Source of the DNA: a virus | Virus genome (UHGV): UHGV-0237462 | Length of the DNA stretch: 30,991 nucleotides | Direction: 5' to 3' (one strand) | Shown here: in pieces, positions 1 through 30,991 of the stretch | Layout of the letters: each line of letters begins with the position of its first letter | Numbering within the stretch: the first letter of the stretch is position 1 | Made by a program: the position numbers and the translations under genes | The notes under the pieces: model-generated | Told to the model about the DNA's origin: nothing | Database searches by the model: none | Seen by the model: the letters and a program-made list of their open reading frames with translations, nothing else

Positions 1-40
1 GGAATTTCGGACGCGGGTTCAACTCCCGCCAGCTCCACCA
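1..40 (+). ncRNA. ssrA: 3' end of ssrA (tmRNA), partial; ends in CCA. Likely the phage attachment site region
   Basis: Sequence ggaatttcggacgcgggttcaactcccgccagctccacca matches my memory of the T-arm/acceptor 3' end of enterobacterial tmRNA; only the terminal 40 nt are in the window. Confidence 0.75.
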
Positions 41-50
41 AATAAATCAA

Positions 51-83
51 GGGGTTACGTGAAAGCGTAGCCCCTTTTTCTTT
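51..83 (+). terminator. Rho-independent terminator hairpin after the ssrA 3' end
   Basis: 9-bp stem GGGGTTACG (51-59) / CGTAGCCCC (66-74) with one G-U pair, 6-nt loop, followed by TTTTTCTTT. Confidence 0.6.
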
Positions 84-213
84 GGTAGTGGCGGCAAAAT
101 GGCGATAGCCATGGACTAGGGTTGGGTACACGCACATTGCCCTCTATCCTTATGAGTGATCGCACACACGCCTCTACTTTCAAGCTATATTCTAATCTCA
201 ATATGAGGCTACT

Positions 214-927
214 ATGGACTTCAACCTGAACAAAAAAATGCCAGTTAATAGATATCTTGTGATAATAGTTTTTGTCCTTTTCATCTTAGCCTGTATGCAG
301 TTTATTTATCTTTGCCTTCGTTCATTAAGCATTGCCCCAAACTATACGGGGACTGTAAGTGACATTATAATAGCTACAACAAATATTATTTTAGCTACCT
401 ACGCCGTTCGTGCATTCAAAAACTTATTTAAAGATAAACTATCCGATAATGCCATTAGTAAAATAGATACAGCATTGATGTCTCTCGATGATTGCATAGA
501 TAGTTTTTCAAGCTTATTTTTAAATATGACACTTATTAAGATTTATAAAAACACTAATAACCCCAAGGACCCTCAGTTAGTTAAACAGCTCGATGAAGCA
601 GCAAAAAACATTGAAAAAGCAACAAGTTCAGCCTACAAGGCAAGATCTATAATTGGCTCATTAACTCGTTGGAATATAAGCTTAAACACAGAAAAAGGAA
701 TAAGACTAAACCAACTTACCACTGATGTTTTTGAGTTAGGCATGCAGGCAACAAATATGTATATCGCACTAATAAATGAAATAAACCCTAACTCCCCATA
801 CAACTCTTTAACTCATAGACCATTTGATGAGTTATTTAACGAATTTAATGAAGAAAGGACCAGAGTTGAAGACGAAAGCAATGAATTAAAAGAGTTCTCT
901 ATTCATGAAATATTTAAAATCAAATAA
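214..927 (+). CDS. AT-rich hypothetical membrane-anchored protein (237 aa); cargo gene between att and ogr
   Basis: ATG at 214 with GAGG 5 nt upstream; strongly hydrophobic segment near N-terminus (YLVIIVFVLFILACMQFIYLCL); no recognisable catalytic motif; composition visibly far more AT-rich than the phage backbone. Confidence 0.6.
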   Translation: MDFNLNKKMPVNRYLVIIVFVLFILACMQFIYLCLRSLSIAPNYTGTVSDIIIATTNIILATYAVRAFKNLFKDKLSDNAISKIDTALMSLDDCIDSFSSLFLNMTLIKIYKNTNNPKDPQLVKQLDEAAKNIEKATSSAYKARSIIGSLTRWNISLNTEKGIRLNQLTTDVFELGMQATNMYIALINEINPNSPYNSLTHRPFDELFNEFNEERTRVEDESNELKEFSIHEIFKIK

Positions 928-1000
928 GTTATTATAGAATAATTTTAAAAAATCATTTGCATTCTTCTTGTGTCAAAAATCAAATAACTGTCTCGATATT

Positions 1001-1025
1001 ATTCAAAACCCGCCAGCGGCGGGTT
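1001..1025 (-). terminator. Probable terminator of ogr (minus strand), possibly bidirectional
   Basis: Stem AACCCGCC (1007-1014) / GGCGGGTT (1018-1025), 3-nt loop; on the minus strand the hairpin is followed by TTTTGAAT. Confidence 0.5.
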
Positions 1026-1029
1026 AGTA

Positions 1030-1245
1030 TCAGTAAACTAATTGCTCCTGCATCCCTTTGGGATGCGGTGGGGCGGCACTGATTTTCTCGGGGCGACAAA
1101 CAGAACGAACAAAGGTTTCATGCGTTACAAACGTATGCCCACACTCAATATTAGTGCACTGATTGTAACGCTCTTTGGTTTGAGAGGAGACTTGAAAACT
1201 ACTGCGAGTATGTGCGGCCTGACCACACAACGGACAATTCATCAT
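1030..1245 (-). CDS. ogr: Ogr/Delta-family zinc-finger late-gene transcription activator
   Basis: 71 aa; CPLCG...C..C.H four-Cys pattern and overall resemblance to P2 Ogr as I recall it. Confidence 0.9.
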   Translation of the reverse strand: MMNCPLCGQAAHTRSSFQVSSQTKERYNQCTNIECGHTFVTHETFVRSVCRPEKISAAPPHPKGMQEQLVY

Positions 1246-1313
1246 TTATCAACTCTCCTCATCTTTGCTATATTTACAATAATGATACACCATTATTCAA
1301 TATTGAGAACCAT

Positions 1314-2414
1314 TTATTCCATCTCAAGATCACCAATCCTCACTTCAAGCTCAAGACTGGTCGTAAAACCGTTATCCGGGCTGACGGTATGTGTCAGAGT
1401 CGTAATGGTCCATTCCGCATCATCTATCGGCTGTTTAAAGCCACTGACCTTCACAGGCATTTCTGTGTAGAGGTCTGCCCGCCCTTCCGCCAGTTGTAGC
1501 GAGAATGACGCAACACCGCGTTGCAGGCGTTCCCACTGCATTTTCGCCGCTCGTTCAGCGTTGCCCCAGTTGGCATAGGTACGATTAAGTACCAGCACGT
1601 TTTCATCCGTACCCACCAGGTAATCGCCCTGCTTCGCTTCCGGCTCTTTCTTCTGCTTCTTAGTCCTGCGCTTACGCTTCACCGTGGTGCTTTCTTTCTT
1701 CGCGGGTTCGCGGGTATGCAACCAGCTGGCAATTACGCCCGTGTAGGCTCCGCGATCTGCCAGGGTAAAGCGGTGACTGTCGCCGTCCTTGCGTGTGATA
1801 GTGATCACCGGCAGTGGTTTACCGCTGGCGCTTTTACCCTGTCCCTGTCGGATAAATAACAGATTGCCATTTTTCACCGACGCAATAGCACCGTACTGGC
1901 GCGCCAACCGCATCAGAAAACTGCCGTCACTCTCATTGGTCTGGTCTATATGTTCCACGGGTTTATCTGACAGGTCTTTACCCAATGCCATCTTCAGTTT
2001 GTGCCGCGCAGCTATTTCCTTCACCACTTCCCCAACGGTGGTCTTGTGCCACGACTTTTCACGGCGGGTATTCAGTGTTTCACGAAAATCAGCACTTCGC
2101 GCCCGGATAGTCAGGCGGTCCGGTGCGCCAGTGTGTTCAATCTCGTCCACCGTGAATGCCCCTTTCGGGAAAAGCGGCTGCCCCTTCCAGCCCAGCGCCA
2201 GCGTAATGACCGCACCACGGCGCGGCAGCGCTATTTTTCCATCGGCGTCGTCCAGCTCCAGATCAAGCTGGTCCGCTTCAAAGCCCCGGTTATCCGTCAG
2301 CGTCAGCCTCATCAGGCGGTTATCCAGCACAGTGGTGATATCCCTGCCCTCAATACTGATGCTGAATGCCGGAGTTTTGTTGCCTTTGTTAAGCAGTTCA
2401 GAGCTGAAATTCAC
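1314..2414 (-). CDS. D: Tail protein gpD (late control D)
   Basis: 366 aa, position between U and ogr, P2 gpD-like sequence; GTG start overlapping U stop. Confidence 0.9.
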   Translation of the reverse strand: MNFSSELLNKGNKTPAFSISIEGRDITTVLDNRLMRLTLTDNRGFEADQLDLELDDADGKIALPRRGAVITLALGWKGQPLFPKGAFTVDEIEHTGAPDRLTIRARSADFRETLNTRREKSWHKTTVGEVVKEIAARHKLKMALGKDLSDKPVEHIDQTNESDGSFLMRLARQYGAIASVKNGNLLFIRQGQGKSASGKPLPVITITRKDGDSHRFTLADRGAYTGVIASWLHTREPAKKESTTVKRKRRTKKQKKEPEAKQGDYLVGTDENVLVLNRTYANWGNAERAAKMQWERLQRGVASFSLQLAEGRADLYTEMPVKVSGFKQPIDDAEWTITTLTHTVSPDNGFTTSLELEVRIGDLEME

Positions 2415-2896
2415 GACAGCAGCCCTCCCACCGTTTTACTGATATCACTTAAGGCAGATGTTGCCGTGTCCTGCAGATTATTCAGTTGCGTACTGAGATC
2501 ACCGAACATATCGGACAGGGATTCATCCACCCGTTTGAGCGACAGGGTGAACTCAATCCGCCGCGGCATACCGTCGCGGAAAAACTCCGTTTTAGTCAGA
2601 TTCAGTCCCTCAATCACATACATGCCGTAAATCGTGCCGCTGCCTTCAATCAGGGGCCATGCTTTTCCCTGTTCTGCCATCTGCTCCAGAGCCAGCAACG
2701 ACAGCCTGCCGCCCGTTATCTCCGGCATAAGAACACCAGAAAGCGTCAGCATGTCGTTGTCCGGTCCCAGAAACTGCGTGGACGGACGACGGTTTACCCG
2801 GCTGTTTGCCGCATGTCGCCAGCTGCGTTGATACTGCAGTTCCTGATACGGAACGGTGCGCAGCATAAACACGTACAATCCCAGCACCATCATCAT
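2411..2896 (-). CDS. U: Tail protein gpU
   Basis: 161 aa; synteny T-U-D; start overlaps T stop. Confidence 0.9.
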   Translation of the reverse strand: MMMVLGLYVFMLRTVPYQELQYQRSWRHAANSRVNRRPSTQFLGPDNDMLTLSGVLMPEITGGRLSLLALEQMAEQGKAWPLIEGSGTIYGMYVIEGLNLTKTEFFRDGMPRRIEFTLSLKRVDESLSDMFGDLSTQLNNLQDTATSALSDISKTVGGLLS

Positions 2897-5800
2897 GCGT
2901 CGTATCCCCCCTGATCGCTGTAGTTACTCCTGGCTTTTGCCTTCAGCCTGCGTTCACGTTCATCAAGCTGGCGTGCCACCTCCCGCGCAATATCCTGCGC
3001 ACTTTGTCCTGGCTGCATCTGAATGATGATCTGCGTCGGTGCCTCAATCCGGTGAACGGGCGGCACAGTGGCTGCACGACTCACCATCGCTTCGCCGCCT
3101 TTCGCGGGAAGTGCCAAAGGATGCAACGGTGGAAGCTCTGCAGGCGCGGCAGCAACGCCCATCATTCCGGCAACAACGGCAGCCAGTGCAGCTGTATTTC
3201 TCCGGCTGGTCACATTTGCCGGGCCGTTAACAATTTCCGGCCCGTTTTCACCGACGATGCCAAACTGCCCGCGCGGGATATAGCCGCCGCTGTCATACAT
3301 CCCCGCAAAGCCATATCCCCATGACGGAAAACCACCCGATGGCATCATCACTTTGCCGTCTGCATTCACCGTCGCAGGTTGCTGACGCGTCACGCGTTCC
3401 GGCAGTTTTGCCTTTGCGGCCTCTTTACTGACAATGCCGAGTTTTTCCAGCAACCAGGATACGCCGGATTTCAGGGAGTCCAGCGGATGCATGACCATAT
3501 TCAGCCCTTCCGCCAGTGCCTCCCCGAATCGCCGCCCCATTGCCGCTGCACTCTGCAGTTCGGCAGAGGTCGACTTAACGGGCGTCAGCAGATCAGTAAA
3601 CCAGCCCCACAACGCCTGTACTTTGTCGCCAATCCACTGGAACACGGGCTTAAGCGGCTCGAATGCTGCACTGACGGGACCTGCCGCCGCTTTGAATCCT
3701 TCCACCACGCCACCAAGAAATGCGGTGATGGGTTGCCAGTATTTCCAGACAACCAGCGCCACGCCCGCCAGTGCAGTAACCACAAGACCTATCGGACTGA
3801 GCAGAGCACCTAACAGACCAGATACGGCATACAGGGCAACGCGCAGCATCGCCAGTGGACCAGATGCCAGTACTCGCAGCACCGTGCCTGCGGCGGCCAG
3901 TCCACCGCGTAGTGCTGCCAGTGGATTCATAAACATCACAGCAACCGCACGTAAACCGGATAATCCAGACCGCAAAAGTGCAACCGGCGCACCTGCTACA
4001 GTTTTCAGGACATTTCCCGTCAGTGATGCCGTGCGGCGCAAAGACGACAACAGCGCAGTAAGTAAACCTGCGGCGTTGCCCGATGAAGCAAGCCCGCGTC
4101 GCAGCAGTGCCAGTGGTGCGCCAGCCAGCCAGGACAACGCGCTGCTGGTTCGAGTTACTGCTGCCGTAACGGAAGGTAACGTTTTGATACCCAGCACAGA
4201 GAATCCCAGACGGATCACTGCCAGCGGCCCCAGAACTGCAGCCAGCGCCACCGCTAAGGTGCCGAGGCCTACGGTAACCGCAGCCACAACAGCCGCTACT
4301 TTCATCAGTGTGCCTGTCAGTTCCGGGTTAGCTTCCACCCAGCGGCGCAACGCCCCCGTGATGCTTTTCACCGTGTACAGAATATCCATCAGCGGCTGGC
4401 GCAGCGTTTCGCCCAGGCTGCTGAAGGTGTTCTGCGCTCCGGTTTTGACCAGCAACCACTGAGCAGAAAGTGAGTCTTTGTTGATGTCGGATTCTTTCTG
4501 CATGGAACCGAGCGCATCATTGCCCGCTGTCAGCTTTAACTGGCGCTGCAGTTCCGGCAGGTTGTTTGCCAGTTTCGCCGCGTCATCGCCAAACTCTTTA
4601 CCAAACAACATGGTCATGGCAGACAGACGCTTGTCCTGCGGCAGTGCGTTCACCTTCTCCAGCACGCGCTGGATGGTTCCCATCGCATCCTTCGTCATCT
4701 GCTTTTCAATCACTTCAGGATTGAGTTTCAGCAGATTCATCCCTTCAAAGAAACTCTTGCTTTGCATGGTGGCAATGGACAATTCACGCACCATCGCGTT
4801 TGCTGCACTGGCTGCAACCTCTGGCGCAGCGCCCAGTGTCAGAAAGGTGGAACCCAGCGCCGCCGCTTTACGATAATCCAGACGATCAGCCACACCGCCC
4901 AGGCGTTGCATGACATCAATGATGTCTGCCCCTTTCGACATGGCGTTATCATCCAGATAGTTCAGCGCATCACCGAGCTGTTCAATATTGCGGGTAGGGA
5001 TTTTGTAGAGCTGGGCGATTTTCCCCAGACTTTCTGACAGTTCATCCGCTGGCAGCTCAAAGGCTGTTGCCGCCTTTGCTGCCGTACTGGCGAAGGCCAG
5101 CAGGTCACGTTTCTGGTCTTCCCAGCTGTCGTCAGGGTTTGCGACGTTCATGCGTGCACCACCTTCAACCAGTGCAGCGAAATCCACCGCACCGTTTTCC
5201 ATCGGCAACTGTTCGCTGGCAGCCTTGATGGCATCCTGCATTTCATAAAAACGTGCAGTGCGGTTGCCATTATCGTCACGCAGACCATTGACCTGCTTTG
5301 CCACACCTTTCATGGCATCTTCTATGCTGGTATAGCTTTTTACTGCCGCCATCACTGGCGTCCCCATTGCCAACCCTGCAGCCGTGGTAGTGGCTCCGGC
5401 TCCTGCAATACGATCGCGCACCTCCAGCGAACGGGCATAACTGGCACGCGCCGCATTCATCCTGCGCTGAGCTTCCCCCAGTCGCTTCAGCCGCGCCTCC
5501 TGTTTCGACAGTTCCTGGTTATAACGTGATGTTTCACGGGCTAAACGGGCAGTTGCTCCCGCATCATCTTTCGCAGAAATTCCCGCCCGGTACAGTTCTG
5601 CACGCACAAGCGCCGTTTGCTTCTGCAAATATTTTTGTTGTTCTTCCAGGCGTTGGACTGCCAGCGTTTGCCGACCTAAAGCCACAAGGTGCCGTTGTGA
5701 TGGTTGTTCCATCGCCTCCAGCTCAGAGCTAAGCAAATTAGCCTTCTGTCTGGCATAGTTCAGCCTGTCGCCTAACTTCTTGTTATCGGCCTGCAGCTTG

Positions 5801-5970
5801 CGAAATTTTTCCAGGCTGTTACCCGCCTGATTGAGTTGCTTTAATGCGTCACGGGAGTTTCTGATTGCGCCAGCCAGCTCTTTCGAACTGGCTTGTGCAG
5901 CACGGAATGGGCGGGTGAGTTTGTCAACCGCATTAAGAATGACCTGCAGGCGCAGGTTGTTATCACTCAT
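2893..5970 (-). CDS. T: Tail tape measure protein gpT
   Basis: 1025 aa, coiled-coil N-terminal half, Ala/Gly-rich hydrophobic repeats in the middle; position after E/E-prime. Confidence 0.9.
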   Translation of the reverse strand: MSDNNLRLQVILNAVDKLTRPFRAAQASSKELAGAIRNSRDALKQLNQAGNSLEKFRKLQADNKKLGDRLNYARQKANLLSSELEAMEQPSQRHLVALGRQTLAVQRLEEQQKYLQKQTALVRAELYRAGISAKDDAGATARLARETSRYNQELSKQEARLKRLGEAQRRMNAARASYARSLEVRDRIAGAGATTTAAGLAMGTPVMAAVKSYTSIEDAMKGVAKQVNGLRDDNGNRTARFYEMQDAIKAASEQLPMENGAVDFAALVEGGARMNVANPDDSWEDQKRDLLAFASTAAKAATAFELPADELSESLGKIAQLYKIPTRNIEQLGDALNYLDDNAMSKGADIIDVMQRLGGVADRLDYRKAAALGSTFLTLGAAPEVAASAANAMVRELSIATMQSKSFFEGMNLLKLNPEVIEKQMTKDAMGTIQRVLEKVNALPQDKRLSAMTMLFGKEFGDDAAKLANNLPELQRQLKLTAGNDALGSMQKESDINKDSLSAQWLLVKTGAQNTFSSLGETLRQPLMDILYTVKSITGALRRWVEANPELTGTLMKVAAVVAAVTVGLGTLAVALAAVLGPLAVIRLGFSVLGIKTLPSVTAAVTRTSSALSWLAGAPLALLRRGLASSGNAAGLLTALLSSLRRTASLTGNVLKTVAGAPVALLRSGLSGLRAVAVMFMNPLAALRGGLAAAGTVLRVLASGPLAMLRVALYAVSGLLGALLSPIGLVVTALAGVALVVWKYWQPITAFLGGVVEGFKAAAGPVSAAFEPLKPVFQWIGDKVQALWGWFTDLLTPVKSTSAELQSAAAMGRRFGEALAEGLNMVMHPLDSLKSGVSWLLEKLGIVSKEAAKAKLPERVTRQQPATVNADGKVMMPSGGFPSWGYGFAGMYDSGGYIPRGQFGIVGENGPEIVNGPANVTSRRNTAALAAVVAGMMGVAAAPAELPPLHPLALPAKGGEAMVSRAATVPPVHRIEAPTQIIIQMQPGQSAQDIAREVARQLDERERRLKAKARSNYSDQGGYDA

Positions 5971-6399
5971 CGTTGGCCCCGCTTCTCTGAATCGCTTTAT
6001 ACCGCCATTCCAGCACTTCGGTCAGCGGCATAACGTCAGTAACGGATGGCGGCCAGTGAAAAATGGTGGCGATATCTGCCACCAGATCGTCAACCGTCAG
6101 GCTGTCGGTAAACCGGCAAGCACCGACTTCTTCAACAAAAAAGTGACAACCTCAACCGACATGGCAGTGAGATCTGCCGGGTCCATCTCTGCAATTTCCT
6201 GTGCAGTCAGTGCCGGGCTGGAGATGCGGGGGATCACGGTCATCATCGCGTTCACATCCATATCCATAATGGCCTGCAGGCGTGTACCGCGCAGCGCACC
6301 GGACTGCGGTTTACGCAGCACAATTTCGGTGATTTCAGTTTTACCACGCATGATGGGAGTATCCAGTTGAATGGTCTTTTCAGTCTGCTTATCGCTCAT
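5963..6399 (-). CDS. gpE+E-prime, product of a programmed -1 ribosomal frameshift
   Basis: Slippery T TTT TTG at 6142..6136 (minus strand) in the E zero frame (ACT TTT TTG); the -1 frame stays open from there to a TGA at 5965..5963, which overlaps the T start codon (ATGAGTGA). I translated the extension by hand with no internal stop. Confidence 0.7.
6097..6399 (-). CDS. E: Tail assembly chaperone gpE
   Basis: 100 aa; immediately upstream of T; contains slippery heptamer near its 3' end. Confidence 0.85.
   Translation of the reverse strand: MSDKQTEKTIQLDTPIMRGKTEITEIVLRKPQSGALRGTRLQAIMDMDVNAMMTVIPRISSPALTAQEIAEMDPADLTAMSVEVVTFLLKKSVLAGLPTA
6136..6142 (-). other. Slippery heptamer TTTTTTG for the E/E-prime frameshift
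   Basis: Read directly; same heptamer class as the P2 E/E-prime and lambda G/GT sites. Confidence 0.7.
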
Positions 6400-6453
6400 T
6401 TTGCTGTCCTGTAAATTGGGTTCTGGCGCGGTATCCCGCGCCGTTCAGATAGA

Positions 6454-6969
6454 TCAGAGGCCGAGGGCGTTGCGGTGCGCTTCCATCAGGTCCACACCGT
6501 CCACAATTTCCACCATGTTGATAAGGTCCACTTCATAGAGCACCTCACCATTGATGGTCAGCTTCGCGTAGCTGTTGGTACTGGTCACTTTGGTGGTGTT
6601 GCTTTCGCCCGTCTTCCACTCGCCGGAATCCACTTCTTTGTGACGTCCACGCACCACAAGCTCCACGGCCTGCACTTCCCCGGTATCGTCACGCTGGATA
6701 GAGCCAGTAAAGCGCAGCTGGATGCCATCCACAGTGGCTTTGCCTATCTGCTTAAACAGCAGCAGTTCAGTACCACCAATGGAAAATTCTGTGTCCAGAG
6801 CACTGTCATCAAGCCCCAGATCCACATCCACCGCCCCCGGCATTCCGCCGCCGCGATACTTCTCATATTTGCGGGTGAATTTCGGCAGCGTCAGCGACTC
6901 AACGATCCCCTGCCAGTTGTTCCCGTCGTTAAACAGGTTCAGGTGTTTTAATTTGCGTGGTAAAGCCAT
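6454..6969 (-). CDS. FII: Tail tube protein gpFII
   Basis: 171 aa; synteny FI-FII-E-T. Confidence 0.9.
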   Translation of the reverse strand: MALPRKLKHLNLFNDGNNWQGIVESLTLPKFTRKYEKYRGGGMPGAVDVDLGLDDSALDTEFSIGGTELLLFKQIGKATVDGIQLRFTGSIQRDDTGEVQAVELVVRGRHKEVDSGEWKTGESNTTKVTSTNSYAKLTINGEVLYEVDLINMVEIVDGVDLMEAHRNALGL

Positions 6970-6978
6970 GTTGTCCCC

Positions 6979-8151
6979 TTACGCGCTGACCTGGCTGGAG
7001 AAATTCACCAGGTACTGATCGGTGATGCGCTGACGCAGCATCAGGTTTTCAAGTGGCGGCACTGGCGTGTAGTCGTAGTCGATGGTGAGCTTCCCGGCTT
7101 TCAGAGTATCTTTGTCGTTCACCGACTCATCCAGCCAGCAATCACCACCAATGAGATAGCCCTGACTGACCAGGCTGCGCATTTTGGCGCGGATACCTTC
7201 GATAATGTCGCGGGCCAACGACGGGTTCAGCGGTTTGTCCACCGCCCACATATGCGCTTCTGCCATTGTGTCCATAAGTACTTGCGCCGTGCGGGTGTAG
7301 TTTTCGAAGGCAAAGAGCGGGTCATCACTCAGGCAGCGGGAACCCCAGAAGCGGAAACCGTCTTTGCGGATAAGGGTGGTGACGTCGTTCTGGTTCAGCA
7401 GTCCCGCATCTGTTGCCGTGTCCTGCAGATCCCAGAACACATCAGCAGAAATTCCGGTGACACCGTTAACGCCCACGTTGGACAGGCTTTTGTGCCATCC
7501 GGTCTGCTCATCAATTTTGGCGCGCAAACCAAGCGCACGGGCGGTGGCATAAGCCGTTGCTTCGGCATTCAGCACCGTGTCCCAGCCAGTAAAGTCGGGC
7601 CAGATCAGCATTCCTTCACGCTGACTGAAGTTTTCACGGTAAGTGATCGCCTCCTGCACTGTCTTGCAGCCATACGCTGACAGGTAAGCAAACCCACGCA
7701 GGCTTTGCGCCACGCTCAGCAACTCAGTAGCAACGGCTTTGTTATCGTGGCCTGGCACGCCGAGAATGCGCGGTTTAACGCCGAGCTGTGACTGTGCAGA
7801 TAACAGAGCTTTCATGCCTGTTTTTTTACCTTCAGCAGTCACTGCGCCGATGATATTGGTCGTGGTTTCTTCTTCCGTTTCACCCTGCGGCACACGCACA
7901 ACAACGGTCACGGGTTTTGCCTGGTCAGCGATGGCATCCAGCGAACGGGCCAGCGTGCCGGACTCACCCGCTTTACCGCTGGCAGTCAGCACATCAGTGA
8001 TCAGCACGGGTTTATTAAGAGGAAACATTTTTGCATCGGCATCATCGCCCGTGCAGACCATACCCACGATGGCGGTGCTCACCGTGGTAATGGATCGGGT
8101 GCCTTCGTTGATTTCAACAACGCGCACCCCGTGGTGGTAATCCTGAGCCAT
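6979..8151 (-). CDS. FI: Contractile tail sheath protein gpFI
   Basis: 390 aa; P2 FI-like sequence and position. Confidence 0.9.
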
Positions 8152-8227
8152 AGCGGCGAACCTCCTGATTGGATTAGGCTTCGCCCTATGTTGAAGTGAT
8201 TGTGCCTGACAAACAGCTAAGCGCAGT

Positions 8228-8245
8228 TGTGTCGTTATTCACACA
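8228..8245 (-). promoter_or_regulatory. Candidate Ogr-dependent late promoter element (TGT-N12-ACA dyad) upstream of FI
   Basis: TTGTGT (8227-8232) ... ACACAA (8241-8246); TGT at 8228-8230 and ACA at 8243-8245 give TGT-N12-ACA; centre about 85 bp upstream of the FI ATG. Confidence 0.5.
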
Positions 8246-8293
8246 AAATGACGGTATTTGCCTACTTGCAGGGATAATCAAAATAATGCTGAT

Positions 8294-8860
8294 TCAGGGG
8301 GATTCATTACTCTTATTTGCCGGAAATTTTCTATAAATGGTAGAAACGCCTACATCAAAAATCAGTGCAATACGCTGTCTTGATTCTCCGGCCTCGAGTA
8401 AACGCCCAATCTGTGCCCACTGTTTGGTGGTCAACTTAGGACGGCGTCCACCTACTCTGCCTTTGGCACGAGCTGCAGCCAGCCCTGCCCTAGTACGTTC
8501 AACTATCAGTTCGCGTTCCATTTCAGCCAGGGCCCCCATGACATGAAAAAAGAAACGGCCCATTGGGGTGCTGGTATCAATACTGTCAGTCAGGCTTCGG
8601 AAATTCACGCCACGCTGACGCAACTCTTCTATCAGCGTAACAAGATGCCGCATACTGCGCCCCAACCTGTCTAGCTTCCAGACAACCAGCGTGTCTCCTG
8701 CCGATAGTGTCCTGAGCAGTTTTTTCAGCCCCGGTCTGTCGGACTTAGTGCCACTGATTTTATCCTCAAAAATCCGCTCACATCCCGCGCAGTTCAGTGC
8801 ATTACGTTGCAAATCGGTGTTCTGGTCATTTGTTGACACGCGTACATAGCCAATAAGCAT
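8294..8860 (-). CDS. Serine-recombinase DNA invertase (Gin/Pin/Hin/Cin family)
   Basis: 188 aa; N-terminus MLIGYVRVSTNDQNTDLQRNAL and GRFFFHVMGALAEMERELI are near-identical to Gin/Hin invertases as I recall them; C-terminal HTH. Confidence 0.9.
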   Translation of the reverse strand: MLIGYVRVSTNDQNTDLQRNALNCAGCERIFEDKISGTKSDRPGLKKLLRTLSAGDTLVVWKLDRLGRSMRHLVTLIEELRQRGVNFRSLTDSIDTSTPMGRFFFHVMGALAEMERELIVERTRAGLAAARAKGRVGGRRPKLTTKQWAQIGRLLEAGESRQRIALIFDVGVSTIYRKFPANKSNESP

Positions 8861-8915
8861 GATTATCCCCCTGAATAAAAACCGGGGATGATGCCAGTTA
8901 GCTGTTACCTCTGCA

Positions 8916-8941
8916 TTTTCTTAAACGTTGGTTTGGGAGAA
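8916..8941. repeat. Left (invertase-proximal) 26-bp inversion crossover site
   Basis: TTTTCTTAAACG TT GGTTTGGGAGAA: 12-bp half-sites around a 2-bp core, gix/hix/cix-like; the inner half-site is the exact reverse complement of the inner half-site of the partner at 10512..10537. Confidence 0.7.
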
Positions 8942-9271
8942 GCCAGATATATCATTCAGCGAGGAGCTAATGCCAATGGTGCATGGATTCGCTGGTCAGA
9001 TGGTGCAATAGAAGTCTTTGGAACGGGTGGGTCTAATGATAATGGACTGGCTAAAGTCGTTTACCCAATTGCACTGCCTAAACTTTCACGTTTTATCAGT
9101 ATCGCGGAAAGAATAAGAACAGATTACGAGAGCACACCTAATAATGTTCACGTTTCAATGATCGTGGATGATCAGGTAACAAATACCGGTTTTTATGCCC
9201 GCTGCCAGATGTACGACGGCAGACCATCATCAAATGCTTTTTCCTGGAGGGTTTATTGTGCGCCTGTTTAA
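8930..9271 (+). CDS. Silent alternative tail-fibre C-terminal cassette (no own start; would fuse to the H constant region after inversion)
   Basis: Open frame from the crossover core to TAA at 9269-9271; the codon phase at the core (G TT) matches the phase of H at the partner core (C TT), so inversion would give an in-frame H constant part plus 113 new C-terminal residues beginning GLGEARY. Confidence 0.6.
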   Translation, partial: GLGEARYIIQRGANANGAWIRWSDGAIEVFGTGGSNDNGLAKVVYPIALPKLSRFISIAERIRTDYESTPNNVHVSMIVDDQVTNTGFYARCQMYDGRPSSNAFSWRVYCAPV

Positions 9272-9455
9272 TCCAGTTACTTTGACTGAAGTAATCCCCG
9301 GCCTTCATGTTGTGACCGGGGCTATTGAATTACCGGAGGACAACTGGTTTTTTACTATGACAGAAATTCCTCAGGGCATGGAGCTAACAATTAATGAGAA
9401 AGGGGAACCAATATTGATTGAGGTTAATCAGTCTCAGGGAAAGCAGGCCAAATAA
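9258..9455 (+). CDS. Putative alternative tail-fibre assembly chaperone, apparently truncated (about 65 codons)
   Basis: GTG at 9258 preceded by GGAGG (9246-9250) with a 7-nt spacer; start overlaps the stop of the alternative fibre cassette; lacks the C-terminal TSTAPDIxWP-type motif present in the 201-aa chaperone; 3' end overlaps the 3' end of the convergent chaperone gene. Confidence 0.4.
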   Translation: MRLFNPVTLTEVIPGLHVVTGAIELPEDNWFFTMTEIPQGMELTINEKGEPILIEVNQSQGKQAK

Positions 9456-10029
9456 TATCAGGCGCGGTGCTGGTATCTGTTGCCGTCACCGCGTCAATGT
9501 AATCCAGCACGGCGTTAAGCCGGGTTGTTTCTGCCTGCATCAGCTTCCGTCCGGCCTGTAATTTCAGCTGAATCAGACTGATGGAAGCTATTGCAGCATC
9601 AATCAGTGACTGACGCTGTGCTTCTGCCGCGTCTACTGCGGCGCTATGCCGTGCCTCAGTATCGGTCACCCATTTCTCACCATCCCATTTATCGTATGGT
9701 GTTAACGGGGCGATAGTTGTGGTATTTTCAGGGTAATCACCCGGAGCTGTGATTTCTTTTGACTCTCCCGTTTTGGTGCTATAGACGATTTCACCGCGAT
9801 GGTCTGGCACATATTCCCATGAGTTAAAATTTGCAGAACGACAGATAGCATAACCCACCTTATATGTGCCAGGGGCATCTAAACAGGAATATGCAGGAAT
9901 ACCGACACCAATGGCAAGATATTCAGTTGAAGCTGAAATATATTCCTGCGTCTCACTATCATAGTTATAAACGGTAATATCCCCCGACTTTGTAGCAATA
10001 AGCTCACTATTTAATATTGCTTTATCCAT
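9424..10029 (-). CDS. G: Tail fibre assembly chaperone (P2 gpG / lambda Tfa family)
   Basis: 201 aa; C-terminal LDYIDAVTATDTSTAPDIIWPAFP is characteristic of Tfa proteins; start overlaps H stop. Confidence 0.85.
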   Translation of the reverse strand: MDKAILNSELIATKSGDITVYNYDSETQEYISASTEYLAIGVGIPAYSCLDAPGTYKVGYAICRSANFNSWEYVPDHRGEIVYSTKTGESKEITAPGDYPENTTTIAPLTPYDKWDGEKWVTDTEARHSAAVDAAEAQRQSLIDAAIASISLIQLKLQAGRKLMQAETTRLNAVLDYIDAVTATDTSTAPDIIWPAFPETD

Positions 10030-11573
10030 TATGCTGCTCTCACGATATAGTTAAATGCAATGTTTCGAGGGCGATTCTCTGATGCTGTTGGTACAACCCT
10101 GGATGCATCAAAACTGAATCCTGTGTAAGGGGTATTTTTTGTTTCATATGTGCCTAGGTTATTATAGATATTTCGCTTAGCTTGAGATGCTAAGGCAAAA
10201 GCACCAGTACCAGTCTGTAACCTGAAAGTTGCTGTATCAATGGTGCCTTTAACTTCATTTATAAATCCTGTTATATTCCGAATGGTATCTCCCTGTGACG
10301 AAAGCAAGCTACGGTTAGTATCAATCCCTCTTCCATCATCCCAGCCACGAATAAACTCACCGCGTAAATCAGGCAATTTATTTGTCGGGTAAACCTTTGC
10401 CAGTTCCGGGTATTCTTCAGCAGAAAAAGCCGCCCCGTTGCATTTCAGCCAGCCTGTTGGCGGAGTGGCGGAAGGCCACGGAACAGGCACGCCAACGGGT
10501 AATGCCGAACCTTCTCCCAAACCAAGGTATGTGAGAAGACCAGCTACATCCTTTCCACTCAAATTAGTCAGCGTATTGTCCAGCGGTTGTTTACCTGCCA
10601 GCGCATTAAGCATTGTCGTGGCAAAGTTCGGATCATTCCCCAGTGCCGCCGCCAGTTCGTTCAGTGTATCCAGTGCCGCAGGTGCAGAACCCACCATTCC
10701 TGCAATCGCCGATTTCACAAAAGCCGTAGTGGCAATCTGTGTATTATTGACCGACTGCGCCGCCGTAGGGGCTGTTGGCGTTCCGGTGAGTGCCGGACTC
10801 GACAGCGGCGCTTTCAGTGCCAGCGCATTGTTAATGGTGGTACTGAATTTCGGATCATTGTTAATGGCTACGGCTATTTCTTTCAGCGTGTCCAGCGTGG
10901 CTGGCGCACCATTAATAAGGGCCGTCAGTGCCGCCTGTACAAACGCAGTGGTCGCAACCTGCGTGGTATTATTCCCCGCCGCTGGCGTTGGCGCTTTGGG
11001 GGTTCCGGTAAATGTCGGGCTGGCTTTTGGCGCGTACTGTGAATGCGGGTCCGGTGCGGCAAGATGTTTTGCCATCTGATCATCCGCGTACACCTTCAGC
11101 TCCAGTGCCTTGTCATCCACATACTTGCGGGTTGCCAGCACTACAGCAGGGTCGATTTTCAGGGTGATATTGTCCGTGCTGCTGGTAATCAGCACCATGC
11201 GCACGGTCTGAGTGCGCCCGCTACCTTCAGCCAGTTGCGGCTTATAGCTTTCCGGGCAGTTGCCCACGGCAATCAATGCCCCGGACTCATCAAACAAGCC
11301 CACTTCACGTATCCACCAACCGCCCTCGTTTTCAGGGATCACCTGTTCGGCAATAATCTGGCTGCTGTTCTGCGGGTCGATATAAAGCATATTCAGCGCA
11401 GCCCGGCGTTTCTCATTTACCAGTGCCGTCTGCTTTGCGTCCGGCGTTGGCAATACTCCACCGCCATCGCCCACCGCCATATGGGTAATTTTTAGCGGCA
11501 CACCGAGCGCGGCGGCGCTGGCAAGTTTCGCCGCGCCAATATCCGTCAGCAGGGTATAAAATTTTGTGCTCAT
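10029..11573 (-). CDS. H: Tail fibre protein gpH (constant N-terminal 350 aa plus invertible C-terminal 164 aa)
   Basis: 514 aa; synteny I-H-G; contains the inner crossover site at codon 350. Confidence 0.9.
   Translation of the reverse strand: MSTKFYTLLTDIGAAKLASAAALGVPLKITHMAVGDGGGVLPTPDAKQTALVNEKRRAALNMLYIDPQNSSQIIAEQVIPENEGGWWIREVGLFDESGALIAVGNCPESYKPQLAEGSGRTQTVRMVLITSSTDNITLKIDPAVVLATRKYVDDKALELKVYADDQMAKHLAAPDPHSQYAPKASPTFTGTPKAPTPAAGNNTTQVATTAFVQAALTALINGAPATLDTLKEIAVAINNDPKFSTTINNALALKAPLSSPALTGTPTAPTAAQSVNNTQIATTAFVKSAIAGMVGSAPAALDTLNELAAALGNDPNFATTMLNALAGKQPLDNTLTNLSGKDVAGLLTYLGLGEGSALPVGVPVPWPSATPPTGWLKCNGAAFSAEEYPELAKVYPTNKLPDLRGEFIRGWDDGRGIDTNRSLLSSQGDTIRNITGFINEVKGTIDTATFRLQTGTGAFALASQAKRNIYNNLGTYETKNTPYTGFSFDASRVVPTASENRPRNIAFNYIVRAA
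10512..10537. repeat. Right 26-bp inversion crossover site, inside gene H
   Basis: TTCTCCCAAACC AA GGTATGTGAGAA; inverted orientation relative to the site at 8916..8941. Confidence 0.7.
10581..11021 (-). repeat. Tandem duplication of a ~73-aa module inside tail fibre H
   Basis: Protein residues ~185-257 and ~258-331 are clearly similar (PTAP..NNTTQVATTAFV..GAPA.LDTL.E.A.A..NDP.F.TT..NALA.K.PL). Confidence 0.5.
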
Positions 11574-12175
11574 GGATTCACTCTCATTGTGTCAATAACA
11601 TGGACCGCCCCGCCTTCATGCGCGGTGCCACCGGAAATAATCGTTTCGTTGATATACGGATAGATCGTGATTTCTTCGCCAAGATAGCTGGCGGCTCCCA
11701 CCCAATGCGGGCCGCTGGTCTGCAGATTGATGGACATGCCGATCATGTGGCGGCTACATGGTTTGGCATCGCTTATCAGTCGCTCAAGTTCCAGATAGGT
11801 ATCTTCAGTGATGCCCTGGTCCTGCACGCCGATATCCAGGCGAAACGTGCCCGGTGTTTCTCCGGTCTGCCACCACTCAATAATGCGGATCAGGAATCCG
11901 AACGGCTCCACCACCCGCCGCACGGCACTGGTGGTCCCTTTATGCTGATGAATATAAAAAGCATCCTTCACCACCTGGCGCTTGACGCTTTCTGTCCAGC
12001 CCTCGTCCCAGCGATCCACAGAGAACGCCCAGGCGAGATAAGGCAGGAAACTGACCGGACAGGTTGCCGGATTCCACAAGTCACGAAGCGGCACCTGCAG
12101 ATCAGAAATCCCGCTGCAGGTTTGCGCCAGTCGGCGCTCCAGTGGTGTTGAACCCGGTGGCAGCAGACTATTCAT
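11570..12175 (-). CDS. I: Baseplate assembly protein gpI
   Basis: 201 aa; synteny J-I-H. Confidence 0.9.
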   Translation of the reverse strand: MNSLLPPGSTPLERRLAQTCSGISDLQVPLRDLWNPATCPVSFLPYLAWAFSVDRWDEGWTESVKRQVVKDAFYIHQHKGTTSAVRRVVEPFGFLIRIIEWWQTGETPGTFRLDIGVQDQGITEDTYLELERLISDAKPCSRHMIGMSINLQTSGPHWVGAASYLGEEITIYPYINETIISGGTAHEGGAVHVIDTMRVNP

Positions 12176-13076
12176 CCGTTCCTCCGTTGGTTACGCTCCA
12201 CTGCGTACATGATGCCGCCTGTGTTTTGTTCAGGACCACATCCGCCAGAGGAGAAGCCAGCTCCACACGCTGCACCCCCTCAACATGCAGGGCGGCAAAG
12301 ATGGCGCTACGGCGAATATCCCGACCAAGACGCGTCTGACTGGCGATGTACTTCTGCAGGCTGGCTTTTGCCGCTGCCATTACCGGCTCTGCTTCCGGTC
12401 CAGGATAGAGAAAAATGGTGGCTTCCACGCGATACGGGATGATTTCTGCGCTGCGAACCGTAAGACGGTCAGCCACCGGGCGGACGTTCTCACTGTTCAG
12501 AGCTTTTTCCACCACGTCCAGCAGGTCTTTTTCTGCAGTTCCATCGCCTTCGCGGCTAAGGACAGTCAGCACCACCTCTGCAGGTGCCGGGCTGGTTGCA
12601 CTGGCATCCGCCACCCGACCGTCGGCGCTTCGGGCATGAAATTCATAAGCTGCAGTTGGCCCCGCAACAGAAAGCCCTTCAAAGGCTGCAGGCACACGCA
12701 GGCGCAACGCTTCATCGCTTTCCATCACAGCTGCAACGGGCGGCACAGCATCATTATCAGCAGGCGTCACCGTCAGGCGTGTCACGTTGTAGTTGGCAGC
12801 GAGCTGGTCAAGATCGCCGCCCATCGCGTAAGCCACCATCACCGCCTGCGCGGCTTCGTTAATGCGCTGGCGCAGAAGCAACTCACGGTAAGCGTTCTCC
12901 TGCAACAATTTAGTGGCGGGTTCAGATTCCAGTTCCAGCGTGCGGATCACTGCTTCCTGCTCATCTTTCGGATGAAGCGCCACAAATTCTGCCTTGCGTT
13001 CGGCAAGCAGCGTCTCAAAGTCCGGCACATCCACAATCTGCGGTGCAGGCAACTGCGAAAGGTCAATCACTGCCAT
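12168..13076 (-). CDS. J: Baseplate protein gpJ
   Basis: ATG at 13076 chosen rather than the upstream GTG of the ORF track; synteny W-J-I. Confidence 0.85.
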   Translation of the reverse strand: MAVIDLSQLPAPQIVDVPDFETLLAERKAEFVALHPKDEQEAVIRTLELESEPATKLLQENAYRELLLRQRINEAAQAVMVAYAMGGDLDQLAANYNVTRLTVTPADNDAVPPVAAVMESDEALRLRVPAAFEGLSVAGPTAAYEFHARSADGRVADASATSPAPAEVVLTVLSREGDGTAEKDLLDVVEKALNSENVRPVADRLTVRSAEIIPYRVEATIFLYPGPEAEPVMAAAKASLQKYIASQTRLGRDIRRSAIFAALHVEGVQRVELASPLADVVLNKTQAASCTQWSVTNGGTDE

Positions 13077-13422
13077 TCTCTGCTCCTGTTGATACGGAAA
13101 GGGACACAGGCACACCGTTATTCCGCCGCCCGGTCAGCTCCACCACCATTGAACCGTCAAAATTGCTGTTGATGGTGATGGAATCCAGCGTCAACCGTGG
13201 CTCCCAGCGACTCAGCGCCACATACACTGCCGACATGACCTGCAGGCGTAATGCCGGATTTTGTGGCTGATCTATCAGTGCCGACAGCAGGGAACCATAT
13301 TCCCGGCGGGCAATACGGCTACCCTGCGGTGTCAGCAGAATGTCCCGCACCGACTGGCGCAGATGATCAATATCAGTAATGACTTTGCCGCTGGTATTGT
13401 TCATCCCGCTATAAAGCGTCAT
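13063..13422 (-). CDS. W: Baseplate protein gpW
   Basis: 119 aa; synteny V-W-J. Confidence 0.85.
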   Translation of the reverse strand: MTLYSGMNNTSGKVITDIDHLRQSVRDILLTPQGSRIARREYGSLLSALIDQPQNPALRLQVMSAVYVALSRWEPRLTLDSITINSNFDGSMVVELTGRRNNGVPVSLSVSTGAENGSD

Positions 13423-13997
13423 ACCGGGCCTCCGGTTGTATCGCCGCCTTTCAGGACGCCAGTATGCTGATGCGCATCAACCACGATCCCGTTAGAACTC
13501 ATCGCTCCGCCGCCCTGGGTAACGCCACCATTGATCACCACTTCGCTGTTAATGCGCGTGCGGTCAGCCTCCAGTACAAACTCACTGGTTTTCATGGTGA
13601 TGTTGTCAGCAGCCTCAATGACCATTGATTTGATGCCCCTGACATACCAGCGCCCGGTGGCGGGTTCGTATTCAAACCAGCCACCGTCAGGATGTTCTGT
13701 CACGCAGGCGTCCGCCGACGTCGACGGTGGTGCGAACTGATTCGAATAGACAGCGGGCAGCGCAAAGGCGGTTTCCAGATTGCCGCCCAGACTCAGCAGC
13801 ACCACCTGCTCACCTTCCGATGGTCGCCACCATGTACGGGCATTCCCGGCACGCAGCGTCAGCCAGCTGATCCAGTTGGTTTCAAGCTCGCCCGTTTTCA
13901 CCCGGCAAAGCCAGTTTTCCCTGTCCACTTCGGTGACTACCCCTGTGCGGATCAGGTTGGTGATAAGGCGCATGATTTCGGTTAATTGTGCGTTCAT
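13419..13997 (-). CDS. V: Baseplate spike/hub protein gpV
   Basis: 192 aa; N-terminus aligns with P2 gpV as I recall it. Confidence 0.9.
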   Translation of the reverse strand: MNAQLTEIMRLITNLIRTGVVTEVDRENWLCRVKTGELETNWISWLTLRAGNARTWWRPSEGEQVVLLSLGGNLETAFALPAVYSNQFAPPSTSADACVTEHPDGGWFEYEPATGRWYVRGIKSMVIEAADNITMKTSEFVLEADRTRINSEVVINGGVTQGGGAMSSNGIVVDAHQHTGVLKGGDTTGGPV

Positions 13998-14042
13998 AGG
14001 GAAAGGTTGCCATCAGGGGAAGAAAGGCGGCAGTGCTGCAAC

Positions 14043-14062
14043 TTGTATCAGTGCTGATACAA
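14043..14062. promoter_or_regulatory. Perfect 9-bp inverted repeat carrying TGT-N12-ACA; candidate Ogr-dependent late promoter element for the V operon
   Basis: TTGTATCAG tg CTGATACAA; centre 55.5 bp upstream of the V ATG, the same spacing as the dyad upstream of P; sits between the S stop and the V start. Confidence 0.45.
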
Positions 14063-14065
14063 AGA

Positions 14066-14512
14066 TCACCCCGCCAGCCATTGCAGAATCATGTCGCGGG
14101 TCATTGCCTCAACATCATCATTTACACCCAGAAGGCGACGCTCTGCGTAACGCACCTCCGGTCCCTTACGACTGACGCGATCTCGCAGGCCGTAATGGTG
14201 AACGCGGGCAATGCGCTGCACCTTGCCTTCAAACTGCACGCTGGCAGAGTCGGCGCTGGCGGCAGTTTTCAGGTATTTTGTGGTGCGCAGCTTTGTAAAC
14301 ATCTGACGTTTGATGCGCCCCTTTTTGCTGCGTGCTGTTACTCTGCGCGGCTCATAACTGCTGCCATCTGGATTGCGCTGCATCCTGATGTTCTGTTGCT
14401 GTGTCCGGCGCAGTTCCTGCGCCAGCTGACGCATCATGCGGCTTCTTGCGACTGGCTCCAGATTCGCCAGCAAGGCACTCAGCCAGTCGTCTACTTTCTG
14501 CAGTTCAGCCAC
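14066..14512 (-). CDS. S: Tail completion protein gpS
   Basis: 148 aa; synteny R-S-V; GTG start. Confidence 0.85.
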   Translation of the reverse strand: MAELQKVDDWLSALLANLEPVARSRMMRQLAQELRRTQQQNIRMQRNPDGSSYEPRRVTARSKKGRIKRQMFTKLRTTKYLKTAASADSASVQFEGKVQRIARVHHYGLRDRVSRKGPEVRYAERRLLGVNDDVEAMTRDMILQWLAG

Positions 14513-14936
14513 GTTTCACCGTCCACATTTCTTCAGGTTCATCGGGTTCCGTTATCGCTTCAACGCTCGACACACTTCCGTCAGTGCTGACCAGCACACG
14601 CTCCGTCAGCTGCAGGTTCAGGCTGATATCACAGACATCGTTGCGCAGAATATCCACTTCAAAGGTGAATAGCTTTTCCCGTAACGTCGGGTTATTGATG
14701 GCATCAGACTGGTTATCCCGCAGCCACAGCAAAACCGGGGCCATCAGCAGATTCTGGTCGCCGCTGAAATCTTCAATCACCACGTTAAGGGTGTAGCGGT
14801 ACTCCCATGACATGGAGCTGGCCCCGGTGGCAACCAGCGAACCGTTATCCACAAACAGATGCAGTTTGTCCGGGTTATTACGGACATAAGGCACTGCTTT
14901 ATTGAGGGCGTGGCGCAGGGATTGTGGTTTGTTCAC
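14505..14936 (-). CDS. R: Tail completion protein gpR
   Basis: Start moved to the GTG at 14936 (GAGGAG 7 nt upstream); the ORF-track start is TTG; N-terminus then resembles P2 gpR. Confidence 0.8.
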   Translation of the reverse strand: MNKPQSLRHALNKAVPYVRNNPDKLHLFVDNGSLVATGASSMSWEYRYTLNVVIEDFSGDQNLLMAPVLLWLRDNQSDAINNPTLREKLFTFEVDILRNDVCDISLNLQLTERVLVSTDGSVSSVEAITEPDEPEEMWTVKRG

Positions 14937-15189
14937 TGTTTCGCTCCTGACACGCAATAATCATGTCCACTTTGTCTGCACAGACCGCCCAGGCGGCCTC
15001 CGTTTCATCCAGCAATGCGTTCAGATCACCGTTATTGTGTGGCGCTGCCTGATCCAGCTGACACGGCGTCACTCGCGGACAACCACTGACGGTAAGCTGC
15101 ACCTCCGGTGAGTGCCGGACGTTCCCGCAGCCGGATAATGTCAGCAGGCAAAGGAGTATCAGCCCAGCGGCGTAAATCCTCGTTCTCAC
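14899..15189 (-). CDS. lysC: LysC, Rz1-like outer-membrane lipoprotein (o-spanin)
   Basis: Signal peptide with lipobox LTLSGC; overlaps the 3' end of lysB in another frame, as for P2 lysB/lysC; GTG start. Confidence 0.75.
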   Translation of the reverse strand: MRTRIYAAGLILLCLLTLSGCGNVRHSPEVQLTVSGCPRVTPCQLDQAAPHNNGDLNALLDETEAAWAVCADKVDMIIACQERNSEQTTIPAPRPQ

Positions 15190-15460
15190 GTTTCAGTTCC
15201 TCAATCCGGCGTTGTCGTTGTCTCAGCAGTGCACTGGTCTGTTCTGCTTCGGCATAGAGCCGCGCCTGCTCCCGGTTGTTAGTTTCAGTCAGAATGGACA
15301 GGCTGATAAGCTGGTTGTTGCTCTTTGCCAGCGCCTGGCTTTTGCTCTGCAGCTCGTCTGCCTGCGTGCTGATGGTCTGGCTGGCATCAGCCAGCCGCCA
15401 CGTCTGCCAGCCCAGCGCCGTCAGTAATAACGCCAGCACACCCAGCAGCAACCGGTTCAT
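15032..15460 (-). CDS. lysB: LysB, Rz-like inner-membrane spanin
   Basis: N-terminal TM helix followed by a coiled-coil region; position after lysA. Confidence 0.8.
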   Translation of the reverse strand: MNRLLLGVLALLLTALGWQTWRLADASQTISTQADELQSKSQALAKSNNQLISLSILTETNNREQARLYAEAEQTSALLRQRQRRIEELKRENEDLRRWADTPLPADIIRLRERPALTGGAAYRQWLSASDAVSAGSGSATQ

Positions 15461-15834
15461 GCTGCTACCTGTTGCGCCATCTGATTACGGGTGATCCAGA
15501 AGGCAATAACGGTCAGTAGATAAAAGACCAGGGTAATAGCCCACTCCGTCCAGGCGAGACTTACGACAATCAGCAATCGCATCACCCAGCTGATAAATAC
15601 GTTTTCTTTTCGGGTAATTGTCTTCAGCAAAGATGCCCTCAACTCCTGCCAGAGCGGGCCATTCTTAATTAACGCAGCCAGTGCTACCGGAATTACCGCC
15701 CATGTCAGCAAACAGGCTACCCAAACGCCGGACGCTGCCAGTACCGGAAAAATCCCCTGCGGATACACCATTGCGGCGATTAACAGCGCCATCCATAACA
15801 TCAGAAACAGCCCGCTGATTAATTTCTTTTTCAT
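15457..15834 (-). CDS. lysA: LysA-like polytopic membrane protein (lysis timing)
   Basis: Start set to MKKKLISGLF (ATG at 15834, directly after the K stop); several hydrophobic helices. Confidence 0.65.
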   Translation of the reverse strand: MKKKLISGLFLMLWMALLIAAMVYPQGIFPVLAASGVWVACLLTWAVIPVALAALIKNGPLWQELRASLLKTITRKENVFISWVMRLLIVVSLAWTEWAITLVFYLLTVIAFWITRNQMAQQVAA

Positions 15835-15835
15835 T

Positions 15836-16348
15836 TCAGTTTGCTCCCTGTAAACACCAGGCCATCTCCCGCGCACGGCGGTTATCCAGCCCCTGATTAA
15901 ACACACCTTTTACATAAACCCAGCGCGGCAACTGTCGGCACGCATCCGCCCAGCGCCGCTGATTGAGTAATTTCACCAGCGTGGAACTGCAGGCATTGCC
16001 CGTTCCCACGTTGAAGGCAAACGACACCGCAGCGTCATATACCTTCTGCGGCGGCTGTTGTTTCACACACCTTTCCAGCGCCCGCTCCACACGCAGCACG
16101 TTGGAAATCAGTCCTTCTGCTGCCTGTCGTTCCGTAATGGTTTTGCCGGGAATGACGCCTGACGTGTTACCAATGCCGTCGGTCCAGACGCCCGCGCTGC
16201 ACTGATACGGCTGCAGACGACAGCCTTCGTAATCGGCAATCAGTTTCAGCCCCTCCACGGAGGTGTGAAGCTGCTGAAACCCCGGCAGCGTGGCAGCAAT
16301 AGCCAGCACGGCCCCGACAAGGCAGCGTTTAACGATTGATGGATTCAT
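15836..16348 (-). CDS. K: Endolysin, lysozyme type with N-terminal signal-anchor-release (SAR) segment
   Basis: 170 aa; N-terminal hydrophobic Gly/Ala-rich segment; C-terminal region resembles P21 R-type lysozymes (FNVGTGN..SSTL..LN...W..AC.QL.RW). Confidence 0.85.
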   Translation of the reverse strand: MNPSIVKRCLVGAVLAIAATLPGFQQLHTSVEGLKLIADYEGCRLQPYQCSAGVWTDGIGNTSGVIPGKTITERQAAEGLISNVLRVERALERCVKQQPPQKVYDAAVSFAFNVGTGNACSSTLVKLLNQRRWADACRQLPRWVYVKGVFNQGLDNRRAREMAWCLQGAN

Positions 16349-16544
16349 AGTCCTCCCGCGAGATCTGCCCGTCGCGCAGAAGCTGGTAGGCTTTGTGCTT
16401 GTAGTACCAGTTGATAGCCAGCATCAGCACACCAATCATCAGGCCGCCCAGCGTTGAGGCATCCTTGATGGACAAATCGCCCAGCCAGGCCAGCACAACG
16501 GCGATGCAGTACGTGATAAAGGCGCTGATTCGCTCAAGCGTCAT
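16329..16544 (-). CDS. Y: Holin (two TM helices, 71 aa; pinholin-like size)
   Basis: Two hydrophobic helices and a charged C-terminus; immediately upstream of and overlapping the endolysin. Confidence 0.8.
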   Translation of the reverse strand: MTLERISAFITYCIAVVLAWLGDLSIKDASTLGGLMIGVLMLAINWYYKHKAYQLLRDGQISREDYESINR

Positions 16545-16547
16545 AAT

Positions 16548-16751
16548 TCAGTCCCATAGCTGGACGGTCTGCACGGTGGTGGTGGTCGGAATGTCCGGCA
16601 GCTCCACCTGCAGCCCGTGAGGTAAAAAGGGGCCATATTCGGCAAGCCCCGGATTTGCCTTCAGTACCTGCTCCGTGACACCCTGCGTGCGCCCGTAATG
16701 ACGCCAGCAAAGCGCGTCCACCGTGTCATACTGATGCGCACGCACTTTCAT
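16548..16751 (-). CDS. X: Tail protein gpX
   Basis: 67 aa; synteny L-X-Y. Confidence 0.8.
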   Translation of the reverse strand: MKVRAHQYDTVDALCWRHYGRTQGVTEQVLKANPGLAEYGPFLPHGLQVELPDIPTTTTVQTVQLWD

Positions 16752-17215
16752 CAGATAAGCTCCACTGTGCAGTGCGGCGCATCCTGCACCCGACTGATGG
16801 CCCAGCGGGCGTCACGCCACAAATCACCGCTGGATTCCGCCAGTTCCTCGCCTCGCTTCACACCGGATGCCGTGGCGTCATAGTCCTGGTATCGTTCGTT
16901 GAGCATGGCGCGTGCCCAGCAGTAAACCGCGTTGAAATAGTGCTGAATGCGCTCACTTTTGCCGTCCAGCTGTTCCGCCGGAACCTCAGCCAGCGACACA
17001 TACCCCAGCATCTGCTGACGTCTGCGAAACTCATACAGCTCTGCGTTGACCTCCGAAATTGCCGACAGCGCAACCTGCTTTAAACGCGGCTGCGTCACCG
17101 TGCCGTCAGTGCGCATGACACTGCGAAACTCCGACAGGTCCACATCAGGCCAGAACGGCGTATTTCTGATGATTTCCGCCTGTTCCGGTGCCTGTTCTGG
17201 CGCAACAAACTTCAT
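16751..17215 (-). CDS. L: Capsid completion protein gpL
   Basis: ATG at 17215 with GGAGA 7 nt upstream is preferred over the upstream GTG of the ORF track. Confidence 0.8.
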   Translation of the reverse strand: MKFVAPEQAPEQAEIIRNTPFWPDVDLSEFRSVMRTDGTVTQPRLKQVALSAISEVNAELYEFRRRQQMLGYVSLAEVPAEQLDGKSERIQHYFNAVYCWARAMLNERYQDYDATASGVKRGEELAESSGDLWRDARWAISRVQDAPHCTVELI

Positions 17216-17310
17216 GCTGCTTTCTCCTGAAATAGAGGGCGGTGGACGGGGTTTTGATGTGGCAGTGCCTTTCGCCACCCCGTGCCGCCCGTGCGCGGGG
17301 GCACGTTCTG

Positions 17311-17961
17311 TCAGCGGCTGTCATTGCGCAGTCTGCGCTCCAGCTGCTGTTTGTCTTTTTTCACGCCACAGCGGGGATCAAGCTGTAACGCATGGTTGAG
17401 ATGATTAAGGGCGGAAGCCGGATTGCTTTCACTCAGGACAGCGCCAATCGCTTTATGCAGACGCGCCCGTGACTGGTCCGGCATATCCAGACCGTCTGTC
17501 AGCTCCAGCGTCTGCAACAACAGATCGGTATCAAAGCCGGTGGCGGCAAGCATTGCGCTCTGCGCGGCGTCTGCCATTTCCTCTGCCAGCACGGTCTGCA
17601 CGTTGCGGTTACCCAGCGGCATCACCCAGCCATGACGCAGGGCATGACGCCCGATCTCCAGCGCCCCGGCATAATCTCCGGCATCAATGCGCCACAGCAT
17701 CACGTACATCAGCACGTCATCCTGTTGAGCGCCTCCGGCAGCCAGGACACCCTCTGCCCAGGCGGCGTACTTCGGCAGCAGCTCCACCTTGATTTCCGCT
17801 TTTTTGACCGTGGACTGAACGCCCTTGAGACGGCGGCGGTCTTCCGCCAGTTGCAGCAGCATCAGGTCATAGCCCGATGCGTGGCGAACACTGCCGCCCT
17901 CGCGGGCGGCCTGTTCAGCCTGAACGCGCAGGCGATGCTGCCGTGCGGGACTCAGGCTCAT
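17311..17961 (-). CDS. M: Terminase small subunit gpM
   Basis: 216 aa; P2 gpM-like sequence; synteny N-M-L. Confidence 0.8.
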   Translation of the reverse strand: MSLSPARQHRLRVQAEQAAREGGSVRHASGYDLMLLQLAEDRRRLKGVQSTVKKAEIKVELLPKYAAWAEGVLAAGGAQQDDVLMYVMLWRIDAGDYAGALEIGRHALRHGWVMPLGNRNVQTVLAEEMADAAQSAMLAATGFDTDLLLQTLELTDGLDMPDQSRARLHKAIGAVLSESNPASALNHLNHALQLDPRCGVKKDKQQLERRLRNDSR

Positions 17962-17964
17962 GGA

Positions 17965-19023
17965 TTACGCTCCGGTTTCGGCTGCGGCGGCGCTGAAATC
18001 ACCAATCTGGATGTTTTCCACCAGTGCGGCGCAGCGGTAGTCCTCAACCACATAGGCTTCATTAACGGATTCAAAGTTTTCAATCCGGTCACGTTTCGGG
18101 TTGTCGATAACTGAACGGCGGCGGGTGTCTTCCTGCCAGTAGATGGACAGGTTATCCAGACGGGTGATCAGCAGTGCATTCGGCGGGAAGAACGGCGCAC
18201 GCACGGCCTGCAGGCCACCCATGCGTTTCTGACTGATGATCATATCGGCAGCCAGTTTTTCACTGTTTTCCTGCTCTTTGTTGACCAGTGGGAAATACTT
18301 GTCAGACAACAGTTCACGACCGCAAATCACCACCAGATCGTCATCGTCCTGGTAGACCACGTCGATAAGCTCATTGACGGCATCCATCACCACGGCGTCC
18401 AGGTTGGCATATTCGCCACCTTTCCCGACTTTCACCGCACCCGGTGTGGTTTCACCGCCCGTGGTGGTGCTGCCCATGACGTGATCCGGTGCATCCTCAC
18501 GGATTTTCTGCAGCCAGCCTTTATTCACATCCTGCAGCAGCGGGTTTTCACTACGGTTTGAGGTTTTCGCACGCTTCACGCCGTTAAAGCCGATCATGAT
18601 GCGGTCCAGTGCCTGACGTTTCACGATCGCGTCACGAATACGCACCTGGAAATCCTGAAACTTCGCCCACAGGTCCAGCTTCGCGTAGGTCAGCACCGTG
18701 TCAAAGTTGGTCTGCTCGCATTTGTATTCCACATCGACCATCAGCGTCGGATCGACAGGCTCACGCTCTTTTGCGGTGGTATCAGTGGTTCCGGCAATGG
18801 TGCTGCCAACACCCAGCCCCAGCAGCTGACCAGACTGCTCGGTCACTGGCGTGACGTTAATCAGCGTCAGGAAAGCGGCGGATTGCTGGATCTGGTCTTC
18901 CAGCGTCTGCTGCACAGACGGCTCCACGGTGAACTTGCTGGACAGTTCTTCAACTGCCACACCGTTCAGACGCGCCAGCTGCTGCAGGTAAGCGTTAAAA
19001 GCAAAGCGGGTATTCTTCTTCAT
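17965..19023 (-). CDS. N: Major capsid protein gpN
   Basis: 352 aa; strong resemblance to P2 gpN. Confidence 0.9.
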   Translation of the reverse strand: MKKNTRFAFNAYLQQLARLNGVAVEELSSKFTVEPSVQQTLEDQIQQSAAFLTLINVTPVTEQSGQLLGLGVGSTIAGTTDTTAKEREPVDPTLMVDVEYKCEQTNFDTVLTYAKLDLWAKFQDFQVRIRDAIVKRQALDRIMIGFNGVKRAKTSNRSENPLLQDVNKGWLQKIREDAPDHVMGSTTTGGETTPGAVKVGKGGEYANLDAVVMDAVNELIDVVYQDDDDLVVICGRELLSDKYFPLVNKEQENSEKLAADMIISQKRMGGLQAVRAPFFPPNALLITRLDNLSIYWQEDTRRRSVIDNPKRDRIENFESVNEAYVVEDYRCAALVENIQIGDFSAAAAETGA

Positions 19024-19039
19024 CAGGTTTTGTGCTCCA

Positions 19040-19873
19040 TCAGCAATTGGTCAGAGTGTCAGCGGGGGCGTTACCGCCTGTTGCACGCTGGCGGTAGTCC
19101 TGGCGGCTGTCTTCATGACTCAGCTTATTCACCAGTTCGTTAAAGGCGGTCTGCTGTGCCTGCAGAGCAGTCTCCAGCTCAGACAGACGTTCTTCCTGCT
19201 CAGACAGGGATTTTTCGGTGCGTGCGCTCAGGTTCTGCTGCTCAGTGGCGACCAGCTCCACGGCCTTATGCACATCAGAGAACCGGGCGTCATCGGACTG
19301 CTCTTTTTTGGTGAACAGCGCCGTGACACGGGCAAACAGGGACGGTTTGTCATCCTGGATTTCTTCCAGTTCGATCACCGTTTCCTCTGCAGCGGTAAAG
19401 AGATTGGCAGGATTCTGCTTGCGGTTTGCCAGCGGGTTATGGGCTGCACTGGCGCTGAATGTCAGCATTTCAGTGCCCAGACTGGCAGGGTCATCAGTGG
19501 CAGCCAGGCCGACCAGGTAGGCTTTGCCCGTATCAGCGAACTTCGGGCTGACTTCCATAGAGGTGAATAATTTCTGGCCTTTTTTCACCAGCTCCACCAG
19601 GGACTCCGTTGGCTCAACGTCGGCATACAGCGCCATCTTGCCTGCCAGCGGACCTTCCGTGATTTCTTCAGCAAACAGCGCCGTCACCTTGCCGTAGCGG
19701 TTAAAGGTGCTGTCCGGCAGATAAGACTTGATGTGCTCAAGGTTAATCAGCGCGGTGTACACCGTCGGGTTGTAGCTGGCTGCCATCTGTTCCAGCCATT
19801 CACGCTGGATTTCGCGTCCGTCGGTGGTGGCACCTTCCACCCCGATGCGAAAACGCTTTGCTTTCACTGTCAT
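19040..19873 (-). CDS. O: Capsid scaffolding protein gpO
   Basis: 277 aa; synteny O-N; divergent from P. Confidence 0.85.
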   Translation of the reverse strand: MTVKAKRFRIGVEGATTDGREIQREWLEQMAASYNPTVYTALINLEHIKSYLPDSTFNRYGKVTALFAEEITEGPLAGKMALYADVEPTESLVELVKKGQKLFTSMEVSPKFADTGKAYLVGLAATDDPASLGTEMLTFSASAAHNPLANRKQNPANLFTAAEETVIELEEIQDDKPSLFARVTALFTKKEQSDDARFSDVHKAVELVATEQQNLSARTEKSLSEQEERLSELETALQAQQTAFNELVNKLSHEDSRQDYRQRATGGNAPADTLTNC

Positions 19874-19951
19874 GAGCCGTGCTCCGTTAGAAAAAACTTA
19901 CTGGAGCCTTATGGTTGCGGTGATGGGGGCAGTGAAACAATGCGCGGTATT

Positions 19952-19969
19952 TGTACCGACAACCACACA
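19952..19969. promoter_or_regulatory. TGT-N12-ACA dyad in the O-P divergent intergenic region; candidate late promoter activator site
   Basis: TGT at 19952-19954, ACA at 19967-19969; centre 55.5 bp from the P ATG and about 87 bp from the O ATG. Confidence 0.45.
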
Positions 19970-20015
19970 AACCGCAGGCGGGGAAAGCCTTCATTCAAGG
20001 CTGTAGGTTTGTGCC

Positions 20016-21782
20016 ATGAACACCACACTGACACCCGCAGATCTCGATCCCCGTCGGCAAGCCATGCTGCTGTACTTTCAGGGATACCGCGTAGCCCGCA
20101 TTGCTGAAATGCTGGGCGAGAAAGTTGCAACCGTTCACAGCTGGAAAAAACGCGACAAGTGGGGTGACTATGGGCCGCTGGATCAGATGCAGCTCACCAC
20201 CGCCGCACGTTACTGCCAGCTCATTATGAAGGAGCACAAAGAAGGGAAAGATTTCAAAGAAATTGATCTGCTGGCGCGCCAGTCGGAGCGCCACGCGCGG
20301 ATCGGCAAGTTTAACAATGGCGGCAACGAAGCCGATTTAAACCCTAACGTCGCCAACCGCAACAAAGGCCCGCGCCGTCAGCCTGAAAAGAATGTTTTCA
20401 CCGATGAACAGATTGAGAAGCTGGAAGAAATCTTCCATTCCTCCATGTTCAACTACCAGCGTCACTGGTGGGAAGCCGGAAAAACCAACCGCATCCGCAA
20501 CCTGCTGAAGTCACGCCAGATCGGCGCAACCTTCTATTTTGCCCGTGAAGCCCTGATTGACGCCCTGCTAACCGGACGTAACCAGATTTTCCTTTCTGCC
20601 AGTAAGGCACAGGCGCACGTCTTTAAGCAGTACATCATCGACTTCGCCAAAGAAGTGGATGTGGAGCTGAAAGGCGATCCGATGGTGCTTCCCAACGGGG
20701 CCACACTGTATTTCCTCGGCACCAATGCCCGCACTGCCCAGAGTTACCACGGTAACCTGTATCTGGATGAATATTTCTGGATACCGAAATTCCAGGAGCT
20801 GCGCAAAGTGGCATCCGGTATGGCTATTCACAAAAAATGGCGACAAACCTATTTTTCCACGCCATCCAGCCTGACACACAGTGCTTATCCGTTCTGGTCC
20901 GGTGCGCTGTTCAACCGTGGGCGCAACAAAGCCGATAAGGTGGACATCGACCTGTCCCACAACAATCTGGCCCCCGGCCTGCTGTGCGCAGACGGGCAAT
21001 ACCGCCAGATAGTCACCGTGGAAGATGCGGTGCGCGGCGGATGTAACCTGTTCGATCTCGACCAGTTGCGCATGGAGTACAGCCCGGACGAATACCAGAA
21101 CCTGCTGATGTGCGAGTTCGTGGACGATCTCGCGTCCGTGTTCCCGCTCAGCGAACTGCAGGCGTGCATGGTGGACAGCTGGGAAGTCTGGACCGACTTT
21201 CATGCACTGGCCCTGCGCCCGTTTGGCTGGCGCGAAGTGTGGATCGGTTATGACCCGGCAAAAGGTACGCAGAACGGCGACAGTGCCGGATGCGTGGTGG
21301 TGGCTCCGCCAGCCGTGCCGGGTGGTAAGTTCCGCATTCTTGAGCGTCACCAGTGGCGCGGGATGGACTTCCGCGCCCAGGCTGACGCCATCAAAAAACT
21401 GACCGAACAGTATAACGTGACCTATATCGGTATCGACTCGACCGGCGTCGGTCACGGGGTTTACGAGAACGTGAAAGCGTTTTTTCCTGCCGTCAGGGAG
21501 TTTGTCTATAACCCCAACATTAAAAACGCCCTGGTACTCAAGGCCTACGACATTATCAGCCACCGCCGTCTGGAGTTTGACGCCGGGCACACCGACATTG
21601 CGCAGTCATTTATGGCAATCCGTCGCGCTACCACTGCCAGTGGCAACCGCCCGACCTATGAAGCCAGCCGCAGCGAAGAAGCCAGCCATGCCGATCTGGC
21701 CTGGGCAACAATGCACGCACTGTTTAACGAACCGCTGCAGGGCGAGTCCGCCAATACCAGCAATATTGTGGAGATTTTTTGA
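20016..21782 (+). CDS. P: Terminase large subunit (ATPase/nuclease) gpP
   Basis: 588 aa; P2 gpP-like; divergent from O. Confidence 0.9.
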   Translation: MNTTLTPADLDPRRQAMLLYFQGYRVARIAEMLGEKVATVHSWKKRDKWGDYGPLDQMQLTTAARYCQLIMKEHKEGKDFKEIDLLARQSERHARIGKFNNGGNEADLNPNVANRNKGPRRQPEKNVFTDEQIEKLEEIFHSSMFNYQRHWWEAGKTNRIRNLLKSRQIGATFYFAREALIDALLTGRNQIFLSASKAQAHVFKQYIIDFAKEVDVELKGDPMVLPNGATLYFLGTNARTAQSYHGNLYLDEYFWIPKFQELRKVASGMAIHKKWRQTYFSTPSSLTHSAYPFWSGALFNRGRNKADKVDIDLSHNNLAPGLLCADGQYRQIVTVEDAVRGGCNLFDLDQLRMEYSPDEYQNLLMCEFVDDLASVFPLSELQACMVDSWEVWTDFHALALRPFGWREVWIGYDPAKGTQNGDSAGCVVVAPPAVPGGKFRILERHQWRGMDFRAQADAIKKLTEQYNVTYIGIDSTGVGHGVYENVKAFFPAVREFVYNPNIKNALVLKAYDIISHRRLEFDAGHTDIAQSFMAIRRATTASGNRPTYEASRSEEASHADLAWATMHALFNEPLQGESANTSNIVEIF

Positions 21783-22816
21783 TGGGAAAGAGTAAGAAGA
21801 ACCGCGCTGCGTCGACGAAACAGATCCAGCATAAAGGCCAGACTTCAGCCGAAGCATTCAGCTTCGGTGATCCCGTTCCTGTTCTGGACCGCCGCGAACT
21901 GCTGGACTATGTGGAATGCGTACAGATGGATCGTTGGTATGAGCCGCCTGTGAGTTTCGACGGACTGGCGCGAACCTTCCGCGCCGCCGTGCATCACAGC
22001 TCACCGATTGCAGTGAAGTGCAACATTCTAACCAGCACCTACATCCCTCACCCGCTGCTCAGCCAGCAGGCTTTTTCGCGTTTTGTACAGGACTATCTGG
22101 TTTTTGGTAACGCCTACCTGGAGAAACGCACTAACCGCTTCGGTGAAGTTATCGCCCTTGAGCCTGCACTGGCAAAATACACCCGACGCGGGTTAGACCT
22201 GGATACCTACTGGTTTGTGCAATACGGCATGACTACGCAGCCGTATCAGTTCACGAAAGGCAACATTTTTCATCTGATGGAACCGGACATCAACCAGGAG
22301 ATCTACGGCCTGCCCGGTTATCTTTCTGCCATTCCGTCAGCTCTGCTCAACGAGTCCGCCACGCTGTTCCGCCGCAAGTATTACATTAACGGCAGTCATG
22401 CAGGCTTCATCATGTACATGACCGATGCAGCGCAGAACCAGGAGGATGTGAACAACCTCCGCAATGCGATGAAAAGCGCCAAAGGTCCTGGTAACTTCCG
22501 TAACCTGTTTATGTACTCGCCTAACGGTAAAAAGGACGGGCTTCAGATTATCCCGTTGTCAGAAGTGGCGGCGAAGGATGAGTTCCTGAATATCAAGAAC
22601 GTGAGCCGGGACGACATGATGGCGGCGCATCGTGTGCCGCCACAAATGATGGGGATAATGCCTAATAATGTCGGGGGGTTTGGGGATGTGGAGAAGGCCA
22701 GTCGCGTATTTGTACGTAATGAATTAACGCCCTTGCAAAAAAGGCTACAAGAGCTGAACGACTGGCTGGGCGAAGAAGTGATTAAATTTACGCCCTATAT
22801 TCTTTCAGAAGAATAA
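21782..22816 (+). CDS. Q: Portal protein gpQ
   Basis: ATG at 21782 overlapping the P stop (TGATG); 344 aa from this start. Confidence 0.9.
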   Translation: MGKSKKNRAASTKQIQHKGQTSAEAFSFGDPVPVLDRRELLDYVECVQMDRWYEPPVSFDGLARTFRAAVHHSSPIAVKCNILTSTYIPHPLLSQQAFSRFVQDYLVFGNAYLEKRTNRFGEVIALEPALAKYTRRGLDLDTYWFVQYGMTTQPYQFTKGNIFHLMEPDINQEIYGLPGYLSAIPSALLNESATLFRRKYYINGSHAGFIMYMTDAAQNQEDVNNLRNAMKSAKGPGNFRNLFMYSPNGKKDGLQIIPLSEVAAKDEFLNIKNVSRDDMMAAHRVPPQMMGIMPNNVGGFGDVEKASRVFVRNELTPLQKRLQELNDWLGEEVIKFTPYILSEE

Positions 22817-22824
22817 TTCCGAAC

Positions 22825-23523
22825 TTATTTGTTTCTTCTTTGTTCACGCCTTGTCTTGGCTTCGATAAGGCGTTGAGGTTCAGTGTAAAGCCGTTCTAAA
22901 AAAAGATAGGTAAAATCTTCAAGATCCTCAGCAGCAGCTTTATCCAAAATACCTTCATGCGCTCCATCATTTCCGTCATCTTTAACGCATTCAGCTAGTT
23001 CCCTTAAAGCTTCAGGCAGTAGATGATTATCAAATAACCACTCCATTCTTAACCCTAGGCTTCTCCTTATTTTTTGCGCAGGCCCTTGCTCCCCATCAGG
23101 AAGAAGTCCTTTTGTGGCATAATCAAGGCAAAGCCTAAACATGGTTGCTGCTGCATTATAACAACCTATAGCCAAACATTTCGCCCCTTCCTCATATGCA
23201 CTATTGATATGCTCAGGTAAGAACTCTGGTGGCTCCTCTACTGCTAAGTCTGCCGGTGATATAGGTCTAACAACCTCTGCAACTTCCTTTAAGCCGAATA
23301 TTCCACTTTCCCAATTATAGCCATCTAAAGTTTTATTTTTCGTTAAAGGTCTGCAAAGAAAAATTGTCGTTTTATGACACTCTCGGCAAACACAATAGAC
23401 CTCGTACTCGTATGTTTTACCCCCGCCCAATGCATTGTAAACCCTAGTGCAATTCAGCCCATTAACATCAAACGCTATTTTTTGTGATCCACATCGTGGA
23501 CAGTCATCCACTAACATAACCAT
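22825..23523 (-). CDS. Cargo protein: N-terminal zinc ribbon plus C-terminal helical domain resembling DUF4145 (possible HEPN-like effector), 232 aa
   Basis: ATG at 23523 with GGGAGGAG 8 nt upstream; CPRC ... CVCREC four-Cys ribbon; C-terminal half shows the pattern I associate with DUF4145 (..GNDGAHEG.. flanked by amphipathic helices); sits between cos and the 3' end of Q, converging on Q with an 8-bp gap. Confidence 0.65.
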   Translation of the reverse strand: MVMLVDDCPRCGSQKIAFDVNGLNCTRVYNALGGGKTYEYEVYCVCRECHKTTIFLCRPLTKNKTLDGYNWESGIFGLKEVAEVVRPISPADLAVEEPPEFLPEHINSAYEEGAKCLAIGCYNAAATMFRLCLDYATKGLLPDGEQGPAQKIRRSLGLRMEWLFDNHLLPEALRELAECVKDDGNDGAHEGILDKAAAEDLEDFTYLFLERLYTEPQRLIEAKTRREQRRNK

Positions 23524-23633
23524 GTCAATTACTCCTCCCTATGAAAAAAATGAGTTGAAAAATTGAATATTCACGACTTAAAAAGCTAGCCTATTTAACA
23601 CCATAATTTCATTAATTCAACCATGAGCGCGCG

Positions 23634-23652
23634 CTCGTATCCCCGCCACGCC
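23634..23652 (-). other. Probable cos site (19-nt cohesive end region)
   Basis: Minus-strand GGCGTGGCGGGGATACGAG followed by CGCGCGCTCATGG resembles my recollection of the P2 and 186 cohesive ends (GGCG.GGCGGGGA.. then .GCGCGCT.A.GG); location between A-side genes and Q is as expected. Confidence 0.5.
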
Positions 23653-23693
23653 TGCCCGCTTTATGTAGCGGTTTTCATGCGCCTGCATGACAT

Positions 23694-23721
23694 AAGCAAA
23701 AGCCCGCCACTCCTGGCGGGC
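23694..23721 (-). terminator. Rho-independent terminator ending the right-arm transcript just before cos
   Basis: Stem GCCCGCCA (23702-23709) / TGGCGGGC (23714-23721), loop CTCC; on the minus strand followed by TTTTGCTT. Confidence 0.6.
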
Positions 23722-23812
23722 CTCAGCTAAAACGATCCTCAAACGATCATGCGGATTCATGCGGCATAGACATGCACAATCTCCAAAGCGGGCATCGAGA
23801 CTTTTTGGAAAC

Positions 23813-24424
23813 CTACGTAACCACAGTTAATGTGTGCATCCTGTCTCGAATTGCATCACACGTCTCATCAAAAAGCTTGGTGATGGTTGTACGGTTCAAC
23901 TCCGCCTCTTTCCAATAATTTTGCCCGTCAAATTCTGGATCGCTATGCTTAAACGATATTGACTCTGAAAGGCATTCCTTCCGGAAACGGTCCAAGATTA
24001 TATAAACCTCTGGTGAGATGAACGGTTTGTTAGATTCAACACTTGTAACAAAAGTATTAAATGCATCAAAAAAAACTTTCAACCTTCTAAATTTTCTCTC
24101 TTCAAATGGTTCGTTGGGGTCAACATGATCCAGCGCAGGCCTCAGCTTAAGCACGCTTTCTCTGGTTTCAAACATCGAATTCCAAATGAGACTATATGCT
24201 GATAACTCCTTATCAAAATACGCTTTCGTTACATAAACAGAATTGTCTAACTTAGCCTTTATTCTTTCATTAGTTGCACTCAGTTGTGATTGAAATTCAG
24301 CAATATCTTTGTTTAGCCGCGACTTATATCTTTCTAAATAAACTTTCCCGATCCAAACAAATATGCTAGATGCAACAAAAGACACCCCACCCAACGAAGC
24401 CAGAACTTTAAAGACTAAATCCAT
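23813..24424 (-). CDS. AT-rich cargo protein, N-terminal TM anchor plus soluble helical domain, 203 aa
   Basis: ATG at 24424 with GGTGGGGG upstream; hydrophobic N-terminus (VLASLGGVSFVASSIFVWIG); own consensus -10 upstream and terminator downstream; visibly AT-rich. Confidence 0.65.
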   Translation of the reverse strand: MDLVFKVLASLGGVSFVASSIFVWIGKVYLERYKSRLNKDIAEFQSQLSATNERIKAKLDNSVYVTKAYFDKELSAYSLIWNSMFETRESVLKLRPALDHVDPNEPFEERKFRRLKVFFDAFNTFVTSVESNKPFISPEVYIILDRFRKECLSESISFKHSDPEFDGQNYWKEAELNRTTITKLFDETCDAIRDRMHTLTVVT

Positions 24425-24453
24425 TGCGCCCCCACCTGCAAAAATAGTATTCC

Positions 24454-24459
24454 ATTATA
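24454..24459 (-). promoter_or_regulatory. Consensus -10 hexamer TATAAT for the 203-aa cargo gene
   Basis: Minus strand TTGATT-15 bp-TATAAT about 30 nt upstream of the ATG; the spacer is shorter than optimal. Confidence 0.35.
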
Positions 24460-24472
24460 AGCTAATACATTT

Positions 24473-24733
24473 TTAATCAAACAGGGGATAATTCGCGTCA
24501 ACCTCATCACTTCTCTGCTCTACCCTAGTGACTTCCATCAAAAACCCCAGGCCGTCATATAGCGAAACGGGGAATTCCAGCTCAAGCCAGAAGCAGTCTT
24601 CATAGATGCGGCCCAACCAAAAACCTCCGCCACACTCCTTTGGGCGTTGAAAGAAGACCCAGTCGCCAAGGGTTAAACGTTCCAGCACCTGGCCCCGATA
24701 AATAATCTGGTGATTACTGTCTTTTTTACCCAT
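24473..24733 (-). CDS. Hypothetical protein (86 aa from the ATG at 24733)
   Basis: The ORF-track start is TTG; the internal ATG with GAGG 8 nt upstream is preferred; no recognisable motif. Confidence 0.5.
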   Translation of the reverse strand: MGKKDSNHQIIYRGQVLERLTLGDWVFFQRPKECGGGFWLGRIYEDCFWLELEFPVSLYDGLGFLMEVTRVEQRSDEVDANYPLFD

Positions 24734-24806
24734 GGCTAACGCCTCGCTACTCTCGTTGTTCAACCTTGCTGACGTCAGATTCAAGTTCTTACATCAGGAA
24801 CGTTCC

Positions 24807-25040
24807 TTAGTGCAGCCAGCTGTCGTCTTCCCAAACCTGTTGCATAATTTCCATCACCCGCTTTTTGTCTTCATCAAGCTTTAAGCCACTCAGCTCAACG
24901 CCGTTTGCCGACCCTTTACGGATGCGGATAGCGGTCTTGGGATAGATGGGTTGCAGGTTGCGGTAAAGCTCGGACTCCAGAGCGTCTAAGGTAGACTGGC
25001 TAATCTTCTGCTCTTTATCGATCATTATTTCAATGCGCAT
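24807..25040 (-). CDS. DinI-family protein (77 aa); likely the C-terminal module of a Tum-like SOS antirepressor
   Basis: MRIEIMIDKEQKISQSTLDALESELYRNLQ...WEDDSW aligns along its length with E. coli DinI as I recall it. Confidence 0.7.
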   Translation of the reverse strand: MRIEIMIDKEQKISQSTLDALESELYRNLQPIYPKTAIRIRKGSANGVELSGLKLDEDKKRVMEIMQQVWEDDSWLH

Positions 25041-25050
25041 AAAAGTCACC

Positions 25051-25239
25051 TCAGCTGATGACATCCATTGAGCGGTTGTATTCGTGGCTTCTGATTTTTG
25101 CCATGAGTTCATCAGTCAATTCAGAAACCCACTGCAGGGCCAGCCCCTTCTCTTCATCACTACACTCACTAGCCGCTACAAGCTTAAGAAAAAAATCAAT
25201 GCGCTGGAGCTTCAAAGACTCCAAAAAATAGTCCTGCAT
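25051..25239 (-). CDS. Small protein (62 aa) immediately downstream of the LexA box; possible N-terminal part of a split Tum-like antirepressor
   Basis: ATG at 25239 with GGAGG 4 nt upstream; the stop lies 11 nt before the DinI-like start. Confidence 0.5.
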   Translation of the reverse strand: MQDYFLESLKLQRIDFFLKLVAASECSDEEKGLALQWVSELTDELMAKIRSHEYNRSMDVIS

Positions 25240-25280
25240 CTTTCCTCCTATGACACCGCAAACAATACTGTATAGATAAC

Positions 25281-25300
25281 CACTGTTTATATTTACAGTA
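25281..25300. promoter_or_regulatory. LexA (SOS) box
   Basis: CACTGTTTATATTTACAGTA contains CTGT-N8-ACAG with an AT-rich spacer; centred about 51 bp upstream of the 62-aa ORF. Confidence 0.65.
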
Positions 25301-25392
25301 TATAATAATCTTACTGATGTAAAACGTTTTTTTACGTTCATCAGCCTGATATGCCTGGTATTATTAAGAGCACGAATTGTTAACCCGCGTAA

Positions 25393-27807
25393 TTAATACA
25401 GGTTCCGCCACTTATCATCTTCCTGCAAACGCTGGTTCCGATAGAAGACACGCAGGCCTGCTCCTGACGGAATACTGCCGCCGCGAAGGAGTAAATCGAC
25501 CTCTTTCTCGCTGCCATCAAATCCTCTGGACTTCAGTTCATAGACGAGCTGCTGTCGTTGATGGTCTGTAATTCGCTGTTTGTAGTCTCTACGCCGTTTC
25601 GGTTTCACCAGGCGTAACCTTGCAGCCAGTTCCCGGCGCTCTTTTTTGTTCATACTGTGCAGGTAATCGTGCAACTCCTTGTCATCCATGTGGGTAATGT
25701 CCGTTCTGGTATCCCCATCAGCTGATTTGTCTTTCCCTTGTTGGTTCAAATTTTCAGCAAGGGGACAGTTATTGCCACGAGTCCAAGGGGCGCAAGCGCC
25801 CTGGTCGGCAGCCGCCTCCTGAACGTCAACGGCCTTACGAACCATTTTCCACTTCACTGCATGAGTGCAGATCTTGCCCTCTGCAATGGGTGACCAGATG
25901 CCATAAATACGAATACCGTGATCGCCATAGGCGGTTGGCTCTTCGTTGATTTCATAAGCGGTTCTGATGAGGTGATATTTGCGGGGAACCAGTACGCCGC
26001 CCTGCTTCATGATGTAGGTGGCAAAACAACCAGCATCAGCAGCAGCCAGGATGGCATCAAGGCGCGGGTTATCCAGTACCGGCGCACCTGCTTTTTTGTC
26101 ACCCTGTTGCCTTGCCGCCTGACCAGCCAGCAATCGCAGTTCACGGTAAGCCTGACGCCCCGGAATGCCAAAGAAGCGGAATTGCTGAACACGATGCAGA
26201 GACGCCCAGGCATTAACGTATTCAGCGTTATCACGCAGGGATTTACCCGTTTCCTTACTGATCTCGCCAGCCAGACCACGCCCGTCAATATTCTTACTGA
26301 TATATTTCGCAATGTAGCTTGTCGGCGTTCCTTTGCGCGGGTTTATCAGCTCAGACTTAAAGCGTGGCCCCGTGTTATTGCCCAGCTCCTCGCGGTCTTC
26401 TCGGATGGCAAACTTACGCAACAATGCAGTAATGGCGCGGCGGTCTTTTTTGCGCATGAAACACAACAGGTGCCAGTGAACTGTGCCGTCATGATGCGGC
26501 TCAGCCACCCGCACGCCATACCAGCGCAACCCGGCTTTGTGCATAGCCTTACGAAATGCAGCAAACATGCCGACCAGATAATCGCTGCTTTGTCTTACTG
26601 TCGCGTTGGTCCAGGTCGGGTTTGGCCTGCCGTTATTTAGCGTGGAATGGAAACGTGACGGACAGGTGATGGTGTAGAAAACGGCGCAGTCACCACGCAT
26701 TTCCGCGATAAGCTCCAGGCCTTTAACACAGGCCATCATCTCGTTGCGGCGATGCGCCGGGTTGCTGCTGCTGGCGTTTACCACATCCTCCATGTTCAGC
26801 GTGTCGCCGTCTTCGTTCACCAGTTCATGAGAACGGAAAAACTCCAGCGACTTACGGCGCTGCTCACGTTTATGCATCACGGCTTCATAGCTGACATAGG
26901 GAGATGCTTTTTTGCTGACAAGGCAGACAGCACGCAACTGCTCTTCCCGCCATTCGCAACGCATCTTCCATAATTTCCGATACCACCAGTCGGCGCACAG
27001 CATACGCGCCAGCGAACCCGGAATGAGTTCATAAGGCACAGGTTTGCGGCGGTTTCTTTTCCGGCGGAGTTGCTCAAACGCAGGCGGTATGACATCCAGT
27101 CGCAGGGTTTCTGCAGCCACCTTTTCCCATGTCTTGCGGATTTCTTCTGGCTTAACATCATCGGAGGCGTACAAATCACCACAAGCGGCATCAAGACACA
27201 TGCTCATATGCGCAGCGACAAGGGTAGACAGGCGTTTCACCTGATCCTGACTCATTTCAGGCAGGATCAGCAGACCGTCCAGCCCTTCATGGCTTGCCAT
27301 AAAACGAAAAGATGCAGATAGCTGGCTGTCGCGTATATGCTCCAGTCGTTCCAGACATGGCTTAATCGTCTCACGCAAATAGCGGGAATAAGCCTTTGGC
27401 CTGCCCAGGCTGCTGAAATATTCAATACGTTGCATCAGCGGCTTGCTGATATGGGAAGGCTGGGCGTTGACGTCAGCCAGAATGACCATGTCTGGATTAA
27501 AACGCTGCTGCTCATGCGCCATCTTTGCCCGGCTAATGAGCTTATCCTGCTCCATTTCGCGTTGGACAGGATCACGGGATTCATTAAAGAAATAACGCTC
27601 CCAGACCTGATCACTCAGTGCCTCGCGGCGCAGTTGTTCCTGCTCGTTATCGGTAGCGTACAGAGTGATCAGGTTTGAAAGCGCAGAAACCGGCGCAACT
27701 TCCGCCGGGTCCAGATAAGGGTTAATGGCCTTTTTCGGGCTGTTCCATGAGAATGCTGCGGCGACCTTGTTAAAGCCGCTGCAGTTGTTCATATCAGCAT
27801 GGCTCAT
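25393..27807 (-). CDS. A: Replication initiation endonuclease gpA (rolling-circle)
   Basis: 804 aa; P2/186 A-like size and position; start overlaps the Dam stop (ATGA). Confidence 0.9.
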
Positions 27808-28661
27808 GCACGCACTCCGTACACGGCAGAACTATCCACGCCACGCGAAGGATCAAATCCCACCCAGCAGCGCGGCCCGGAAACAGCGATGATTTCTGTT
27901 GCAGATTTACTCTCACCAGCTGCTACACCGATGCTGCGTTTTGCCTTGATGTAGTGGTGAGTAAAATTGCGATACAGCGAACGGATCAGGGATGTATCAC
28001 TGTTAGAAACAATGACCGGATGTCCTTCTGATGACCGATGTTCAAGAACGGATGCCAGGTGATACTGGTCATCTTCAGTGAAACCATCAGTGTGATAGCC
28101 GGAAAACGTACCGTCATACGGCGGATCGCAATACACCACATCCCCCACCTGCAGCATCGCCAGCGTTTCATCAAAGCTTGCGCAGATAAACGTTGCACGC
28201 TGGGCTTTCTCTGCAAATGCGCGAATTTCTTTTTCAGGGAAATACGGATTTTTATAATTACCGTAGGGAATGTTGAAATGCCCGCTCTTGTTATAGCGAC
28301 ATAAACCACGGTAACCGTGACGATTGAGATACAGGAAATATACCGCTTTCATGAAATCAGTAATTTCAGTGGAGTAATTAAACTCCTGCCTTATGTTGTA
28401 ATAAGCCACCTCCCTGTTTGCGATCTCAAATAAAACTCTGGCGCGAGATATAAACGATTCACAATCAGAGGCAACCTTTTTATAGAGGTTGATTAAATCA
28501 GGATTAATATCCGCAACCAGATAGCTGGGGTAATCCGTCTCCATCATCACAGCACAGGAACCCGCGAAAGGTTCAACCAGTCGCGGGCCAGCAGGAAGGT
28601 GTTTTTTCAGTTCGGACATAATGGCGGTTTTATTTCCCGCCCATTTCAGGATGGTGCTCAT
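27804..28661 (-). CDS. dam: DNA adenine methyltransferase (Dam family)
   Basis: ATG at 28661 with GGAGG 6 nt upstream; N-terminal ILKWAGNK and catalytic DPPY motif (YCDPPYDG). Confidence 0.85.
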
Positions 28662-28885
28662 ACAGCACCTCCGTTGTAATGTTTGCCTTTCAGCTCTGCG
28701 ATTTCCTGACAGGTAATGCAAAGCTGCACACCCGGAATGGCACGGCGGCGTGCTGGCGGAATTGGCGCTTCACACTCAACGCAAAGCACGCGGGACACGC
28801 CCGGCGTTTTGGCACGGGCAGCACGGATATGACGTTGGCGTTCTTCTTCAACTCGCTGCTGTACGAGATCCATTGCATCAGCCAT
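28658..28885 (-). CDS. TraR/DksA-family C4 zinc-finger protein
   Basis: 75 aa; CVEC ... CITC four-Cys motif typical of TraR/DksA C-termini; stop overlaps the Dam start. Confidence 0.7.
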   Translation of the reverse strand: MADAMDLVQQRVEEERQRHIRAARAKTPGVSRVLCVECEAPIPPARRRAIPGVQLCITCQEIAELKGKHYNGGAV

Positions 28886-29118
28886 CAGTGGATCTCCTGC
28901 GCTTCGTTCTGGATTGCTTCAGCAGTCACACGCAGCAGTTCTGCCGCTTCGACGTGGTTTAGTTGGCGGGATGTGATATGACACGCCAGGCTATCAAGGC
29001 GAGCTGCCATTGCTTCAGCCCTTGCCCGGCGTTCTTCCAGACGAGCCTCTGTCAGTAAAATATTAAGCCCTGCATTATCCGGTCCGGTTTTAGTCGTGAT
29101 GGTTTCAATATTACGCAT
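28885..29118 (-). CDS. Hypothetical early-region protein (77 aa from the ATG at 29118)
   Basis: The ORF-track start is TTG; ATG at 29118 has GGAGA 7 nt upstream. Confidence 0.5.
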   Translation of the reverse strand: MRNIETITTKTGPDNAGLNILLTEARLEERRARAEAMAARLDSLACHITSRQLNHVEAAELLRVTAEAIQNEAQEIH

Positions 29119-29185
29119 AATCAATTCTCCTGGATTTAGATAAAGGGATGCCCGGCGGGTTTACGCCATTAATTTCATTAGTTGG

Positions 29186-29527
29186 TTAATTCGGCATGGT
29201 TAGCCGTCTGGGAAATAAGCTCACCACTGCACGAAAATGATTCATTGCTTTAATCAGCTCCCGCTTTTCGTCAGTGGTCAGCTCATTAATGCTGATGCTA
29301 TGACGTTCAGCTGGAATTTTTGCCATAAAGAATATGGCAGCCAGTGCCCGTTTATTTTGTTCATTATTGATATCCCGTGGATCACGCATATCTTTAATAA
29401 ACCGCTCAAGCTCTGACTCAATATTCAGGCCAAAAACTTTCGCCCTTAACTCCGCAATGTGATTAAGTCCATTCAGGCGTTCACCGGGGCTTAATGGAAC
29501 AGTTGCTGCAGCGCCATTAATTGCCAT
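29186..29527 (-). CDS. Hypothetical early-region protein (113 aa)
   Basis: ATG start; position in the early operon between cII and A. Confidence 0.5.
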   Translation of the reverse strand: MAINGAAATVPLSPGERLNGLNHIAELRAKVFGLNIESELERFIKDMRDPRDINNEQNKRALAAIFFMAKIPAERHSISINELTTDEKRELIKAMNHFRAVVSLFPRRLTMPN

Positions 29528-29549
29528 ACTTCATATCCCCCAAACGCAG

Positions 29550-29774
29550 CTATCGTTTTTTGTTCTTACGGTAACGCTCAAGAGGAGATACATTTTTTCG
29601 TATCGTCTCTTTAACCTGCTCTCCCCGTAAAAACGTCCCATCCTTTAACGTGAAAAAGTAACTGCCATCGCCCGACAATGACGGATAGCAACAGAGCAAA
29701 TCATCTTCAGGTACTGAATAACTCTCCCCTCTGTAACGAAACTGATAAACCACTTCACTTTCTGCCACATACAT
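29550..29774 (-). CDS. Hypothetical early-region protein (74 aa)
   Basis: ATG at 29774 with GGAGAAAG upstream; overlaps the next ORF by about 130 nt in another frame. Confidence 0.4.
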   Translation of the reverse strand: MYVAESEVVYQFRYRGESYSVPEDDLLCCYPSLSGDGSYFFTLKDGTFLRGEQVKETIRKNVSPLERYRKNKKR

Positions 29775-29941
29775 TTGGACTTTCTCCGTTTCCTCGTGGT
29801 CAATTCAGACAGCAATTCATCTTGTGAATGACATGGATGCCAGCGTTTTCCATCCTCACCCGTGATCCAGCCGTGACCGTAGTGCATTGCCGGGCTTTGT
29901 TTTACCAGCAGCGATGCAAATGATGGTTCTTTCGTCAGCAT
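29645..29941 (-). CDS. Hypothetical early-region protein (start at MLTKEPS; fil/dhr-position gene)
   Basis: ATG at 29941 with GAGG 5 nt upstream, 8 nt after the cII stop; the 3' portion overlaps the 74-aa ORF. Confidence 0.4.
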   Translation of the reverse strand: MLTKEPSFASLLVKQSPAMHYGHGWITGEDGKRWHPCHSQDELLSELTTRKRRKSKCMWQKVKWFISFVTEGRVIQYLKMICSVAIRHCRAMAVTFSR

Positions 29942-29948
29942 AAACACC

Positions 29949-30458
29949 TCACAGCAAACCGAATGAAGCACCAAGGCCAGTCATGGTATCAACTGCACTC
30001 GCCATCGCCGGGTTAGCCTGTAAACGGGCCTGCAATGAAACAGCAGCCAGCGCCATCAGTCGTGTTACAGAGTTAATGCTGCTGATAGCATCACGACGAC
30101 CTGCACTGGTTTTTACATTGCCAGATACCGCACCTGCAGCAATACGCCCGATCTCTGCGGTTGCACTCATGACGTAATGCGGCAGTTTCTCTTTTGCTAC
30201 CTCATTAATCGGTACACATGGCAGGCAGTGAATCTGTGCCAGAAAACCATCTATCAGCGTTGAATCTTCAGTCAGATCGGTAAGCAGCCAGATTTCTGGC
30301 GCATTGAGCTGATGCGGTTGATCTGGGTTGAGTTTGTTTCGCAGAGTCTGGACATTCATTCCTGCACGTTCTGCCAGCTTCGCCATATTATGACGAAGTG
30401 CAAAAGCTCTACAGGCTTCATCAAAATGCGGGTGTTTGGAAATCTTATAATCAAACAT
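29949..30458 (-). CDS. cII: CII-like lysogeny establishment activator (phage 186 CII homologue)
   Basis: 169 aa; MFDYKISKHPHFDEACRAFALRHNMAKLAERAGMNVQTLRNKLNP closely matches 186 CII as I recall it. Confidence 0.85.
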   Translation of the reverse strand: MFDYKISKHPHFDEACRAFALRHNMAKLAERAGMNVQTLRNKLNPDQPHQLNAPEIWLLTDLTEDSTLIDGFLAQIHCLPCVPINEVAKEKLPHYVMSATAEIGRIAAGAVSGNVKTSAGRRDAISSINSVTRLMALAAVSLQARLQANPAMASAVDTMTGLGASFGLL

Positions 30459-30490
30459 GCTACCCCCTTAGAAAGTTCTCATAATTGAAC

Positions 30491-30733
30491 TTACTTACCA
30501 ACAATGACGCGGAAGTTGGAATGACCGAGGGATTCACGGACCTGATCTGTTTTGTACATTAAATAACGCAGGCTTACGCGGCCTTTGTTTTTTTCTTTCT
30601 TGACCATGTATTTAGCAAGCTGACCATGGTGAATTTTTTGATACACGGAGCCGCGGGAGATACCTTCCCATTCCGCGAACTCAGCAGGCGTTGCCATCTC
30701 TTTTGGTACACGAATTGAAATATCAGTACTCAT
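30491..30733 (-). CDS. apl: Apl-like excisionase/transcriptional regulator (186 Apl / P2 Cox analogue)
   Basis: 80 aa; MSTDISIRVPKEMATPAEFAEWEG resembles 186 Apl; first gene of the lytic operon. Confidence 0.8.
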   Translation of the reverse strand: MSTDISIRVPKEMATPAEFAEWEGISRGSVYQKIHHGQLAKYMVKKEKNKGRVSLRYLMYKTDQVRESLGHSNFRVIVGK

Positions 30734-30806
30734 AGTGCAGTATCTCTTAGTTTGGTTTCGTTTTATCTTGTTTATGTGGTTTGGTTTTGCTTTTCATACC
30801 ATGAAT

Positions 30807-30835
30807 GGATATTAAGATCACTTTTAATATACGTC
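30807..30835 (-). promoter_or_regulatory. Candidate lytic promoter pR for apl-cII
   Basis: Minus strand TTGACG (30835-30830), 17-bp spacer, TAATAT (30812-30807); about 70 nt upstream of the apl ATG. Confidence 0.5.
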
Positions 30836-30846
30836 AAGAGGTTTGA

Positions 30847-30991
30847 TTATGAGTTTAATCAAGGCGGGGAATGATAGTGGTGGGCGCGATGCGATTAATA
30901 GGCTTATTAAGGCTTACAACTTCAGCTCACGACAGCAGCTCTGCGAACATCTGGAAGTATCAAAAAGCACTATGGCTAACAGATACTTAAG
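30847..30991 (+). CDS. cI: CI-type immunity repressor, N-terminal fragment (runs off the window)
   Basis: ATG at 30847 with AGAGG upstream; ..INRLIKAYNFSSRQQLCEHLEVSKSTMANRY fits the 186 CI N-terminal pattern as I recall it; divergent from apl. Confidence 0.7.

What the first reader, a model, noticed from the sequence alone, without database searches (positions are those of the whole stretch)
41..1004. AT-rich membrane-protein gene inserted between the ssrA attachment site and ogr
In P2, attP lies directly after ogr. Here about 1 kb separates the ssrA 3' end from the ogr terminator. It holds the ssrA-type terminator hairpin and a 237-aa ORF of strikingly low G+C with a hydrophobic N-terminal segment and a long helical, Lys/Glu/Asn-rich remainder. 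It is either a phage moron at the att-proximal end or the remnant of a second small element integrated in tandem at ssrA.
Basis: partly seen in the sequence, partly recalled or inferred. Interest (0 to 1): 0.55.

Follow-up and report, generated by a model that had tools for sequence, protein, structure and literature searches.

The report
Orphan membrane-protein moron beside prophage attP
A rare, AT-rich gene for a small inner-membrane protein sits as swappable cargo between the attachment site and ogr of a P2-like prophage integrated in the tmRNA gene; it is probably a phage-exclusion gene, and the type of location is already known.

Summary
Window 1-41 is the ssrA 3' end, 49-76 a terminator hairpin, 214-927 (+) a 237-aa ORF at 32% G+C (window 52%), and 1030-1245 (-) is ogr.

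The ORF lies inside the prophage. In a 99.8%-identical E. coli lysogen the second ssrA copy follows int, 33.8 kb away. Isolated phages Cartapus and MLG42 carry window 1-113 (core, hairpin, arm site) as their own attP. Related prophages have an empty bay or a different gene there. So it is a moron in an ogr-attP cargo bay, not a tandem element and not a host gene (13 of 5426 E. coli genomes, always beside ogr).

The protein is a real orphan:
- dN/dS is 0.07-0.25.
- Only four 50%-identity clusters turned up in 1.84 billion proteins.
- It has no Pfam, PADLOC, PHROG or NCBIfam match.
- The model shows two N-terminal membrane helices joined by an almost invariant loop (APNYTGT), then a generic four-helix bundle predicted to be cytoplasmic.

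Relatives occupy three other phage cargo sites and stay intact in three decayed prophages. The cassette is swapped independently of its flanks.

Function is inferred, not shown. Most likely it is a lysogen-protecting phage-exclusion protein. It is an ordinary kind of feature with an uncharacterised cargo.

The parts
1..41 (+). 3' end of ssrA (tmRNA), which is the att core at the attL junction
   Evidence: RefSeq tmRNA annotation on the 99.8%-identical CEA212U locus. The identical 41 nt is repeated after int at L002:13051-13092. The same core is inside phage genomes Cartapus and MLG42.
42..116 (+). Phage-borne P' arm of attP. It supplies the ssrA terminator hairpin (49-76) and a putative integrase arm-type site GTGGCGGCAAAATGGCG (87-103).
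   Evidence: Terminator scan. The arm is conserved in prophages with ORF237, with another ORF, or with none. It is present in isolated phages. The same arm motif lies on the int side in L020. That it is an Int-binding site is inference.
117..213 (+). Cassette leader: allele-specific upstream region with the Shine-Dalgarno GAGG at 205-208. No consensus sigma-70 promoter was detected.
   Evidence: Identity to the L003 allele drops from at least 96% to 38-62% starting near position 100. The promoter scan found nothing on the + strand between 80 and 213.
214..927 (+). ORF237: orphan inner-membrane protein. Two membrane helices (13-37, 48-72) are joined by the near-invariant loop APNYTGT, followed by a four-helix bundle (78-225) predicted to be cytoplasmic.
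   Evidence: ORF listing. AF2 model with mean pLDDT 78.5, about 90 in the bundle. Hydropathy and charge distribution. Family alignments. dN/dS 0.07-0.25.
928..1002 (+). AT-rich 3' spacer of the cassette. It contains a second copy (976-987) of the ORF's last 12 nt, AAAATCAAATAA.
   Evidence: Repeat D8. The spacer is conserved only with the closest allele, L016.
1003..1025 (.). Hairpin AAAACCCGCCAGCGGCGGGTT shared by the convergent ORF237 and ogr. It is the ogr terminator.
   Evidence: Sequence. The same hairpin directly follows the attP arm in the ORF-less prophages S1 and EC96.
1030..1245 (-). ogr (late-gene activator): right-hand anchor of the cargo bay. Its 3' end (about 1030-1075) is part of the exchanged block.
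   Evidence: ORF listing and RefSeq annotation. Identity profile.

Best explanation
Shown: window 117-1002 is a single-gene accessory cassette (moron). It occupies a cargo bay between the P' arm of attP and the ogr terminator of an Elveevirus/Fels-2-like, ssrA-integrating P2-type prophage. The cassette is exchanged by recombination in its conserved flanks. It belongs to a very small, AT-rich, enterobacterial phage-borne family that also occupies other phage cargo sites. It survives intact when the rest of the prophage decays.

Inferred: the product is inserted in the inner membrane as an N-in/C-in helical hairpin. The polar-faced second helix (S49, D50, N57 invariant; T55, T56 nearly so) and the short periplasmic loop APNYTGT are the most conserved parts. 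A roughly 160-residue four-helix bundle sits in the cytoplasm. It is made in the lysogen and protects it against other phages. My preferred mechanism is a one-protein abortive-infection or exclusion device. The cytoplasmic bundle would sense or bind an incoming phage component, and the hairpin would oligomerise to perturb the membrane or block genome entry from the inner face. A classical injection block is the less likely variant, because almost nothing is exposed to the periplasm.

Confidence is about 0.9 for the cargo and moron part and about 0.4 for the anti-phage function. The figure given is for the whole statement.
For: Location inside the prophage:
- The two att copies are 33.8 kb apart, with int at the far end.
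- The attP core plus arm is carried by isolated phages.

Variable occupancy of the bay in 5426 E. coli genomes:
- ORF237 family: 13 genomes.
- BRCT-like 160-aa gene, which matches PADLOC candidate PDC-S48: 171-176 genomes.
- Empty bay (S1-type junction): at least 14 genomes.

Modular exchange:
- Against L003, the ORF is 61% identical in protein (dS 1.23) while ogr is 96% and gpD 97.5% (gpD dS 0.17).
- Against L016 the pattern reverses: ORF dS 0.22, gpD dS 1.5.
- The divergent block spans about positions 100-1075.

Real, constrained gene: dN/dS 0.07-0.25.

Retained intact in three independently decayed prophages: L006-L009, L010-L012 and L018.

Relatives sit in other phage cargo sites:
- The int-attP bay, after a RES-like protein.
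- The gpV-gpS gap in three P2-like lineages.
- The tail-fibre-to-ssrA end of a lambdoid-type prophage, near an EcoRII restriction-modification system.

Neighbouring bays hold known defence genes:
- An anti-phage dCTP deaminase (PADLOC E 1.9e-146) sits in the int-attP bay of ORF237 prophage N96. A gene of the same size and Pfam family follows int in L010 and L011 and ends the remnant in L018.
- A PD-T7-4-like DUF4145 protein lies in this window.

Literature: P2 hotspots are rich in defence systems, including int-att (PMC13586616), and a third hotspot lies between a tail protein and CI (bioRxiv 10.1101/2024.10.15.618418).

Architecture: AF2 model and hydropathy. Basic residues flank the cytoplasmic ends of both helices, and the loop carries no charge.
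Against: - No experiment bears on function.
- There is no match to any PADLOC, PHROG, Pfam or NCBIfam model.
- Fold searches give only generic four-helix bundles and two uncharacterised phage proteins.
- No consensus promoter lies upstream, so expression in the lysogen is assumed.
- Known defence genes make up only about 17% of the P2 pangenome (PMC13586616), so guilt by association is weak.
- The topology is predicted, not measured. In this allele the second membrane helix is only marginally hydrophobic (Kyte-Doolittle 1.2-1.5).
- The family is absent from all 50,697 deposited phage records, so packaging of this particular cassette in virions has not been observed directly.
Confidence: 0.45

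Rival explanations
1. Lysogenic-conversion gene unrelated to phage defence. The membrane-anchored protein would alter host envelope physiology, stress tolerance, colonisation or signalling to the benefit of the lysogen.
For: The same evidence that marks it as a host-beneficial moron applies: separate orientation, low G+C, and retention in decayed prophages. Most P2 accessory genes are not known defence genes. ssrA-integrating P2-like phages are known carriers of non-defence morons such as sopE in SopEPhi (my knowledge; the SopEPhi att-ogr region is empty in the record seen).
Against: There is no virulence-type domain or secretion signal. The family is tied to phage genomes in four different cargo sites rather than to a host niche. 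Strains carrying it come from human, cattle, dog, pig, bird and frog sources, with no niche signal.
Confidence: 0.25
2. A function in the phage's own cycle, such as a membrane-anchored modulator of lysis timing, of DNA entry or exit, or of the lysis-lysogeny decision.
For: The gene lies in phage genomes only. Relatives sit between the tail genes gpV and gpS, close to the lysis cassette. The protein is a small membrane protein.
Against: It is dispensable. Most related prophages lack it or carry something else in the bay. It is transcribed opposite to the late operon in every P2 context. It is kept intact when all structural and lysis genes have been deleted.
Confidence: 0.1
3. Remnant of a second small integrative element sitting in tandem at ssrA.
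For: ssrA is a shared integration site, and tandem arrays do occur. In L010-L012 a CbtA/CbeA island lies between ssrA and a degenerate att copy that precedes the ORF. A 16-nt stretch at 1002-1017 matches the att core at 14 of 16 positions.
Against: The 14/16 match is the ogr terminator hairpin itself, which is present in ORF-less prophages, and such a match is unremarkable among all pairs in 1.4 kb. The window holds no other att copy at up to 3 mismatches. The cassette has no integrase or mobility gene. Window 42-113 is phage attP in isolated phages. In L010-L012 the tandem element lies upstream of the arm, and the ORF stays with the arm and ogr.
Confidence: 0.03
4. Flanking host chromosome: a conserved host gene downstream of ssrA.
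For: In L006-L009 the homologue follows ssrA and no intact prophage follows it.
Against: Only 13 of 5426 E. coli genomes carry it and 1 of 185,579 species representatives. L006 keeps the phage arm, an ogr-terminator stub and a 75%-identical copy of another cargo gene of this window.
Confidence: 0.01

Closest known systems
Accessory-gene (defence) hotspots of P2-like phages: gpA-gpQ (old/tin), Z/fun in the tail region, int-att, and the 'third hotspot between a tail protein and CI' (Rousset 2022, PMC9122126; PMC13586616; bioRxiv 10.1101/2024.10.15.618418)
   Same: A variable-content bay between conserved core genes. Cargo is AT-rich, swapped by recombination in conserved flanks, and often defensive. 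In this lineage the neighbouring int-attP bay holds a dCTP deaminase and RES-like proteins.
   Different: The papers read here name int-att and tail-protein-to-CI. They do not single out the sub-bay between the P' arm and ogr. The cargo found here matches none of their catalogued systems.
Classical P2 morons old, tin and fun(Z), which exclude lambda, T-even phages and T5
   Same: Single genes of a P2-type prophage that are dispensable for the phage, have atypical base composition, and are expressed for the benefit of the lysogen (established knowledge).
   Different: They lie at different loci. There is no sequence similarity (PHROG and PADLOC scans negative). Old and Tin are not known as membrane proteins (my knowledge), whereas ORF237 is membrane-anchored.
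Membrane superinfection-exclusion proteins (T4 Imm, P22 SieA, HK97 gp15, lactococcal Sie2009)
   Same: Small prophage- or phage-encoded inner-membrane proteins, often encoded next to int or att.
   Different: There is no homology. In those proteins the working part faces the envelope (my knowledge). Here only an 11-residue loop is predicted to be periplasmic, and about 70% of the protein is a cytoplasmic bundle.
Membrane effectors of abortive-infection systems (RexB, and the transmembrane effectors of CBASS, Pycsar, retron and Rst systems)
   Same: A short membrane module that could depolarise the cell, with a conserved polar face on one helix.
   Different: Those effectors depend on a separate sensor or signal-generating partner. 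ORF237 has no constant partner. The int-side neighbour varies among orf222, RES-like protein and dCTP deaminase. There is no sequence match.
Four-helix-bundle sensor domains (4HB_MCP of Tar, Tsr and PcaY; TorS and NarX-type)
   Different: De novo designed bundles score equally well, so the match is generic. Sequence identity is 5-16% and there is no Pfam hit. Chemoreceptor bundles lie in the periplasm between two membrane helices, whereas this one follows both helices.

Membership tests
Phage moron / cargo of a P2-type hotspot | Lies within the prophage boundaries (between attL and attR) | tested here: met
   The att core is at window 1-41 and repeated after int at L002:13051-13092. The arm at 42-113 is phage attP.
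Phage moron / cargo of a P2-type hotspot | Present or absent, or replaced, among otherwise syntenic relatives | tested here: met
   The bay is empty in S1 and EC96, holds a BRCT-like gene in about 171 genomes, and holds ORF237 in 13.
Phage moron / cargo of a P2-type hotspot | Atypical base composition and a history independent of the flanks | tested here: met
   G+C is 0.31-0.32 in all alleles against 0.54-0.59 for gpD. dS is discordant between the cassette and its flanks.
Phage moron / cargo of a P2-type hotspot | Autonomous transcription unit (own promoter and terminator) expressed in the lysogen | tested here: inconclusive
   The gene is opposite to ogr and ends at a shared hairpin. No consensus sigma-70 promoter lies at 80-213. 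Expression cannot be tested with these tools.
Catalogued anti-phage defence systems (PADLOC-DB 2.0) | Significant match to a system's protein model | tested here: not met
   Zero hits for ORF237, P0013 and P0014. P0015 gave only E 0.68.
Superinfection-exclusion proteins (Imm, SieA, gp15, Sie2009) | Homology to a known family | tested here: not met
   The PHROG scan gave only phrog_4068 (unknown function) at E 0.027 with no passing domain. No hit in 50,697 phage records by tblastn.
Superinfection-exclusion proteins (Imm, SieA, gp15, Sie2009) | Blocks DNA entry of superinfecting phage without killing the cell | not testable with these tools
   Needs adsorption, injection and survival assays.
Abortive-infection membrane effector | Membrane-inserted module | tested here: met
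   Two predicted membrane helices. Kyte-Doolittle hydropathy reaches 2.9 for TM1 and 1.2-1.5 for TM2 in this allele. By my own Kyte-Doolittle estimate TM2 scores about 2.5 in P0015 (sequence). Prediction only.
Abortive-infection membrane effector | Infection-triggered growth arrest or membrane depolarisation | not testable with these tools
   Needs infection at high and low multiplicity and membrane-potential dyes.
Independent integrative element at ssrA | Own integrase and own pair of att repeats | tested here: not met
   The cassette holds a single ORF. The window has no second att copy.
Core host gene downstream of ssrA | Present in most strains, irrespective of prophage | tested here: not met
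   13 of 5426 E. coli genomes, all with ogr adjacent. 1 of 185,579 species representatives.
4HB_MCP-type sensor domain | Pfam/HMM match and a periplasmic position between two membrane helices | tested here: not met
   No Pfam match. The bundle follows both helices. The fold similarity is generic.

The most novel reading that the evidence does not exclude
ORF237 founds a new single-gene, membrane-anchored anti-phage family (hairpin plus cytoplasmic four-helix bundle). The family shuttles between at least four cargo sites of temperate phages, including between P2-type and lambdoid-type prophages that share the ssrA site, and it is domesticated by the host when the prophage decays.
Probability: 0.35. 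Interest if true: 0.55.

Novelty: new member of a known kind. Interest (0 to 1): 0.3.

Why it matters
If the gene is a defence determinant, it adds a compact one-protein membrane system with no relatives among catalogued defences. It would also point to the ogr-attP sub-bay, and the matching int-attP bay, of ssrA-integrating P2-like phages as a place to look for more. That bay already holds a frequent BRCT-like candidate, and the bay on the other side of attP holds RES-like proteins and a dCTP deaminase. The locus is also a clean example of cassette exchange in conserved flanks, and of cargo outliving its prophage. If the gene has no phage phenotype, it is one more orphan moron.

Tried and rejected
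- **Family scans.** Pfam, PADLOC, PHROGs and NCBIfam scans of ORF237 and its distant relatives gave nothing usable. A PDB sequence-profile search gave only syntaxin-like coiled-coil noise.
- **Obligate partner hypothesis.** I considered that ORF237 pairs across attP with the int-side membrane protein orf222, or with the 203-aa membrane protein at window 23813-24424 whose homologue sits beside ORF238 in remnant L006. Both were rejected. Each co-occurs with ORF237 in only 2 of the 13 E. coli genomes, and profile comparisons show no relationship.
- **RES-like link.** Association with the RES-like int-side protein is seen in 3 lineages but is not constant. I left it as a note.
- **Native-flank hypothesis.** I considered that window 42-116 might be native chromosome, because a copy lies next to ypjC in K-12-like strains. 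This was rejected, because isolated phages carry it and several lysogens have only one copy.
- **Literature.** Searching by protein accession found nothing. The lysogeny-transcriptomics paper had no data on this locus.

Full report
**Observation**

The window opens with the last 40-41 nt of ssrA. This is identical to the annotated tmRNA end in E. coli CEA212U, which matches window 1-1300 at 99.8%. A strong hairpin plus T-run lies at 49-76. A 237-aa ORF runs from 214 to 927 on the + strand, with GAGG five bases before its ATG. ogr (1030-1245) and gpD (1314-2414) converge on it from the - strand. The ORF has 32% G+C, against 47% for ogr, 54% for gpD and 52% for the window.

**Where the prophage ends**

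- In CEA212U the same 41-nt ssrA end recurs 33.8 kb away, after CI, int and a 222-aa ORF. The sequences to the right of the two copies are unrelated. The ORF is therefore inside the prophage, at the ogr end.
- The stretch between ssrA and the ORF (42-116) is not host DNA. It is conserved in prophages that carry ORF237, another ORF or nothing.
- The whole of window 1-113 occurs inside the genomes of phages Cartapus and vB_YpM_MLG42 (Peduoviridae, Elveevirus), between int-side cargo and ogr-side cargo. MLG42 was isolated on Yersinia pestis. This stretch includes the core, the hairpin and a GTGGCGGCAAAATGGCG motif.
- So the phage supplies the 3' end and terminator of ssrA. The cargo starts immediately after the P' arm.
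- A copy of the arm next to ypjC in K-12-like strains follows a degenerate att copy. It looks like a vestige of an old array.

**A cargo bay, not a tandem element**

The bay between the arm and the ogr terminator varies among E. coli genomes:

| Bay content | Genomes (of 5426) |
|---|---|
| 160-aa BRCT-like gene (matches PADLOC candidate PDC-S48, E 1.7e-7) | 171-176 |
| ORF237 family | 13 |
| Empty, S1-type junction (EC96 is also empty) | at least 14 |

- For scale, the phage arm is present in 991 genomes.
- There is no second att copy and no mobility gene in the cassette. The 14/16 resemblance of 1002-1017 to the core is simply the ogr terminator, which ORF-less prophages also have.
- Where a true tandem array exists (L010-L012), the extra island lies upstream of a degenerate att copy, and the ORF stays with the arm and ogr.

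**The cassette moves as a unit**

- Against TUM12355, nucleotide identity is at least 96% over 1-100, 38-78% over about 100-1075, and 92-100% beyond.
- In that pair the protein is 61% identical, while Ogr is 96% and gpD 97.5%. ORF dS is 1.23 against gpD dS 0.17.
- Against L016 the pattern reverses: ORF dS 0.22 against gpD dS 1.5.
- This is allele shuffling by recombination in the flanks, not fast evolution. dN/dS is 0.07-0.25 throughout.

**How rare the family is**

| Search | Result |
|---|---|
| Word-indexed search of 5.8 billion proteins | 12 clusters |
| Exhaustive profile search of 1.84 billion representatives | 4 clusters at 50% identity |
| Second profile search | 2 more members |
| 185,579 species-representative genomes | 1 hit (Enterobacteriaceae bacterium G50, with ogr, D and U adjacent) |
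| IMG/VR viral contigs | 5 loci |
| 50,697 deposited phage records | none |
| Pfam, PADLOC, PHROG, NCBIfam models | no match |

**Contexts of relatives**

- The main clade (52-98% identity) is always beside ogr.
- Three decayed prophages keep the gene intact:
  - L006-L009, in another enterobacterial genus: ssrA, arm, ORF, an ogr-terminator stub, then a homologue of this window's 203-aa cargo gene.
  - L010-L012.
  - L018, in which a gene of the same size and Pfam family as the dCTP deaminase of N96 also survives.
- P0013 (40% identity) lies in the int-attP bay after a RES-like 397-aa protein, followed by the arm motif and the core.
- P0014, P0015 and P0016 lie between gpV and gpS of other P2-like phages, opposite to the late genes.
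- P0017 lies after the tail-fibre genes of a lambdoid-type prophage, 5 kb from ssrA and near an EcoRII restriction-modification system.
- The int-attP bay of ORF237-bearing prophages varies: orf222, RES-like proteins, or an anti-phage dCTP deaminase with PADLOC E 1.9e-146. ORF237 therefore has no fixed partner.

**The protein**

- The AlphaFold2 model has mean pLDDT 78.5, about 90 in the C-terminal domain. It gives helices 13-37 and 48-72, then a four-helix bundle at 78-112, 120-148, 160-190 and 204-225.
- Basic residues lie before helix 1 (K7, K8, R13) and after helix 2 (K69, K73, K75, nearly invariant). The connecting loop is uncharged. This predicts an N-in/C-in hairpin with the bundle in the cytoplasm.
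- The most conserved parts are the loop and helix 2, AP-x-[YF]-TGT-[VA]-SDI-[IL]-IA-xx-N, and the first bundle helix (A-x-x-KID-xx-L).

**Interpretation**

What is shown is a dispensable, mobile, purifying-selected, phage-borne membrane-protein gene. It sits in a cargo bay flanking attP and is kept by hosts after the phage dies. The type of location is already described:
- P2 hotspots, including int-att (PMC13586616).
- A third hotspot between a tail protein and CI (bioRxiv 10.1101/2024.10.15.618418).
- Rousset 2022 (PMC9122126), whose survey of E. coli P2-like phages covered one hotspot; the other papers place the previously described hotspot between gpA and gpQ.

From context I infer a lysogen-protecting, phage-exclusion role. 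Because the bulk of the protein is predicted to be cytoplasmic, I favour a sensor-plus-membrane-hairpin abortive or inner-face mechanism over a classical periplasmic injection block. This is an inference with roughly 0.4 probability. A non-defence conversion function is the main rival. Nothing here would surprise a specialist. The value lies in a clean candidate and a defined bay to mine.

Noticed in passing
L002:12292-12960 (CEA212U); L039:2648-3904; L040:1318-2577; L041:3056-4813; L030:1171-2376: The mirror-image bay between int and attP is also variable in this phage lineage. It holds an AT-rich 222-aa membrane protein (weak PADLOC '1TM-TIR' hit, E 0.007), a 400-420-aa RES-like family (38-62% identical to one another; Pfam RES only E 0.05), or a bona fide anti-phage dCTP deaminase.
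   Followed up: partly
L005:4164-4646; also L024, L025 and Cartapus L030:2664-3146: The commonest cargo of the ogr-attP bay in E. coli (171-176 genomes, including LF82) is a 160-aa protein with a weak BRCT domain. It matches the C-terminus of PADLOC candidate PDC-S48 (E 1.7e-7). It is annotated 'exonuclease' or 'DNA ligase' in phage records.
   Followed up: partly
window 23813-24424 (-) and L006:7018-7629: A 203-aa protein with an N-terminal membrane helix lies in the gpQ-gpA hotspot of this window. A 75%-identical homologue sits directly beside the ORF237 homologue in the prophage remnant L006, with everything between them deleted. In E. coli the two genes co-occur in only 2 of 13 ORF237 genomes.
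   Followed up: partly
window 22825-23523 (-): A DUF4145 protein matches PADLOC PD-T7-4 (E 9e-7) in the classical old/tin-type hotspot between the portal and replication genes. It is a likely defence gene of this prophage.
   Followed up: no
window 8294-8860 (-) and 8888-9271 (+): A serine invertase (Resolvase plus HTH_7, E 2e-53) lies next to a short ORF with weak similarity to a tail-fibre C-terminus, downstream of the tail-fibre and assembly genes. This suggests an invertible host-range segment.
   Followed up: no
L026:1750-1905, L027, L028 (K-12-like strains): A degenerate ssrA 3' copy followed by a 94-96%-identical copy of the phage P' arm lies between the pinH fragment and ypjC/ypjB, at the far end of the CP4-57 region. 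It may be the footprint of an ancient P2-like prophage under the island array.
   Followed up: partly
window 916-927 and 976-987: There is a perfect 12-nt direct repeat, AAAATCAAATAA: the ORF's last three codons plus stop, and again 60 nt downstream. The downstream copy is also present in the closest allele, L016. It may be a ghost of an earlier allele's 3' end left by cassette replacement.
   Followed up: no
L042-L045 (P0017): A 29%-identical family member lies after the side-tail-fibre genes of a lambdoid-type prophage, about 5 kb from ssrA and near an EcoRII/Dcm restriction-modification pair. The family therefore crosses phage types that share the ssrA site.
   Followed up: partly
L021:1247-1987 (partner of P0015): A 246-aa protein encoded 34 nt upstream of the family member P0015 contains an R-x4-H motif (RDLGVH) reminiscent of HEPN nucleases. 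It has no Pfam or PADLOC hit. The HEPN reading is mine and untested.
   Followed up: no

Follow-up and report, generated by a model that had tools for sequence, protein, structure and literature searches.

A Gin-type invertible tail-fibre tip segment in the P2-like prophage UHGV-0237462

Known Fibre Switches and the Setting of the Locus

Knowledge of Gin/Pin-type fibre switches goes back to the 1980s, and among the closest described systems is the G segment of phage Mu with its invertase Gin and its gix sites. Both in Mu and in the locus described here, two 26-bp sites of the same half-site pattern bound the segment, one of them within the fibre gene at the boundary between its constant and variable parts; the two opposed cassettes each hold a fibre tip and an accessory gene, and the invertase gene stands immediately beyond the segment, at a distance of 47-55 bp from a site. 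The alignment with the Mu gix sites (TTATCCAAAACC TC GGTTTACAGGAA and TTCCTGTAAACC GA GGTTTTGGATAA) that an earlier note on this DNA had called for showed a shared half-site pattern and a different core, which is GA/TC in Mu and AA/TT here. Further differences are the length of the segment (3.06 kb in Mu against 1.6 kb here), the type of phage (Mu-like against P2-like) and the constant part of the fibre (~170 aa in Mu S against 350 aa). Moreover, the second cassette of Mu encodes a U'-type assembly protein, whereas the one described here encodes a 65-aa protein of another, unnamed family.

Salmonella Hin with its hix sites belongs to the same enzyme subclass and likewise uses 26-bp sites with a 2-bp core, but the segment that it flips carries a promoter in place of a coding end and includes the hin gene itself. 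The enhancer of the Hin system lies within the 5' end of the invertase gene. The P segment of e14 in E. coli K-12, with its invertase Pin, likewise switches fibre tips by means of a Hin-family enzyme, although e14 is a lambdoid defective prophage; in this case the comparison was by the published repeat only (AAACCTTGGTTTGGGAGAAGG), which has its inner half-site and core in common with the sites here. The P2-type prophage of EPEC E2348/69 has the same gene order of fibre, segment, invertase and sheath (Goldberg et al., 2014; PMC4272514), and its invertase is 80% identical to the one described here. It differs in being a remnant, with the constant part of the fibre replaced by an integrase fragment, and in its second cassette, which combines a canonical Tfa with a gp53-like tip. 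Within the Peduoviridae, Cartapus (backbone 96.5% identical over 86% of 25 kb), 500465-1, KP12, 'P2' of O157:H43 T22 and S164 share both backbone and slot, and are annotated alike with a DNA invertase or 'Mu phage Gin invertase homolog', two fibre tips and two assembly genes. They differ from the present prophage in their variable cassettes; the cassette of 113-aa tip and small ORF described below has a counterpart, a distant one, in S164 alone.

The window analysed here, that is, the whole 30,991-nt stretch of UHGV-0237462, is a P2-like (Peduoviridae) prophage. Its invertase and silent cassette lie between the gene for fibre assembly and FI, the sheath gene, and gene-order comparison places fun(Z) of P2 itself in the same slot, between G and FI. 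The earlier note was therefore right to place the switch where P2 has Z/fun, and its statement that the class is known holds for Cartapus and the other phages named above. A Gin-type fibre-tip switch with a 1.6-kb segment is an ordinary, well-known kind of phage switch, here in a known slot. The discovery value is small, since the position is already annotated in this way in several Peduoviridae and flipping has been shown experimentally in E. coli P2-type prophages with matching sites.

Crossover Sites

The invertase-proximal crossover site lies at 8916-8941 (TTTTCTTAAACG TT GGTTTGGGAGAA, 2-bp core at 8928-8929) and the distal site, inside the tail-fibre gene H, at 10512-10537 (TTCTCCCAAACC AA GGTATGTGAGAA, core at 10524-10525); neither is assigned to a strand. 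Read in reverse complement, the inner half GGTTTGGGAGAA (8930-8941) is identical to its counterpart TTCTCCCAAACC (10512-10523), and the cores correspond in the same way; this gives the two imperfectly palindromic 26-bp sites, inverted and with equal 2-bp cores, that an invertase of this type uses. The pair is the top-ranked inverted repeat of 8100-11700 (27 nt, 81%), and in a scan of the whole window both members match the Hin-family consensus TTNTCNNAAACCNNGGTTTNNGANAA at 17/18. No third crossover site was found in the 30,991 bases, where the next-best consensus score was 12/18, and scores in shuffled windows (n = 100) never exceeded 15. The window thus contains exactly two sites, far beyond chance. 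Direct reading and the repeat and consensus scans agree with the earlier note on the position of both sites, their inverted orientation and the exact complementarity of their inner halves. The proximal site is identical at 26/26 positions to that of the EPEC E2348/69 prophage, whose distal site has the same inner half and core as the distal site here.

Multi-site shufflons with more than two fibre variants do occur among relatives: one EPEC P2-like prophage has three repeats, phage FRφ has three tips (deletion of gin locks its tail-fibre shufflon), plasmid p15B Min is a further case, and some related loci (L016, L034 and L066) contain a third site. In this prophage, however, no more than two sites in the window score 13/18 or better against the consensus, and just two opposed cassettes make up the segment, which makes a shufflon extremely improbable here.

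Between the proximal site and the start of the invertase gene, a pattern scan detected a weak hairpin followed by a T-run (8880-8899, minus strand). It is a possible terminator of the fibre operon, an assignment that is tentative because such patterns were no more numerous than in shuffled sequence. Since the hairpin lies outside the segment, it would serve both orientations.

The Fibre Gene H and Its Two Ends

Gene H (10029-11573, minus strand) is an ORF of 514 aa. Its constant N-terminal part (10524-11573, minus strand; 350 aa) lies outside the segment, contains the Pfam Phage_tail_fib N-terminal domain (6.5e-65) and is collinear with E. coli W, Cartapus and 500465-1 irrespective of what the segment contains. 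The variable C-terminus that is currently expressed (10029-10523, minus strand; 164 aa, beginning GLGEGSALPV) has a Pfam Collar domain at H residues 361-408 and matches phrog_523, tail collar fibre (1e-73). Its cassette also contains a tail-fibre assembly gene (9424-10029, minus strand; 201 aa) equivalent to P2 G and Mu U, with matches to Pfam Caudo_TAP (3.5e-30) and phrog_105, tail fiber assembly (2e-94). The silent alternative C-terminus (8930-9271, plus strand; 113 aa, beginning GLGEARYIIQ) sits in a 127-aa ORF (8888-9271, plus strand), in which NV directly precedes GLGE, and is promoterless in the present orientation. It matches phrog_2557, virion structural protein (3e-15), and weakly Gp53-like_C, and is unrelated in sequence to the expressed tip with its Collar domain.

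At both sites the 2-bp core forms codon positions 2-3 of the respective frame. In-silico inversion of 8928-10525 brought the silent tip in frame with the constant part and gave an uninterrupted H of 463 aa (350 + 113) in place of 514 aa (350 + 164). ORF reading and in-silico inversion thus reproduce what had been noted before, namely that the cores fall in codon positions 2-3 and that the last 164 residues are exchanged for a 113-residue end, both beginning with GLGE. The constant part lies outside the segment, the alternative ends lie inside, the frame is kept either way, and both forms are annotated as intact in RefSeq genomes.

Both Orientations in Public Genomes

The present configuration, with the invertase beside the silent 113-aa end, was found in 70 E. 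coli genomes in RefSeq, and the recombinant junction between the constant part of H and the 113-aa end in 34 complete E. coli genomes; in one state or the other, the 113-aa cassette is intact in 104 genomes. In E. coli W the segment is inverted, and the breakpoints fall at window positions 8928-8942 and 10511-10537. In this strain and 33 other genomes the tip forms the end of an intact H of 463 aa, annotated as 'phage tail protein', a putatively functional fibre. Two sibling pairs have opposite orientations, namely strains 82.0312 and 82.0311, and the assemblies labelled DH5alpha (CM135829 and CP026085). In both pairs the flanks are 100% identical (1.5-2.7 kb per side), and the segment of one member matches the reverse complement of the other's with 1 mismatch. 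The orientation switches within overlaps of 15-18 bp that are the crossover sites, and at the proximal site the breakpoints also fall within 8928-8942.

RecA recombination between repeats, or an error in assembly, could be put forward to explain the two public orientations, as each complete assembly reports one orientation only; nothing else specific points that way. RecA recombination is understood to need repeats well above 15-18 bp, which is all that the identical repeat spans here, and the breakpoints coincide with consensus invertase sites. A contig ends at a crossover site in 20/80 related loci, and many homologues of the small ORF of the second cassette are on contigs of ~1.6 kb, the length of the segment, both as expected from mixed-orientation reads. 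Published paired-end data and PCR further showed that both orientations coexist in clonal cultures of EPEC E2348/69, with 93±4% forward, and the inversion coordinates given for its P2-type prophage (2977580-2979467) fall exactly on both core dinucleotides (PMC4272514). The chance that RecA or misassembly accounts for the orientations is, in our view, vanishingly small. Inversion in vivo is observed in near-identical prophages and, for the identical EPEC sites, by published sequencing, and the genome comparison shows the switch to be in use in prophages nearly identical to this one.

The Invertase

The DNA invertase gene (8294-8860, minus strand) encodes 188 aa of the Gin/Pin/Cin/Hin subclass of serine recombinases. 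The protein has the resolvase catalytic domain with nucleophilic serine (Pfam Resolvase PF00239, 2e-53, residues 3-135) and the C-terminal HTH (HTH_7 PF02796, 3e-15, residues 138-181) of small serine recombinases, and matches phrog_125, DNA invertase (1.6e-100). It is nearer to invertases than to resolvases (312 bits with Gin vs 121 bits with gamma-delta resolvase), and among solved structures it comes closest to Mu Gin (3UJ3/4M6F; E 8e-93, 184 aa aligned at ~75% identity). Ser9 is present in the motif GYVRVSTNDQ; the aligned Gin residue 9 is Ser in 4M6F and an engineered Ala in 3UJ3. At the helix-B positions that correspond to those which Hin needs for activation by Fis and the enhancer, the protein has the basic residues K47 and R50. 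The claim of a Gin/Pin-type invertase beside a 26-bp site is thereby confirmed. The catalytic serine is kept and both orientations occur in relatives, so neither a dead enzyme nor a single orientation speaks against the switch. A 12-nt perfect inverted repeat flanks the gene (8292-8303 / 8865-8876) and was set aside as lineage-specific or due to chance, since chance alone would produce ~0.4 repeats of this kind in the 3.6 kb searched; it is confined to the same 188-aa allele and occurs in no other homologue.

The protein is identical at 187/188 residues to RefSeq WP_000905033.1, the allele of the sibling-pair prophages, and the sole difference is K146 here vs E146 there. A simple scan found no convincing sigma-70 promoter for the invertase, counts in the promoter and terminator scans not being above shuffled background. 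Both observations would fit a frozen relic in which sites and invertase are intact, the switch is idle in this prophage (the invertase being silent or impaired by K146) and the silent cassette is decaying. Residue 146 is not conserved, however, and is A in Mu Gin; the sites keep 17/18 of the consensus with perfectly matching cores, and the ORFs of the silent cassette are all intact here, as is the cassette in the 104 genomes. A relic therefore seems unlikely. Invertase, two inverted 26-bp sites, a constant fibre part outside and two opposed cassettes inside support the Mu G-segment-type reading proposed in the earlier note, and every element of such a switch is present and intact.

Candidate Recombinational Enhancer

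The search for a Fis-type enhancer that had been proposed gave a divided result. A plain Fis-motif scan of the 5' region of the invertase gene produced many weak matches and was not discriminating. Since the scan could not locate an enhancer alone, we turned to synonymous-site conservation among 70 non-redundant relatives of the gene, and this yielded candidate 15-mers in two islands of constraint. Within the first 390 nt, third-codon-position conservation was highest at nt 18-39 (0.88) and nt 66-93 (0.80), with an overall mean of 0.567. These two islands of suppressed synonymous change may be the two putative Fis sites of an enhancer. The candidate enhancer (8776-8839, minus strand) contains two G-N13-C 15-mers, GTGTCAACAAATGAC at 8825-8839 (minus strand; gene nt 22-36) and GCGCGGGATGTGAGC at 8776-8790 (minus strand; gene nt 71-85), both of which are present in Mu gin too. 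Their centres are 49 nt apart and lie 96.5 and 145.5 bp from the centre of the proximal crossover; in the Hin enhancer the Fis sites are spaced 48 bp, centre to centre.

In 80 relatives from many genera, the proximal site lies at a fixed, helically phased distance from the gene, quantised in ~10-bp steps with spacing classes of 67, 76, 87 and 97 bp, and the partner site lies 1-3.5 kb off with a co-varying core dinucleotide (AA/TT or GA/TC). The synonymous-site footprint, the phased spacing and the covariation of the cores are in line with the invertasome model developed for Hin and Gin, and we infer that inversion depends on Fis.

The Small ORF of the Second Cassette

Downstream of the silent tip lies a small ORF (9258-9455, plus strand; 65 aa) that matches phrog_5400, to which no function is assigned. 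Its product is presumed to be the partner of the silent tip; phage S164, too, has such an ORF downstream of its homologous tip. The 113-aa tip and the small ORF are separated by an IS3 element in E. coli W. The two cassettes do not each have a U/Tfa-type assembly gene of their own: the first encodes Caudo_TAP and the second only the 65-aa protein, which showed no similarity to lambda-type Tfa and matched no Pfam family. As the match covers positions 1-66 of the 145 positions of phrog_5400, a truncated assembly gene was considered, and rejected since homologues across many genera are ~57-65 aa long. The protein belongs to a conserved family of that length across Enterobacterales with the pattern MRLFNPxTxTEVIPGxHDxxGAIELPxDNWFF...GEP and 17 invariant residues in 26 sequences. 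Its AlphaFold2 model (pLDDT 75.9) has five short strands, and a Foldseek search of the PDB with the model had no match with E below 0.5, and hence gave no functional lead. The protein may be functionally equivalent to an assembly protein without being a member of the family. Tentatively, and with somewhat less than even confidence, we suggest that the second cassette is a distinct module, in which a short gp53-like tip of 113 aa needs a beta-rich protein of ~60 aa, and not a Tfa of the lambda/Mu type, for folding or attachment. If so, the switch would alternate two tip-maturation systems as well as two receptors.

Proposed Mechanism and Implications

We consider it very likely that the locus as a whole works by Gin-type inversion of a fibre-tip segment in a P2-like prophage. 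Invertase dimers would bind both 26-bp sites (8916-8941 and 10512-10537) and synapse on a Fis-bound enhancer that probably lies in invertase codons 8-29. Staggered 2-bp cuts at the matching cores, rotation and religation would then invert 8928-10525. Because the distal site lies inside H at codon 350, this would swap the last 164 residues and the lambda-type assembly protein for the 113-residue tip and its 65-aa partner protein, leaving the constant shaft, the promoter and the reading frame unchanged. With the tip swapped on a constant shaft, a lysogen population would make virions with two receptor specificities, a form of host-range bet-hedging; that the two tips recognise different receptors is what we infer.

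For annotation, this means that the 'hypothetical protein' beside the invertase is the silent end of the fibre and no free-standing gene, and that the fibre gene of the prophage is to be given as two alleles. Host-range prediction for such phages needs both fibre alleles.

Gene Layout of the Tail-Fibre Region

All late genes of this region are encoded on the minus strand: the baseplate gene I (11570–12175), the tail-fibre gene H (10029–11573), a tail-fibre assembly gene (9424–10029), a recombinase gene for 188 amino acids (8294–8860) and the tail sheath gene FI (6979–8151). The assembly and recombinase genes have two plus-strand ORFs between them, one containing ...NV GLGEARYIIQ... (8888–9271) and one encoding 65 amino acids (9258–9455). 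The Peduoviridae phage Cartapus is 96.5% identical to the first 25 kb of the window, with 86% of the length covered. In P2 itself fun(Z) occupies the interval between G and FI, and therefore the earlier note correctly placed this region where P2 has Z/fun.

Three further elements were observed around the invertase gene. Upstream of FI, a TGT-N12-ACA motif, TGTGTCGTTATTCACACA at 8228–8245, has its centre about 85 bp from the start codon. This position matches that of the activator-binding site annotated for the late promoter pF in P2, which lies ~83 bp ahead of FI. A weak hairpin followed by a T-run (8880–8899, minus strand) occupies the gap from the proximal crossover site to the start of the invertase gene and is not part of the invertible segment; it could act as a fibre-operon terminator serving either orientation, as a pattern match not above background. 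Lastly, a perfect 12-nt inverted repeat, ATTCAGGGGGAT / ATCCCCCTGAAT at 8292–8303 and 8865–8876, flanks the invertase gene and overlaps its Shine-Dalgarno region and stop codon. This repeat occurs only with the 188-aa invertase allele, Cartapus and phage 500465-1 included, and was absent from all other invertase relatives checked; it is possibly due to chance.

Crossover Sites and Reading Frame

The earlier note claimed two inverted 26-bp crossover sites, one beside the invertase gene (proximal, 8916–8941) and one inside H (distal, 10512–10537). Read directly from the window, both sites are exactly as described, and they form the top inverted repeat of the region. Each window position was scored against the Hin-family consensus TTNTCNNAAACCNNGGTTTNNGANAA, with 100 shuffles as control. 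Both sites scored 17 out of 18, the next best window position 12 and the best of the shuffles 15. A multi-site shufflon, as in Enterobacter phage FRφ where deletion of gin locks a three-tip fibre shufflon (2025 study), has little support here.

The cores are TT at 8928–8929 and AA at 10524–10525, the same dinucleotide in inverted orientation, and both fall in codon positions 2–3 of their reading frames. After in silico inversion of 8928–10525, H remains open over 463 codons: its product keeps residues 1–350 and has 113 different residues in place of the final 164. Both variable parts begin with GLGE. The frame logic and all numbers of the earlier finding were thereby reproduced.

Both Orientations in Public Genomes

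The predicted recombinant junction (H constant part with the 113-residue end) was searched in 5,426 complete E. coli genomes. It was found in 34 of them, over at least 80% of the length at ~96–97% identity and annotated as an intact phage tail protein; the window configuration, with the invertase beside the silent end, was found in 70. The prophage is also present in E. coli W, there with the segment in the opposite orientation, and its alignment to the window switches from collinear to inverted at 8928–8942 and 10511–10537, inside the sites. Two pairs of sibling assemblies give the strongest evidence for flipping, namely strains 82.0312 / 82.0311 and two records labelled DH5alpha (CM135829 / CP026085). 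Within the pairs the protein accessions are identical throughout and the flanks 100% identical, and a middle segment of 1.57 kb or 2.83 kb is inverted with a single mismatch. These opposite orientations, with breakpoints in the sites, support the interpretation as a Gin-type fibre switch; a frozen relic has little support, and the same holds for RecA recombination or an assembly artefact as the source of the inversions.

In the DH5alpha-labelled pair an IS3 element also lies inside the segment, and the enlarged 2.8-kb segment is still seen in both orientations. This IS3-family element separates the 113-aa tip from the small ORF in E. coli W and in the two DH5alpha-labelled assemblies, at 2260–3437 of locus L001, 2760–3937 of locus L008 and 4664–5841 of locus L009. 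The latter assemblies are 4.83 Mb and probably mislabelled, because their protein accessions in this region are identical to those of E. coli W.

Among 80 loci with invertase relatives, a contig ends exactly at the crossover site in 20 (L013, L019, L020, L025, L039, L041, L046 and 13 others). Many homologues of the small ORF are on contigs of ~1.6 kb, the segment length, and draft assemblies often place the invertase gene or the ~1.6-kb segment on a separate contig (proteins P0010, P0016, P0019, P0025 etc.). Such breaks are expected when reads of both orientations interrupt assembly, and they could be screened for systematically as a sign that a sequenced culture contained both orientations.

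Experimental evidence exists for a closely similar system. Both orientations coexist in clonal cultures of EPEC E2348/69, inside P2-type prophages (Goldberg et al., 2014; PMC4272514), and one of the inversions (NC_011601, 2977580–2979467; 93±4% forward) is listed in Table S1 of that study. The gene order there (fibre tip, Tfa, Tfa, gp53-like tip, recombinase, sheath) is that of the window. The invertase-proximal site of the EPEC prophage is identical to that of the window (26/26) and the distal site has the same inner half and core. The published endpoints are exactly the two central dinucleotides, and thus the crossover positions inferred here are those observed experimentally at identical sites.

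The Invertase and a Candidate Fis Enhancer

The recombinase contains a resolvase catalytic domain and an HTH_7 DNA-binding domain, with the catalytic serine present in GYVRVSTNDQ. RefSeq protein WP_000905033.1 is identical at 187 of 188 residues, and among relatives with a solved structure Mu Gin is the best match (E 8e-93; ~75% identity over 184 residues, counted from the alignment). Allowing for the difference of one residue between Hin and Gin numbering, K47 and R50 are basic at the helix-B positions aligned to Hin. Work of the Johnson laboratory showed that these positions are needed for Fis/enhancer activation of Hin.

The earlier note pointed to the 5′ part of the invertase gene for a Fis-type enhancer. 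A simple Fis motif scan of this part was uninformative, and therefore synonymous variation was measured across the invertase relatives (80 loci in many Enterobacterales genera, 62–90% identity), scored per codon in 70 non-redundant genes. Third-position conservation averaged 0.567 over the first 390 nt and was highest at nt 18–39 (0.88) and nt 66–93 (0.80), giving islands of low synonymous variation at codons 7–13 and 23–31. For Ser9, which is six-fold degenerate, 97% of the sequences share a single codon, and for Thr10 94% do so. Each island contains a G-N13-C 15-mer on the minus strand, GTGTCAACAAATGAC at 8825–8839 and GCGCGGGATGTGAGC at 8776–8790, with centres 49 nt apart; Mu gin also contains both. 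The islands in 8776–8839 are thus likely the footprint of two enhancer Fis sites, with Fis binding inferred from conservation.

In the relatives (L013–L092), the proximal site and the gene are spaced by 67, 75–77, 85–88 or 97–98 bp without intermediates, in steps of about one helical turn. This is suggestive of a helical-phasing constraint among loci that are not phylogenetically independent. The proximal and distal core dinucleotides co-vary, AA with TT and GA with TC. The invertasome model developed for Hin and Gin agrees with the spacing classes, the co-varying cores and the contig ends.

The Two Cassettes

The two cassettes differ in make-up. The expressed one is of the conventional type, pairing a Collar-domain tip with an assembly protein of the lambda type (Caudo_TAP). 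In the silent cassette, the 113-aa tip resembles the C-terminal end of phrog_2557 and has a weak match to Gp53-like_C. RefSeq treats this silent end (8888–9271, plus strand) as a gene in its own right, named ‘hypothetical protein’ or ‘phage tail protein’ and starting at an ATG outside the segment, which is most likely an annotation artefact of the promoterless cassette.

The 65-aa ORF comes directly after this tip, in the place expected for a fibre-assembly gene. It matched no Pfam family, showed no similarity to Tfa proteins and belongs to a PHROG of unknown function. That it is a fragment was rejected, as its homologues are all ~57–65 aa; they occur in Escherichia, Enterobacter, Salmonella, Citrobacter, Hafnia, Xenorhabdus and Erwinia, with 17 invariant positions and the core MRLFNPxTxTEVIPGxHDxxGAIELPxDNWFF...GEP. 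The structural model (pLDDT 75.9) has five short strands and no fold match in the PDB. The pairing of this tip and small ORF recurs in phage S164, and from its position we guess that the 65-aa protein is a partner of the 113-aa tip.

Neither the kind of system nor its genomic position is new: it is known classically from Mu, P1 and e14, by experiment from the EPEC P2-type prophages, and by annotation at the same position in Cartapus, 500465-1 and others. Only the comparative by-products and the uncharacterised small protein are mildly new.

Follow-up and report, generated by a model that had tools for sequence, protein, structure and literature searches.

The 65-codon ORF that follows the alternative fibre tip in the invertible segment of this prophage is, as judged from sequence, an intact member of a conserved family of about 60 residues that consists only of the N-terminal domain of Tfa-type fibre chaperones and is unnamed in Pfam, NCBIfam and PHROGs. 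Our preferred reading, to which we assign a probability of roughly 0.65, is that this N-domain-only protein is a minimal chaperone or cap for the Gp53-like alternative tip, and that the DNA inversion switch to which it belongs is asymmetric and unbroken. The tip and the short ORF form a co-inherited, translationally coupled module, and the switch probably works in both orientations.

The inversion switch and the short ORF

The window, by which we mean the whole stretch of DNA that was analysed (31 kb), is an essentially complete P2/186-like prophage. The tail genes D, U and T lie on the minus strand, as do the tube gene (6454–6969) and the sheath gene (6979–8151), and baseplate and head genes, replication gene A in the early region (25393–27807) and a CII/CP76 regulator are also present. 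The sheath and fibre genes flank the switch region, and gpI (11570–12175) lies beyond the fibre gene. The switch region contains an intact serine DNA invertase gene of the Hin/Gin/Cin/Pin type (8294–8860, minus strand, 188 aa; Resolvase E 2.2e-53, HTH_7 E 3e-15, PHROG 125 DNA invertase E 1.6e-100) and a 1.6 kb invertible segment bounded by an inverted repeat, the left, invertase-proximal arm of which (8916–8942, 27 nt) is 81% complementary to the right arm (10511–10537). The right crossover site lies within the fibre ORF, at the codons for ...TYLGLGE..., and the core common to both sites is TTGGTTTGGGAGAAG. The fibre gene (10029–11573, minus strand, 514 aa) is of the P2 gpH type (Phage_tail_fib E 6.5e-65). 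Its constant part extends to around aa 349, and the current variable tip, with a Collar domain at aa 361–408 (Pfam, E 1.5e-14), is encoded at 10029–10523, inside the invertible segment. The cognate of this currently expressed tip is a two-domain Tfa of 201 aa (9424–10029, minus strand; Caudo_TAP E 3.5e-30, PHROG 105 E 1.9e-94).

The opposite strand of the segment carries the alternative tip ORF (8888–9271, plus strand), which is promoterless and silent in the present orientation. Its part at 8930–9271 is the alternative fibre C-terminal tip cassette, comprising about 112 aa past the crossover point (LGEARYIIQRGANANGAWIRWSDG...YCAPV*), which matches PHROG 2557 (E 1.1e-20) and, weakly and below the cut-off, Gp53-like_C (E 0.0088). 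Computed recombination at the centre of the sites joins the constant part of the fibre to the alternative tip with the reading frame kept (...LTYLGLGE|ARYIIQRG...), giving a product that reads ...LTYLGLGEARYIIQRG... with the junction ...LTYLGLGE|ARYIIQRGANANGAW.... The region thus combines the features that identify an inversion switch, namely an adjacent serine invertase, paired inverted sites of which one falls within the fibre ORF, and an in-frame exchange of the fibre C-terminus. The same invertase type and site arrangement are found in the Mu G/Gin, P1 C/Cin and e14 P/Pin systems and in two closely related E. coli segments from P2-like prophages, L003 and L005, as are convergent tip-plus-chaperone cassettes with overlapping 3' ends, one for each orientation. 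In the classical switches and in L003 and L005, however, a two-domain chaperone is encoded on both sides (146–150 aa in L003 and L005), whereas one side of the present segment encodes a one-domain protein of 65 aa, and the segment is around 0.3 kb shorter than the two-Tfa segments.

The short ORF (9258–9455, plus strand, 65 codons) starts with GTG (VRLFNP...) after the alternative tip cassette and encodes a core of aa 1–55 followed by a variable 10 aa tail. A Shine–Dalgarno sequence, GGAGG (9244–9248, plus strand), lies 9 nt upstream of the GTG within the last codons of the tip cassette, and the ORF starts 14 nt before the stop codon of the tip ORF. In every locus compared the tip ORF is directly upstream of the short ORF on the same strand; the 14 nt overlap is kept in 11 of 12 loci and a GGAG-type motif stands at a fixed distance from the start in all 12. 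The maximal ORF at this position extends over 9195–9455 (plus strand). The corresponding 86 aa version from the ATG at 9195 was rejected as the true gene because most homologues begin with ATG at the MRLFNP position, and because the upstream extension is unconserved and falls within the tip ORF.

At its 3' end the short ORF overlaps the convergent gene for the 201-aa Tfa by 32 nt (9424–9455). Convergent overlaps of 20–29 nt occur in five of the loci compared (L001, L003, L005, L010 and L016), and in L003 and L005, which encode two full-length chaperones of 146 and 150 aa, respectively, the overlap is 29 nt. Since segments with two full-length chaperones overlap likewise, the overlap is not a sign of deletion, and its interpretation as a deletion scar was rejected. 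Searches of the 65-aa product against Pfam and NCBIfam matched no chaperone model, with no Caudo_TAP match at E ≤ 1; NCBIfam holds no model for the short ORF, the alternative tip or the 201-aa Tfa. The product does match positions 1–66 of the 145 positions of PHROG 5400 (E 1.2e-25), a family annotated as 'unknown function'. The descriptive statements of the first-pass annotation are all confirmed: the pairing of the current orientation with a full-length Tfa-type chaperone of 201 aa, the ORF of about 65 codons after the alternative cassette, the absence from its product of the C-terminal Tfa motif, and the 3' overlap with the convergent chaperone gene.

The short family and its relationship to Tfa proteins

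A word-indexed database search with the 65-aa product returned 123 homologues (E 1e-34 to 1e-12), all 123 of which are short (46–91 aa). Entries of 73 and 86 aa represent upstream start calls, the conserved start being M/V-RLFNP; the naturally short members have 57–65 aa and all stop at the domain boundary. These homologues represent at least eight enterobacterial genera (Escherichia, Enterobacter, Salmonella, Citrobacter, Hafnia, Pseudescherichia, Xenorhabdus and Erwinia), and a scan of species-representative genomes adds Intestinirhabdus, Trabulsiella, Pantoea and Ca. Erwinia dacicola. The conserved core of about 55 residues has the pattern MRLFNPxTxTEVIPGxHDxxGAIELPxDNWFFxxxEIPxGxxLxVNxxGEPxL, and the stop codon follows 2–10 residues later. 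In two alignments (A1 and A2) the 65-aa product is 59–97% identical to 19 members, with 19 invariant columns. The identity of the tips and that of the short ORFs are weakly correlated across loci (r = 0.30), and we do not argue for co-evolution of the two. Invertible segments encoding short or N-domain-only Tfa proteins were not found described in the literature searched.

A Nei–Gojobori comparison of 12 loci from different taxa gave a mean pS of 0.72, which is saturated, a mean pN of 0.22 and a median dN/dS of around 0.13. The core of the short ORF is under purifying selection and, as it overlaps no other gene, the selection acts on the short protein itself; together with the homologue matches, the dN/dS value also indicates that the short ORF is not a chance ORF. 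Neither frameshifts nor internal stops were found in the short ORF in 12 loci from different genera, and a permissive tblastn search (E ≤ 10) of the loci tested found no same-strand remnant of a Tfa C-domain behind the short ORF, on which ground a recent deletion of the C-domain was rejected. The first-pass annotation had described the chaperone of the alternative orientation as apparently truncated, as though a deletion had removed its distal part at this locus, and had proposed on this basis that the switch may be asymmetric. The asymmetry stands, in that a two-domain protein of 201 aa is opposed to a one-domain protein of 65 aa, whereas its reading as truncation or breakage does not: the ORF matches naturally short, full-length members of a family, same-strand remnants are absent, and pairs of full-length chaperone genes overlap in the same way.

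More distant relatives connect the short family to two-domain chaperones. When 1.84 billion representatives were searched exhaustively with an HMM profile of the short family, 51 proteins were found, of which the closest are short and the more distant (123–180 aa) match over residues 1–57 and continue into a second domain. This second domain is Caudo_TAP in P0132, P0144, P0164 and gene_1 of Cronobacter phage JK004, Phage_tail_APC in P0142 (with sub-threshold matches in P0140 and P0136) and DUF4376 in P0159, which suggests from the domain assignments that Caudo_TAP, Phage_tail_APC (PF16778) and DUF4376 may be interchangeable chaperone 'effector' modules. The product of JK004 gene_1 (128 aa) is 32% identical to the 65-aa product over 56 residues (tblastn E 6e-4) and continues through a Pro-rich linker into a classic C-domain (...WKLYRILLMRVD..WPIIPN); the tip cassette preceding it begins LGE...GENANGWYEIYSDG. 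It resembles the metagenomic protein P0132 (131 aa), from locus L022, in belonging to the same N-domain family (with 32% and around 40–54% identity to short forms, respectively) and in being preceded by a related GxNxNGW..SDG tip cassette, and both differ from the short forms in keeping the Pro-rich linker and the Caudo_TAP C-domain.

JK004 is a circular phage of 94 kb. In the region examined (L002, 1987–4387) a complete fibre gene, gene_3, is followed on the same strand by gene_2, an N-terminally incomplete LGE tip, and by the Tfa gene, gene_1, a layout reminiscent of one section of a fibre region with several cassettes that undergo inversion or shufflon-type rearrangement.

A profile–profile comparison of the short family with an alignment of canonical Tfa proteins (A3) using hhalign gave a probability of 89.7% (E 1.8e-6) and placed residues 20–60 opposite the DAVEIS...GK...ENGxPxxV region of canonical Tfa. 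On these profile comparisons, the 65-aa product and the N-domain of the two-domain Tfa chaperones are homologues. As with the Tfa proteins of the Caudo_TAP family (PF02413; lambda Tfa, P2 gpG and Mu U), the short ORF lies directly downstream of the fibre and co-oriented with it, and its product has a homologous N-domain and pairs with a specific tip type. It differs from them in the complete absence of the conserved helical domain at the C-terminus (...W.xYRxxLxRVD...WPxxP) by which Caudo_TAP is defined, and in its length of 57–65 aa, compared with around 125–200 aa for Tfa. In the published model of Tfa action, specificity lies with the variable N-domain, which binds to the tip of the fibre and remains on the virion in Mu, where it is reported to contribute to receptor recognition, while the conserved C-domain trimerizes and is the proposed driver of assembly (PMC9608196). 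Because tip binding is assigned to the N-domain by this model, the 65-aa protein would correspond to a stand-alone tip-binding domain.

Orientation of the switch and short forms at other loci

The fibre-fused junction was found as one contiguous match in 33 complete E. coli genomes and the silent, invertase-side junction in 67. These counts show that the switch flips; the orientation frequencies in lysogens reflect invertase activity and not fibre function. Many homologues lie on contigs of 1.2–1.7 kb, as expected if the sequenced population contains the segment both ways round. The module was found in the expressed orientation in Xenorhabdus khoisanae (L006/L017), in Enterobacter soli (L016) and on an E. 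coli contig (L011), and the segment of L011 recurs flipped in a related E. coli prophage (L010). In the X. khoisanae locus L006 the fibre segment appears to be frozen with the short-ORF module expressed.

Some of these loci carry additional genes near the switch. In L006, a P2-like cluster, a Tad2-like/DUF7823 gene (6599–7426), assigned to an anti-Thoeris-like family by precomputed Pfam annotation, occupies the usual invertase slot. In L010 and L011 an inserted N6_N4 methyltransferase gene (3152–3904 and 7038–7790, respectively) separates the invertase gene from that of the sheath; the invertase of this prophage is called as 161 aa, and the tblastn match to the invertase of the window covers 186 residues.

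The short ORF also occurs outside invertible segments. Two P2-like prophages identified in genome sequences, one in Erwinia sp. 9145 (L009) and the other in Ca. Erwinia dacicola (L015), have the gene order gpI, a fibre with the same tip type, the short ORF and the sheath, so that the short ORF is the sole gene between fibre and sheath; no invertase, no other Tfa and no Tfa C-domain was found anywhere in either locus. The genome of Ca. E. dacicola is a decaying one. A further pair of loci shows a long and a short form behind related tips: in L022 the tip is followed by the 131-aa P0132, and in L023, a non-invertible locus beside an integrase, a 53%-identical tip is followed by the 58-aa N-domain-only P0129, the N-domains of the two proteins being 54% identical. 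In a neighbour-joining distance tree, built on around 55 residues and carrying no support values, the short forms fall into at least three clades, which suggests that the C-domain may have been lost repeatedly. Some short forms end in tails (..DAPTK, ..DATPK.., ..ISPES..) similar to the sequence with which the Pro-rich linker begins in the long forms, and an ancient truncation in the linker is a plausible origin of the short form, although not an event of the locus in the window.

A comparable protein is encoded by the lytic podovirus LIMEzero of Pantoea (FR751545, L024). In the region 4836–6459 the fibre ORF46, which ends in Gp53-like_C (32.9 bits), is directly followed by ORF47, which encodes a protein of 60 aa (UniProt F4N9V0, 'Tail fiber assembly protein') comprising only the N-region of canonical Tfa (MRYFYSATTKGFY..DAVEIS..GK..). 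ORF47 shares with the window ORF a length of around 60 aa, the restriction to a Tfa N-region and the position immediately behind a fibre that ends in a Gp53-like_C tip. The two differ in that ORF47 has the canonical MxYFYSAxTxGFY N-region and not the MRLFNPxTxTE type, and in that LIMEzero is a lytic podovirus without an inversion switch. We regard ORF47 as a second, independent type of N-domain-only 'mini-Tfa'; literature searches found no experimental characterization of it. Gp53-like tips are also paired with full-length Tfas, as in L003, and the tip fold alone therefore does not dictate the short form.

Proposed role and alternative explanations

In the mechanism that we propose, the invertase would flip the 1.6 kb segment and join the constant region of the fibre in frame to the Gp53-like alternative tip, and the short ORF would then be transcribed and translated right behind the fused tip through translational coupling. 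The 65-aa product most likely binds the distal tip of the alternative fibre, where it would act as a minimal chaperone and/or as a tip cap that remains on the fibre. This activity would be exerted without the C-terminal helical trimerization domain, and the C-domain would be dispensable in this case. One point that speaks against such a role is that the Tfa model gives the assembly-driving trimerization to precisely the C-domain that is missing here. An AF2 model of the isolated 65-aa protein, of moderate quality (pLDDT 78, pTM 0.37), has four short strands and no significant structural neighbour in the PDB or BFVD; the top neighbour, itself non-significant, is LIMEzero ORF47, and a sequence search of the PDB with the family profile gave chance-level matches only. 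A model of this kind would fit a domain that folds on its partner and proves nothing. The gp25 chaperone of the myocyanophage Pam3, which has a C-terminal helical trimerization domain and is absent from virions, differs from the 65-aa protein, and no sequence or fold match between the two was found.

Three options for the alternative fibre had been put forward in the first-pass annotation, namely dependence on the other chaperone, loss of function, and use of the N-terminal chaperone domain only. The last of these is favoured by the match of residues 1–57 of the two-domain relatives and by the hhalign result. The first is, in our view, unlikely, although it survives better than the other alternatives. 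It holds that the short protein only recognizes the tip, and that a Tfa C-domain is needed from the 201-aa Tfa or from other prophages. Tfa and gp38-type proteins cross-complement, which counts in its favour, and there are many Tfa genes in E. coli, the Tfa part of the segment having matched 2737 of 5426 genomes. The C-domain is, moreover, the conserved part of Tfa and the proposed driver of trimerization (PMC9608196). However, the geometry of the segment places the 201-aa Tfa gene antisense to the fibre transcript in the alternative orientation, and the mechanism proposed for the C-domain, the tethering of three N-domains, is impossible for a C-domain that is supplied as a polypeptide of its own. 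Dependence on the 201-aa chaperone is also unsupported at the loci where the short ORF is the sole gene between fibre and sheath; L009, L015 and L023 have no Tfa C-domain within 6–10 kb, and in LIMEzero (43 kb, lytic) the annotation of the 13 kb that were inspected shows the short form alone.

It is more doubtful still that the short protein has another role, either solely as a receptor-binding adaptor or specificity subunit or in a function unrelated to the virion that rides along with the tip cassette. The 'unknown function' label of PHROG 5400 and the absence of a Pfam or NCBIfam model leave room for this, and an adhesin-like role is conceivable given that the N-domain of Mu Tfa stays on the virion and takes part in receptor recognition (PMC9608196). 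The homology of the short protein to Tfa N-domains argues against it, as does a fibre-linked role indicated by the invariable place directly after the fibre tip and by the translational coupling; the adhesin or cap variant overlaps with the preferred explanation and does not contradict it. Least probable of all, and by our estimate very improbable, is a decayed remnant of an old C-domain deletion that yields defective or poorly assembled alternative fibres and persists only through linkage to the switch. In its favour, the proposed assembly-driving domain is absent, the closest two-domain relatives show a possible ancestor, and the linker-like tails would fit a truncation in the linker of an ancestor. 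Against it, synonymous sites are saturated while the protein core is conserved (dN/dS around 0.13), the 12 loci from different genera are free of frameshifts and internal stops, the Shine–Dalgarno motif and tip overlap are conserved, no gene other than the short ORF follows the fibre in the non-invertible prophages, and short forms occur in a lytic phage and arise in more than one clade. A non-functional alternative fibre, the second of the options listed above, is unsupported for a family under purifying selection.

If the 65-aa protein is a minimal chaperone or cap, as we prefer, it may be one of a wider class. We tentatively consider, at odds slightly below even, that N-domain-only proteins of around 60 residues are widespread, unannotated minimal chaperones or caps that have arisen repeatedly, in the lineages of the window clade, P0129 (L023), P0146/P0158 and LIMEzero ORF47, and that the C-domain is dispensable for a class of small globular (Gp53-like) tips. 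Were this class real, the two-domain model of Tfa action would have to be revised, and fibres and tailocins could be retargeted by way of a very small protein. A family that is under selection and that is sometimes the sole post-fibre gene would mean that some tips need only a tip-binding partner, or else that this partner is in fact a virion-borne cap or adhesin. Such ORFs are at present annotated as 'hypothetical protein' or hidden in ORFs of 73 or 86 aa whose start is miscalled, and prophage annotation and host-range prediction would consequently misjudge such switches as half-dead. Likewise, P2-type phages and R-type tailocins engineered with Gp53-like tips would need the partner of 60 aa to be co-transferred.

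The prophage in the window has further features outside the switch region. A D12-class (Dam-type) N6-adenine methyltransferase gene (27804–28721, minus strand; E 4.4e-76) adjoins replication gene A. Two cargo ORFs (22825–23523 and 23813–24424, both on the minus strand) lie near the portal/terminase end, which corresponds to the old/tin-type hotspot of P2. Searches of Pfam and PADLOC found no match for the 203-aa cargo product, and the 232-aa product matches DUF4145 (E 4.5e-7) and, weakly, PD-T7-4 of PADLOC (E 9e-7); the two ORFs may represent anti-phage defence cargo.

Follow-up and report, generated by a model that had tools for sequence, protein, structure and literature searches.

The tail-fibre gene H of a prophage carries two similar modules in succession ahead of a DNA inversion site, and the locus raises the question of whether such a repeat can act as a substrate for length variation of the fibre shaft. 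The window, i.e. the whole stretch of viral DNA that was analysed (UHGV virus genome UHGV-0237462, 30,991 nucleotides), had been the subject of a preliminary description in which two consecutive modules of about 73 amino acids (aa) were placed at positions 10581-11021. The answer depends on how real and how old the repeat is, how its unit number varies among related prophages, and which marks the changes of unit number have left in the genes that carry them.

The 514-aa open reading frame (ORF) containing the repeat is, on its sequence, the H tail fibre of a P2-like prophage, since it combines PF12571 with a Collar domain (PF07484, matched at aa 361-408) and has a P2 gpI homologue upstream and a tail-fibre assembly gene downstream (Table 1). 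PF12571 is the N-terminal domain called 'phage tail-collar fibre'. It would attach H to the baseplate, and in many prophages it is 98-100% identical. The gene order is also that of P2 gpH-type fibres, with I, H and the assembly gene near the sheath gene: a 390-aa ORF at 6979-8151 has the same length as the sheath gene found at that place in the loci of relatives, and the order recurs in three related loci (L001-L003). Among named phages, Escherichia phage 500465-1 and several Klebsiella prophages come nearest, with 94-95% DNA identity. With PF12571 and the gpI and assembly-gene neighbours in place, the description of the repeat as an internal tandem duplication in the constant part of a P2-H-type tail fibre holds. 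The first unit begins at aa 173-187, mostly exactly at aa 181, in nearly all unit-bearing relatives examined. Among solved structures, the variable C-terminal part matches a short tail fibre (9cuy_c) and the T4 gp37 tip (2xgf).

Table 1. Features of the H locus and of the adjoining invertible segment (positions in the window)
Feature	Position	Strand	Basis or remark
Serine DNA invertase (Hin/Gin/Cin type)	8294..8860	-	PF00239 Resolvase, E 2.2e-53; PF02796 HTH_7, E 3e-15
Second 26-bp crossover site, reverse complement TTCTCCCAAACC AA CGTTTAAGAAAA	8916..8941	.	inverted repeat, half-site analysis
Alternative C-terminal coding segment	8930..9271	+	simulated inversion; weak PF21882 Gp53-like_C match
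Tail-fibre assembly protein, current orientation	9424..10029	-	PF02413 Caudo_TAP, E 3.5e-30
Tail-fibre gene H, current orientation, 514 aa	10029..11573	-	ORF list; Pfam PF12571 and Collar PF07484
Variable C-terminal part now joined to H (tail-collar/receptor-binding), within the invertible segment	10029..10523	-	Collar domain, PDB matches
26-bp Hin/Gin-type crossover site in H, TTCTCCCAAACC AA GGTATGTGAGAA	10512..10537	.	inverted repeat, half-site analysis
Last constant stretch, aa 329-349, QPLDNTLTNLSGKDVAGLLTY, from R2 to the crossover	10527..10589	-	relatives alike through YLGLGE, then diverging
Repeat unit R2, aa 255-328	10590..10811	-	pairwise alignment, register
R2 sub-module B	~10590-10709	-	split from PDB profile matches
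R2 sub-module A	~10710-10811	-	split from PDB profile matches
Repeat unit R1, aa 181-254	10812..11033	-	pairwise alignment, register
R1 sub-module B	~10812-10931	-	split from PDB profile matches
R1 sub-module A	~10932-11033	-	split from PDB profile matches
Linker, aa 151-180, C-terminal DPHSQY	11034..11123	-	unit coordinates in relatives
N-terminal P2-H-type domain, aa 1-150	11124..11573	-	PF12571 full-length match, E 6.5e-65
P2 gpI homologue, upstream of H	11570-12175		Tail_P2_I match

In their best register the two units, R1 and R2, are adjacent and in frame, repeating at exactly 74 aa (222 nt). Compared as separate halves by BLASTP with composition-adjusted statistics, they share 42 identities over 73 positions (58%, with 73% positives and no gaps; E = 2e-26). 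Their Smith-Waterman score is 218, against 36.5 +/- 6.6 with a maximum of 69 for 1000 composition-preserving shuffles (z = 27). The two modules are thus confirmed; the interval first given for them corresponds to aa 185-331 and covers the same modules in a register shifted by 3-4 residues, which is immaterial for a tandem repeat. The self-comparison of H that had been proposed as a check was run on the separated halves because BLASTP of the whole protein against itself returned only the full-length self-match. Tandem Repeats Finder reported no repeat in 10000-11600, the units being too diverged at the DNA level, so the repeat is visible at the protein level only. Although the richness of this region in A, T, P and N and the blank DNA-level search might suggest a chance or compositional effect of Ala/Thr/Pro-rich fibre sequence, this idea is refuted by the BLASTP and shuffle comparisons, and with the 74-aa unit recurring in register in thousands of other proteins its probability is practically nil.

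The divergence between the units speaks to their age. In register, R1 and R2 are 62% identical in DNA (68%, 81% and 38% at codon positions 1, 2 and 3), and the Nei-Gojobori estimates are dN 0.34 and dS 1.5, with a dN/dS of about 0.23. With dS at about 1.5, synonymous sites are saturated. These values point to old paralogy under purifying selection rather than to a recent duplication. Of the in-register runs of identity, the longest measure 8, 11 and 12 nt, so no homology long enough for efficient RecA-type exchange was found between R1 and R2; such exchange usually needs roughly 20-30 bp of identity. An old duplication sharing at most 12 nt in register makes a poor recombination substrate.

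The placement of the repeat just upstream of an inversion crossover also proved correct. The core AA of the crossover site in H lies at 10524-10525, in codon 350, and R2 ends 21 codons before it. An inverted repeat pairs 8916-8942 with 10511-10537. The two sites have identical left half-sites (TTCTCCCAAACC) and the same AA core, with half-site symmetry of 10/12 at the site in H and 8/12 at the distant one, and the invertase gene adjoining the segment encodes a resolvase catalytic domain followed by a C-terminal helix-turn-helix. When inversion between the cores was simulated, H aa 1-350 (...LLTYLGLGE) became fused in frame to the alternative segment, yielding a 463-aa fibre. Moreover, relatives of H are alike through YLGLGE and diverge directly after it. 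The crossover beside R2 therefore looks real on the sequence: two sites, an adjoining invertase and an in-frame simulated product.

Several further observations concern this segment. H is cut in 25 IMG/VR contigs, and 14 of these stop 1053-1074 nt past its start, which is the crossover site; such assembly breaks probably arise because both orientations occur in the sequenced populations, an indirect sign of inversion. The putative assembly (chaperone) gene for the alternative orientation, at 9195-9455 on the plus strand, has 86 aa at most, or about 60-73 aa when counted from where the alternative H stops. It lacks a Caudo_TAP match, resembles only residues 44-62 of its 136-aa counterpart in L002 and overlaps the end of the opposite assembly gene; it may be truncated. 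A 17-nt direct repeat (16/17) at 8514-8530 and 10436-10452, linking the invertase gene with the variable part of H, is probably due to chance. Additionally, the prophages L001 and L003, whose fibres have three units, carry no invertase or alternative segment between the assembly and sheath genes, unlike L002 and the window, and the invertible cassette is thus present or absent among otherwise collinear tail modules.

The repeat number in related prophages, the comparison that the preliminary description had called for, does vary: genes with one, two, three and four units were found where the constant parts are 83-100% identical. A search with the constant part matched at least 8000 clusters, and units were counted with a unit HMM in the best 120 of these, giving 106 clusters with two units, 13 with three and one (P0001) with four. 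Six of the 13 three-unit clusters (P0002-P0007) have three tandem units in the constant part, and in the other seven (P0008-P0014) the third unit is divergent and lies past the crossover. In these seven proteins of 543 aa, this third unit (aa 357-430, 53% identity) follows YLGLGE in the variable, invertible part, so there inversion would alter the shaft-unit count as well. In a sample of 80 close IMG/VR loci, all with N-terminal identity of at least 97%, two units occur in 76, three in two and a single unit in one; the last locus is cut inside its second unit, which leaves 76 of 79. Two units are by far the commonest state in the H lineage, with frequencies that are rough, being drawn from the ranked matches listed. 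Of 5,426 complete E. coli genomes, 918 (~17%) carry the two-unit constant part with a coverage of at least 80%, and RefSeq labels it 'phage tail-collar fiber domain-containing protein'. BLAST summary counts join pieces, so that two- and three-unit alleles cannot be told apart in them.

Farther from the window, 79 species-representative loci with N-termini 64-98% identical supplied 66 complete H genes, of which 45 have no full unit, 17 have one and four have two. About seven of the 17 one-unit genes additionally have a truncated R1, and another two have an A-only module (L030 and L045). The truncated R1 is a short form of 46 aa (aa 181-226) that precedes the full unit in L009, L013, L016, L020, L023, L024 and L029, from Citrobacter, Enterobacter, Pantoea and Lelliottia. 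In it, sub-module A is joined straight to ...NNALALK and the core of sub-module B is missing. This is a second mode of length variation, below the level of the whole unit.

The origin of the extra and missing units can be read from their junctions. In three-unit alleles the middle unit is always a chimera with an R2 head and an R1 tail, and three different junctions occur, the protein switching after APLSSP in P0004, after ATTAFV in P0003 and P0007, and after LDTL in P0002. At the DNA level, the junction of L003/P0004 follows nt 18 in the shared run AGTCCG, the middle unit having 18 nt of R2 type and then the sequence of its own first unit bar two substitutions. In L001/P0003 the switch falls within TTTGT at about nt 90; here the unit has diverged further from its two neighbours, so that either the event was an older one or another donor took part. 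In L002/P0002 the change from R2 type to R1 type falls near nt 150 in the shared run ACACTGAA; here the middle unit and the third unit of the same allele coincide between nt 4 and about nt 150, and one base differs, at nt 3. The four-unit allele P0001 showed its junctions at the protein level only.

The one-unit alleles are chimeras of the opposite polarity, with an R1 head, an R2 tail and two different junctions. In the IMG/VR contig L121, whose N-terminal coding region is 99.8% identical to that of the window, the single unit is of R1 type as far as about nt 174, without a difference from R1 in its first ~163 nt, and equals the window's R2 from nt 186, with the junction in an 11-nt shared run, AATGAYCCGAA. 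Phage vB_EcoM-640R3 likewise has one unit only, of R1 type, but with an end of R2 type that continues into R2-type sequence downstream, the junction lying in AATGCGCTG. The three R2::R1 junctions thus go with expansions and the two R1::R2 junctions with contractions, and all of them lie, in register, in shared runs of 5-12 nt, a pattern characteristic of rare unequal recombination. No fewer than three expansions and two contractions, all independent, can be read from these sequences. Around the three-unit alleles the tail gene clusters are complete, and these alleles bear different C-terminal tips (Collar, Gp53-like_C and others); among them no single tip type accompanies the extra unit. The chimeric units could in principle have come from recombination between different phages instead of within one gene, as the L001 junction would allow.

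The junctions also bear on the view that R1 and R2 are a recent, unstable tandem duplication working as a high-frequency length switch, in the manner of a contingency locus. Copy number does differ among near-identical prophages, and the R2-type part of the extra unit in L002 matches its neighbour bar one base and hence reflects a recent expansion. However, exactly two units are kept in 76 of 79 close relatives, and the two units of the window are too diverged, with saturated synonymous sites and identical runs too short, for frequent exchange; such a switch is most unlikely. The suggestion of the preliminary description that the repeats are a substrate for length variation is supported: the copy-number variants and chimeric junctions bear it out, with the qualification that the substrate is a poor one, the changes are rare and the junctions are of microhomology size.

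The unit itself is far from confined to H. It begins with sub-module A, of consensus SPxxTGxPxAPT...NxTQIATTAFV, and continues with sub-module B, of consensus APxxLDTLxE[IL]AxAxxNDPxF...NALAxK. A profile built from six units has matches in 48,525 clusters (50% identity) at E<=1e-3, and in 14,615 when the threshold is tightened to E<=1e-10. In a single protein it gave as many as 26 matched stretches, often of sub-module A only, and an hmmsearch of the top 150 representatives gave up to 11 full-length units per protein. The profile also matches 33 PHROG families, mostly annotated 'tail fiber protein', and tblastn located sub-module B alone in minor tail proteins of mycobacteriophages and Gordonia phages and in lambda-type side fibres; A and B also occur separately. 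Solved structures match half-units only, by sequence: positions 1-39 match cyanophage A4 gp24 (9k09, with two tandem copies) and the phiTE long fibre (9cuy), and positions 30-74 match 9d93 'tail collar fibers gp4' and 80alpha FibU (6v8i), in which the matched residues are unresolved. The papers on the matched structures give no description of the residues concerned, and a literature text search for the motif NDPNF returned nothing relevant. In searches of the repeat against Pfam (E<=10) and NCBIfam (E<=1), only spurious sub-threshold matches and no family model were obtained. The multi-unit protein P0122 has no Pfam family either, and precomputed annotations lying on the module in P0122 and P0001 are spurious weak matches such as Acyl-CoA_ox_N and Kre9_KNH. 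An AlphaFold2 monomer model of aa 175-345, made from a 17-row alignment of two-unit segments, reached a mean pLDDT of 45.7 and a pTM of 0.21 and was discarded as unusable; this unreliable model hints at a helical B half and a non-helical A half.

The 74-aa unit would count as an uncatalogued domain family of about 48,500 clusters, with no Pfam model or described fold. A separate reading is that its number is adaptively tuned, fibres with one to four units or with the 46-aa short unit reaching different depths of O-antigen or capsule. Shaft length would then affect fitness, and the repeat would be an evolvable length dial acting together with the invertible receptor-binding tip. This reading is unlikely.

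A stronger case can be made for horizontal acquisition, in which the two units arrived as a ready-made block and serve mainly as homology patches for the swapping of receptor-binding ends, and length is not their main role. The P1-like phage JL22 carries the same two-unit block, 81% identical to aa 181-332, and the unit is spread over the PHROG families and the Myco-, Gordonia- and lambda-type fibres mentioned above. The shaft has also been replaced wholesale behind the same N-terminal domain, as the 45 of 66 complete genes with no full unit illustrate. Mosaic exchange at conserved fibre motifs is moreover a long-standing idea, reportedly put forward by Haggard-Ljungquist in 1992 and Sandmeier in 1994. 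Against it stand the R2::R1 and R1::R2 chimeras in near-identical backgrounds, which show R1 and R2 themselves exchanging in register. We regard acquisition as a block as a possible but somewhat doubtful main account; it is compatible with the explanation preferred here, and both can be true.

The preferred explanation is that R1 and R2 are old paralogous copies of a widespread tail-fibre shaft module whose units are, on rare occasions, gained or lost by recombination, and we consider this very probably correct. The two units would form the middle constant stretch of the fibre, which is likely to be a trimer, with the baseplate-attachment domain on the N-terminal side and the receptor-binding C-terminus, which the invertase can swap, on the other, and each unit would add a fixed increment to the length of the shaft. 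Unequal recombination at the level of microhomology, or replication slippage, between R1 and R2 would rarely add or remove whole units while keeping the frame and the module boundaries, and would leave fibres with one, three or four units in otherwise near-identical prophages. Whole units could be gained and lost with no break in frame because they are adjacent, in frame and share short identical runs. The rarity of the changes fits the low DNA identity of R1 and R2.

The repeat of H is ordinary: repeats of this kind are very common in phage tail fibres, and existing annotation already assigns this one to a phage tail protein. Beyond annotation it is of little importance, and it behaves as expected of a modular fibre shaft. 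Three points are of modest use in practice. The unit boundaries at aa 181, 255 and 329 and the YLGLGE crossover offer natural places for fusions that keep the frame, should P2-type fibres be engineered to a defined length or given new tips. In the chimeric junctions, nature provides a clean case of the gain and loss of whole modules at microhomologies. Furthermore, the 74-aa module merits a domain-family model, as Pfam has none.

Among named systems, P2 itself offers the nearest comparison. P2 gpH (NC_001895, 669 aa) shares with H the PF12571 N-terminal domain and the order I, H, assembly gene. However, it has a single 74-aa unit of R2 type (aa 252-325), whereas H in the window has two, and in P2 this unit follows two PF03406 'Phage_fiber_2' repeats, which H lacks. 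Wphi gpH is built like that of P2, with two PF03406 repeats before one R2-type unit at aa 252-325. PF03406 is likewise a short repeated shaft motif, of P2-, Mu- and lambda-type fibres, but it belongs to another sequence family: it gave no match at E<=10 on the repeat region of the window, against 3.4e-38 on the P2 gpH control. P2 also differs in its C-terminus and has no annotated invertase or invertible segment in the stretch examined. Closer in this respect are P2-like phages with an invertase, such as Escherichia phages 500465-1 and 500465-2, which resemble the window in having a constant N-terminal part and alternative C-termini. Such invertible fibres share with H the serine invertase, the 26-bp site and the crossover in a YLGLGE-type motif just past the unit or units.

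Mu (S/S', G segment) and P1 (S, C segment) are the classical fibres with a constant part and invertible C-termini; their fibres have other N-terminal anchors and are longer. In the P1-like JL22, the two-unit block lies upstream of a YLGL motif, the motif that marks the crossover in H, and its S protein, at 1006 aa, is longer than H with 514 aa. The long tail fibres of T4 offer an analogy for the shaft, although the T4 gp37 tip (2xgf) matches the variable C-terminus of H and not the repeat unit. Beckendorf is said to have described, in 1973, how recombination between repeats in these fibres gives shorter or longer fibres that still assemble. The shaft repeats of T4 gp34 and gp37 may thus follow the same principle as those of H, with modules arranged in series whose number sets the length of the fibre.

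Follow-up and report, generated by a model that had tools for sequence, protein, structure and literature searches.

What function is served by a small zinc-ribbon protein whose gene lies between the cos site and the portal gene of a P2-type prophage? The question is raised by a gene in UHGV virus genome UHGV-0237462, a 30,991-nucleotide stretch of DNA (the window) that represents a P2-type prophage and reads opposite to the direction of the P2 map. The gene encodes a protein of 232 amino acids in which an N-terminal zinc ribbon is joined to a DUF4145 domain. It is best explained as a single-gene "moron" that the prophage carries in the cos-Q arm of the gpA-gpQ defence hotspot known from P2, and its product is, on balance, probably an anti-phage RNase of the RAZR (PD-T7-4) type, with a zinc finger and a HEPN domain. 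The gene is already on record, being annotated in phage Cartapus and in RefSeq and catalogued in the hotspot table of Rousset 2022, and its architecture and probable mode of action fit a family characterised between 2022 and 2026. What remains new here is a large sister family of RAZR as candidate defence proteins.

The Gene and Its Homologues

The terminase gene P (20016-21782, plus strand) and the portal gene Q (21779-22816, plus strand), which matches the Pfam Phage_portal profile and is the conserved anchor of the slot, are followed by the DUF4145 gene (22825-23523, minus strand), a coding sequence with an ATG start that is documented by the open reading frame list, Pfam and homologue records. 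As the first-pass annotation had described, this 232-aa open reading frame lies opposite to Q, between the Q stop codon (22816) and a P2-type cos site; the replication gene A (25393-27807, minus strand) lies on the other side of cos. The convergent stop codons of Q and the DUF4145 gene are separated by a spacer of 8 bp (22817-22824), and no terminator was found when this gap was scanned. In homologous prophages the stop-to-stop gap is 3-26 bp and the two genes are convergent each time. The sole terminator-like match on the plus strand past Q lies beyond cos (23656-23671) and is within chance expectation.

The low GC content that had been noted for the interval is borne out, with 0.405 from the Q stop to cos and 0.415 in the DUF4145 reading frame against 0.52-0.56 in Q and P. 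The difference is greater at third codon positions (GC3 of 0.31 against 0.62-0.68 in Q and P), and the composition of the reading frame looks foreign. The frame is intact and not a product of chance, as a word-indexed search returned 606 full-length homologues of about 230 amino acids. At E<=1e-3 an exhaustive profile search gave 1914 cluster representatives (clusters at 50% identity), of which 229 were at E<=1e-30.

The protein is 99.6% identical to CARTA_1, a "DUF4145 domain-containing protein" of Escherichia phage Cartapus (Peduoviridae, genus Elveevirus). Cartapus resides as a prophage in E. coli LF82, and its protein has the accession WP_000245245.1 in that strain. Among 5426 complete E. 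coli genomes, at least 42 have the locus with an identity of 98% or higher, while 1278 match some part of the query (the 3' end of Q, the gene and the cos region). Homologues with 57-88% identity fill the same slot between Q and cos in P2-type prophages of other Enterobacteriaceae, Citrobacter, Dickeya, Klebsiella and Pantoea. What these prophages have on the A side of cos is different each time: GAPS4 genes, YafO, an HSDR_N/S1 protein of 883 aa, or HipA with HIRAN. More distant homologues are found in other settings: those with about 50% identity are located beside an integrase in Pseudomonas and stand alone in Nitrospira, and a subfamily with 25-26% identity belongs to lambdoid phages of the Stx type, in whose nin/toxin-antitoxin moron region it is located.

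The cos-Q Slot

The equivalent of the cohesive end is a 19-mer, GGCGTGGCGGGGATACGAG on the minus strand, at 23634-23652, in which 14 of 19 positions are identical to P2 cosL. The surrounding cos region of 150 bp has 83-95% identity across 88 phage records, and the record of phage Cartapus labels the matching block "putative cos site". The distance from cos to the ATG of the DUF4145 gene is about 110 bp here and about 110-130 bp in the aligned homologous prophages.

The interval from gpA to gpQ, cos included, is a hotspot of defence genes in P2 (Rousset 2022, PMC9122126; Vassallo 2022, PMC9519451), and 169 curated systems, together with old and tin, make up the cargo of P2 hotspot #1 (Rousset 2022, PMC9122126; Vassallo 2022, PMC9519451). 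The DUF4145 gene has the features that define this hotspot, since it lies between gpA and gpQ, is adjacent to cos and is variable among related prophages. WP_000245245 is listed in Table S5A of Rousset 2022 in the arrangement "hypothetical + hypothetical + DUF4145 + hypothetical + DinI" (PMC9122126), and no DUF4145 entry was found in the file of cloned systems from the same study (PMC9122126).

The first-pass annotation had considered the location unusual. P2 itself indeed has just 167 bp and the terminator tQ between cosL and Q, and lacks the DUF4145 gene. However, a comparison of cos-to-Q intervals shows that the contents of the slot, which lies in the hotspot, vary, and that a gene in this place is not unusual among Fels-2-type relatives. 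Phages of the Fels-2/Elveevirus type that share this cos carry 0.6-2.9 kb of other cargo in the slot. In Fels-2 it measures 1.86 kb and contains the 565-aa AbiU/AIPR protein STM2723.1 (PADLOC AbiU, E=2.7e-112), in SEN8 it measures 2.2 kb and encodes a hypothetical protein and an HNH endonuclease, and in KP12 it measures 2.4 kb and encodes three hypothetical proteins; the slot of Yersinia phage MLG42 is only about 180 bp. The cargo of Fels-2, SEN8 and KP12 occupies the identical slot from portal stop to cos, on the strand opposite to Q, as does the DUF4145 gene, but the proteins are unrelated to the DUF4145 protein. These observations confirm that phages of the Fels-2/Elveevirus type regularly have a cargo slot on the Q side of cos.

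The first-pass view of the gene as cargo holds, given its absence from P2, its patchy distribution in E. coli and its low GC3; together with the swapping of cargo in the slot and the independent variation of the A-side cargo, these show that it is an accessory gene, and it does not occur in all P2-like phages. A different view is that the protein serves the life cycle of the phage rather than defence, either as a nucleic-acid-binding or RNA-processing factor that acts near cos and the portal in packaging or late expression, or as an RNase for host takeover or anti-defence. The portal-adjacent position, which is constant from Escherichia to Pantoea at 57-88% identity, would suit such a role, zinc ribbons commonly bind nucleic acids, and the PHROGs label of the family (phrog_1305) is "DNA binding protein". 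Even so, a life-cycle role is improbable: P2 does without the gene, in relatives that share the cos the slot is empty or filled with other cargo, just about 42 out of 1278 E. coli genomes with a partial Q-to-cos match have the gene, homologues exist outside P2 contexts in Pseudomonas, Nitrospira and Stx phages, and the composition is foreign-looking. Two further points against it, from transcription and from sequence divergence, are given below.

Expression in Lysogens

A strong Shine-Dalgarno sequence, GGGAGGAG (23532-23539, minus strand), precedes the ATG by 8 nt, in agreement with the good ribosome-binding site that had been reported. The promoter that had been read as TTGAAT-17-TAAATA fares differently. 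Its TTGAAT is retained as the -35 element of the top site of the interval, TTGAAT with a 16-nt spacer and TTAAAT (23592-23620, minus strand), but the combination as first read, with a TG upstream, matches the consensus at 7/12, is indistinguishable from chance and is not called by the consensus promoter scan. The top site, for which the predicted transcription start would lie near 23585, is itself a weak sigma-70 candidate (8/12) and not above chance, since in the hexamer scan equally good sites are as frequent in shuffled sequence. In the alignment of upstream regions the -35-like TTGAAT is conserved in part only. The sequence by itself does not establish a specific promoter.

The transcriptional context is more informative. 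On the A side of cos, 3' of a gene for a 203-aa protein, a terminator-like hairpin on the minus strand, GCCCGCCA-GGAG-TGGCGGGC followed by TTTTGCTT (23693-23720; dG -26.4 kcal/mol, z -2.9), is conserved in related prophages. Its presence between the 203-aa gene and the DUF4145 gene suggests that the latter needs a promoter of its own. The 203-aa gene was considered as an operon partner or second component across cos and was rejected, as the A-side cargo changes while the DUF4145 gene persists.

Published RNA-seq data of E. coli LF82 (PMC9928086, S1 Table) include the orthologue as LF82_788/CARTA_1. In stationary LB cultures its log2 fpkm is 4.65-4.71, about 4-fold above the prophage background and slightly below the 5-fold moron cutoff of that paper; the B1/B6 samples, taken as DMEM cultures, have values of 7.0-7.6, and the macrophage samples MB1/MB6, MB6 being 6 h post-infection, have values of 9.2-9.6 (PMC9928086). 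The values for the neighbouring LF82 portal and terminase genes are 2.3-3.1, with 2.5-3.1 for the portal (PMC9928086). These data show that lysogens transcribe the 99.6%-identical orthologue independently of the late operon, with the neighbouring portal gene silent, which argues against a role in the life cycle of the phage. The hairpin of the preceding gene and the LF82 data together suggest that the DUF4145 gene is transcribed on its own, and partial read-through from the expressed neighbour LF82_789 may add to the LF82_788 signal.

Domain Architecture and Divergence

The first-pass description of a four-Cys zinc ribbon joined to a helical domain with a GN.GAH motif agrees with the conservation found in the family. 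The N-terminal Cys4 zinc ribbon (aa 1-59; 23347-23523, minus strand) has the pattern C8-x2-C11 ... C46-x2-C49, is all-beta in the AlphaFold2 (AF2) model and has a hypervariable hairpin tip (aa 21-40). It is followed by a linker or insert (aa 60-100; 23224-23346, minus strand), where the family varies most, and by the C-terminal helical DUF4145/HEPN domain (aa 101-232; 22828-23223, minus strand). Within this domain, conservation in the family points to a putative catalytic motif, K181-DDGNDGA-H189 (22957-22983, minus strand), which has the form (R/K)-x7-H. The usual HEPN-type catalytic motif is R-x(4-6)-H, while the spacing in DUF4145/RAZR is R-x7-H.

Residues C8, C11, C46, C49, R130 and the stretch G184-N-D-G-A-H189 (the GNDGAH motif) are invariant in an alignment of 38 sequences, and the four cysteines, E112, R130, N185 and H189 are near-invariant among 113 cluster representatives, of which 109 keep H189. 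Position 181 is Arg in 65, Lys in 37 and Gln in 5 of these representatives; it is Lys in this protein and also in the closest relatives of this allele.

The assignment of the domain to DUF4145 proved right, as the Pfam profile (PF13643) matches aa 114-203 with E=4.5e-7 and 30.3 bits against a gathering cutoff of 23.1, and nearly all of 120 homologues among the matches listed carry the PF13643 annotation. The further suggestion that DUF4145 is HEPN-like has a basis in the literature, since Anantharaman et al. 2013 placed DUF4145 in the HEPN superfamily and noted fusions with zinc ribbons (PMC3710099). In the AF2 model (pLDDT 83.9) the N-terminal part is beta-rich (strands within 3-59 and at 82-88) and the C-terminal part (104-231) is helical; the C-terminal domain of the model has the all-alpha HEPN fold.

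Divergence is distributed very unequally over the locus. When the query is compared with six homologous prophages, taken in a fixed order, the identity of the zinc-finger domain (ZFD) plus linker is 78, 78, 62, 59, 45 and 39%, against 95, 95, 91, 88, 82 and 70% for HEPN, 88, 88, 86, 80, 86 and 62% for the portal and 94, 96, 97, 86, 92 and 68% for the terminase. In the Klebsiella prophage, for example, the ZFD plus linker is 45% identical while HEPN, portal and terminase are 82, 86 and 92% identical. The entropy profile of the 113 representatives agrees that the N-terminal half varies most. The zinc-finger region is the most variable one, as in RAZR; what these comparisons measure is variability, and a part in setting specificity would follow by analogy. 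Hypervariability of the ZFD is to be expected of a domain engaged in an arms race and is a further point against a role in the phage life cycle.

Relationship to RAZR

The closest relative of the protein that has been characterised is PD-T7-4. A functional selection recovered it as an abortive-infection system of one gene, described as "Zn finger-HEPN" (Vassallo 2022, PMC9519451), and it was given the name RAZR in 2026 (Zhang ... Laub, Nature 2026, PMC13017515). That this relative is an abortive-infection effector supports the first-pass proposal of a candidate effector of that kind. RAZR-Ec is RRL46918.1 of E. coli UMB1727, with structures in PDB entries 9Y9C and 9Y6U. The protein consists of a Cys4 zinc-ribbon ZFD, which is its most variable region and sets its specificity, and a DUF4145/HEPN RNase, in which R146 and H154 are essential (PMC13017515). 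RAZR alone forms inactive linear oligomers and is non-toxic even if overproduced; it is activated when a 24-mer wraps phage rings of about 170 A, which are either portal dodecamers (from T7, T3 and SECphi18) or a 24-mer of the Erf-like kind, and activated RAZR cleaves single-stranded RNA non-specifically (PMC13017515).

PD-T7-4 is the only match of the protein among 5027 PADLOC profiles, and it is a weak one (E=9.1e-7, 26.5 bits). The same profile matches 37 of 38 family members, with a best E of 3.6e-11, and in some members the match spans both the zinc-finger and the HEPN parts; none of 10 family representatives screened gave a strong match. The alignment places aa 36-200 of the protein on positions 39-165 of the 211 in the profile. 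If the end of this stretch is ungapped, with residue 200 at position 165, H189 would fall near profile position 154. The 164 protein residues are matched to 127 profile positions, and the surplus of about 38 residues is likely to be in the linker (aa 60-100). It raises the possibility that the N-terminal half binds another kind of trigger, or nucleic acid. In view of the weak match, the lack of a strongly matching representative and the surplus residues, the protein is treated here, from profile comparison, as a member of a sister family of RAZR rather than as an orthologue. The 10 representatives were accordingly rejected as RAZR orthologues, as were POCJ13 gp20, PhiR12_3, PhiR5_2 and the Burkholderia phi644-2 proteins, the PD-T7-4 match being weak or absent. 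Searches of a copy of the PDB sequences with the 232-aa protein by itself, and with the profile of its family as far as E=10, returned neither RAZR nor any other relevant chain.

The Lys at position 181 raises the possibility that the HEPN domain is catalytically dead and that the protein is a decoy, a sensor or regulator that lacks nuclease activity, or a decaying passenger gene. The R146A mutation abolishes RAZR defence (PMC13017515), and this allele and its closest relatives have Lys at the corresponding place. But Lys and Arg alternate in the family at this position, while H189, N185, R130 and E112 are near-invariant; more than 40 E. coli genomes have the reading frame intact and with high conservation, and the HEPN half is strongly constrained, keeping 70-95% identity while the ZFD falls to 39%. 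A dead HEPN domain or a mere passenger gene is quite improbable.

Proposed Mechanism

An active RNase of the RAZR type remains the preferred reading, and from RAZR we infer all of its elements, namely RNase activity, anti-phage function, trigger and ring-templated activation. The protein would be made constitutively in the lysogen and would be harmless alone. On infection by another phage, the zinc ribbon with its hypervariable sequence would bind an oligomeric protein made by that phage, which for RAZR is a portal dodecamer or an Erf-like ring. Binding would re-arrange the HEPN dimers so that a composite site with (R/K)181 and H189 becomes active, and non-specific cleavage of RNA would then stop translation. 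The infected cell would release no phage, and sister lysogens would be protected by this abortive infection. Activation templated specifically by a ring is the more tentative part of the proposal, with somewhat less than an even chance of being right. The weak PD-T7-4 match, the surplus residues, Lys181 and the "DNA binding protein" label of PHROGs weigh against a RAZR-type RNase. In the literature searched, no experiments on this protein or its family were found.

It is very improbable that the protein is a toxin acting by itself or an addiction element, which would stabilise the prophage rather than sense infection. There is no conserved partner gene, as the portal gene is always on one side and cos, then variable cargo, on the other; the related RAZR, moreover, is non-toxic even when overproduced and requires a phage trigger (PMC13017515).

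The prophage context poses the question of how a possible portal sensor would tolerate the portal of its own prophage. A RAZR-type portal sensor, encoded right beside a portal gene that its prophage turns on upon induction, would face a problem of self-activation, and this too counts against the RAZR-type reading. One answer would be a portal-ring sensor that is permanently linked to the portal gene of its own prophage, with self-tolerance built into the locus. This could come about if the zinc ribbon co-evolves with the gpQ allele beside it and thereby overlooks the portal of its own prophage while still detecting foreign portal or recombinase rings. It could also come about if late transcription of P and Q, which may run antisense through the DUF4145 gene since no terminator follows Q in the window, silences that gene during the lytic cycle of the prophage itself. 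If this were the case, the cos-Q slot would be a dedicated arrangement of a sensor next to its self-antigen, not a random cargo site. Such a linkage is unlikely, and the ZFD may simply fail to bind gpQ.

Implications

If the protein is a RAZR-type zinc-finger HEPN RNase, as preferred here, these RNases have a large and distinct branch of about 1900 clusters at 50% identity. Many members of this branch are in P2-type prophages of Enterobacteriaceae, including that of the Crohn's-associated strain LF82. The branch would add further trigger specificities to a mechanism whose logic of activation, by assembly around rings of phage protein, was not described until 2026. For annotation, a "DUF4145 domain-containing protein" in the position between Q and cos becomes readable as a candidate abortive-infection gene.

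Comparison with Known Systems

Zinc fingers and HEPN domains are also combined in DS-38 (HEP2, WP_001313577.1, 366 aa), a validated E. coli defence protein whose zinc-finger part is described as unlike that of PD-T7-4 (DefensePredictor, PMC13092281). Identity of the present protein with DS-38 was rejected on accession and length (366 against 232 aa). POCJ13 gp20, PhiR5_2 and PhiR12_3 (224 aa) of lambdoid Stx-type phages have the same zinc-ribbon and DUF4145 architecture, with 25-26% identity over the full length and the R-x7-H motif RIDANKAVH, and are encoded near toxin-antitoxin and Ren-like exclusion genes. They differ in belonging to a separate subfamily, a different type of phage and a different slot, and their match to PD-T7-4 is weaker still (E=1.4e-3).

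Compared with the cargo of P2 hotspot #1, the DUF4145 gene is likewise cos-proximal and low in GC; it is expressed from the prophage, and related phages have other cargo in its place. Unlike old and tin of P2, which are on the A side of cos, it is on the Q side, and WP_000245245 was not seen among the systems tested in Rousset 2022 or Vassallo 2022.

RAZR differs from the present protein in having an essential Arg where this allele has Lys181 and in having been characterised experimentally, while this protein is known from its sequence and predicted structure. Similarity at the profile level is weak (26.5 bits; family best E=3.6e-11), and the inter-domain region is apparently longer than that of the PD-T7-4 profile. 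The two have in common a single gene of mobile elements for a protein of about 220-230 aa and about 25 kDa, with an N-terminal Cys4 zinc ribbon, a linker and a C-terminal DUF4145/HEPN domain, and they share the spacing from basic residue to His, which is R146 to H154 in RAZR and K/R181 to H189 here.

Genes and hairpins flanking cos

Directly beyond cos, across from the DUF4145 gene, the minus strand encodes a 203-aa protein (23813-24424) that has a coiled-coil-like region and, judged by eye, a hydrophobic N-terminus. The protein matches phrog_26391, whose PHROG function label is unknown, and is misnamed 'valyl-tRNA synthetase' in some RefSeq records. Its orthologue LF82_789, in the Elveevirus prophage Cartapus of E. 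coli LF82, is expressed at 7x background and is among only two expressed morons of that prophage (PMC9928086). The 203-aa gene may be a further exclusion or defence gene.

On the same side of cos, toward replication gene A, the minus strand has a conserved hairpin, rich in GC and followed by TTTTGCTT (23693-23720; dG -26.4, z -2.9). It was not called by the terminator scanner, we think because the T-run is absorbed by G-U extension of the stem. The hairpin could be a terminator or, alternatively, a piece of the cos recognition region. In the Klebsiella (L017 4703-4723) and Pantoea (L019 4703-4728) prophages, the 21-26 bp that separate the convergent stops of the DUF4145 and portal genes form a short hairpin (GGCTCTTTAGAGCC and AGCGGCTCTTAGAGAGCCGCT, respectively), which may be a bidirectional terminator; in E. 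coli and Citrobacter this gap is 3-8 bp and has no hairpin.

Genes near replication gene A

A Dam-type orphan N6-adenine methyltransferase is encoded beside gene A (27804-28721, minus strand; PADLOC oMTase E=1.4e-111) and may shield the phage from restriction. In the interval 24807-25341 (minus strand), which separates gene A from the variable cargo, one gene belongs to the DinI family (Pfam E=3.8e-24) and two others, phrog_698 and phrog_2100, are small, conserved and hypothetical. When LF82 is in macrophages, the DinI, phrog_698 and phrog_2100 genes are strongly up (log2 fpkm to ~11) and the late genes are silent (PMC9928086).

Other positions

Past tail gene D lies a 237-aa ORF (214-927, plus strand) with no match in Pfam or PADLOC searches; in this region Cartapus holds its second expressed moron, LF82_783 ('putative exonuclease'). 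Where P2 has its Z/fun slot (the second P2 hotspot), a serine recombinase/invertase gene (8294-8860, minus strand; Resolvase and HTH_7, E=2e-53) adjoins the tail-fibre genes and is probably a tail-fibre inversion module for host-range switching. Adjoining the recombinase gene is a 127-aa ORF (8888-9271, plus strand) without any family match.

The cos-Q slot that houses the DUF4145 gene is occupied in Fels-2 by STM2723.1 (565 aa; L006 1240-2937). Annotated only as hypothetical, this protein is a strong match to AbiU/AIPR (PADLOC E=2.7e-112; Pfam AIPR E=8.8e-43).

Follow-up and report, generated by a model that had tools for sequence, protein, structure and literature searches.

Two cargo genes flanking cos in the gpA-gpQ region of a P2-like prophage are probably unrelated passengers of separate slots

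Temperate phages carry small membrane-anchored superinfection-exclusion or abortive-infection proteins, those of the Sie type among them, and there are also sensor-plus-effector defence systems with a membrane protein among their components. P2 itself has the known genes tin and old on its gpA side. In P2-like phages, the interval between gpA and gpQ, adjacent to cos and also called the tin/old or "TO" region, is described as a defence hotspot (Rousset et al. 2022, PMC9122126; Vassallo et al. 2022, PMC9519451). RAZR, a system of one gene, combines a ZFD, which is variable and sets specificity, with a DUF4145 HEPN domain, and its residues R146 and H154 are essential. It senses phage ring proteins directly, with no membrane partner; a 24-mer assembles around the ring proteins, single-stranded RNA is cleaved and infection is aborted, a mechanism that is known for RAZR-Ec and RAZR-Kv only (PMC13017515).

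We analysed a 30,991-nt stretch of the virus genome UHGV-0237462, referred to below as the window. Open reading frames and Pfam matches show the P2 order of terminase, portal, cos, DinI and gpA. The segment of interest belongs to a Fels-2/186-type P2-like prophage that is essentially Cartapus of E. coli LF82, in which it forms the accessory region next to cos (gpA-gpQ "hotspot 1"; Table 1). On its left the hotspot is bounded by the conserved portal gene, which converges with ORF232, the two ORFs ending 8 bp apart. The initial annotation of this DNA had described ORF232 and ORF203 as minus-strand cargo genes, and their strand, coordinates and low GC content were all confirmed. ORF103 adjoins ORF203 in this lineage and is missing beside ORF203 in other prophages (loci L001 and L086-L093).

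Table 1. Features of the cos-proximal region, with positions counted along the whole window
Feature	Position	Strand	Basis or remark
Portal gene (gpQ homologue)	21779..22816	+	Pfam Phage_portal PF04860, E=1e-18; RefSeq "phage portal protein" in near-identical strains
ORF232, zinc ribbon plus DUF4145/HEPN, RAZR/PD-T7-4-like	22825..23523	-	Portal-side slot cargo; 232 aa
ORF232 5' region with GGGAGGAG ribosome-binding site just upstream of ATG	23524..23625	-	Sequence, and expression in the lysogen; promoter presumed
Conserved cos block, ~150 bp, parting the two cargo slots	~23626..23777	.	83-95% identity to relatives; overlaps the Cartapus "putative cos site"
Predicted 19-nt cohesive-end sequence GGCGTGGCGGGGATACGAG	23634..23652	-	Pattern match
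Terminator-like G+C-rich hairpin GCCCGCCAGGAGTGGCGGGC followed by TTTTGCTT	23694..23721	-	RNA fold; downstream of ORF203, within the cos block
ORF203, N-terminal membrane anchor plus four-helix bundle, uncharacterised family	23813..24424	-	gpA-side slot cargo; 203 aa
TATAAT, perfect hexamer, candidate -10	24454..24459	-	30 nt upstream of the ORF203 start; presumptive
ORF103 (86 aa in RefSeq), small protein	24473..24784	-	phrog_2100
DinI-family gene, semi-conserved part of the right arm	24807..25112	-	Pfam DinI, 3.8e-24
Replication endonuclease gpA, conserved right boundary of the hotspot	25393..27807	-	Pfam Phage_GPA PF05840, 2e-127

Across this region the window is ~99% identical to the LF82 prophage, Escherichia phage Cartapus (OV696611; PMC9928086). 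The gene order is alike, and CARTA_1 (the DUF4145 gene) and CARTA_47 (the 203-aa gene) share 99.6% and 97% protein identity, respectively, with their window counterparts. The window is a sister prophage of Cartapus, closest to that of E. coli CEA212U; in a second hotspot, beside gpD, the window gene differs from the Cartapus gene, and there is otherwise no substantial difference. This exact gene arrangement is already listed in Table S5 of Rousset 2022 (PMC9122126): the protein series WP_096953872, DinI, WP_119121388, WP_096953868 and WP_112020959 is that of the window, and the rows carry WP accessions of both LF82 and CEA212U. Searches of the literature by accession for the ORF232 and ORF203 proteins found no paper.

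The two genes had been proposed to flank a cos-like site and so to occupy the two extremes of linear virion DNA. The predicted cos core and the Cartapus record both agree with this: the record has been opened at a "putative cos site" whose bases 1-59 correspond to window positions 23684-23626, with CARTA_1 as its first gene and CARTA_47 as its last. The P2/186-type core GGCGTGGCGGGG (23652-23641, minus strand) was the sole match of a pattern search in the window; the pattern on its own is not rare, with at least one match in 24 of 100 shuffles, and the core is credible because of its position. The predicted cohesive-end sequence GGCGTGGCGGGGATACGAG presumably corresponds to the 19-nt cohesive ends of P2 and 186. 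The same core separates the two slots in each of the 20 P2-like loci checked, and the surrounding block is 83-95% identical in many Fels-2-like, SopEPhi and Klebsiella/Yersinia P2-like phages, with flanks that diverge on both sides.

The 289-bp spacer between ORF232 and ORF203 had been read as a terminator plus a cos-like site; it contains the cos core, the conserved block and a hairpin 3' of ORF203. The hairpin may well be a terminator, but it went uncalled in a consensus scan for terminators and falls within the cos block, which makes the label plausible only. Promoter signals are similarly indistinct. A consensus sigma-70 scan called no minus-strand promoter upstream of ORF232, and it did not call the TATAAT hexamer upstream of ORF203, where a good -35 element is missing. 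Because scanning called none of these elements, we treat the promoters of both genes, like the hairpin, as presumptive.

Published RNA-seq data for the LF82 lysogen show that both genes are transcribed while the neighbouring portal gene is silent. Normalised counts are 45.8 for CARTA_47 and 25.6 for CARTA_1, against a prophage median of 6.9 and 7.7 for the portal gene (PMC9928086, S1 Table). The ORF203 transcript is about 5 times as abundant as that of the gene upstream. The log2 levels of ORF203/ORF232 are ~5.5/4.7 in LB, 7.2/7.1 and 8.6/7.6 in DMEM, and 9.0/9.2 and 10.5/9.5 in macrophages. Such similar, co-varying levels could mean that the genes, though functionally independent, form one read-through unit across cos in the prophage or circular form, fed by the ORF203 promoter or by the SOS-driven DinI/early side, with cos cleavage uncoupling their expression on linear DNA only. 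SOS-type genes upstream likewise rise in macrophages, and the scan result for the ORF232 upstream region also fits this explanation. We nevertheless consider it rather unlikely, given the strong hairpin and T-tract downstream of ORF203 and the fact that the ORF232 family stands alone outside P2 contexts. Moreover, ORF232 keeps a distance of ~115-120 bp from cos across loci and is paired with other upstream cargos, and it must therefore be expressible by itself.

The cargo on the two sides of cos was compared in 68 close relatives whose portal genes are at least 93% identical. The distance from portal to cos ranges from 191 to 3532 bp among these elements, and that from cos to gpA from 803 to 5108 bp. 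There are 42 cargo types on the portal side and 23 on the gpA side, found in 58 distinct pairings. The portal-side slot, which is filled in 67 of the 68 elements, holds most of the recognisable defence genes in the lineage; the contents of the same slots include AIPR, retron-like RT, OLD-like, AbiL-like and PDC-S31 genes. ORF203-type genes stand opposite at least nine portal-side cargos: the DUF4145 gene, AIPR, a 223-aa unknown, STM3845+RT, an OLD-like ATPase, AAA_21+RloB, SLFN/HATPase, and unknowns of 557 and 550 aa. Conversely, the DUF4145 gene (ORF232) is found opposite at least four gpA-side cargos, namely ORF203, a 433-aa unknown, DUF2971 (PDC-S31) and a 280+71-aa pair.

The window resembles the published gpA-gpQ region in its flanking genes, its proximity to cos, its hypervariability and its low GC content. 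In the parts of the sources used here, that region is presented as one hotspot (PMC9122126; PMC9519451), whereas our data resolve two slots that reassort independently across the cos block. It is thus probable that the hotspot of the window holds two unrelated, independently exchanged passenger genes, one self-contained low-GC gene per slot. Contents would be exchanged in each slot separately, with homologous recombination in the conserved flanking sequences (the portal gene, the cos block and the DinI/gpA side) as the presumed route. The adjacency of ORF232 and ORF203 is then a consequence of the slot structure of the phage genome and not of a joint function. Cleavage at cos cuts neither gene, and their separation in virion DNA is therefore without evident functional consequence. 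The initial annotation had regarded the genes as a compact two-gene island, in an arrangement that would be unusual if the two worked together. The first idea does not survive the comparison, in which either gene recurs in its own slot of other P2-like prophages, facing a wide variety of genes on the far side of cos. Nor is the arrangement unusual: cargo sits on both sides of cos in 51 of the 68 elements, the arrangement itself appears in Table S5 as noted above, and a known defence hotspot with separately swappable, unrelated genes is ordinary for this phage group.

A functional link between the genes would be expected to leave a trace in their distribution. Among complete E. coli genomes the DUF4145 gene is present in 43 and ORF203 in 52; 25 genomes have both, 18 have ORF232 alone and 27 have ORF203 alone. 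Random assortment predicts ~1.8 genomes with both (43 x 52 / 1276), in a sample that includes clonal isolates such as 7 CUVET isolates and 2 LF82 assemblies. The excess is explained by physical linkage and clonal sampling, without functional coupling. It had been suggested that the pair works as a membrane sensor and an RNase-like effector, so that ORF203 (sensor or anchor) and ORF232 (effector) would be one two-component system, assembled only in the circular or prophage form. The shared strand, the 289-bp distance, expression of both genes in the lysogen with parallel changes across conditions, and the 25 genomes with both genes are all compatible with such a system. We judge it very improbable, however, because the pair does not co-occur outside this linkage group even at the profile level. 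Profile searches that recovered all positive controls found ORF203 relatives in 0 of 80 ORF232-family loci from other species and ORF232 relatives in 0 of 16 ORF203-family loci, and co-occurrence of homologues elsewhere was the sign of cooperation that the initial annotation had looked to. The ORF232 family has no conserved neighbour across the 80 species, the largest neighbour cluster being a serine recombinase at 6 of 80 loci. Each gene is paired with many alternatives across cos, and the terminator-like hairpin and the cos block lie between the two. Finally, RAZR-type proteins act alone: RAZR, the closest characterised relative of ORF232, is a single gene with no membrane partner (PMC13017515).

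The description of ORF232 as a zinc-ribbon, RNase-like protein proved sound. Alignment of 25 close and 3 distant homologues shows four invariant cysteines (C8, C11, C46 and C49), giving a Cys4 zinc ribbon in an N-terminal domain that is beta-rich in the AF2 model; by profile and fold searches, the C-terminal part is a DUF4145 domain with the HEPN fold. ORF232 matched the PADLOC profile PDLC04109 for PD-T7-4 significantly but weakly (E=9.1e-7, 26.5 bits; this profile has no curated cut-off), over residues 36-200 of the protein and positions 39-165 of the 211 in the profile. Neither the protein nor its family profile matched any PDB sequence, and no RAZR structure was among the matches of the fold searches.

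With RAZR (PD-T7-4), ORF232 shares the N-terminal Cys4 zinc ribbon, the C-terminal DUF4145/HEPN domain and the lack of a conserved partner gene. In both proteins the zinc-ribbon half is the most variable; mean identity to ORF232 is 38% over residues 1-95 and 70% over residues 96-232. The spacing of 8 between the basic residue and the histidine is also the same (K181...H189 in ORF232, R146...H154 in RAZR). H189, in the motif GNDGAH, is invariant, and the GNxxxH core is kept over distant phyla. The differences are equally clear. ORF232 is distant from RAZR in sequence, with ~25-33% identity to Arg-containing phage homologues, is ~20 residues longer than the 211-position PD-T7-4 profile and, unlike RAZR, is encoded in a P2-like prophage directly beside the phage's own portal gene. 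Moreover, its subfamily has Lys for the catalytic Arg throughout: Lys181 is found in 25 of 25 aligned members at the position of R146 in RAZR, and aligns with Arg in Stx-phage, Burkholderia-phage and Gordonia-phage homologues. Since Lys replaces the canonical HEPN Arg in every aligned member, RNase activity of ORF232 is not assured.

This substitution, the presence of a zinc ribbon and the label "DNA binding protein" attached to phrog_1305, to which ORF232 belongs, could instead indicate a DNA-binding regulator rather than a nuclease. That reading is quite improbable: the fold is HEPN; even distant phyla retain the GNxxxH core and its His189 without exception; RAZR, the relative that has been characterised, is an RNase (PMC13017515); and the PHROG label is a putative annotation. 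By analogy with RAZR, ORF232 would most likely act alone as an abortive-infection RNase, in which the variable zinc ribbon may recognise a ring-forming protein of an invading phage, whereupon the conserved HEPN domain would cleave RNA. RAZR senses portal rings and ORF232 is encoded beside a portal gene of its own phage, which raises the question of self versus non-self.

ORF203 has one N-terminal hydrophobic helix, with a 19-residue Kyte-Doolittle maximum of 1.98 at residues 7-25 and values no higher than 0.56 thereafter; the protein is predicted to be a small four-helix bundle that lies in the cytoplasm and is anchored in the inner membrane through this helix. Its family comprises ~900 clusters at 50% identity, a size visible only by exhaustive profile search, as a word-indexed search recovered few relatives. 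Conserved elements are E73, W81, an LRPxLD motif, P134, E154 and a C-x2-IR-x-R motif. Profile, PHROG and fold searches found no sequence similarity or specific fold similarity to any described family, and none of 5027 PADLOC models matched. Two candidate assignments were rejected: the RefSeq name "valyl-tRNA synthetase" reflects a coiled-coil match of 16.7 bits, below the cut-off of 25.9, and an AT-rich 237-aa transmembrane protein at 214-927 is not a relative (hhalign probability 0.4%).

Members of the ORF203 family occur singly as cargo in mobile elements of various types; besides the P2 hotspot, they are found in a PICI-like element that carries DUF4238, at a lambdoid tail-fibre slot, in an smpB island and in a Vibrio cassette array. 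ORF203 resembles Sie-type superinfection-exclusion proteins in its small size, its single N-terminal TM helix, its expression from the prophage and its occurrence in moron positions. These features suggest, if weakly, that ORF203 is most likely a stand-alone superinfection-exclusion or defence factor, or another factor of benefit to the lysogen; genomic context is the whole basis of the defence assignment.

It is also conceivable that ORF203 is a host-fitness (lysogenic conversion) factor, with an envelope role in intracellular or stress growth for example, and not an anti-phage gene. Only two Cartapus morons are called in LF82, of which it is one, its transcript is ~30-fold (5 log2 units) higher in macrophages at 6 h than in LB, and the PADLOC result is in keeping with such a role. 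We hold this to be fairly unlikely, as the slots in which the family is found mostly hold defence genes (the P2 hotspot, the PICI-like element with DUF4238, the lambdoid tail-fibre moron slot and a cassette array with Abi_C). Furthermore, these samples also show a rise of CI and ORF232, which means that the increase in ORF203 may not be specific. Returning to a role in defence, we tentatively raise the possibility that ORF203 founds an undescribed single-gene family of membrane-anchored four-helix bundles that protects lysogens from other phages or satellites, a lone cassette to which P2 hotspots, PICI-like satellites, lambdoid moron slots and integron-like arrays would all be open, and that the cos block is a recombination pivot that makes two independently shuffled slots out of the "single" P2 hotspot.

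ORF203 is a widely mobile, single-gene candidate for phage defence that is strongly expressed in an AIEC lysogen, and ORF232 exemplifies a widespread subfamily of RAZR-like proteins whose HEPN motif has Lys in place of Arg. For P2-like phages, a hotspot made of two slots that pivot on cos means that genes facing each other across cos should not be merged into one "system."

Relative to the P2 map, this P2-like prophage lies in reversed orientation, and between 22.5 and 25 kb its G+C content drops to 0.41-0.44, from about 0.55. Prophages of E. coli CEA212U and LF82, among others, match the region at 99-99.6% identity, and it is near-identical to the deposited phage Cartapus (OV696611; Peduoviridae), the LF82 prophage, described as close to Fels-2 (PMC9928086). 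A P2/186-type cos core, GGCGTGGCGGGG, occurs once in the window, within the spacer between ORF232 (zinc-ribbon-DUF4145 protein) and ORF203 (membrane-anchored protein); the pattern by itself is not rare (at least one match in 24 of 100 shuffles). The core is embedded in a conserved block that is 83-95% identical in dozens of Fels-2-like, SopEPhi, Klebsiella and Yersinia P2-like phages, among which the DNA flanking the block differs on both sides. The authors of the Cartapus record opened it at the "putative cos site" of the same spacer, with the DUF4145 gene CARTA_1 (ORF232) first and the 203-aa gene CARTA_47 (ORF203) last. The two genes have the stated positions, and core, block and gene order all bear out that they flank the putative cos site.

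Features of the cos region and of comparison loci (window positions unless a locus is named)
Feature	Position	Strand
237-aa ORF	214-927	
Tail gene D	1314-2414	
Large terminase	20016-21782	+
Portal gpQ	21779-22816	+
Portal gene and ORF232 together	21779-23523	
ORF232	22825-23523	-
K181..H189 codons of ORF232	22957-22983	
Spacer, 289 bp	between ORF232 and ORF203	
47-aa ORF	23617-23760	-
Conserved cos block	about 23626-23777	
cos core	23652-23641	-
cos core to ORF203 stop codon	23652-23813	
Same interval, Enterobacter	L086-L093:6612-6784	
ORF203	23813-24424	-
ORF103, then DinI gene, then small ORF	in order between ORF203 and gpA	
Replication endonuclease gpA	25393-27807	-
Macrophage-raised genes (CARTA_44-47 and CARTA_1)	22825-25341	
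Split ORF203 copy, E. coli	L003:3302-4075	
Integrase-AlpA elements, Enterobacter	L179:3063-10612; L181:3071-10612	
Meyran gene 1	L186:94-783	

Downstream of ORF203 and within the conserved block, a G+C-rich hairpin is followed by TTTTGCTT; since the consensus scan made no terminator call for it and it lies inside the block, its role as a terminator is only plausible. The 47-aa ORF overlaps both core and hairpin, and the block carries a "hypothetical protein" annotation in some phage records. This ORF is probably not a gene, its conservation being more simply explained by cos function.

ORF232 and ORF203 are cargo genes independent of each other, and the gpA-gpQ hotspot of P2-like phages in which they lie is already described. 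The initial annotation had suggested that they might act as a membrane sensor and a nuclease/RNase-like effector, and had proposed co-occurrence of homologues elsewhere as the check; the pairing failed it. Among 80 species-level loci carrying ORF232 relatives (43-83% identity), an ORF203-family member was found within 6 kb at none by tblastn or profile, and none of 16 ORF203-family loci carried a zinc-ribbon-DUF4145 gene. Only 5 of the 80 loci lay in P2-like prophages, and no neighbour family was common to more than 6. The ORF232 gene was present in 43 complete E. coli genomes, ORF203 in 52 and both in 25, and the joint excess over random assortment fits physical linkage over 290 bp together with clonal sampling.

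Nor do the genes form a compact two-gene island, since each has many alternative partners across cos. Eight Enterobacter-type P2-like prophages share a single ORF203 homologue, invariant in sequence and 83% identical to ORF203; opposite it lies a 223-aa unknown, AIPR, STM3845 plus a reverse transcriptase, an OLD-like ATPase, AAA_21 plus RloB, or Schlafen/HATPase; the Citrobacter ORF203-type gene faces 557-aa or 550-aa unknowns, and ORF203 of E. coli FDN-11 faces AIPR. The DUF4145 gene stays beside the portal, with a 433-aa unknown, DUF2971 (PDC-S31) or a 280+71-aa pair on the far side. In both E. coli and Enterobacter the ORF203-type stop codon is exactly 161 bp from the cos core, and this constant spacing suggests that the right half of the cos block is transferred or retained together with the gene.

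The arrangement is known and not unusual. For LF82 and for the strain nearest to the window, Table S5 of Rousset et al. (PMC9122126) lists precisely this series of proteins ("hypothetical + DinI + hypothetical + hypothetical + DUF4145"), and Vassallo et al. (PMC9519451) report four new systems at the same hotspot. We measured both sides of the cos core in 80 viral contigs with portals at least 93% identical: portal-to-cos distances had a median of 1700 bp, the extremes being 191 bp (empty) and 3532 bp, and cos-to-gpA distances ran from 803 bp (small ORF and DinI only) to 5108 bp. Clustering of cargo DNA from 68 elements (67 contigs and the window) gave 42 types on the portal side and 23 on the gpA side, combined in 58 different ways. 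Both sides were occupied in 51 of the 68, and of the 17 portal-side types that recurred, 14 had more than one gpA-side partner type. A division of the hotspot by the conserved cos block into two slots, each shuffled independently of the other, may go beyond the published passages.

An exhaustive profile search placed 916 cluster representatives (E<=1e-3), mostly of about 200 aa, in the ORF203 family, with E73, W81, LRPxLD, P134, E154 and C-x2-IR-x-R conserved. Members occur as lone genes in the P2 hotspot, in a small integrase-AlpA-AAA_25 element in a lambdoid prophage capsid gene, adjoining a lambdoid tail-tip gene, in an island adjoining smpB and in a Vibrio array of small same-strand genes, which fits a self-contained accessory gene. 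From genomic context, our best guess is a role in exclusion or defence. The RefSeq name "valyl-tRNA synthetase", carried in many genomes, is a misannotation (PF10458 coiled-coil arm, 16.7 bits against a cut-off of 25.9). In Enterobacter, an element of ~6.5 kb with integrase, AlpA, an ORF203 homologue (47-48% identity) and AAA_25, plus DUF4238 in L181, interrupts the lambdoid major capsid gene (Phage_cap_E), leaving pieces of 84-91 aa and 346 aa; it has the appearance of a satellite or PICI-like element inserted into the capsid gene of another phage. E. coli 2012EL-2448 and 10 other genomes have a 90%-identical copy outside any P2-like prophage; dprA and an integrase fragment adjoin it in a decayed island. 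In L003 this copy is unannotated and broken into two reading-frame pieces, and is likely a pseudogene. Where the second P2 hotspot (Z/fun) lies, adjoining tail gene D, the window has an AT-rich 237-aa ORF (GC, 0.35) with an N-terminal hydrophobic segment; it gave no PADLOC match and was rejected as an ORF203 relative on comparison. LF82/Cartapus differs there, with LF82_783, a "putative exonuclease" and the strongest Cartapus moron.

ORF232 falls in Pfam DUF4145 above the curated cut-off and weakly matches PADLOC PD-T7-4 (E=9e-7), now named RAZR, in which an N-terminal Cys4 zinc finger precedes DUF4145, a divergent HEPN RNase domain (PMC13017515). By this analogy, the RNase-like guess for the zinc-ribbon protein appears good. 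RAZR acts alone and is activated by assembly around ring-shaped phage proteins, namely, a recombinase or the portals of T3, T7 and SECphi18; R146 and H154 are both required, and specificity resides in the variable zinc finger (PMC13017515). ORF232 shares the architecture, its four Cys and GNDGAH189 motif are invariant, and its N-terminal half is likewise far more variable (38% versus 70% identity in the C-terminal half). However, the residue eight positions before the His is Lys181 rather than Arg, and ORF232, which probably works like RAZR, is not placed in its family. The Lys of this K-x7-H motif (CVKDDGNDGAH) was found in 25 of 25 aligned members, from Enterobacteria to Nitrospira, whereas more distant homologues in Stx phages, a Burkholderia phage and a Gordonia phage have the canonical Arg. 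ORF232 would thus belong to a Lys-variant, RAZR-like subfamily beside the phage's own portal gene, a proposal that may go beyond the published passages. The two genes are convergent, with 8 bp between ORF ends, and activation of RAZR by portal rings of other phages raises the question of self-triggering on prophage induction. Gene 1 of the unrelated actinophage Meyran (Gordonia), a 27%-identical zinc-ribbon-DUF4145 homologue with the canonical Arg, is likewise the first gene beside the end of its genome and immediately precedes the terminase genes.

Both genes are transcribed in the lysogen, as judged from LF82 grown in LB, where CARTA_47, one of two Cartapus genes called morons, reached 45.8 normalised counts and CARTA_1 25.6, above the prophage median (6.9) and the portal gene (7.7) (PMC9928086). 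The gene just upstream of ORF203 had 9.0, so ORF203 evidently has a promoter of its own, for which a perfect TATAAT, 30 nt before the start of the ORF, is a candidate element. In macrophages, transcripts of both genes increase strongly, along with those of CI and the upstream SOS-type genes (PMC9928086), so read-through across cos from ORF203 to ORF232 could occur, which would not imply shared function. The small ORF, DinI, ORF103, ORF203 and ORF232 were all up 4-7 log2 units in macrophages, with structural genes silent (PMC9928086), a pattern consistent with SOS or stress driving transcription of the cos-proximal arm while the prophage is not fully induced.

Follow-up and report, generated by a model that had tools for sequence, protein, structure and literature searches.

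What does a short, AT-rich gene at the cos site of a P2-like prophage do for the phage or for its host? The DNA analysed here (the window, all 30,991 nucleotides of UHGV virus genome UHGV-0237462) is a P2/186-like (Peduoviridae) prophage integrated at ssrA. The 3' end of tmRNA at positions 1-40 adjoins the prophage and was the sole match of an Rfam search of the whole window; the cargo unit and its surroundings gave none. The cargo region is 98% identical to Escherichia phage Cartapus, the prophage of strain LF82, and a prophage of E. coli N96 showed 99.9-100% identity over the queried stretches of 1341 and 612 bases. The gene in question, an ORF of 203 codons that runs from ATG to TAG, encodes a protein identical to WP_000366632.1 of E. 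coli N96, an accession for which we found no mention in the literature. A sequence-only reading had described it as an independent, AT-rich transcription unit with a consensus -10 and its own terminator, inserted where P2 carries old/tin and encoding a membrane-anchored protein. The analysis presented below identifies the gene as an accessory one (a 'moron') that stands alone, is horizontally mobile and occupies the gpA-side slot of the cos-proximal hotspot. As to its function, our best reading, to which we assign a probability of roughly one half, is that of a single-gene, membrane-anchored anti-phage protein that would protect the lysogen.

Table 1 Features of the cos region and of the adjoining genes. 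Positions are those of the window.
Feature	Position	Strand	Remark
Terminase	20016-21782		local gene order read on + strand
Portal gpQ	21782-22816		
232-aa zinc-ribbon/DUF4145 gene	22825-23523	minus	AT-rich cargo, portal side of cos
Conserved cos block	23626-23777	.	right edge is the cos-side limit of the cargo
cos core GGCGTGGCGGGGA	23640-23652	minus	
Terminator-like hairpin, then TTTTGCTT	23694-23727	minus	RNAfold; belongs to the conserved cos flank
203-aa CDS	23813-24424	minus	ORF list, orthologue match, AlphaFold, dN/dS
Shine-Dalgarno-like AGGTGGGGG	24429-24437	minus	read from sequence
-10 hexamer TATAAT	24454-24459	minus	29 nt 5' of ATG
86-aa ORF, phrog_2100 (no annotated function)	24473-24733	minus	upstream of the 203-aa gene
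Weak -35-like TTGATT	24475-24480	minus	spacer of 15 nt; shares bases with the 86-aa ORF stop codon
DinI	24807-25040	minus	
62-aa ORF	25051-25239	minus	
Perfect LexA box	25283-25298		
gpA	25393-27807	minus	

The 203-aa gene adjoins cos, in the interval bounded by gpA, the replication gene, and gpQ, which encodes the portal (Table 1). This interval is the old/tin locus of P2, as had been supposed from the sequence, and a hotspot of anti-phage systems (Rousset et al. 2022, Cell Host Microbe; PMC9122126). The role of the hotspot as a reservoir has been validated experimentally (PMC9122126; PMC13586616) and is also covered by a 2024 preprint; its cargo was shown to act in phage-phage competition (PMC9122126). 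About a quarter of the P2-like hotspot loci contain non-defence cargo, for example partition systems, and ≈2% contain toxins (PMC9122126); location alone is thus no proof of defence. With few substitutions the protein corresponds to system #39 in Table S5B of Rousset et al. (no Pfam domain, '1 TM', 103 occurrences), and its DUF4145 neighbour on the other side of cos corresponds to system #29 (a 'putative nuclease', 125 occurrences). Within the supplementary files of that study the 203-aa sequence is present in Table S5 only and absent from Table S2, which contains the cloned systems (PMC9122126). The protein has therefore been catalogued and was not among the systems cloned by these authors.

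The base composition of the gene departs from that of the phage backbone, in agreement with its visibly AT-rich appearance. Its G+C content is 38.4% with a GC3 of 38%, compared to 52-56% and 50-68%, respectively, for the backbone genes (tail, capsid, terminase, portal, gpA), and its codon adaptation to the backbone amounts to 0.54, in comparison to 0.66-0.84 for the backbone genes themselves. A dN/dS ratio of 0.11-0.12 relative to Enterobacter orthologues (dS ≈0.8) indicates that the ORF is a real gene.

Comparison of the locus across P2-like prophages showed that the slot is variable. Of 5426 complete E. coli genomes, 1275 contain a 152-bp block that flanks cos. Most of these do not have the 203-aa gene, which was found in only 52 (≈4% of the P2-like prophages); in strain GPEC1201 its slot is filled by a 433-aa gene. 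The cargo on the other side of cos varies as well: there is an AIPR protein (PDC-S05) in E. coli FDN-11 and in an Enterobacter phage, a retron reverse transcriptase with its effector in E. coli H1 and in Enterobacter, and a 223-aa protein without assigned function in another host. In 11 genomes this position is taken by DprA + PRTase, a pair validated as a defence system by Rousset et al. (PMC9122126); the locus is here a decayed remnant, in which the 203-aa gene itself is broken. An intact copy of the 203-aa gene is located beside smpB in E. cloacae, where the phage is gone and only a fragment of the cos flank is left. Independent mobilisation into E. cloacae was considered and rejected, because the cos-flank part and the location at smpB identify this site as a decayed P2-like prophage. 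The intact copy in such a remnant points to retention by selection after decay of the phage.

The variability of the slot also bears on the terminator that the sequence-only reading had attributed to the gene. A strong hairpin, GCCCGCCA-GGAG-TGGCGGGC, followed by the T-run TTTTGCTT, is indeed present before cos and has a calculated free energy of -25.1 kcal/mol (RNAfold). However, it is part of the cos-flank block, which shows 83-97% conservation across 43 phage records and the 1275 E. coli genomes and is common to phages that do not have the gene, and it is thus not the gene's own terminator. Judged from this conservation, the hairpin is a backbone feature of the P2-like cos flank that any cargo in the slot would use. 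The cos-side boundary of the cargo lies at ≈23778.

The promoter assignment likewise stood in part. The -10 hexamer TATAAT is perfect, but a consensus promoter it is not: the best -35 element, TTGATT, is poor and separated by a spacer of 15 nt, and a scan for sigma-70 consensus promoters that required a spacer of 16-18 nt found no complete promoter. The hexamer alone is weak evidence, since the window holds 12 copies of TATAAT against 7.2 expected. Both elements are kept in orthologous loci with proteins of 75-83% identity, among them Enterobacter loci at 83% protein identity; TTGATT is invariant in both alignments of these loci, and the -10 of the E. cloacae locus reads TATACT.

Transcription of the gene in a lysogen can be taken from published data. 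Misson et al. 2023, PLoS Pathog (PMC9928086, S1 Table) re-analysed RNA-seq data of LF82 (GSE154648), the prophage of which is 97-98% identical and harbours the orthologue; the expression data are thus those of LF82 and not of the strain of the window. The orthologous coordinates correspond exactly to LF82_789 (CARTA_47), a 'hypothetical protein' and one of two 'morons' of Cartapus, called as such at 7-fold above the local background (PMC9928086). Expression is given as log2(fpkm+5), with condition labels that are our reading of the column codes and of the table legend, and with the strand of the reads not established: CARTA_47 reached 5.4/5.6 in LB, 7.1/7.3 and 8.6/8.5 after 1 h and 6 h in DMEM, and 9.0 and 10.5 after 1 h and 6 h in macrophages (PMC9928086), a rise of ≈30-fold inside macrophages. 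The gpA gene remained at 2.4-2.9 in all conditions, and the upstream 86-aa ORF (CARTA_46) was at ≈3 in LB and in DMEM at 1 h and 6 h and reached 7.5-7.7 in macrophages at 6 h (PMC9928086). The reads of the 203-aa orthologue are 4- to 60-fold above those of this upstream ORF. That the gene is transcribed in the lysogen when gpA is at background, as is the upstream ORF in LB and DMEM, suggests that it has its own promoter and that this promoter is active in the lysogen; the idea of an independent transcription unit has thereby gained support from the Cartapus orthologue. We infer from the same LF82 data that the TATAAT region has promoter activity. The 62-aa ORF, the DinI gene and the 86-aa ORF rise in macrophages only, which fits the perfect LexA box at 25283-25298. 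An induction pattern like that of CARTA_47 was found for the DUF4145 gene and for other AT-rich morons.

The architecture of the protein is as had been read from the translation, one N-terminal transmembrane helix followed by a soluble helical domain without known motif, and structure prediction has now given this domain a shape. The best 19-residue transmembrane window starts at residue 7 (Kyte-Doolittle value 1.98), and the helix spans residues ≈7-25. An AlphaFold model based on an alignment of 101 sequences (pLDDT 93.9, pTM 0.73) shows a single helix that passes through the membrane and continues as a stalk to residue 60, and a four-helix bundle of residues 67-198 (helices 67-92, 107-131, 138-160 and 167-198) that is closed by a two-stranded sheet, with strand 63-65 paired to strand 199-201. 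The hydrophobic N-terminal stretch is found in 123 of 135 full-length representatives of the family, 121 of which have exactly one such stretch. It is preceded by an acidic tail with a median length of 8 residues, and in 95% of 217 members there are more lysine and arginine residues after the transmembrane helix than before it. By the positive-inside rule, the N-terminus is predicted to be outside and the C-terminus inside, with the bundle in the cytoplasm; ≈6 residues would be exposed outside and nearly all of the protein would be cytoplasmic. An indel of exactly 11 residues in the stalk of relatives is compatible with a coiled coil in which the phase is preserved. The transmembrane helix is rich in glycine (family consensus L..GG.......L...LGK.W). 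Residues F70, E73, W81, L94, R95, P96, P134, F135, E154, I192, R193 and R195 are invariant or nearly so, and no catalytic motif is evident among the family-conserved residues. By their place in the secondary structure of the model, these residues cluster at both ends of the bundle, which suggests salt bridges with a structural role more than it does a catalytic site. Taken as a whole, the protein is probably a membrane-tethered oligomer.

Database searches give the protein hardly any name and at the same time a large number of relatives. Its full length matches phrog_26391 (no annotated function) in PHROGs. Neither the protein nor 101 of its relatives had an above-threshold match in Pfam, PADLOC-DB v2, NCBIfam or the sequences of the PDB; PADLOC-DB v2 returned no family for the protein and scattered single weak matches among the relatives, and Pfam returned sub-threshold coiled-coil matches only. 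The RefSeq name 'valyl-tRNA synthetase', used in some genomes, was rejected: the match to Val_tRNA-synt_C scores 16.7 bits, which is below the cut-off of 25.9, and covers a coiled-coil stretch of 38 residues. A word-indexed search found enterobacterial relatives only. The exhaustive profile search yielded 915 representatives (clusters of 50% identity) at E <= 1e-3, of which 381 had E <= 1e-10; nearly all are 190-230 aa long and match over the full length. Where their sources give a name, it is 'hypothetical'; Dyella, Nitrospira, Kuenenia and Corallococcus are among the hosts, which extend over Enterobacteriaceae, anammox bacteria and myxobacteria. A tblastn search added homologues in Pseudomonas phage Riah and Clostridium phage Maintenon. 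A pattern search of genome contigs for related loci produced 38 matches, none of which was confirmed.

We inspected ≈15 neighbourhoods of relatives and found no partner gene conserved beside them; recurrent neighbours of the distant relatives are genes of mobile elements and of defence. One relative is situated directly downstream of a PDC-S51/DUF3800 gene, with which it has the boundary base in common, and a resolvase, RhuM and PycTM are nearby. Another is located beside a methyltransferase-Mrr fusion and PDC-S47/Abi_alpha. A third belongs to a prophage of the myxobacterium Corallococcus, together with RusA and a P4-cII-like gene, and a fourth adjoins a large serine recombinase with which a mobile element ends, an element that also carries a polyvalent protein; transposases occur near some relatives. 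In Pseudomonas phage Riah a single ORF separates the homologue from the gene of the cI repressor, at a distance of 1.7 kb, and in Clostridium phage Maintenon it is located between the genes of the terminase subunits. Several of the distant contexts were uninformative.

How does the gene compare with known systems? It resembles the hotspot cargo of Rousset et al. (PMC9122126) in locus, in backbone and in being an AT-rich, variable single-gene cassette at cos, and it differs from old, tin, DUF4238, the three-gene system and DprA-PRTase in that it was not cloned there and has no domain assigned. It shows two traits of a moron, a deviant base composition and, in the Cartapus orthologue, transcription apart from the flanking phage operons; CARTA_47 is one of the lysogen-transcribed morons of Misson et al. 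2023 (PMC9928086), a study that gives expression only. From the membrane effectors of abortive infection (Csx28 of type VI-B CRISPR, RexB, the transmembrane effectors of CBASS, Pycsar and retrons, and Gop of P4) it is set apart by the lack of a conserved adjacent sensor, and the structural match to them does not go beyond the level of any four-helix bundle. The Rx4-6H motif of HEPN-type, Csx28-like proteins is absent from the family, which instead has the consensus IRxRI with R193 and R195 and no conserved histidine. Pairwise and profile comparison gave no kinship with the one-transmembrane partner of the P4 RT-nitrilase system. The four-helix sensor domains of Tar/Tsr, TorS and Adeh_2942 are periplasmic, have a transmembrane helix on either side and drive a signalling module in the cytoplasm, whereas the 203-aa protein has one transmembrane helix, a bundle predicted to be cytoplasmic and nothing after it. 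Its identity to sensor domains of chemoreceptors and histidine kinases is 3-8%. A sensor domain of the 4HB_MCP type was rejected on the basis of the single transmembrane helix, the cytoplasmic location of the bundle according to the positive-inside rule and the lack of a Pfam 4HB match.

We propose that the gene protects the lysogen as follows. It is expressed from the repressed prophage, probably by a promoter of its own, and its product would be a bitopic inner-membrane protein with a short acidic N-terminus in the periplasm and a coiled-coil-like stalk and four-helix bundle in the cytoplasm, presumably assembled into an oligomer on the cytoplasmic side of the membrane. A cue of infection might be sensed by the bundle, upon which the assembly of transmembrane helices and stalks would compromise the membrane and lead to abortive infection. 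In a less likely version, genome entry would be blocked at the inner membrane; with almost the whole polypeptide predicted on the cytoplasmic side, we prefer the abortive mechanism. An abortive, membrane-directed mechanism in particular is nevertheless a tentative proposal. The hotspot, the variability of the slot, the foreign base composition, the expression in the lysogen, the defence genes across cos and next to relatives, the retention in a phage remnant and the architecture all count in favour of an anti-phage function. The missing match in PADLOC-DB v2, Pfam, NCBIfam and the PDB sequences, the uninformative distant contexts and the ≈30-fold rise in macrophages count against it, and this rise could equally point to a role in host adaptation.

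Protection of the lysogen might also be achieved without killing. In a non-abortive superinfection exclusion, the protein would act at the inner membrane to hinder the genome delivery of incoming phages, much as P22 SieA, T4 Imm or HK97 gp15 do; the one trait shown to link it to them is that of an inner-membrane protein expressed from a prophage. Small size and constitutive expression would suit such a function, as would the action of hotspot cargo in competition between phages (PMC9122126). However, a protein with ≈6 residues outside and the rest predicted to be in the cytoplasm has an odd geometry for meeting the injection apparatus, and it has no similarity to an annotated Sie family in PHROGs, so that we regard exclusion as unlikely. 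The main alternative leaves phages aside and assumes a host-fitness moron, an envelope or stress factor that is useful in the gut or in macrophages. The stepwise increase of the transcript (5.5 in LB, 8.6 in DMEM and 10.5 in macrophages at 6 h, as log2(fpkm+5)) argues for it, as does the host LF82, an adherent-invasive E. coli, and virulence cargo such as cytolethal distending toxin is found in P2-like hotspots (PMC9122126). But the similar induction of the DUF4145 gene and of other AT-rich morons fits a general de-repression of AT-rich DNA better than a dedicated role, the hosts of the family are mostly environmental (Nitrospira, Kuenenia, Corallococcus) and also include the hosts of Clostridium and Pseudomonas phages, and the neighbours are defence genes and not virulence genes. 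We therefore consider a host-fitness function quite unlikely.

A function in the life cycle of the phage itself, for example in tethering replication or packaging to the membrane near cos or in timing lysis, is suggested by the position of the gene at cos on the gpA side and by the Clostridium phage homologue between the terminase genes. Such a function is highly improbable for a gene that only ≈4% of the P2-like prophages of this backbone possess, that is expressed at a time when the lytic genes are not and that is kept in remnants without phage genes; moreover, the lysis cassette is located elsewhere. The last alternative makes the 203-aa protein the toxin of a two-gene module; its counterpart would be either an antitoxin encoded by the 86-aa ORF or the DUF4145 protein from across cos. 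Independent assortment has largely refuted this alternative. Only 48 nt separate the gene from the 86-aa ORF, but in the Enterobacter loci this ORF is a pseudogene, and in E. coli H1 and FDN-11 it is either truncated or lacks an annotation; the 203-aa gene is intact in all of them, which excludes a toxin-antitoxin pairing. Homologues of the 86-aa ORF are widespread in P22-like, SSU5-like and other P2-like phages that do not have the 203-aa gene; according to its sequence distribution the ORF is a separate small phage gene and no partner. The DUF4145 neighbour (Pfam DUF4145, E 4.5e-7; PADLOC PD-T7-4, E 9e-7) often co-occurs with the gene in E. coli. However, it is present in just 25 of 41 intact 203-aa loci, and 18 of 43 DUF4145 loci do not have the 203-aa gene. 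The two genes thus assort independently and an obligate pair across cos was rejected.

Some of the ground was known before: the type of locus as a P2 hotspot, the table entry of the gene, its designation as a moron and its transcription. The protein belongs to a large, unnamed and confidently modelled family that is found repeatedly beside known defence genes. The protein may tentatively be viewed as the founding member of a widespread family of minimal single-protein anti-phage systems, in which transmembrane helix, stalk and bundle would combine sensing with membrane-directed killing or exclusion in ≈200 residues. Note that the host of the orthologue, LF82, is a Crohn's-disease-associated strain and that the transcript rises in it when the bacterium is inside macrophages. 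If the protein does turn out to act as a defence system by itself, the catalogue of such systems would gain a very compact, membrane-anchored type, and ≈900 clusters of proteins, some of which are now mislabelled as 'valyl-tRNA synthetase', could be given a name.

The ≈120 nt upstream of the -10 element of the 203-aa gene retain 75-80% identity even in the E. cloacae locus L022, a prophage remnant with an intact homologue; in the same comparison the synonymous sites of the gene are saturated (pS 0.76). At the E. cloacae locus no ORF covers this stretch. It contains three TTGA(T/C) motifs that are spaced by 44 and 22 nt, and it may represent a regulatory region.

The 86-aa ORF has homologues in P22-like phages, in SSU5-like phage-plasmids and in other P2-like phages, and among loci that retain the 203-aa gene, pseudogenes and shortened forms of this ORF recur. 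It is the last of three minus-strand ORFs behind a perfect LexA box. Published RNA-seq data of the LF82 prophage Cartapus show that all three are up only inside macrophages, with gpA silent throughout (PMC9928086). The LexA box together with this macrophage-only rise in the presence of a silent gpA suggests an SOS-controlled mini-operon, which we liken to the Tum region of 186/Fels-2.

Features in the window and in related loci
Feature	Position	Strand	Remark
tmRNA 3' end	1-40	+	at window edge
232-aa zinc-ribbon/DUF4145 protein gene	22825-23523	-	second AT-rich cargo gene, portal side of cos
Small hairpin CCGCTTTATGTAGCGG then TTTTCATG	23656-23671	+	directly beside cos core
Conserved upstream stretch of 203-aa gene	24460-24600; L022 4850-4990	- (window)
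86-aa ORF	24473-24733	-	phrog_2100, function unknown
DinI	24807-25040	-
62-aa ORF	25051-25239	-
LexA box CTGTTTATATTTACAG	25283-25298	+	upstream of three minus-strand ORFs
P0233 + DUF3800 gene pair	L003-L006, 6850-8684		metagenomic contigs

The small hairpin at cos is oriented opposite to the large, terminator-like hairpin in the conserved cos flank, and the two together would keep transcription from both sides off cos. The DUF4145 gene (41.5% G+C) assorts independently of the 203-aa gene. The 232-aa product shows a partial match (E 9e-7) to PD-T7-4, a single-gene system in PADLOC, and is listed as #29, 'putative nuclease', in Table S5B of Rousset (PMC9122126); a transcript is also present in the LF82 lysogen (PMC9928086). 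The tmRNA match (Rfam RF00023, 50.3 bits) at the window edge indicates that ssrA is the integration site of the prophage. smpB also adjoins the E. cloacae remnant.

In ≈15 complete E. coli genomes (e.g. NZ_CP025862.1, NZ_AGTD01000001.1) RefSeq names the 203-aa orthologue 'valyl-tRNA synthetase'. This is a misannotation, the sole basis of which is a coiled-coil match to Val_tRNA-synt_C of 16.7 bits, below the cut-off of 25.9.

The gene of P0233, a distant homologue of the 203-aa protein, has one boundary base in common with the gene of a 383-aa DUF3800 protein, a full-length match to the PADLOC candidate PDC-S51 (E 8e-112), and a resolvase gene follows next. This pair may constitute a two-gene variant of the candidate 203-aa system.

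Follow-up and report, generated by a model that had tools for sequence, protein, structure and literature searches.

Tum, the antirepressor of phage 186 (NP_052290, 146 aa), is encoded by one fused ORF and its C-terminal half is DinI-like. The protein binds CI reversibly and keeps it from its operators, according to Shearwin et al. (1998; cited in PMC3121763 and PMC7708051). The annotated p95 promoter of 186 has a −10 hexamer, TACTGT, that forms the first six bases of the LexA site. Three internal in-frame starts of tum are given in the 186 record, the last being a GTG located after AAGGAGG; since this GTG gives a DinI-only product of about 76 aa ('modulates SOS induction' according to the record), 186 also makes a TumB-like protein separately.

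The tumA and tumB genes of PSP3 (NC_005340) are named precedents for a split arrangement. The first (NP_958094) is recorded as 'similar to 5' end 186 tum; UV induction of prophage' and the second (NP_958095) as 'similar to dinI and 3' end of 186 tum'. PSP3 TumB is 78% identical to Fels-2 TumB. Lemire et al. (2011, PMC3121763) report that tum is split in two in both Fels-2 and PSP3 and cite a personal communication according to which the upstream gene of PSP3 encodes an antirepressor. Fels-2 accounts for the lethality of lexA-null mutations in Salmonella (Bunny, Liu & Roth 2002, cited in PMC3121763). In E. coli HS, which carries the prophage DuoHS, an in-frame deletion of tum and a lexA(Ind-) mutation each abolish mitomycin C lysis (Phollow paper, Nat Microbiol 2025, PMC12055606, Extended Data Fig. 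1). The two-gene SOS switch is therefore already known, being described both in the literature and in GenBank records.

The locus described here is found in UHGV virus genome UHGV-0237462, a stretch of 30,991 nucleotides (referred to below as the window). It lies on the minus strand, immediately 3' of the gene encoding a gpA-type replicase. Very probably, it is the SOS operon of a Fels-2/DuoHS-type prophage of the P2 family (Peduoviridae), which acts by Tum antirepression and whose two genes are naturally split. Its anatomy, conservation, purifying selection and homology support this reading, and the identical protein and promoter of E. coli HS provide the genetic necessity. The features are given in Table 1.

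Table 1. Features of the putative SOS operon and of the 186-type switch, with positions in the window
Feature	Coordinates	Strand	Description
cI repressor gene (start), predicted target of Tum	30849..30991	+	First 47 codons; the gene is cut by the window end
apl/cox-like gene	30733..30494	-	Divergent from cI
cII-like gene	30458..29952	-	Part of the 186-type switch
gpA-type replicase gene	27807..25393	-	804 aa, P2 gpA replication endonuclease; Pfam Phage_GPA, E = 2e-127
Stem-loop	25313..25345	-	Follows the gpA stop codon and precedes the SOS promoter; its 3' arm extends into the -35 hexamer
p95-like sigma-70 promoter	25295..25323	-	-35 TTTACA (25323..25318), 17-nt spacer, -10 TACTGT (25300..25295); read from the sequence
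Candidate LexA box TACTGTAAATATAAACAGTG	25281..25300	-	Left arm is the -10 hexamer
ORF1, tum/tumA-type gene	25054..25239	-	62 aa; ATG at 25239, TGA at 25053-25051
Intercistronic spacer GGTGACTTTT	25041..25050	-	10 nt, between the ORF1 stop and the ORF2 start
ORF2, tumB, DinI family	24810..25040	-	77 aa; ATG at 25040, TAA at 24809-24807
86-aa ORF	24476..24733	-	phrog_2100 (E = 2e-37); the alignment begins at M18 of the 103-aa mechanical ORF
203-aa ORF	23816..24424	-	Hydrophobic N-terminus; phrog_26391, E = 2e-141
Intrinsic terminator	23698..23728	-	11-bp G+C-rich stem, 4-nt loop, then UUUUGCUU

The 20-mer TACTGTAAATATAAACAGTG is, judging from its letters, a candidate LexA operator. The reference consensus, TACTGTATATATATACAGTA, is the LexA (SOS) box of gammaproteobacterial type, i.e. 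a CTGT-N8-ACAG palindrome with an AT-rich spacer; the 20-mer matches it at 17/20 positions, the 3 mismatches being all located outside the CTGT and ACAG cores. The bare CTGT-N8-ACAG 16-mer, which occurs once in the whole window, is not unusual in 31 kb (0.46 expected; at least one found in 35/100 shuffles). A 20-mer with at most 3 mismatches to the consensus was found in 0/100 shuffles, and the LexA box that the earlier note had placed before the 62-aa ORF is confirmed at 25300..25281. Nine of 11 related phages, 186 and PSP3 among them, have the box or a close variant of it at the same position: it is identical in HS, Cartapus and Fels-2, and variants are found in SEN8, MLG42, ESSI2_ev129, PSP3 and 186. 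By analogy with DuoHS, which has an identical box and needs LexA cleavage for its induction, the box would be bound by LexA. A conserved TACAGTAT half-site is located beside it (25273..25266).

The promoter has the architecture of 186 p95 and its sequence is identical in DuoHS. It was not flagged by a generic promoter consensus scan, because its -10 hexamer matches the consensus at only 3/6 positions. The stem-loop found upstream (RNA fold of -12 kcal/mol, z = -4.7, 0/200 shuffles equally stable) is not followed by a clear U-tract and may be a terminator or an insulator of the early operon. Terminator-like palindromes also precede the LexA boxes of Gifsy prophages (Lemire 2011, PMC3121763). 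A scan of positions 23500-25500 against Rfam gave no hit above threshold.

Each ORF has its own Shine-Dalgarno sequence: AGGAGG, a strong one located 5 nt before the ATG, for ORF1; GAGGTGA, which combines the ORF1 stop codon and the spacer, for ORF2. The spacer is one nucleotide shorter than the 11 nt first reported. Relative to ORF1, the ORF2 frame is shifted by +1. The two frames thus differ, as previously claimed, but the genes themselves do not overlap; only the mechanically extended ORFs do, which start at the ATGs at 25341 (96 aa) and 25112 (101 aa). The 96-aa version could not be read from the SOS transcript, since the ATG at 25341 is upstream of the -35 hexamer. A hairpin extending from the ORF1 stop to the ORF2 ribosome-binding site (25062..25045) was evaluated as a possible element of translational coupling or attenuation and rejected: it is not more stable than in shuffled sequences (z = -0.98) and is absent in SEN8.

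The protein encoded by ORF1 is identical (62/62) to DuoHS Tum, ECHS_RS04495 (WP_001154431.1). As far as sequence comparison can tell, it is remotely homologous to the N-terminal half of 186 Tum, the antirepressor part. Both proteins match the same three PHROG families: phrog_698 (E = 6e-38), phrog_8554 (1e-8) and phrog_1993 (2e-3) for ORF1; phrog_1993 (1.5e-23), phrog_8554 (3e-12) and phrog_698 (6e-6) for the N-terminal half of 186 Tum. Pairwise BLASTP of ORF1 with residues 1-70 of 186 Tum gave no match. Alignment of the two subfamilies by hhalign is gapless over residues 1 to 44 (E = 2.6e-4, probability 42%). As pairwise BLASTP is negative and the hhalign probability is only 42%, the homology rests on profiles, intermediate sequences and synteny. 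An alignment of 40 sequences of the family, including intermediates, is colinear, lacks internal gaps and has near-invariant E7, R13, C26, A34 and E40. AlphaFold2 predicts a hairpin of two helices (residues 2-23 and 28-61) with the conserved Cys26 in the turn (mean pLDDT 88). Foldseek comparison of this model with PDB and BFVD retrieved only generic helical hairpins, none at E ≤ 0.001, and ORF1 has no match in Pfam, NCBIfam, PADLOC or PDB sequences.

The assignment of ORF1 to the Tum/TumA proteins is based on homology to an experimentally characterised Tum (identity with DuoHS Tum; profile level for 186), on the location 3' of gpA with a LexA box over the promoter -10, as in 186, PSP3, Fels-2 and DuoHS, and on the cognate switch, which is of 186 type (CI, divergent apl/cox, cII) and not of the P2 C type, its cI being partial. 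ORF1 would sequester CI. This function is proposed by analogy with 186, the biochemical evidence for direct Tum-CI binding having been obtained with the fused 186 protein only.

The protein encoded by ORF2 matches Pfam DinI (PF06183) over profile positions 1-63 of 63 (E = 2e-24; 86.1 bits for a cut-off of 24.2), in agreement with its initial assignment to the DinI family. It aligns to positions 71-148 of the 151 positions of phrog_189, to E. coli DinI (PDB 1GHH, E = 2e-9) and to residues 71-145 of 186 Tum (43% identity); the view of 186 Tum as a single protein with a DinI-like C-terminal half is thus correct. The score against the NCBIfam DinI equivalog NF007893 is 53.7 bits for a cut-off of 111. 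As this is below the cut-off, ORF2 is not an orthologue of the host DinI; it encodes a phage paralogue (TumB type) and not DinI proper. The acidic C-terminal helix is kept (EDKKRVMEIMQQVWEDDSW, aligned to EDKQRISEILQETWESADDW of DinI). By extrapolation from the host DinI and from the note of the 186 record quoted above, TumB probably binds RecA filaments and tunes the SOS signal.

DuoHS is identical to the window in its promoter, LexA box, ribosome-binding site, 10-nt spacer and ORF2 start, and its tum is also located after gpA. It differs in TumB (ECHS_RS04500, 66/77 identical), in downstream cargo genes and in CI, which has only about 40-47% identity to the Fels-2-type CI encoded in part (N-terminus) by the window. 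Fels-2 carries the pair STM2728 and STM2726.1 and the same LexA box; its TumA is 97% identical and the first 47 residues of its CI are identical. Its TumB is 86% identical, with dS = 1.33 (0.09 for TumA); this high dS suggests a recombination joint between tumA and tumB. The 243-aa STM2726 is found downstream of the Fels-2 pair, where the window has the 86-aa and 203-aa ORFs. PSP3 shares with the window the succession of a LexA box, a small antirepressor gene and a 77-aa DinI-like gene. However, its TumA (60 aa) belongs to another sequence subfamily, the 186-like one (about 17% identity), its spacer is 3 nt, its tumA and tumB are in the same frame, and its CI (286 aa) has a duplicated N-terminal domain. 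186 has the same genomic position and promoter/LexA-box architecture but a fused tum with an extra linker of about 25 residues, followed by orf97 behind a partial terminator. The Gifsy-1/2/3 dinI-gfoA/gftA operons (PMC3121763) are also LexA-repressed and encode a DinI paralogue and a small non-proteolytic antirepressor; in these lambdoid prophages, dinI comes first and the antirepressors and repressors are unrelated in sequence.

ORF1 and ORF2 are naturally separate genes and not a broken fused tum. They are separated by a TGA stop and a 10-nt spacer and are offset by +1 in frame; the locus thus does not have the 186 architecture. The two-gene layout is found in PSP3, Fels-2, DuoHS, Cartapus, SEN8, a Yersinia phage, Salmonella phages and dozens of Klebsiella phages. 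It also has a match in 1126 of 5426 complete E. coli genomes (about 21%), including BL21(DE3). A sample of 25 E. coli rows spread across the ranking of the matches was inspected: in the 24 rows with a query coverage of 88% or more, the features annotated under the match include a DinI-family or DinI-like protein together with a 'hypothetical protein'. Among relatives, the spacer is 3, 10, 11, 12 or 13 nt and the stop is TGA, TAA or TAG, while the lengths of 62 and 77 aa are kept; because spacer lengths differ, the frame offset between the genes also varies (0, +1, +2). Both ORFs are under purifying selection: dN/dS (Nei-Gojobori, six relatives) is 0.05-0.15 for ORF1 and 0.00-0.06 for ORF2, and remains well below 1 for both in distant relatives, for which dS exceeds 1.

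The earlier note had proposed, as one of two explanations, that a frameshift has split tum. According to this reading, a recent frameshift or nonsense mutation would have broken a 186-like fused gene and left a weakened or dead induction module. The ORFs are indeed adjacent and in different frames, and their combined length (139 aa) is, as the earlier note stated, roughly that of one Tum (146 aa). Moreover, fused and stand-alone forms coexist among close relatives of the 186-type N-terminal half, indicating that fusion or fission events occur in the family. The conserved layout, the separate Shine-Dalgarno sequences, the constant lengths despite variable stops and spacers, and dN/dS values far below 1 even at saturating dS argue against such a split. 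An exhaustive HMMER scan of 1.84 billion representative proteins retrieved 67 relatives of ORF1, among which none (0/67) carries a fused C-terminal extension of DinI length or is a fusion of about 146 aa; the longer ones are N-terminally extended calls or have short unrelated tails. In addition, the module that has identical Tum, promoter and box is functional in E. coli HS. A broken tum is thus extremely improbable, and the other explanation of the earlier note, a phage that naturally encodes two proteins, is the one that agrees with the layout conserved across relatives. A two-ORF organisation of 186 and its relatives had been named as the observation that would speak against a split: it is found in PSP3, Fels-2 and DuoHS, but not in 186 itself, where the gene is fused. 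The search for an indel by nucleotide alignment of the window with 186 tum, PSP3 tumAB and Fels-2 was unproductive; only the DinI half aligns credibly and no splitting indel can be named, because the N-terminal halves are too diverged at the nucleotide level.

The 186-type N-terminal subfamily includes both fused proteins and stand-alone proteins of 63-78 aa, several of which are named 'Tum protein' in their source. ESSI2_ev129 has a LexA box and a TumA-like gene without any DinI gene. The tumA and tumB modules are therefore separable. It is more likely that separate genes are the common and probably ancestral state and that 186 tum is a fusion; 186 tum retains the ribosome-binding site and the start codon of tumB internally.

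The probability is likewise very low for programmed +1 ribosomal frameshifting towards the end of ORF1, which would add a fused Tum-like protein to the two separate products. The ORF2 frame is open over 72 nt upstream of its ATG, 59 nt of which overlap the 3' end of ORF1, and this speaks for such an event. However, since the frame relation varies among relatives, as given above, this mechanism was rejected. A conserved slippery motif is absent, the junction hairpin (see above) is no better than shuffled sequences, and a fusion length of about 140 aa is found in 0 of the listed database relatives of ORF1.

In naturally separate genes, the induction factor could be either product. ORF2 could be the inducer (e.g. 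via RecA), ORF1 being an accessory or leader peptide, or the two proteins could jointly constitute a non-covalent Tum. Joint action is conceivable since both parts form one polypeptide in 186, and literature searches turned up no report of a tumB deletion in a Fels-2-type phage. These proposals are nevertheless improbable in view of the DuoHS deletion. Primer NHR28, composed of ATAGGAGGAAAGATG followed by TGAGGTGACTTTTATGCGCATTG, joins the ATG of the 62-aa ORF to its TGA and keeps GGTGACTTTTATGCGCATTG (PMC12055606). Its two halves have exact single matches in the window, one at the ORF1 start and the other at the ORF1 stop/ORF2 start. The deletion thus removes exactly the equivalent of ORF1 and leaves the DinI gene and its ribosome-binding site and start intact. 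As induction is abolished by this deletion of ORF1 alone, the induction factor is ORF1, and ORF2 by itself does not suffice. Several observations point in the same direction: phages of ESSI2_ev129 type lack a DinI gene, tumA and tumB have separate histories according to their dS values with Fels-2, and PSP3 tumA is annotated for UV induction and encodes an antirepressor according to the personal communication cited above. Finally, deleting dinI in Gifsy prophages does not significantly affect induction (PMC3121763).

No terminator-like site was found between tumB and the 86-aa ORF, which is probably a co-transcribed downstream cargo gene. The 203-aa ORF would probably be the last gene of the SOS transcript; it has no family in Pfam, PADLOC or NCBIfam. 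Both ORFs are also present in Cartapus (CARTA_46 and CARTA_47, respectively). The intrinsic terminator that would end the transcript (23728..23698) has a stability of -25.1 kcal/mol (z = -4.7, 0/200 shuffles equally stable). Two perfect 10-bp palindromes located between tumB and the next ORF (24797-24806 and 24769-24778) were treated as chance occurrences, because 23 such palindromes are observed window-wide for about 30 expected, i.e. without enrichment.

The Tum antirepression reading leads to the following proposed mechanism. In the lysogen, host LexA would sit on the box overlapping the -10 of the p95-like promoter. After DNA damage, active RecA would lead to the self-cleavage of LexA, and the promoter would then fire and produce a polycistronic mRNA, predicted to begin about 7 nt after TACTGT. 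The product of the first cistron, the 62-aa helical-hairpin Tum/TumA, would bind the 186/Fels-2-type CI non-covalently and keep it off its operators, leading to derepression of the early lytic operon (apl/cox, cII ... gpA). The second cistron, translated from its own ribosome-binding site in the other frame, would provide TumB, which probably binds RecA filaments and tunes the signal.

The N-terminus of the window CI is identical to that of Fels-2 CI (47/47) and 39% identical to that of 186 CI (E = 5e-10). As the cI start is identical to that of Fels-2, the prophage is predicted to be SOS-inducible by antirepression. The coupling of the prophage to the host SOS response, predicted in the earlier note, has genetic proof for the identical Tum and promoter/LexA box in E. 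coli HS (PMC12055606).

These assignments bear on annotation. The 62-aa 'hypothetical protein' found in about one fifth of complete E. coli genomes corresponds to the Tum antirepressor, and the neighbouring 'DinI-like protein' is TumB and not a broken gene. Some annotations wrongly name the 62-aa Tum 'levan regulatory protein', and others make it too long (84-101 aa).

Induction of the prophage is expected with mitomycin C, UV or fluoroquinolones and would proceed, as in the relatives of the prophage, through the antirepressor, not through RecA-mediated cleavage of the repressor. SOS inducibility bears on prophage mobilisation and is the textbook behaviour of the 186/Fels-2 group. In a comparison of the CIs of the Fels-2/window type, DuoHS, Cartapus and ST15-OXA48phi14.1, the same 62-aa Tum (97-100% identical) was found paired with CIs whose overall identity is only about 40-62%. 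A segment of the N-terminal domain, SKSTMANRYLRDSFPAEWVIQCALETG-SL-WL-TG-G (residues 39-75), is near-invariant in these CIs but differs in 186 CI; 186 Tum likewise has an N-terminal half of another subtype. One Tum being paired with divergent CIs that share this segment, Tum may recognise a conserved surface of the CI N-terminal domain and not the immunity-specific parts. This proposal, a correlation for which published work settling the matter was not found, is tentative and somewhat less probable than its converse, as is the trans-induction of heteroimmune P2-like co-residents that it would allow. If it is true, the Tum of one prophage could induce heteroimmune co-resident prophages, i.e. 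a Gifsy-style crosstalk could exist in Peduoviridae.

The antirepressor gene tumA (window 25054-25239) is Fels-2-like (dS 0.09 against Fels-2, L006), and tumB, the DinI-family gene (window 24810-25040), is not (dS 1.33 against the same phage). Both genes are Cartapus-like, with dS values of 0.06 (tumA) and 0.09 (tumB) against phage Cartapus (L005). These distances point to a recombination joint between tumA and tumB, the two genes being modules with separate histories. In Escherichia phage ESSI2_ev129 (L011:7940-8213), gpA, the replicase gene, is followed by a LexA box (TACTGTGTTTATATACAGTT) and a TumA-like gene of 70 aa. This locus has no DinI-like gene, and the gene that comes after the TumA-like one is encoded on the other strand.

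The right arm of the LexA box is changed from ACAG to ACAT in Klebsiella phage ST15-OXA48phi14.1 (L013:7200-7310) and to CCAG in ST13-OXA48phi12.1 (L008, upstream of 7129). Judging from these mutated arms, SOS control of tum could be leaky or altered in both prophages. The half-site-like motif listed in the table is kept in HS (the DuoHS locus of E. coli HS) and Fels-2. Variants with one or two positions changed are found in Cartapus, ST15-OXA48phi14.1, SEN8, MLG42 and ST13-OXA48phi12.1. The bases between the LexA box and the motif are variable among relatives, and the left half of the would-be second box is degenerate (GTGG in place of CTGT). The stem-loop on the other side of the LexA box (fold of -12 kcal/mol, z = -4.7), at which no clear U-tract is present, may be a terminator or insulator of the early operon.

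Features in and around the tum module of the window
Feature	Window position	Strand	Location or assignment
Cargo ORF pair, 86 aa and 203 aa	23816-24733	-	phrog_2100 (86 aa) and phrog_26391 (203 aa); downstream of tumB, ahead of the first strong terminator
232-aa ORF	22828-23523	-	phrog_1305, 'DNA binding protein'
LexA half-site-like motif TACAGTAT	25266-25273	-	7 nt downstream of the full LexA box
Stem-loop	25313-25345	-	separates the gpA stop codon from the tum promoter; overlaps the -35 hexamer
DNA adenine methyltransferase (Dam-like) gene	27804-28721	-	4-nt overlap with the gpA start

The 86-aa and 203-aa cargo ORFs, the latter with a hydrophobic N-terminus, are probably SOS-induced together with tum. 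The same pair is found in Cartapus. The 232-aa ORF is located beyond the terminator of the SOS operon, within the variable gpA-to-portal cargo region; it gives a weak PADLOC match (E = 9e-7) to PD-T7-4, a single-gene defence candidate. Cargo of this region in relatives includes an ATP-binding protein with an RloB-domain protein, a SEFIR-domain protein, or a TIR-domain protein. The Dam-like gene/gpA arrangement is also found in Fels-2, DuoHS and Cartapus.

Many public gene calls use upstream ATGs, so that Tum becomes 84-101 aa long and TumB 101-105 aa. Such over-extended calls are seen at window 25051-25341 (-) and 24807-25112 (-) and in entries P0001, P0004, P0010 and NC_049342 gp07/gp08. For the 96-aa Tum call, the start is located 5′ of the SOS promoter. 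In some sources Tum carries the label 'levan regulatory protein'. Both this label and the extended calls look like annotation artefacts.

Immunity repressors (CI) that are only 40-62% identical are partnered by Tum proteins that are identical or 97-98% identical (CIs compared: DuoHS, L014:18701-19270; Fels-2, L006:1171-1803; Cartapus; ST15-OXA48phi14.1; window 30849-30991, first 47 codons only). All CIs in the set have in common a near-invariant segment (residues ~39-75 of Fels-2 CI, ...SKSTMANRYLRDSFPAEWVIQCALETG...), which differs in the CI of phage 186. From sequence comparison, this segment is a possible target of Tum and a possible basis of cross-induction.
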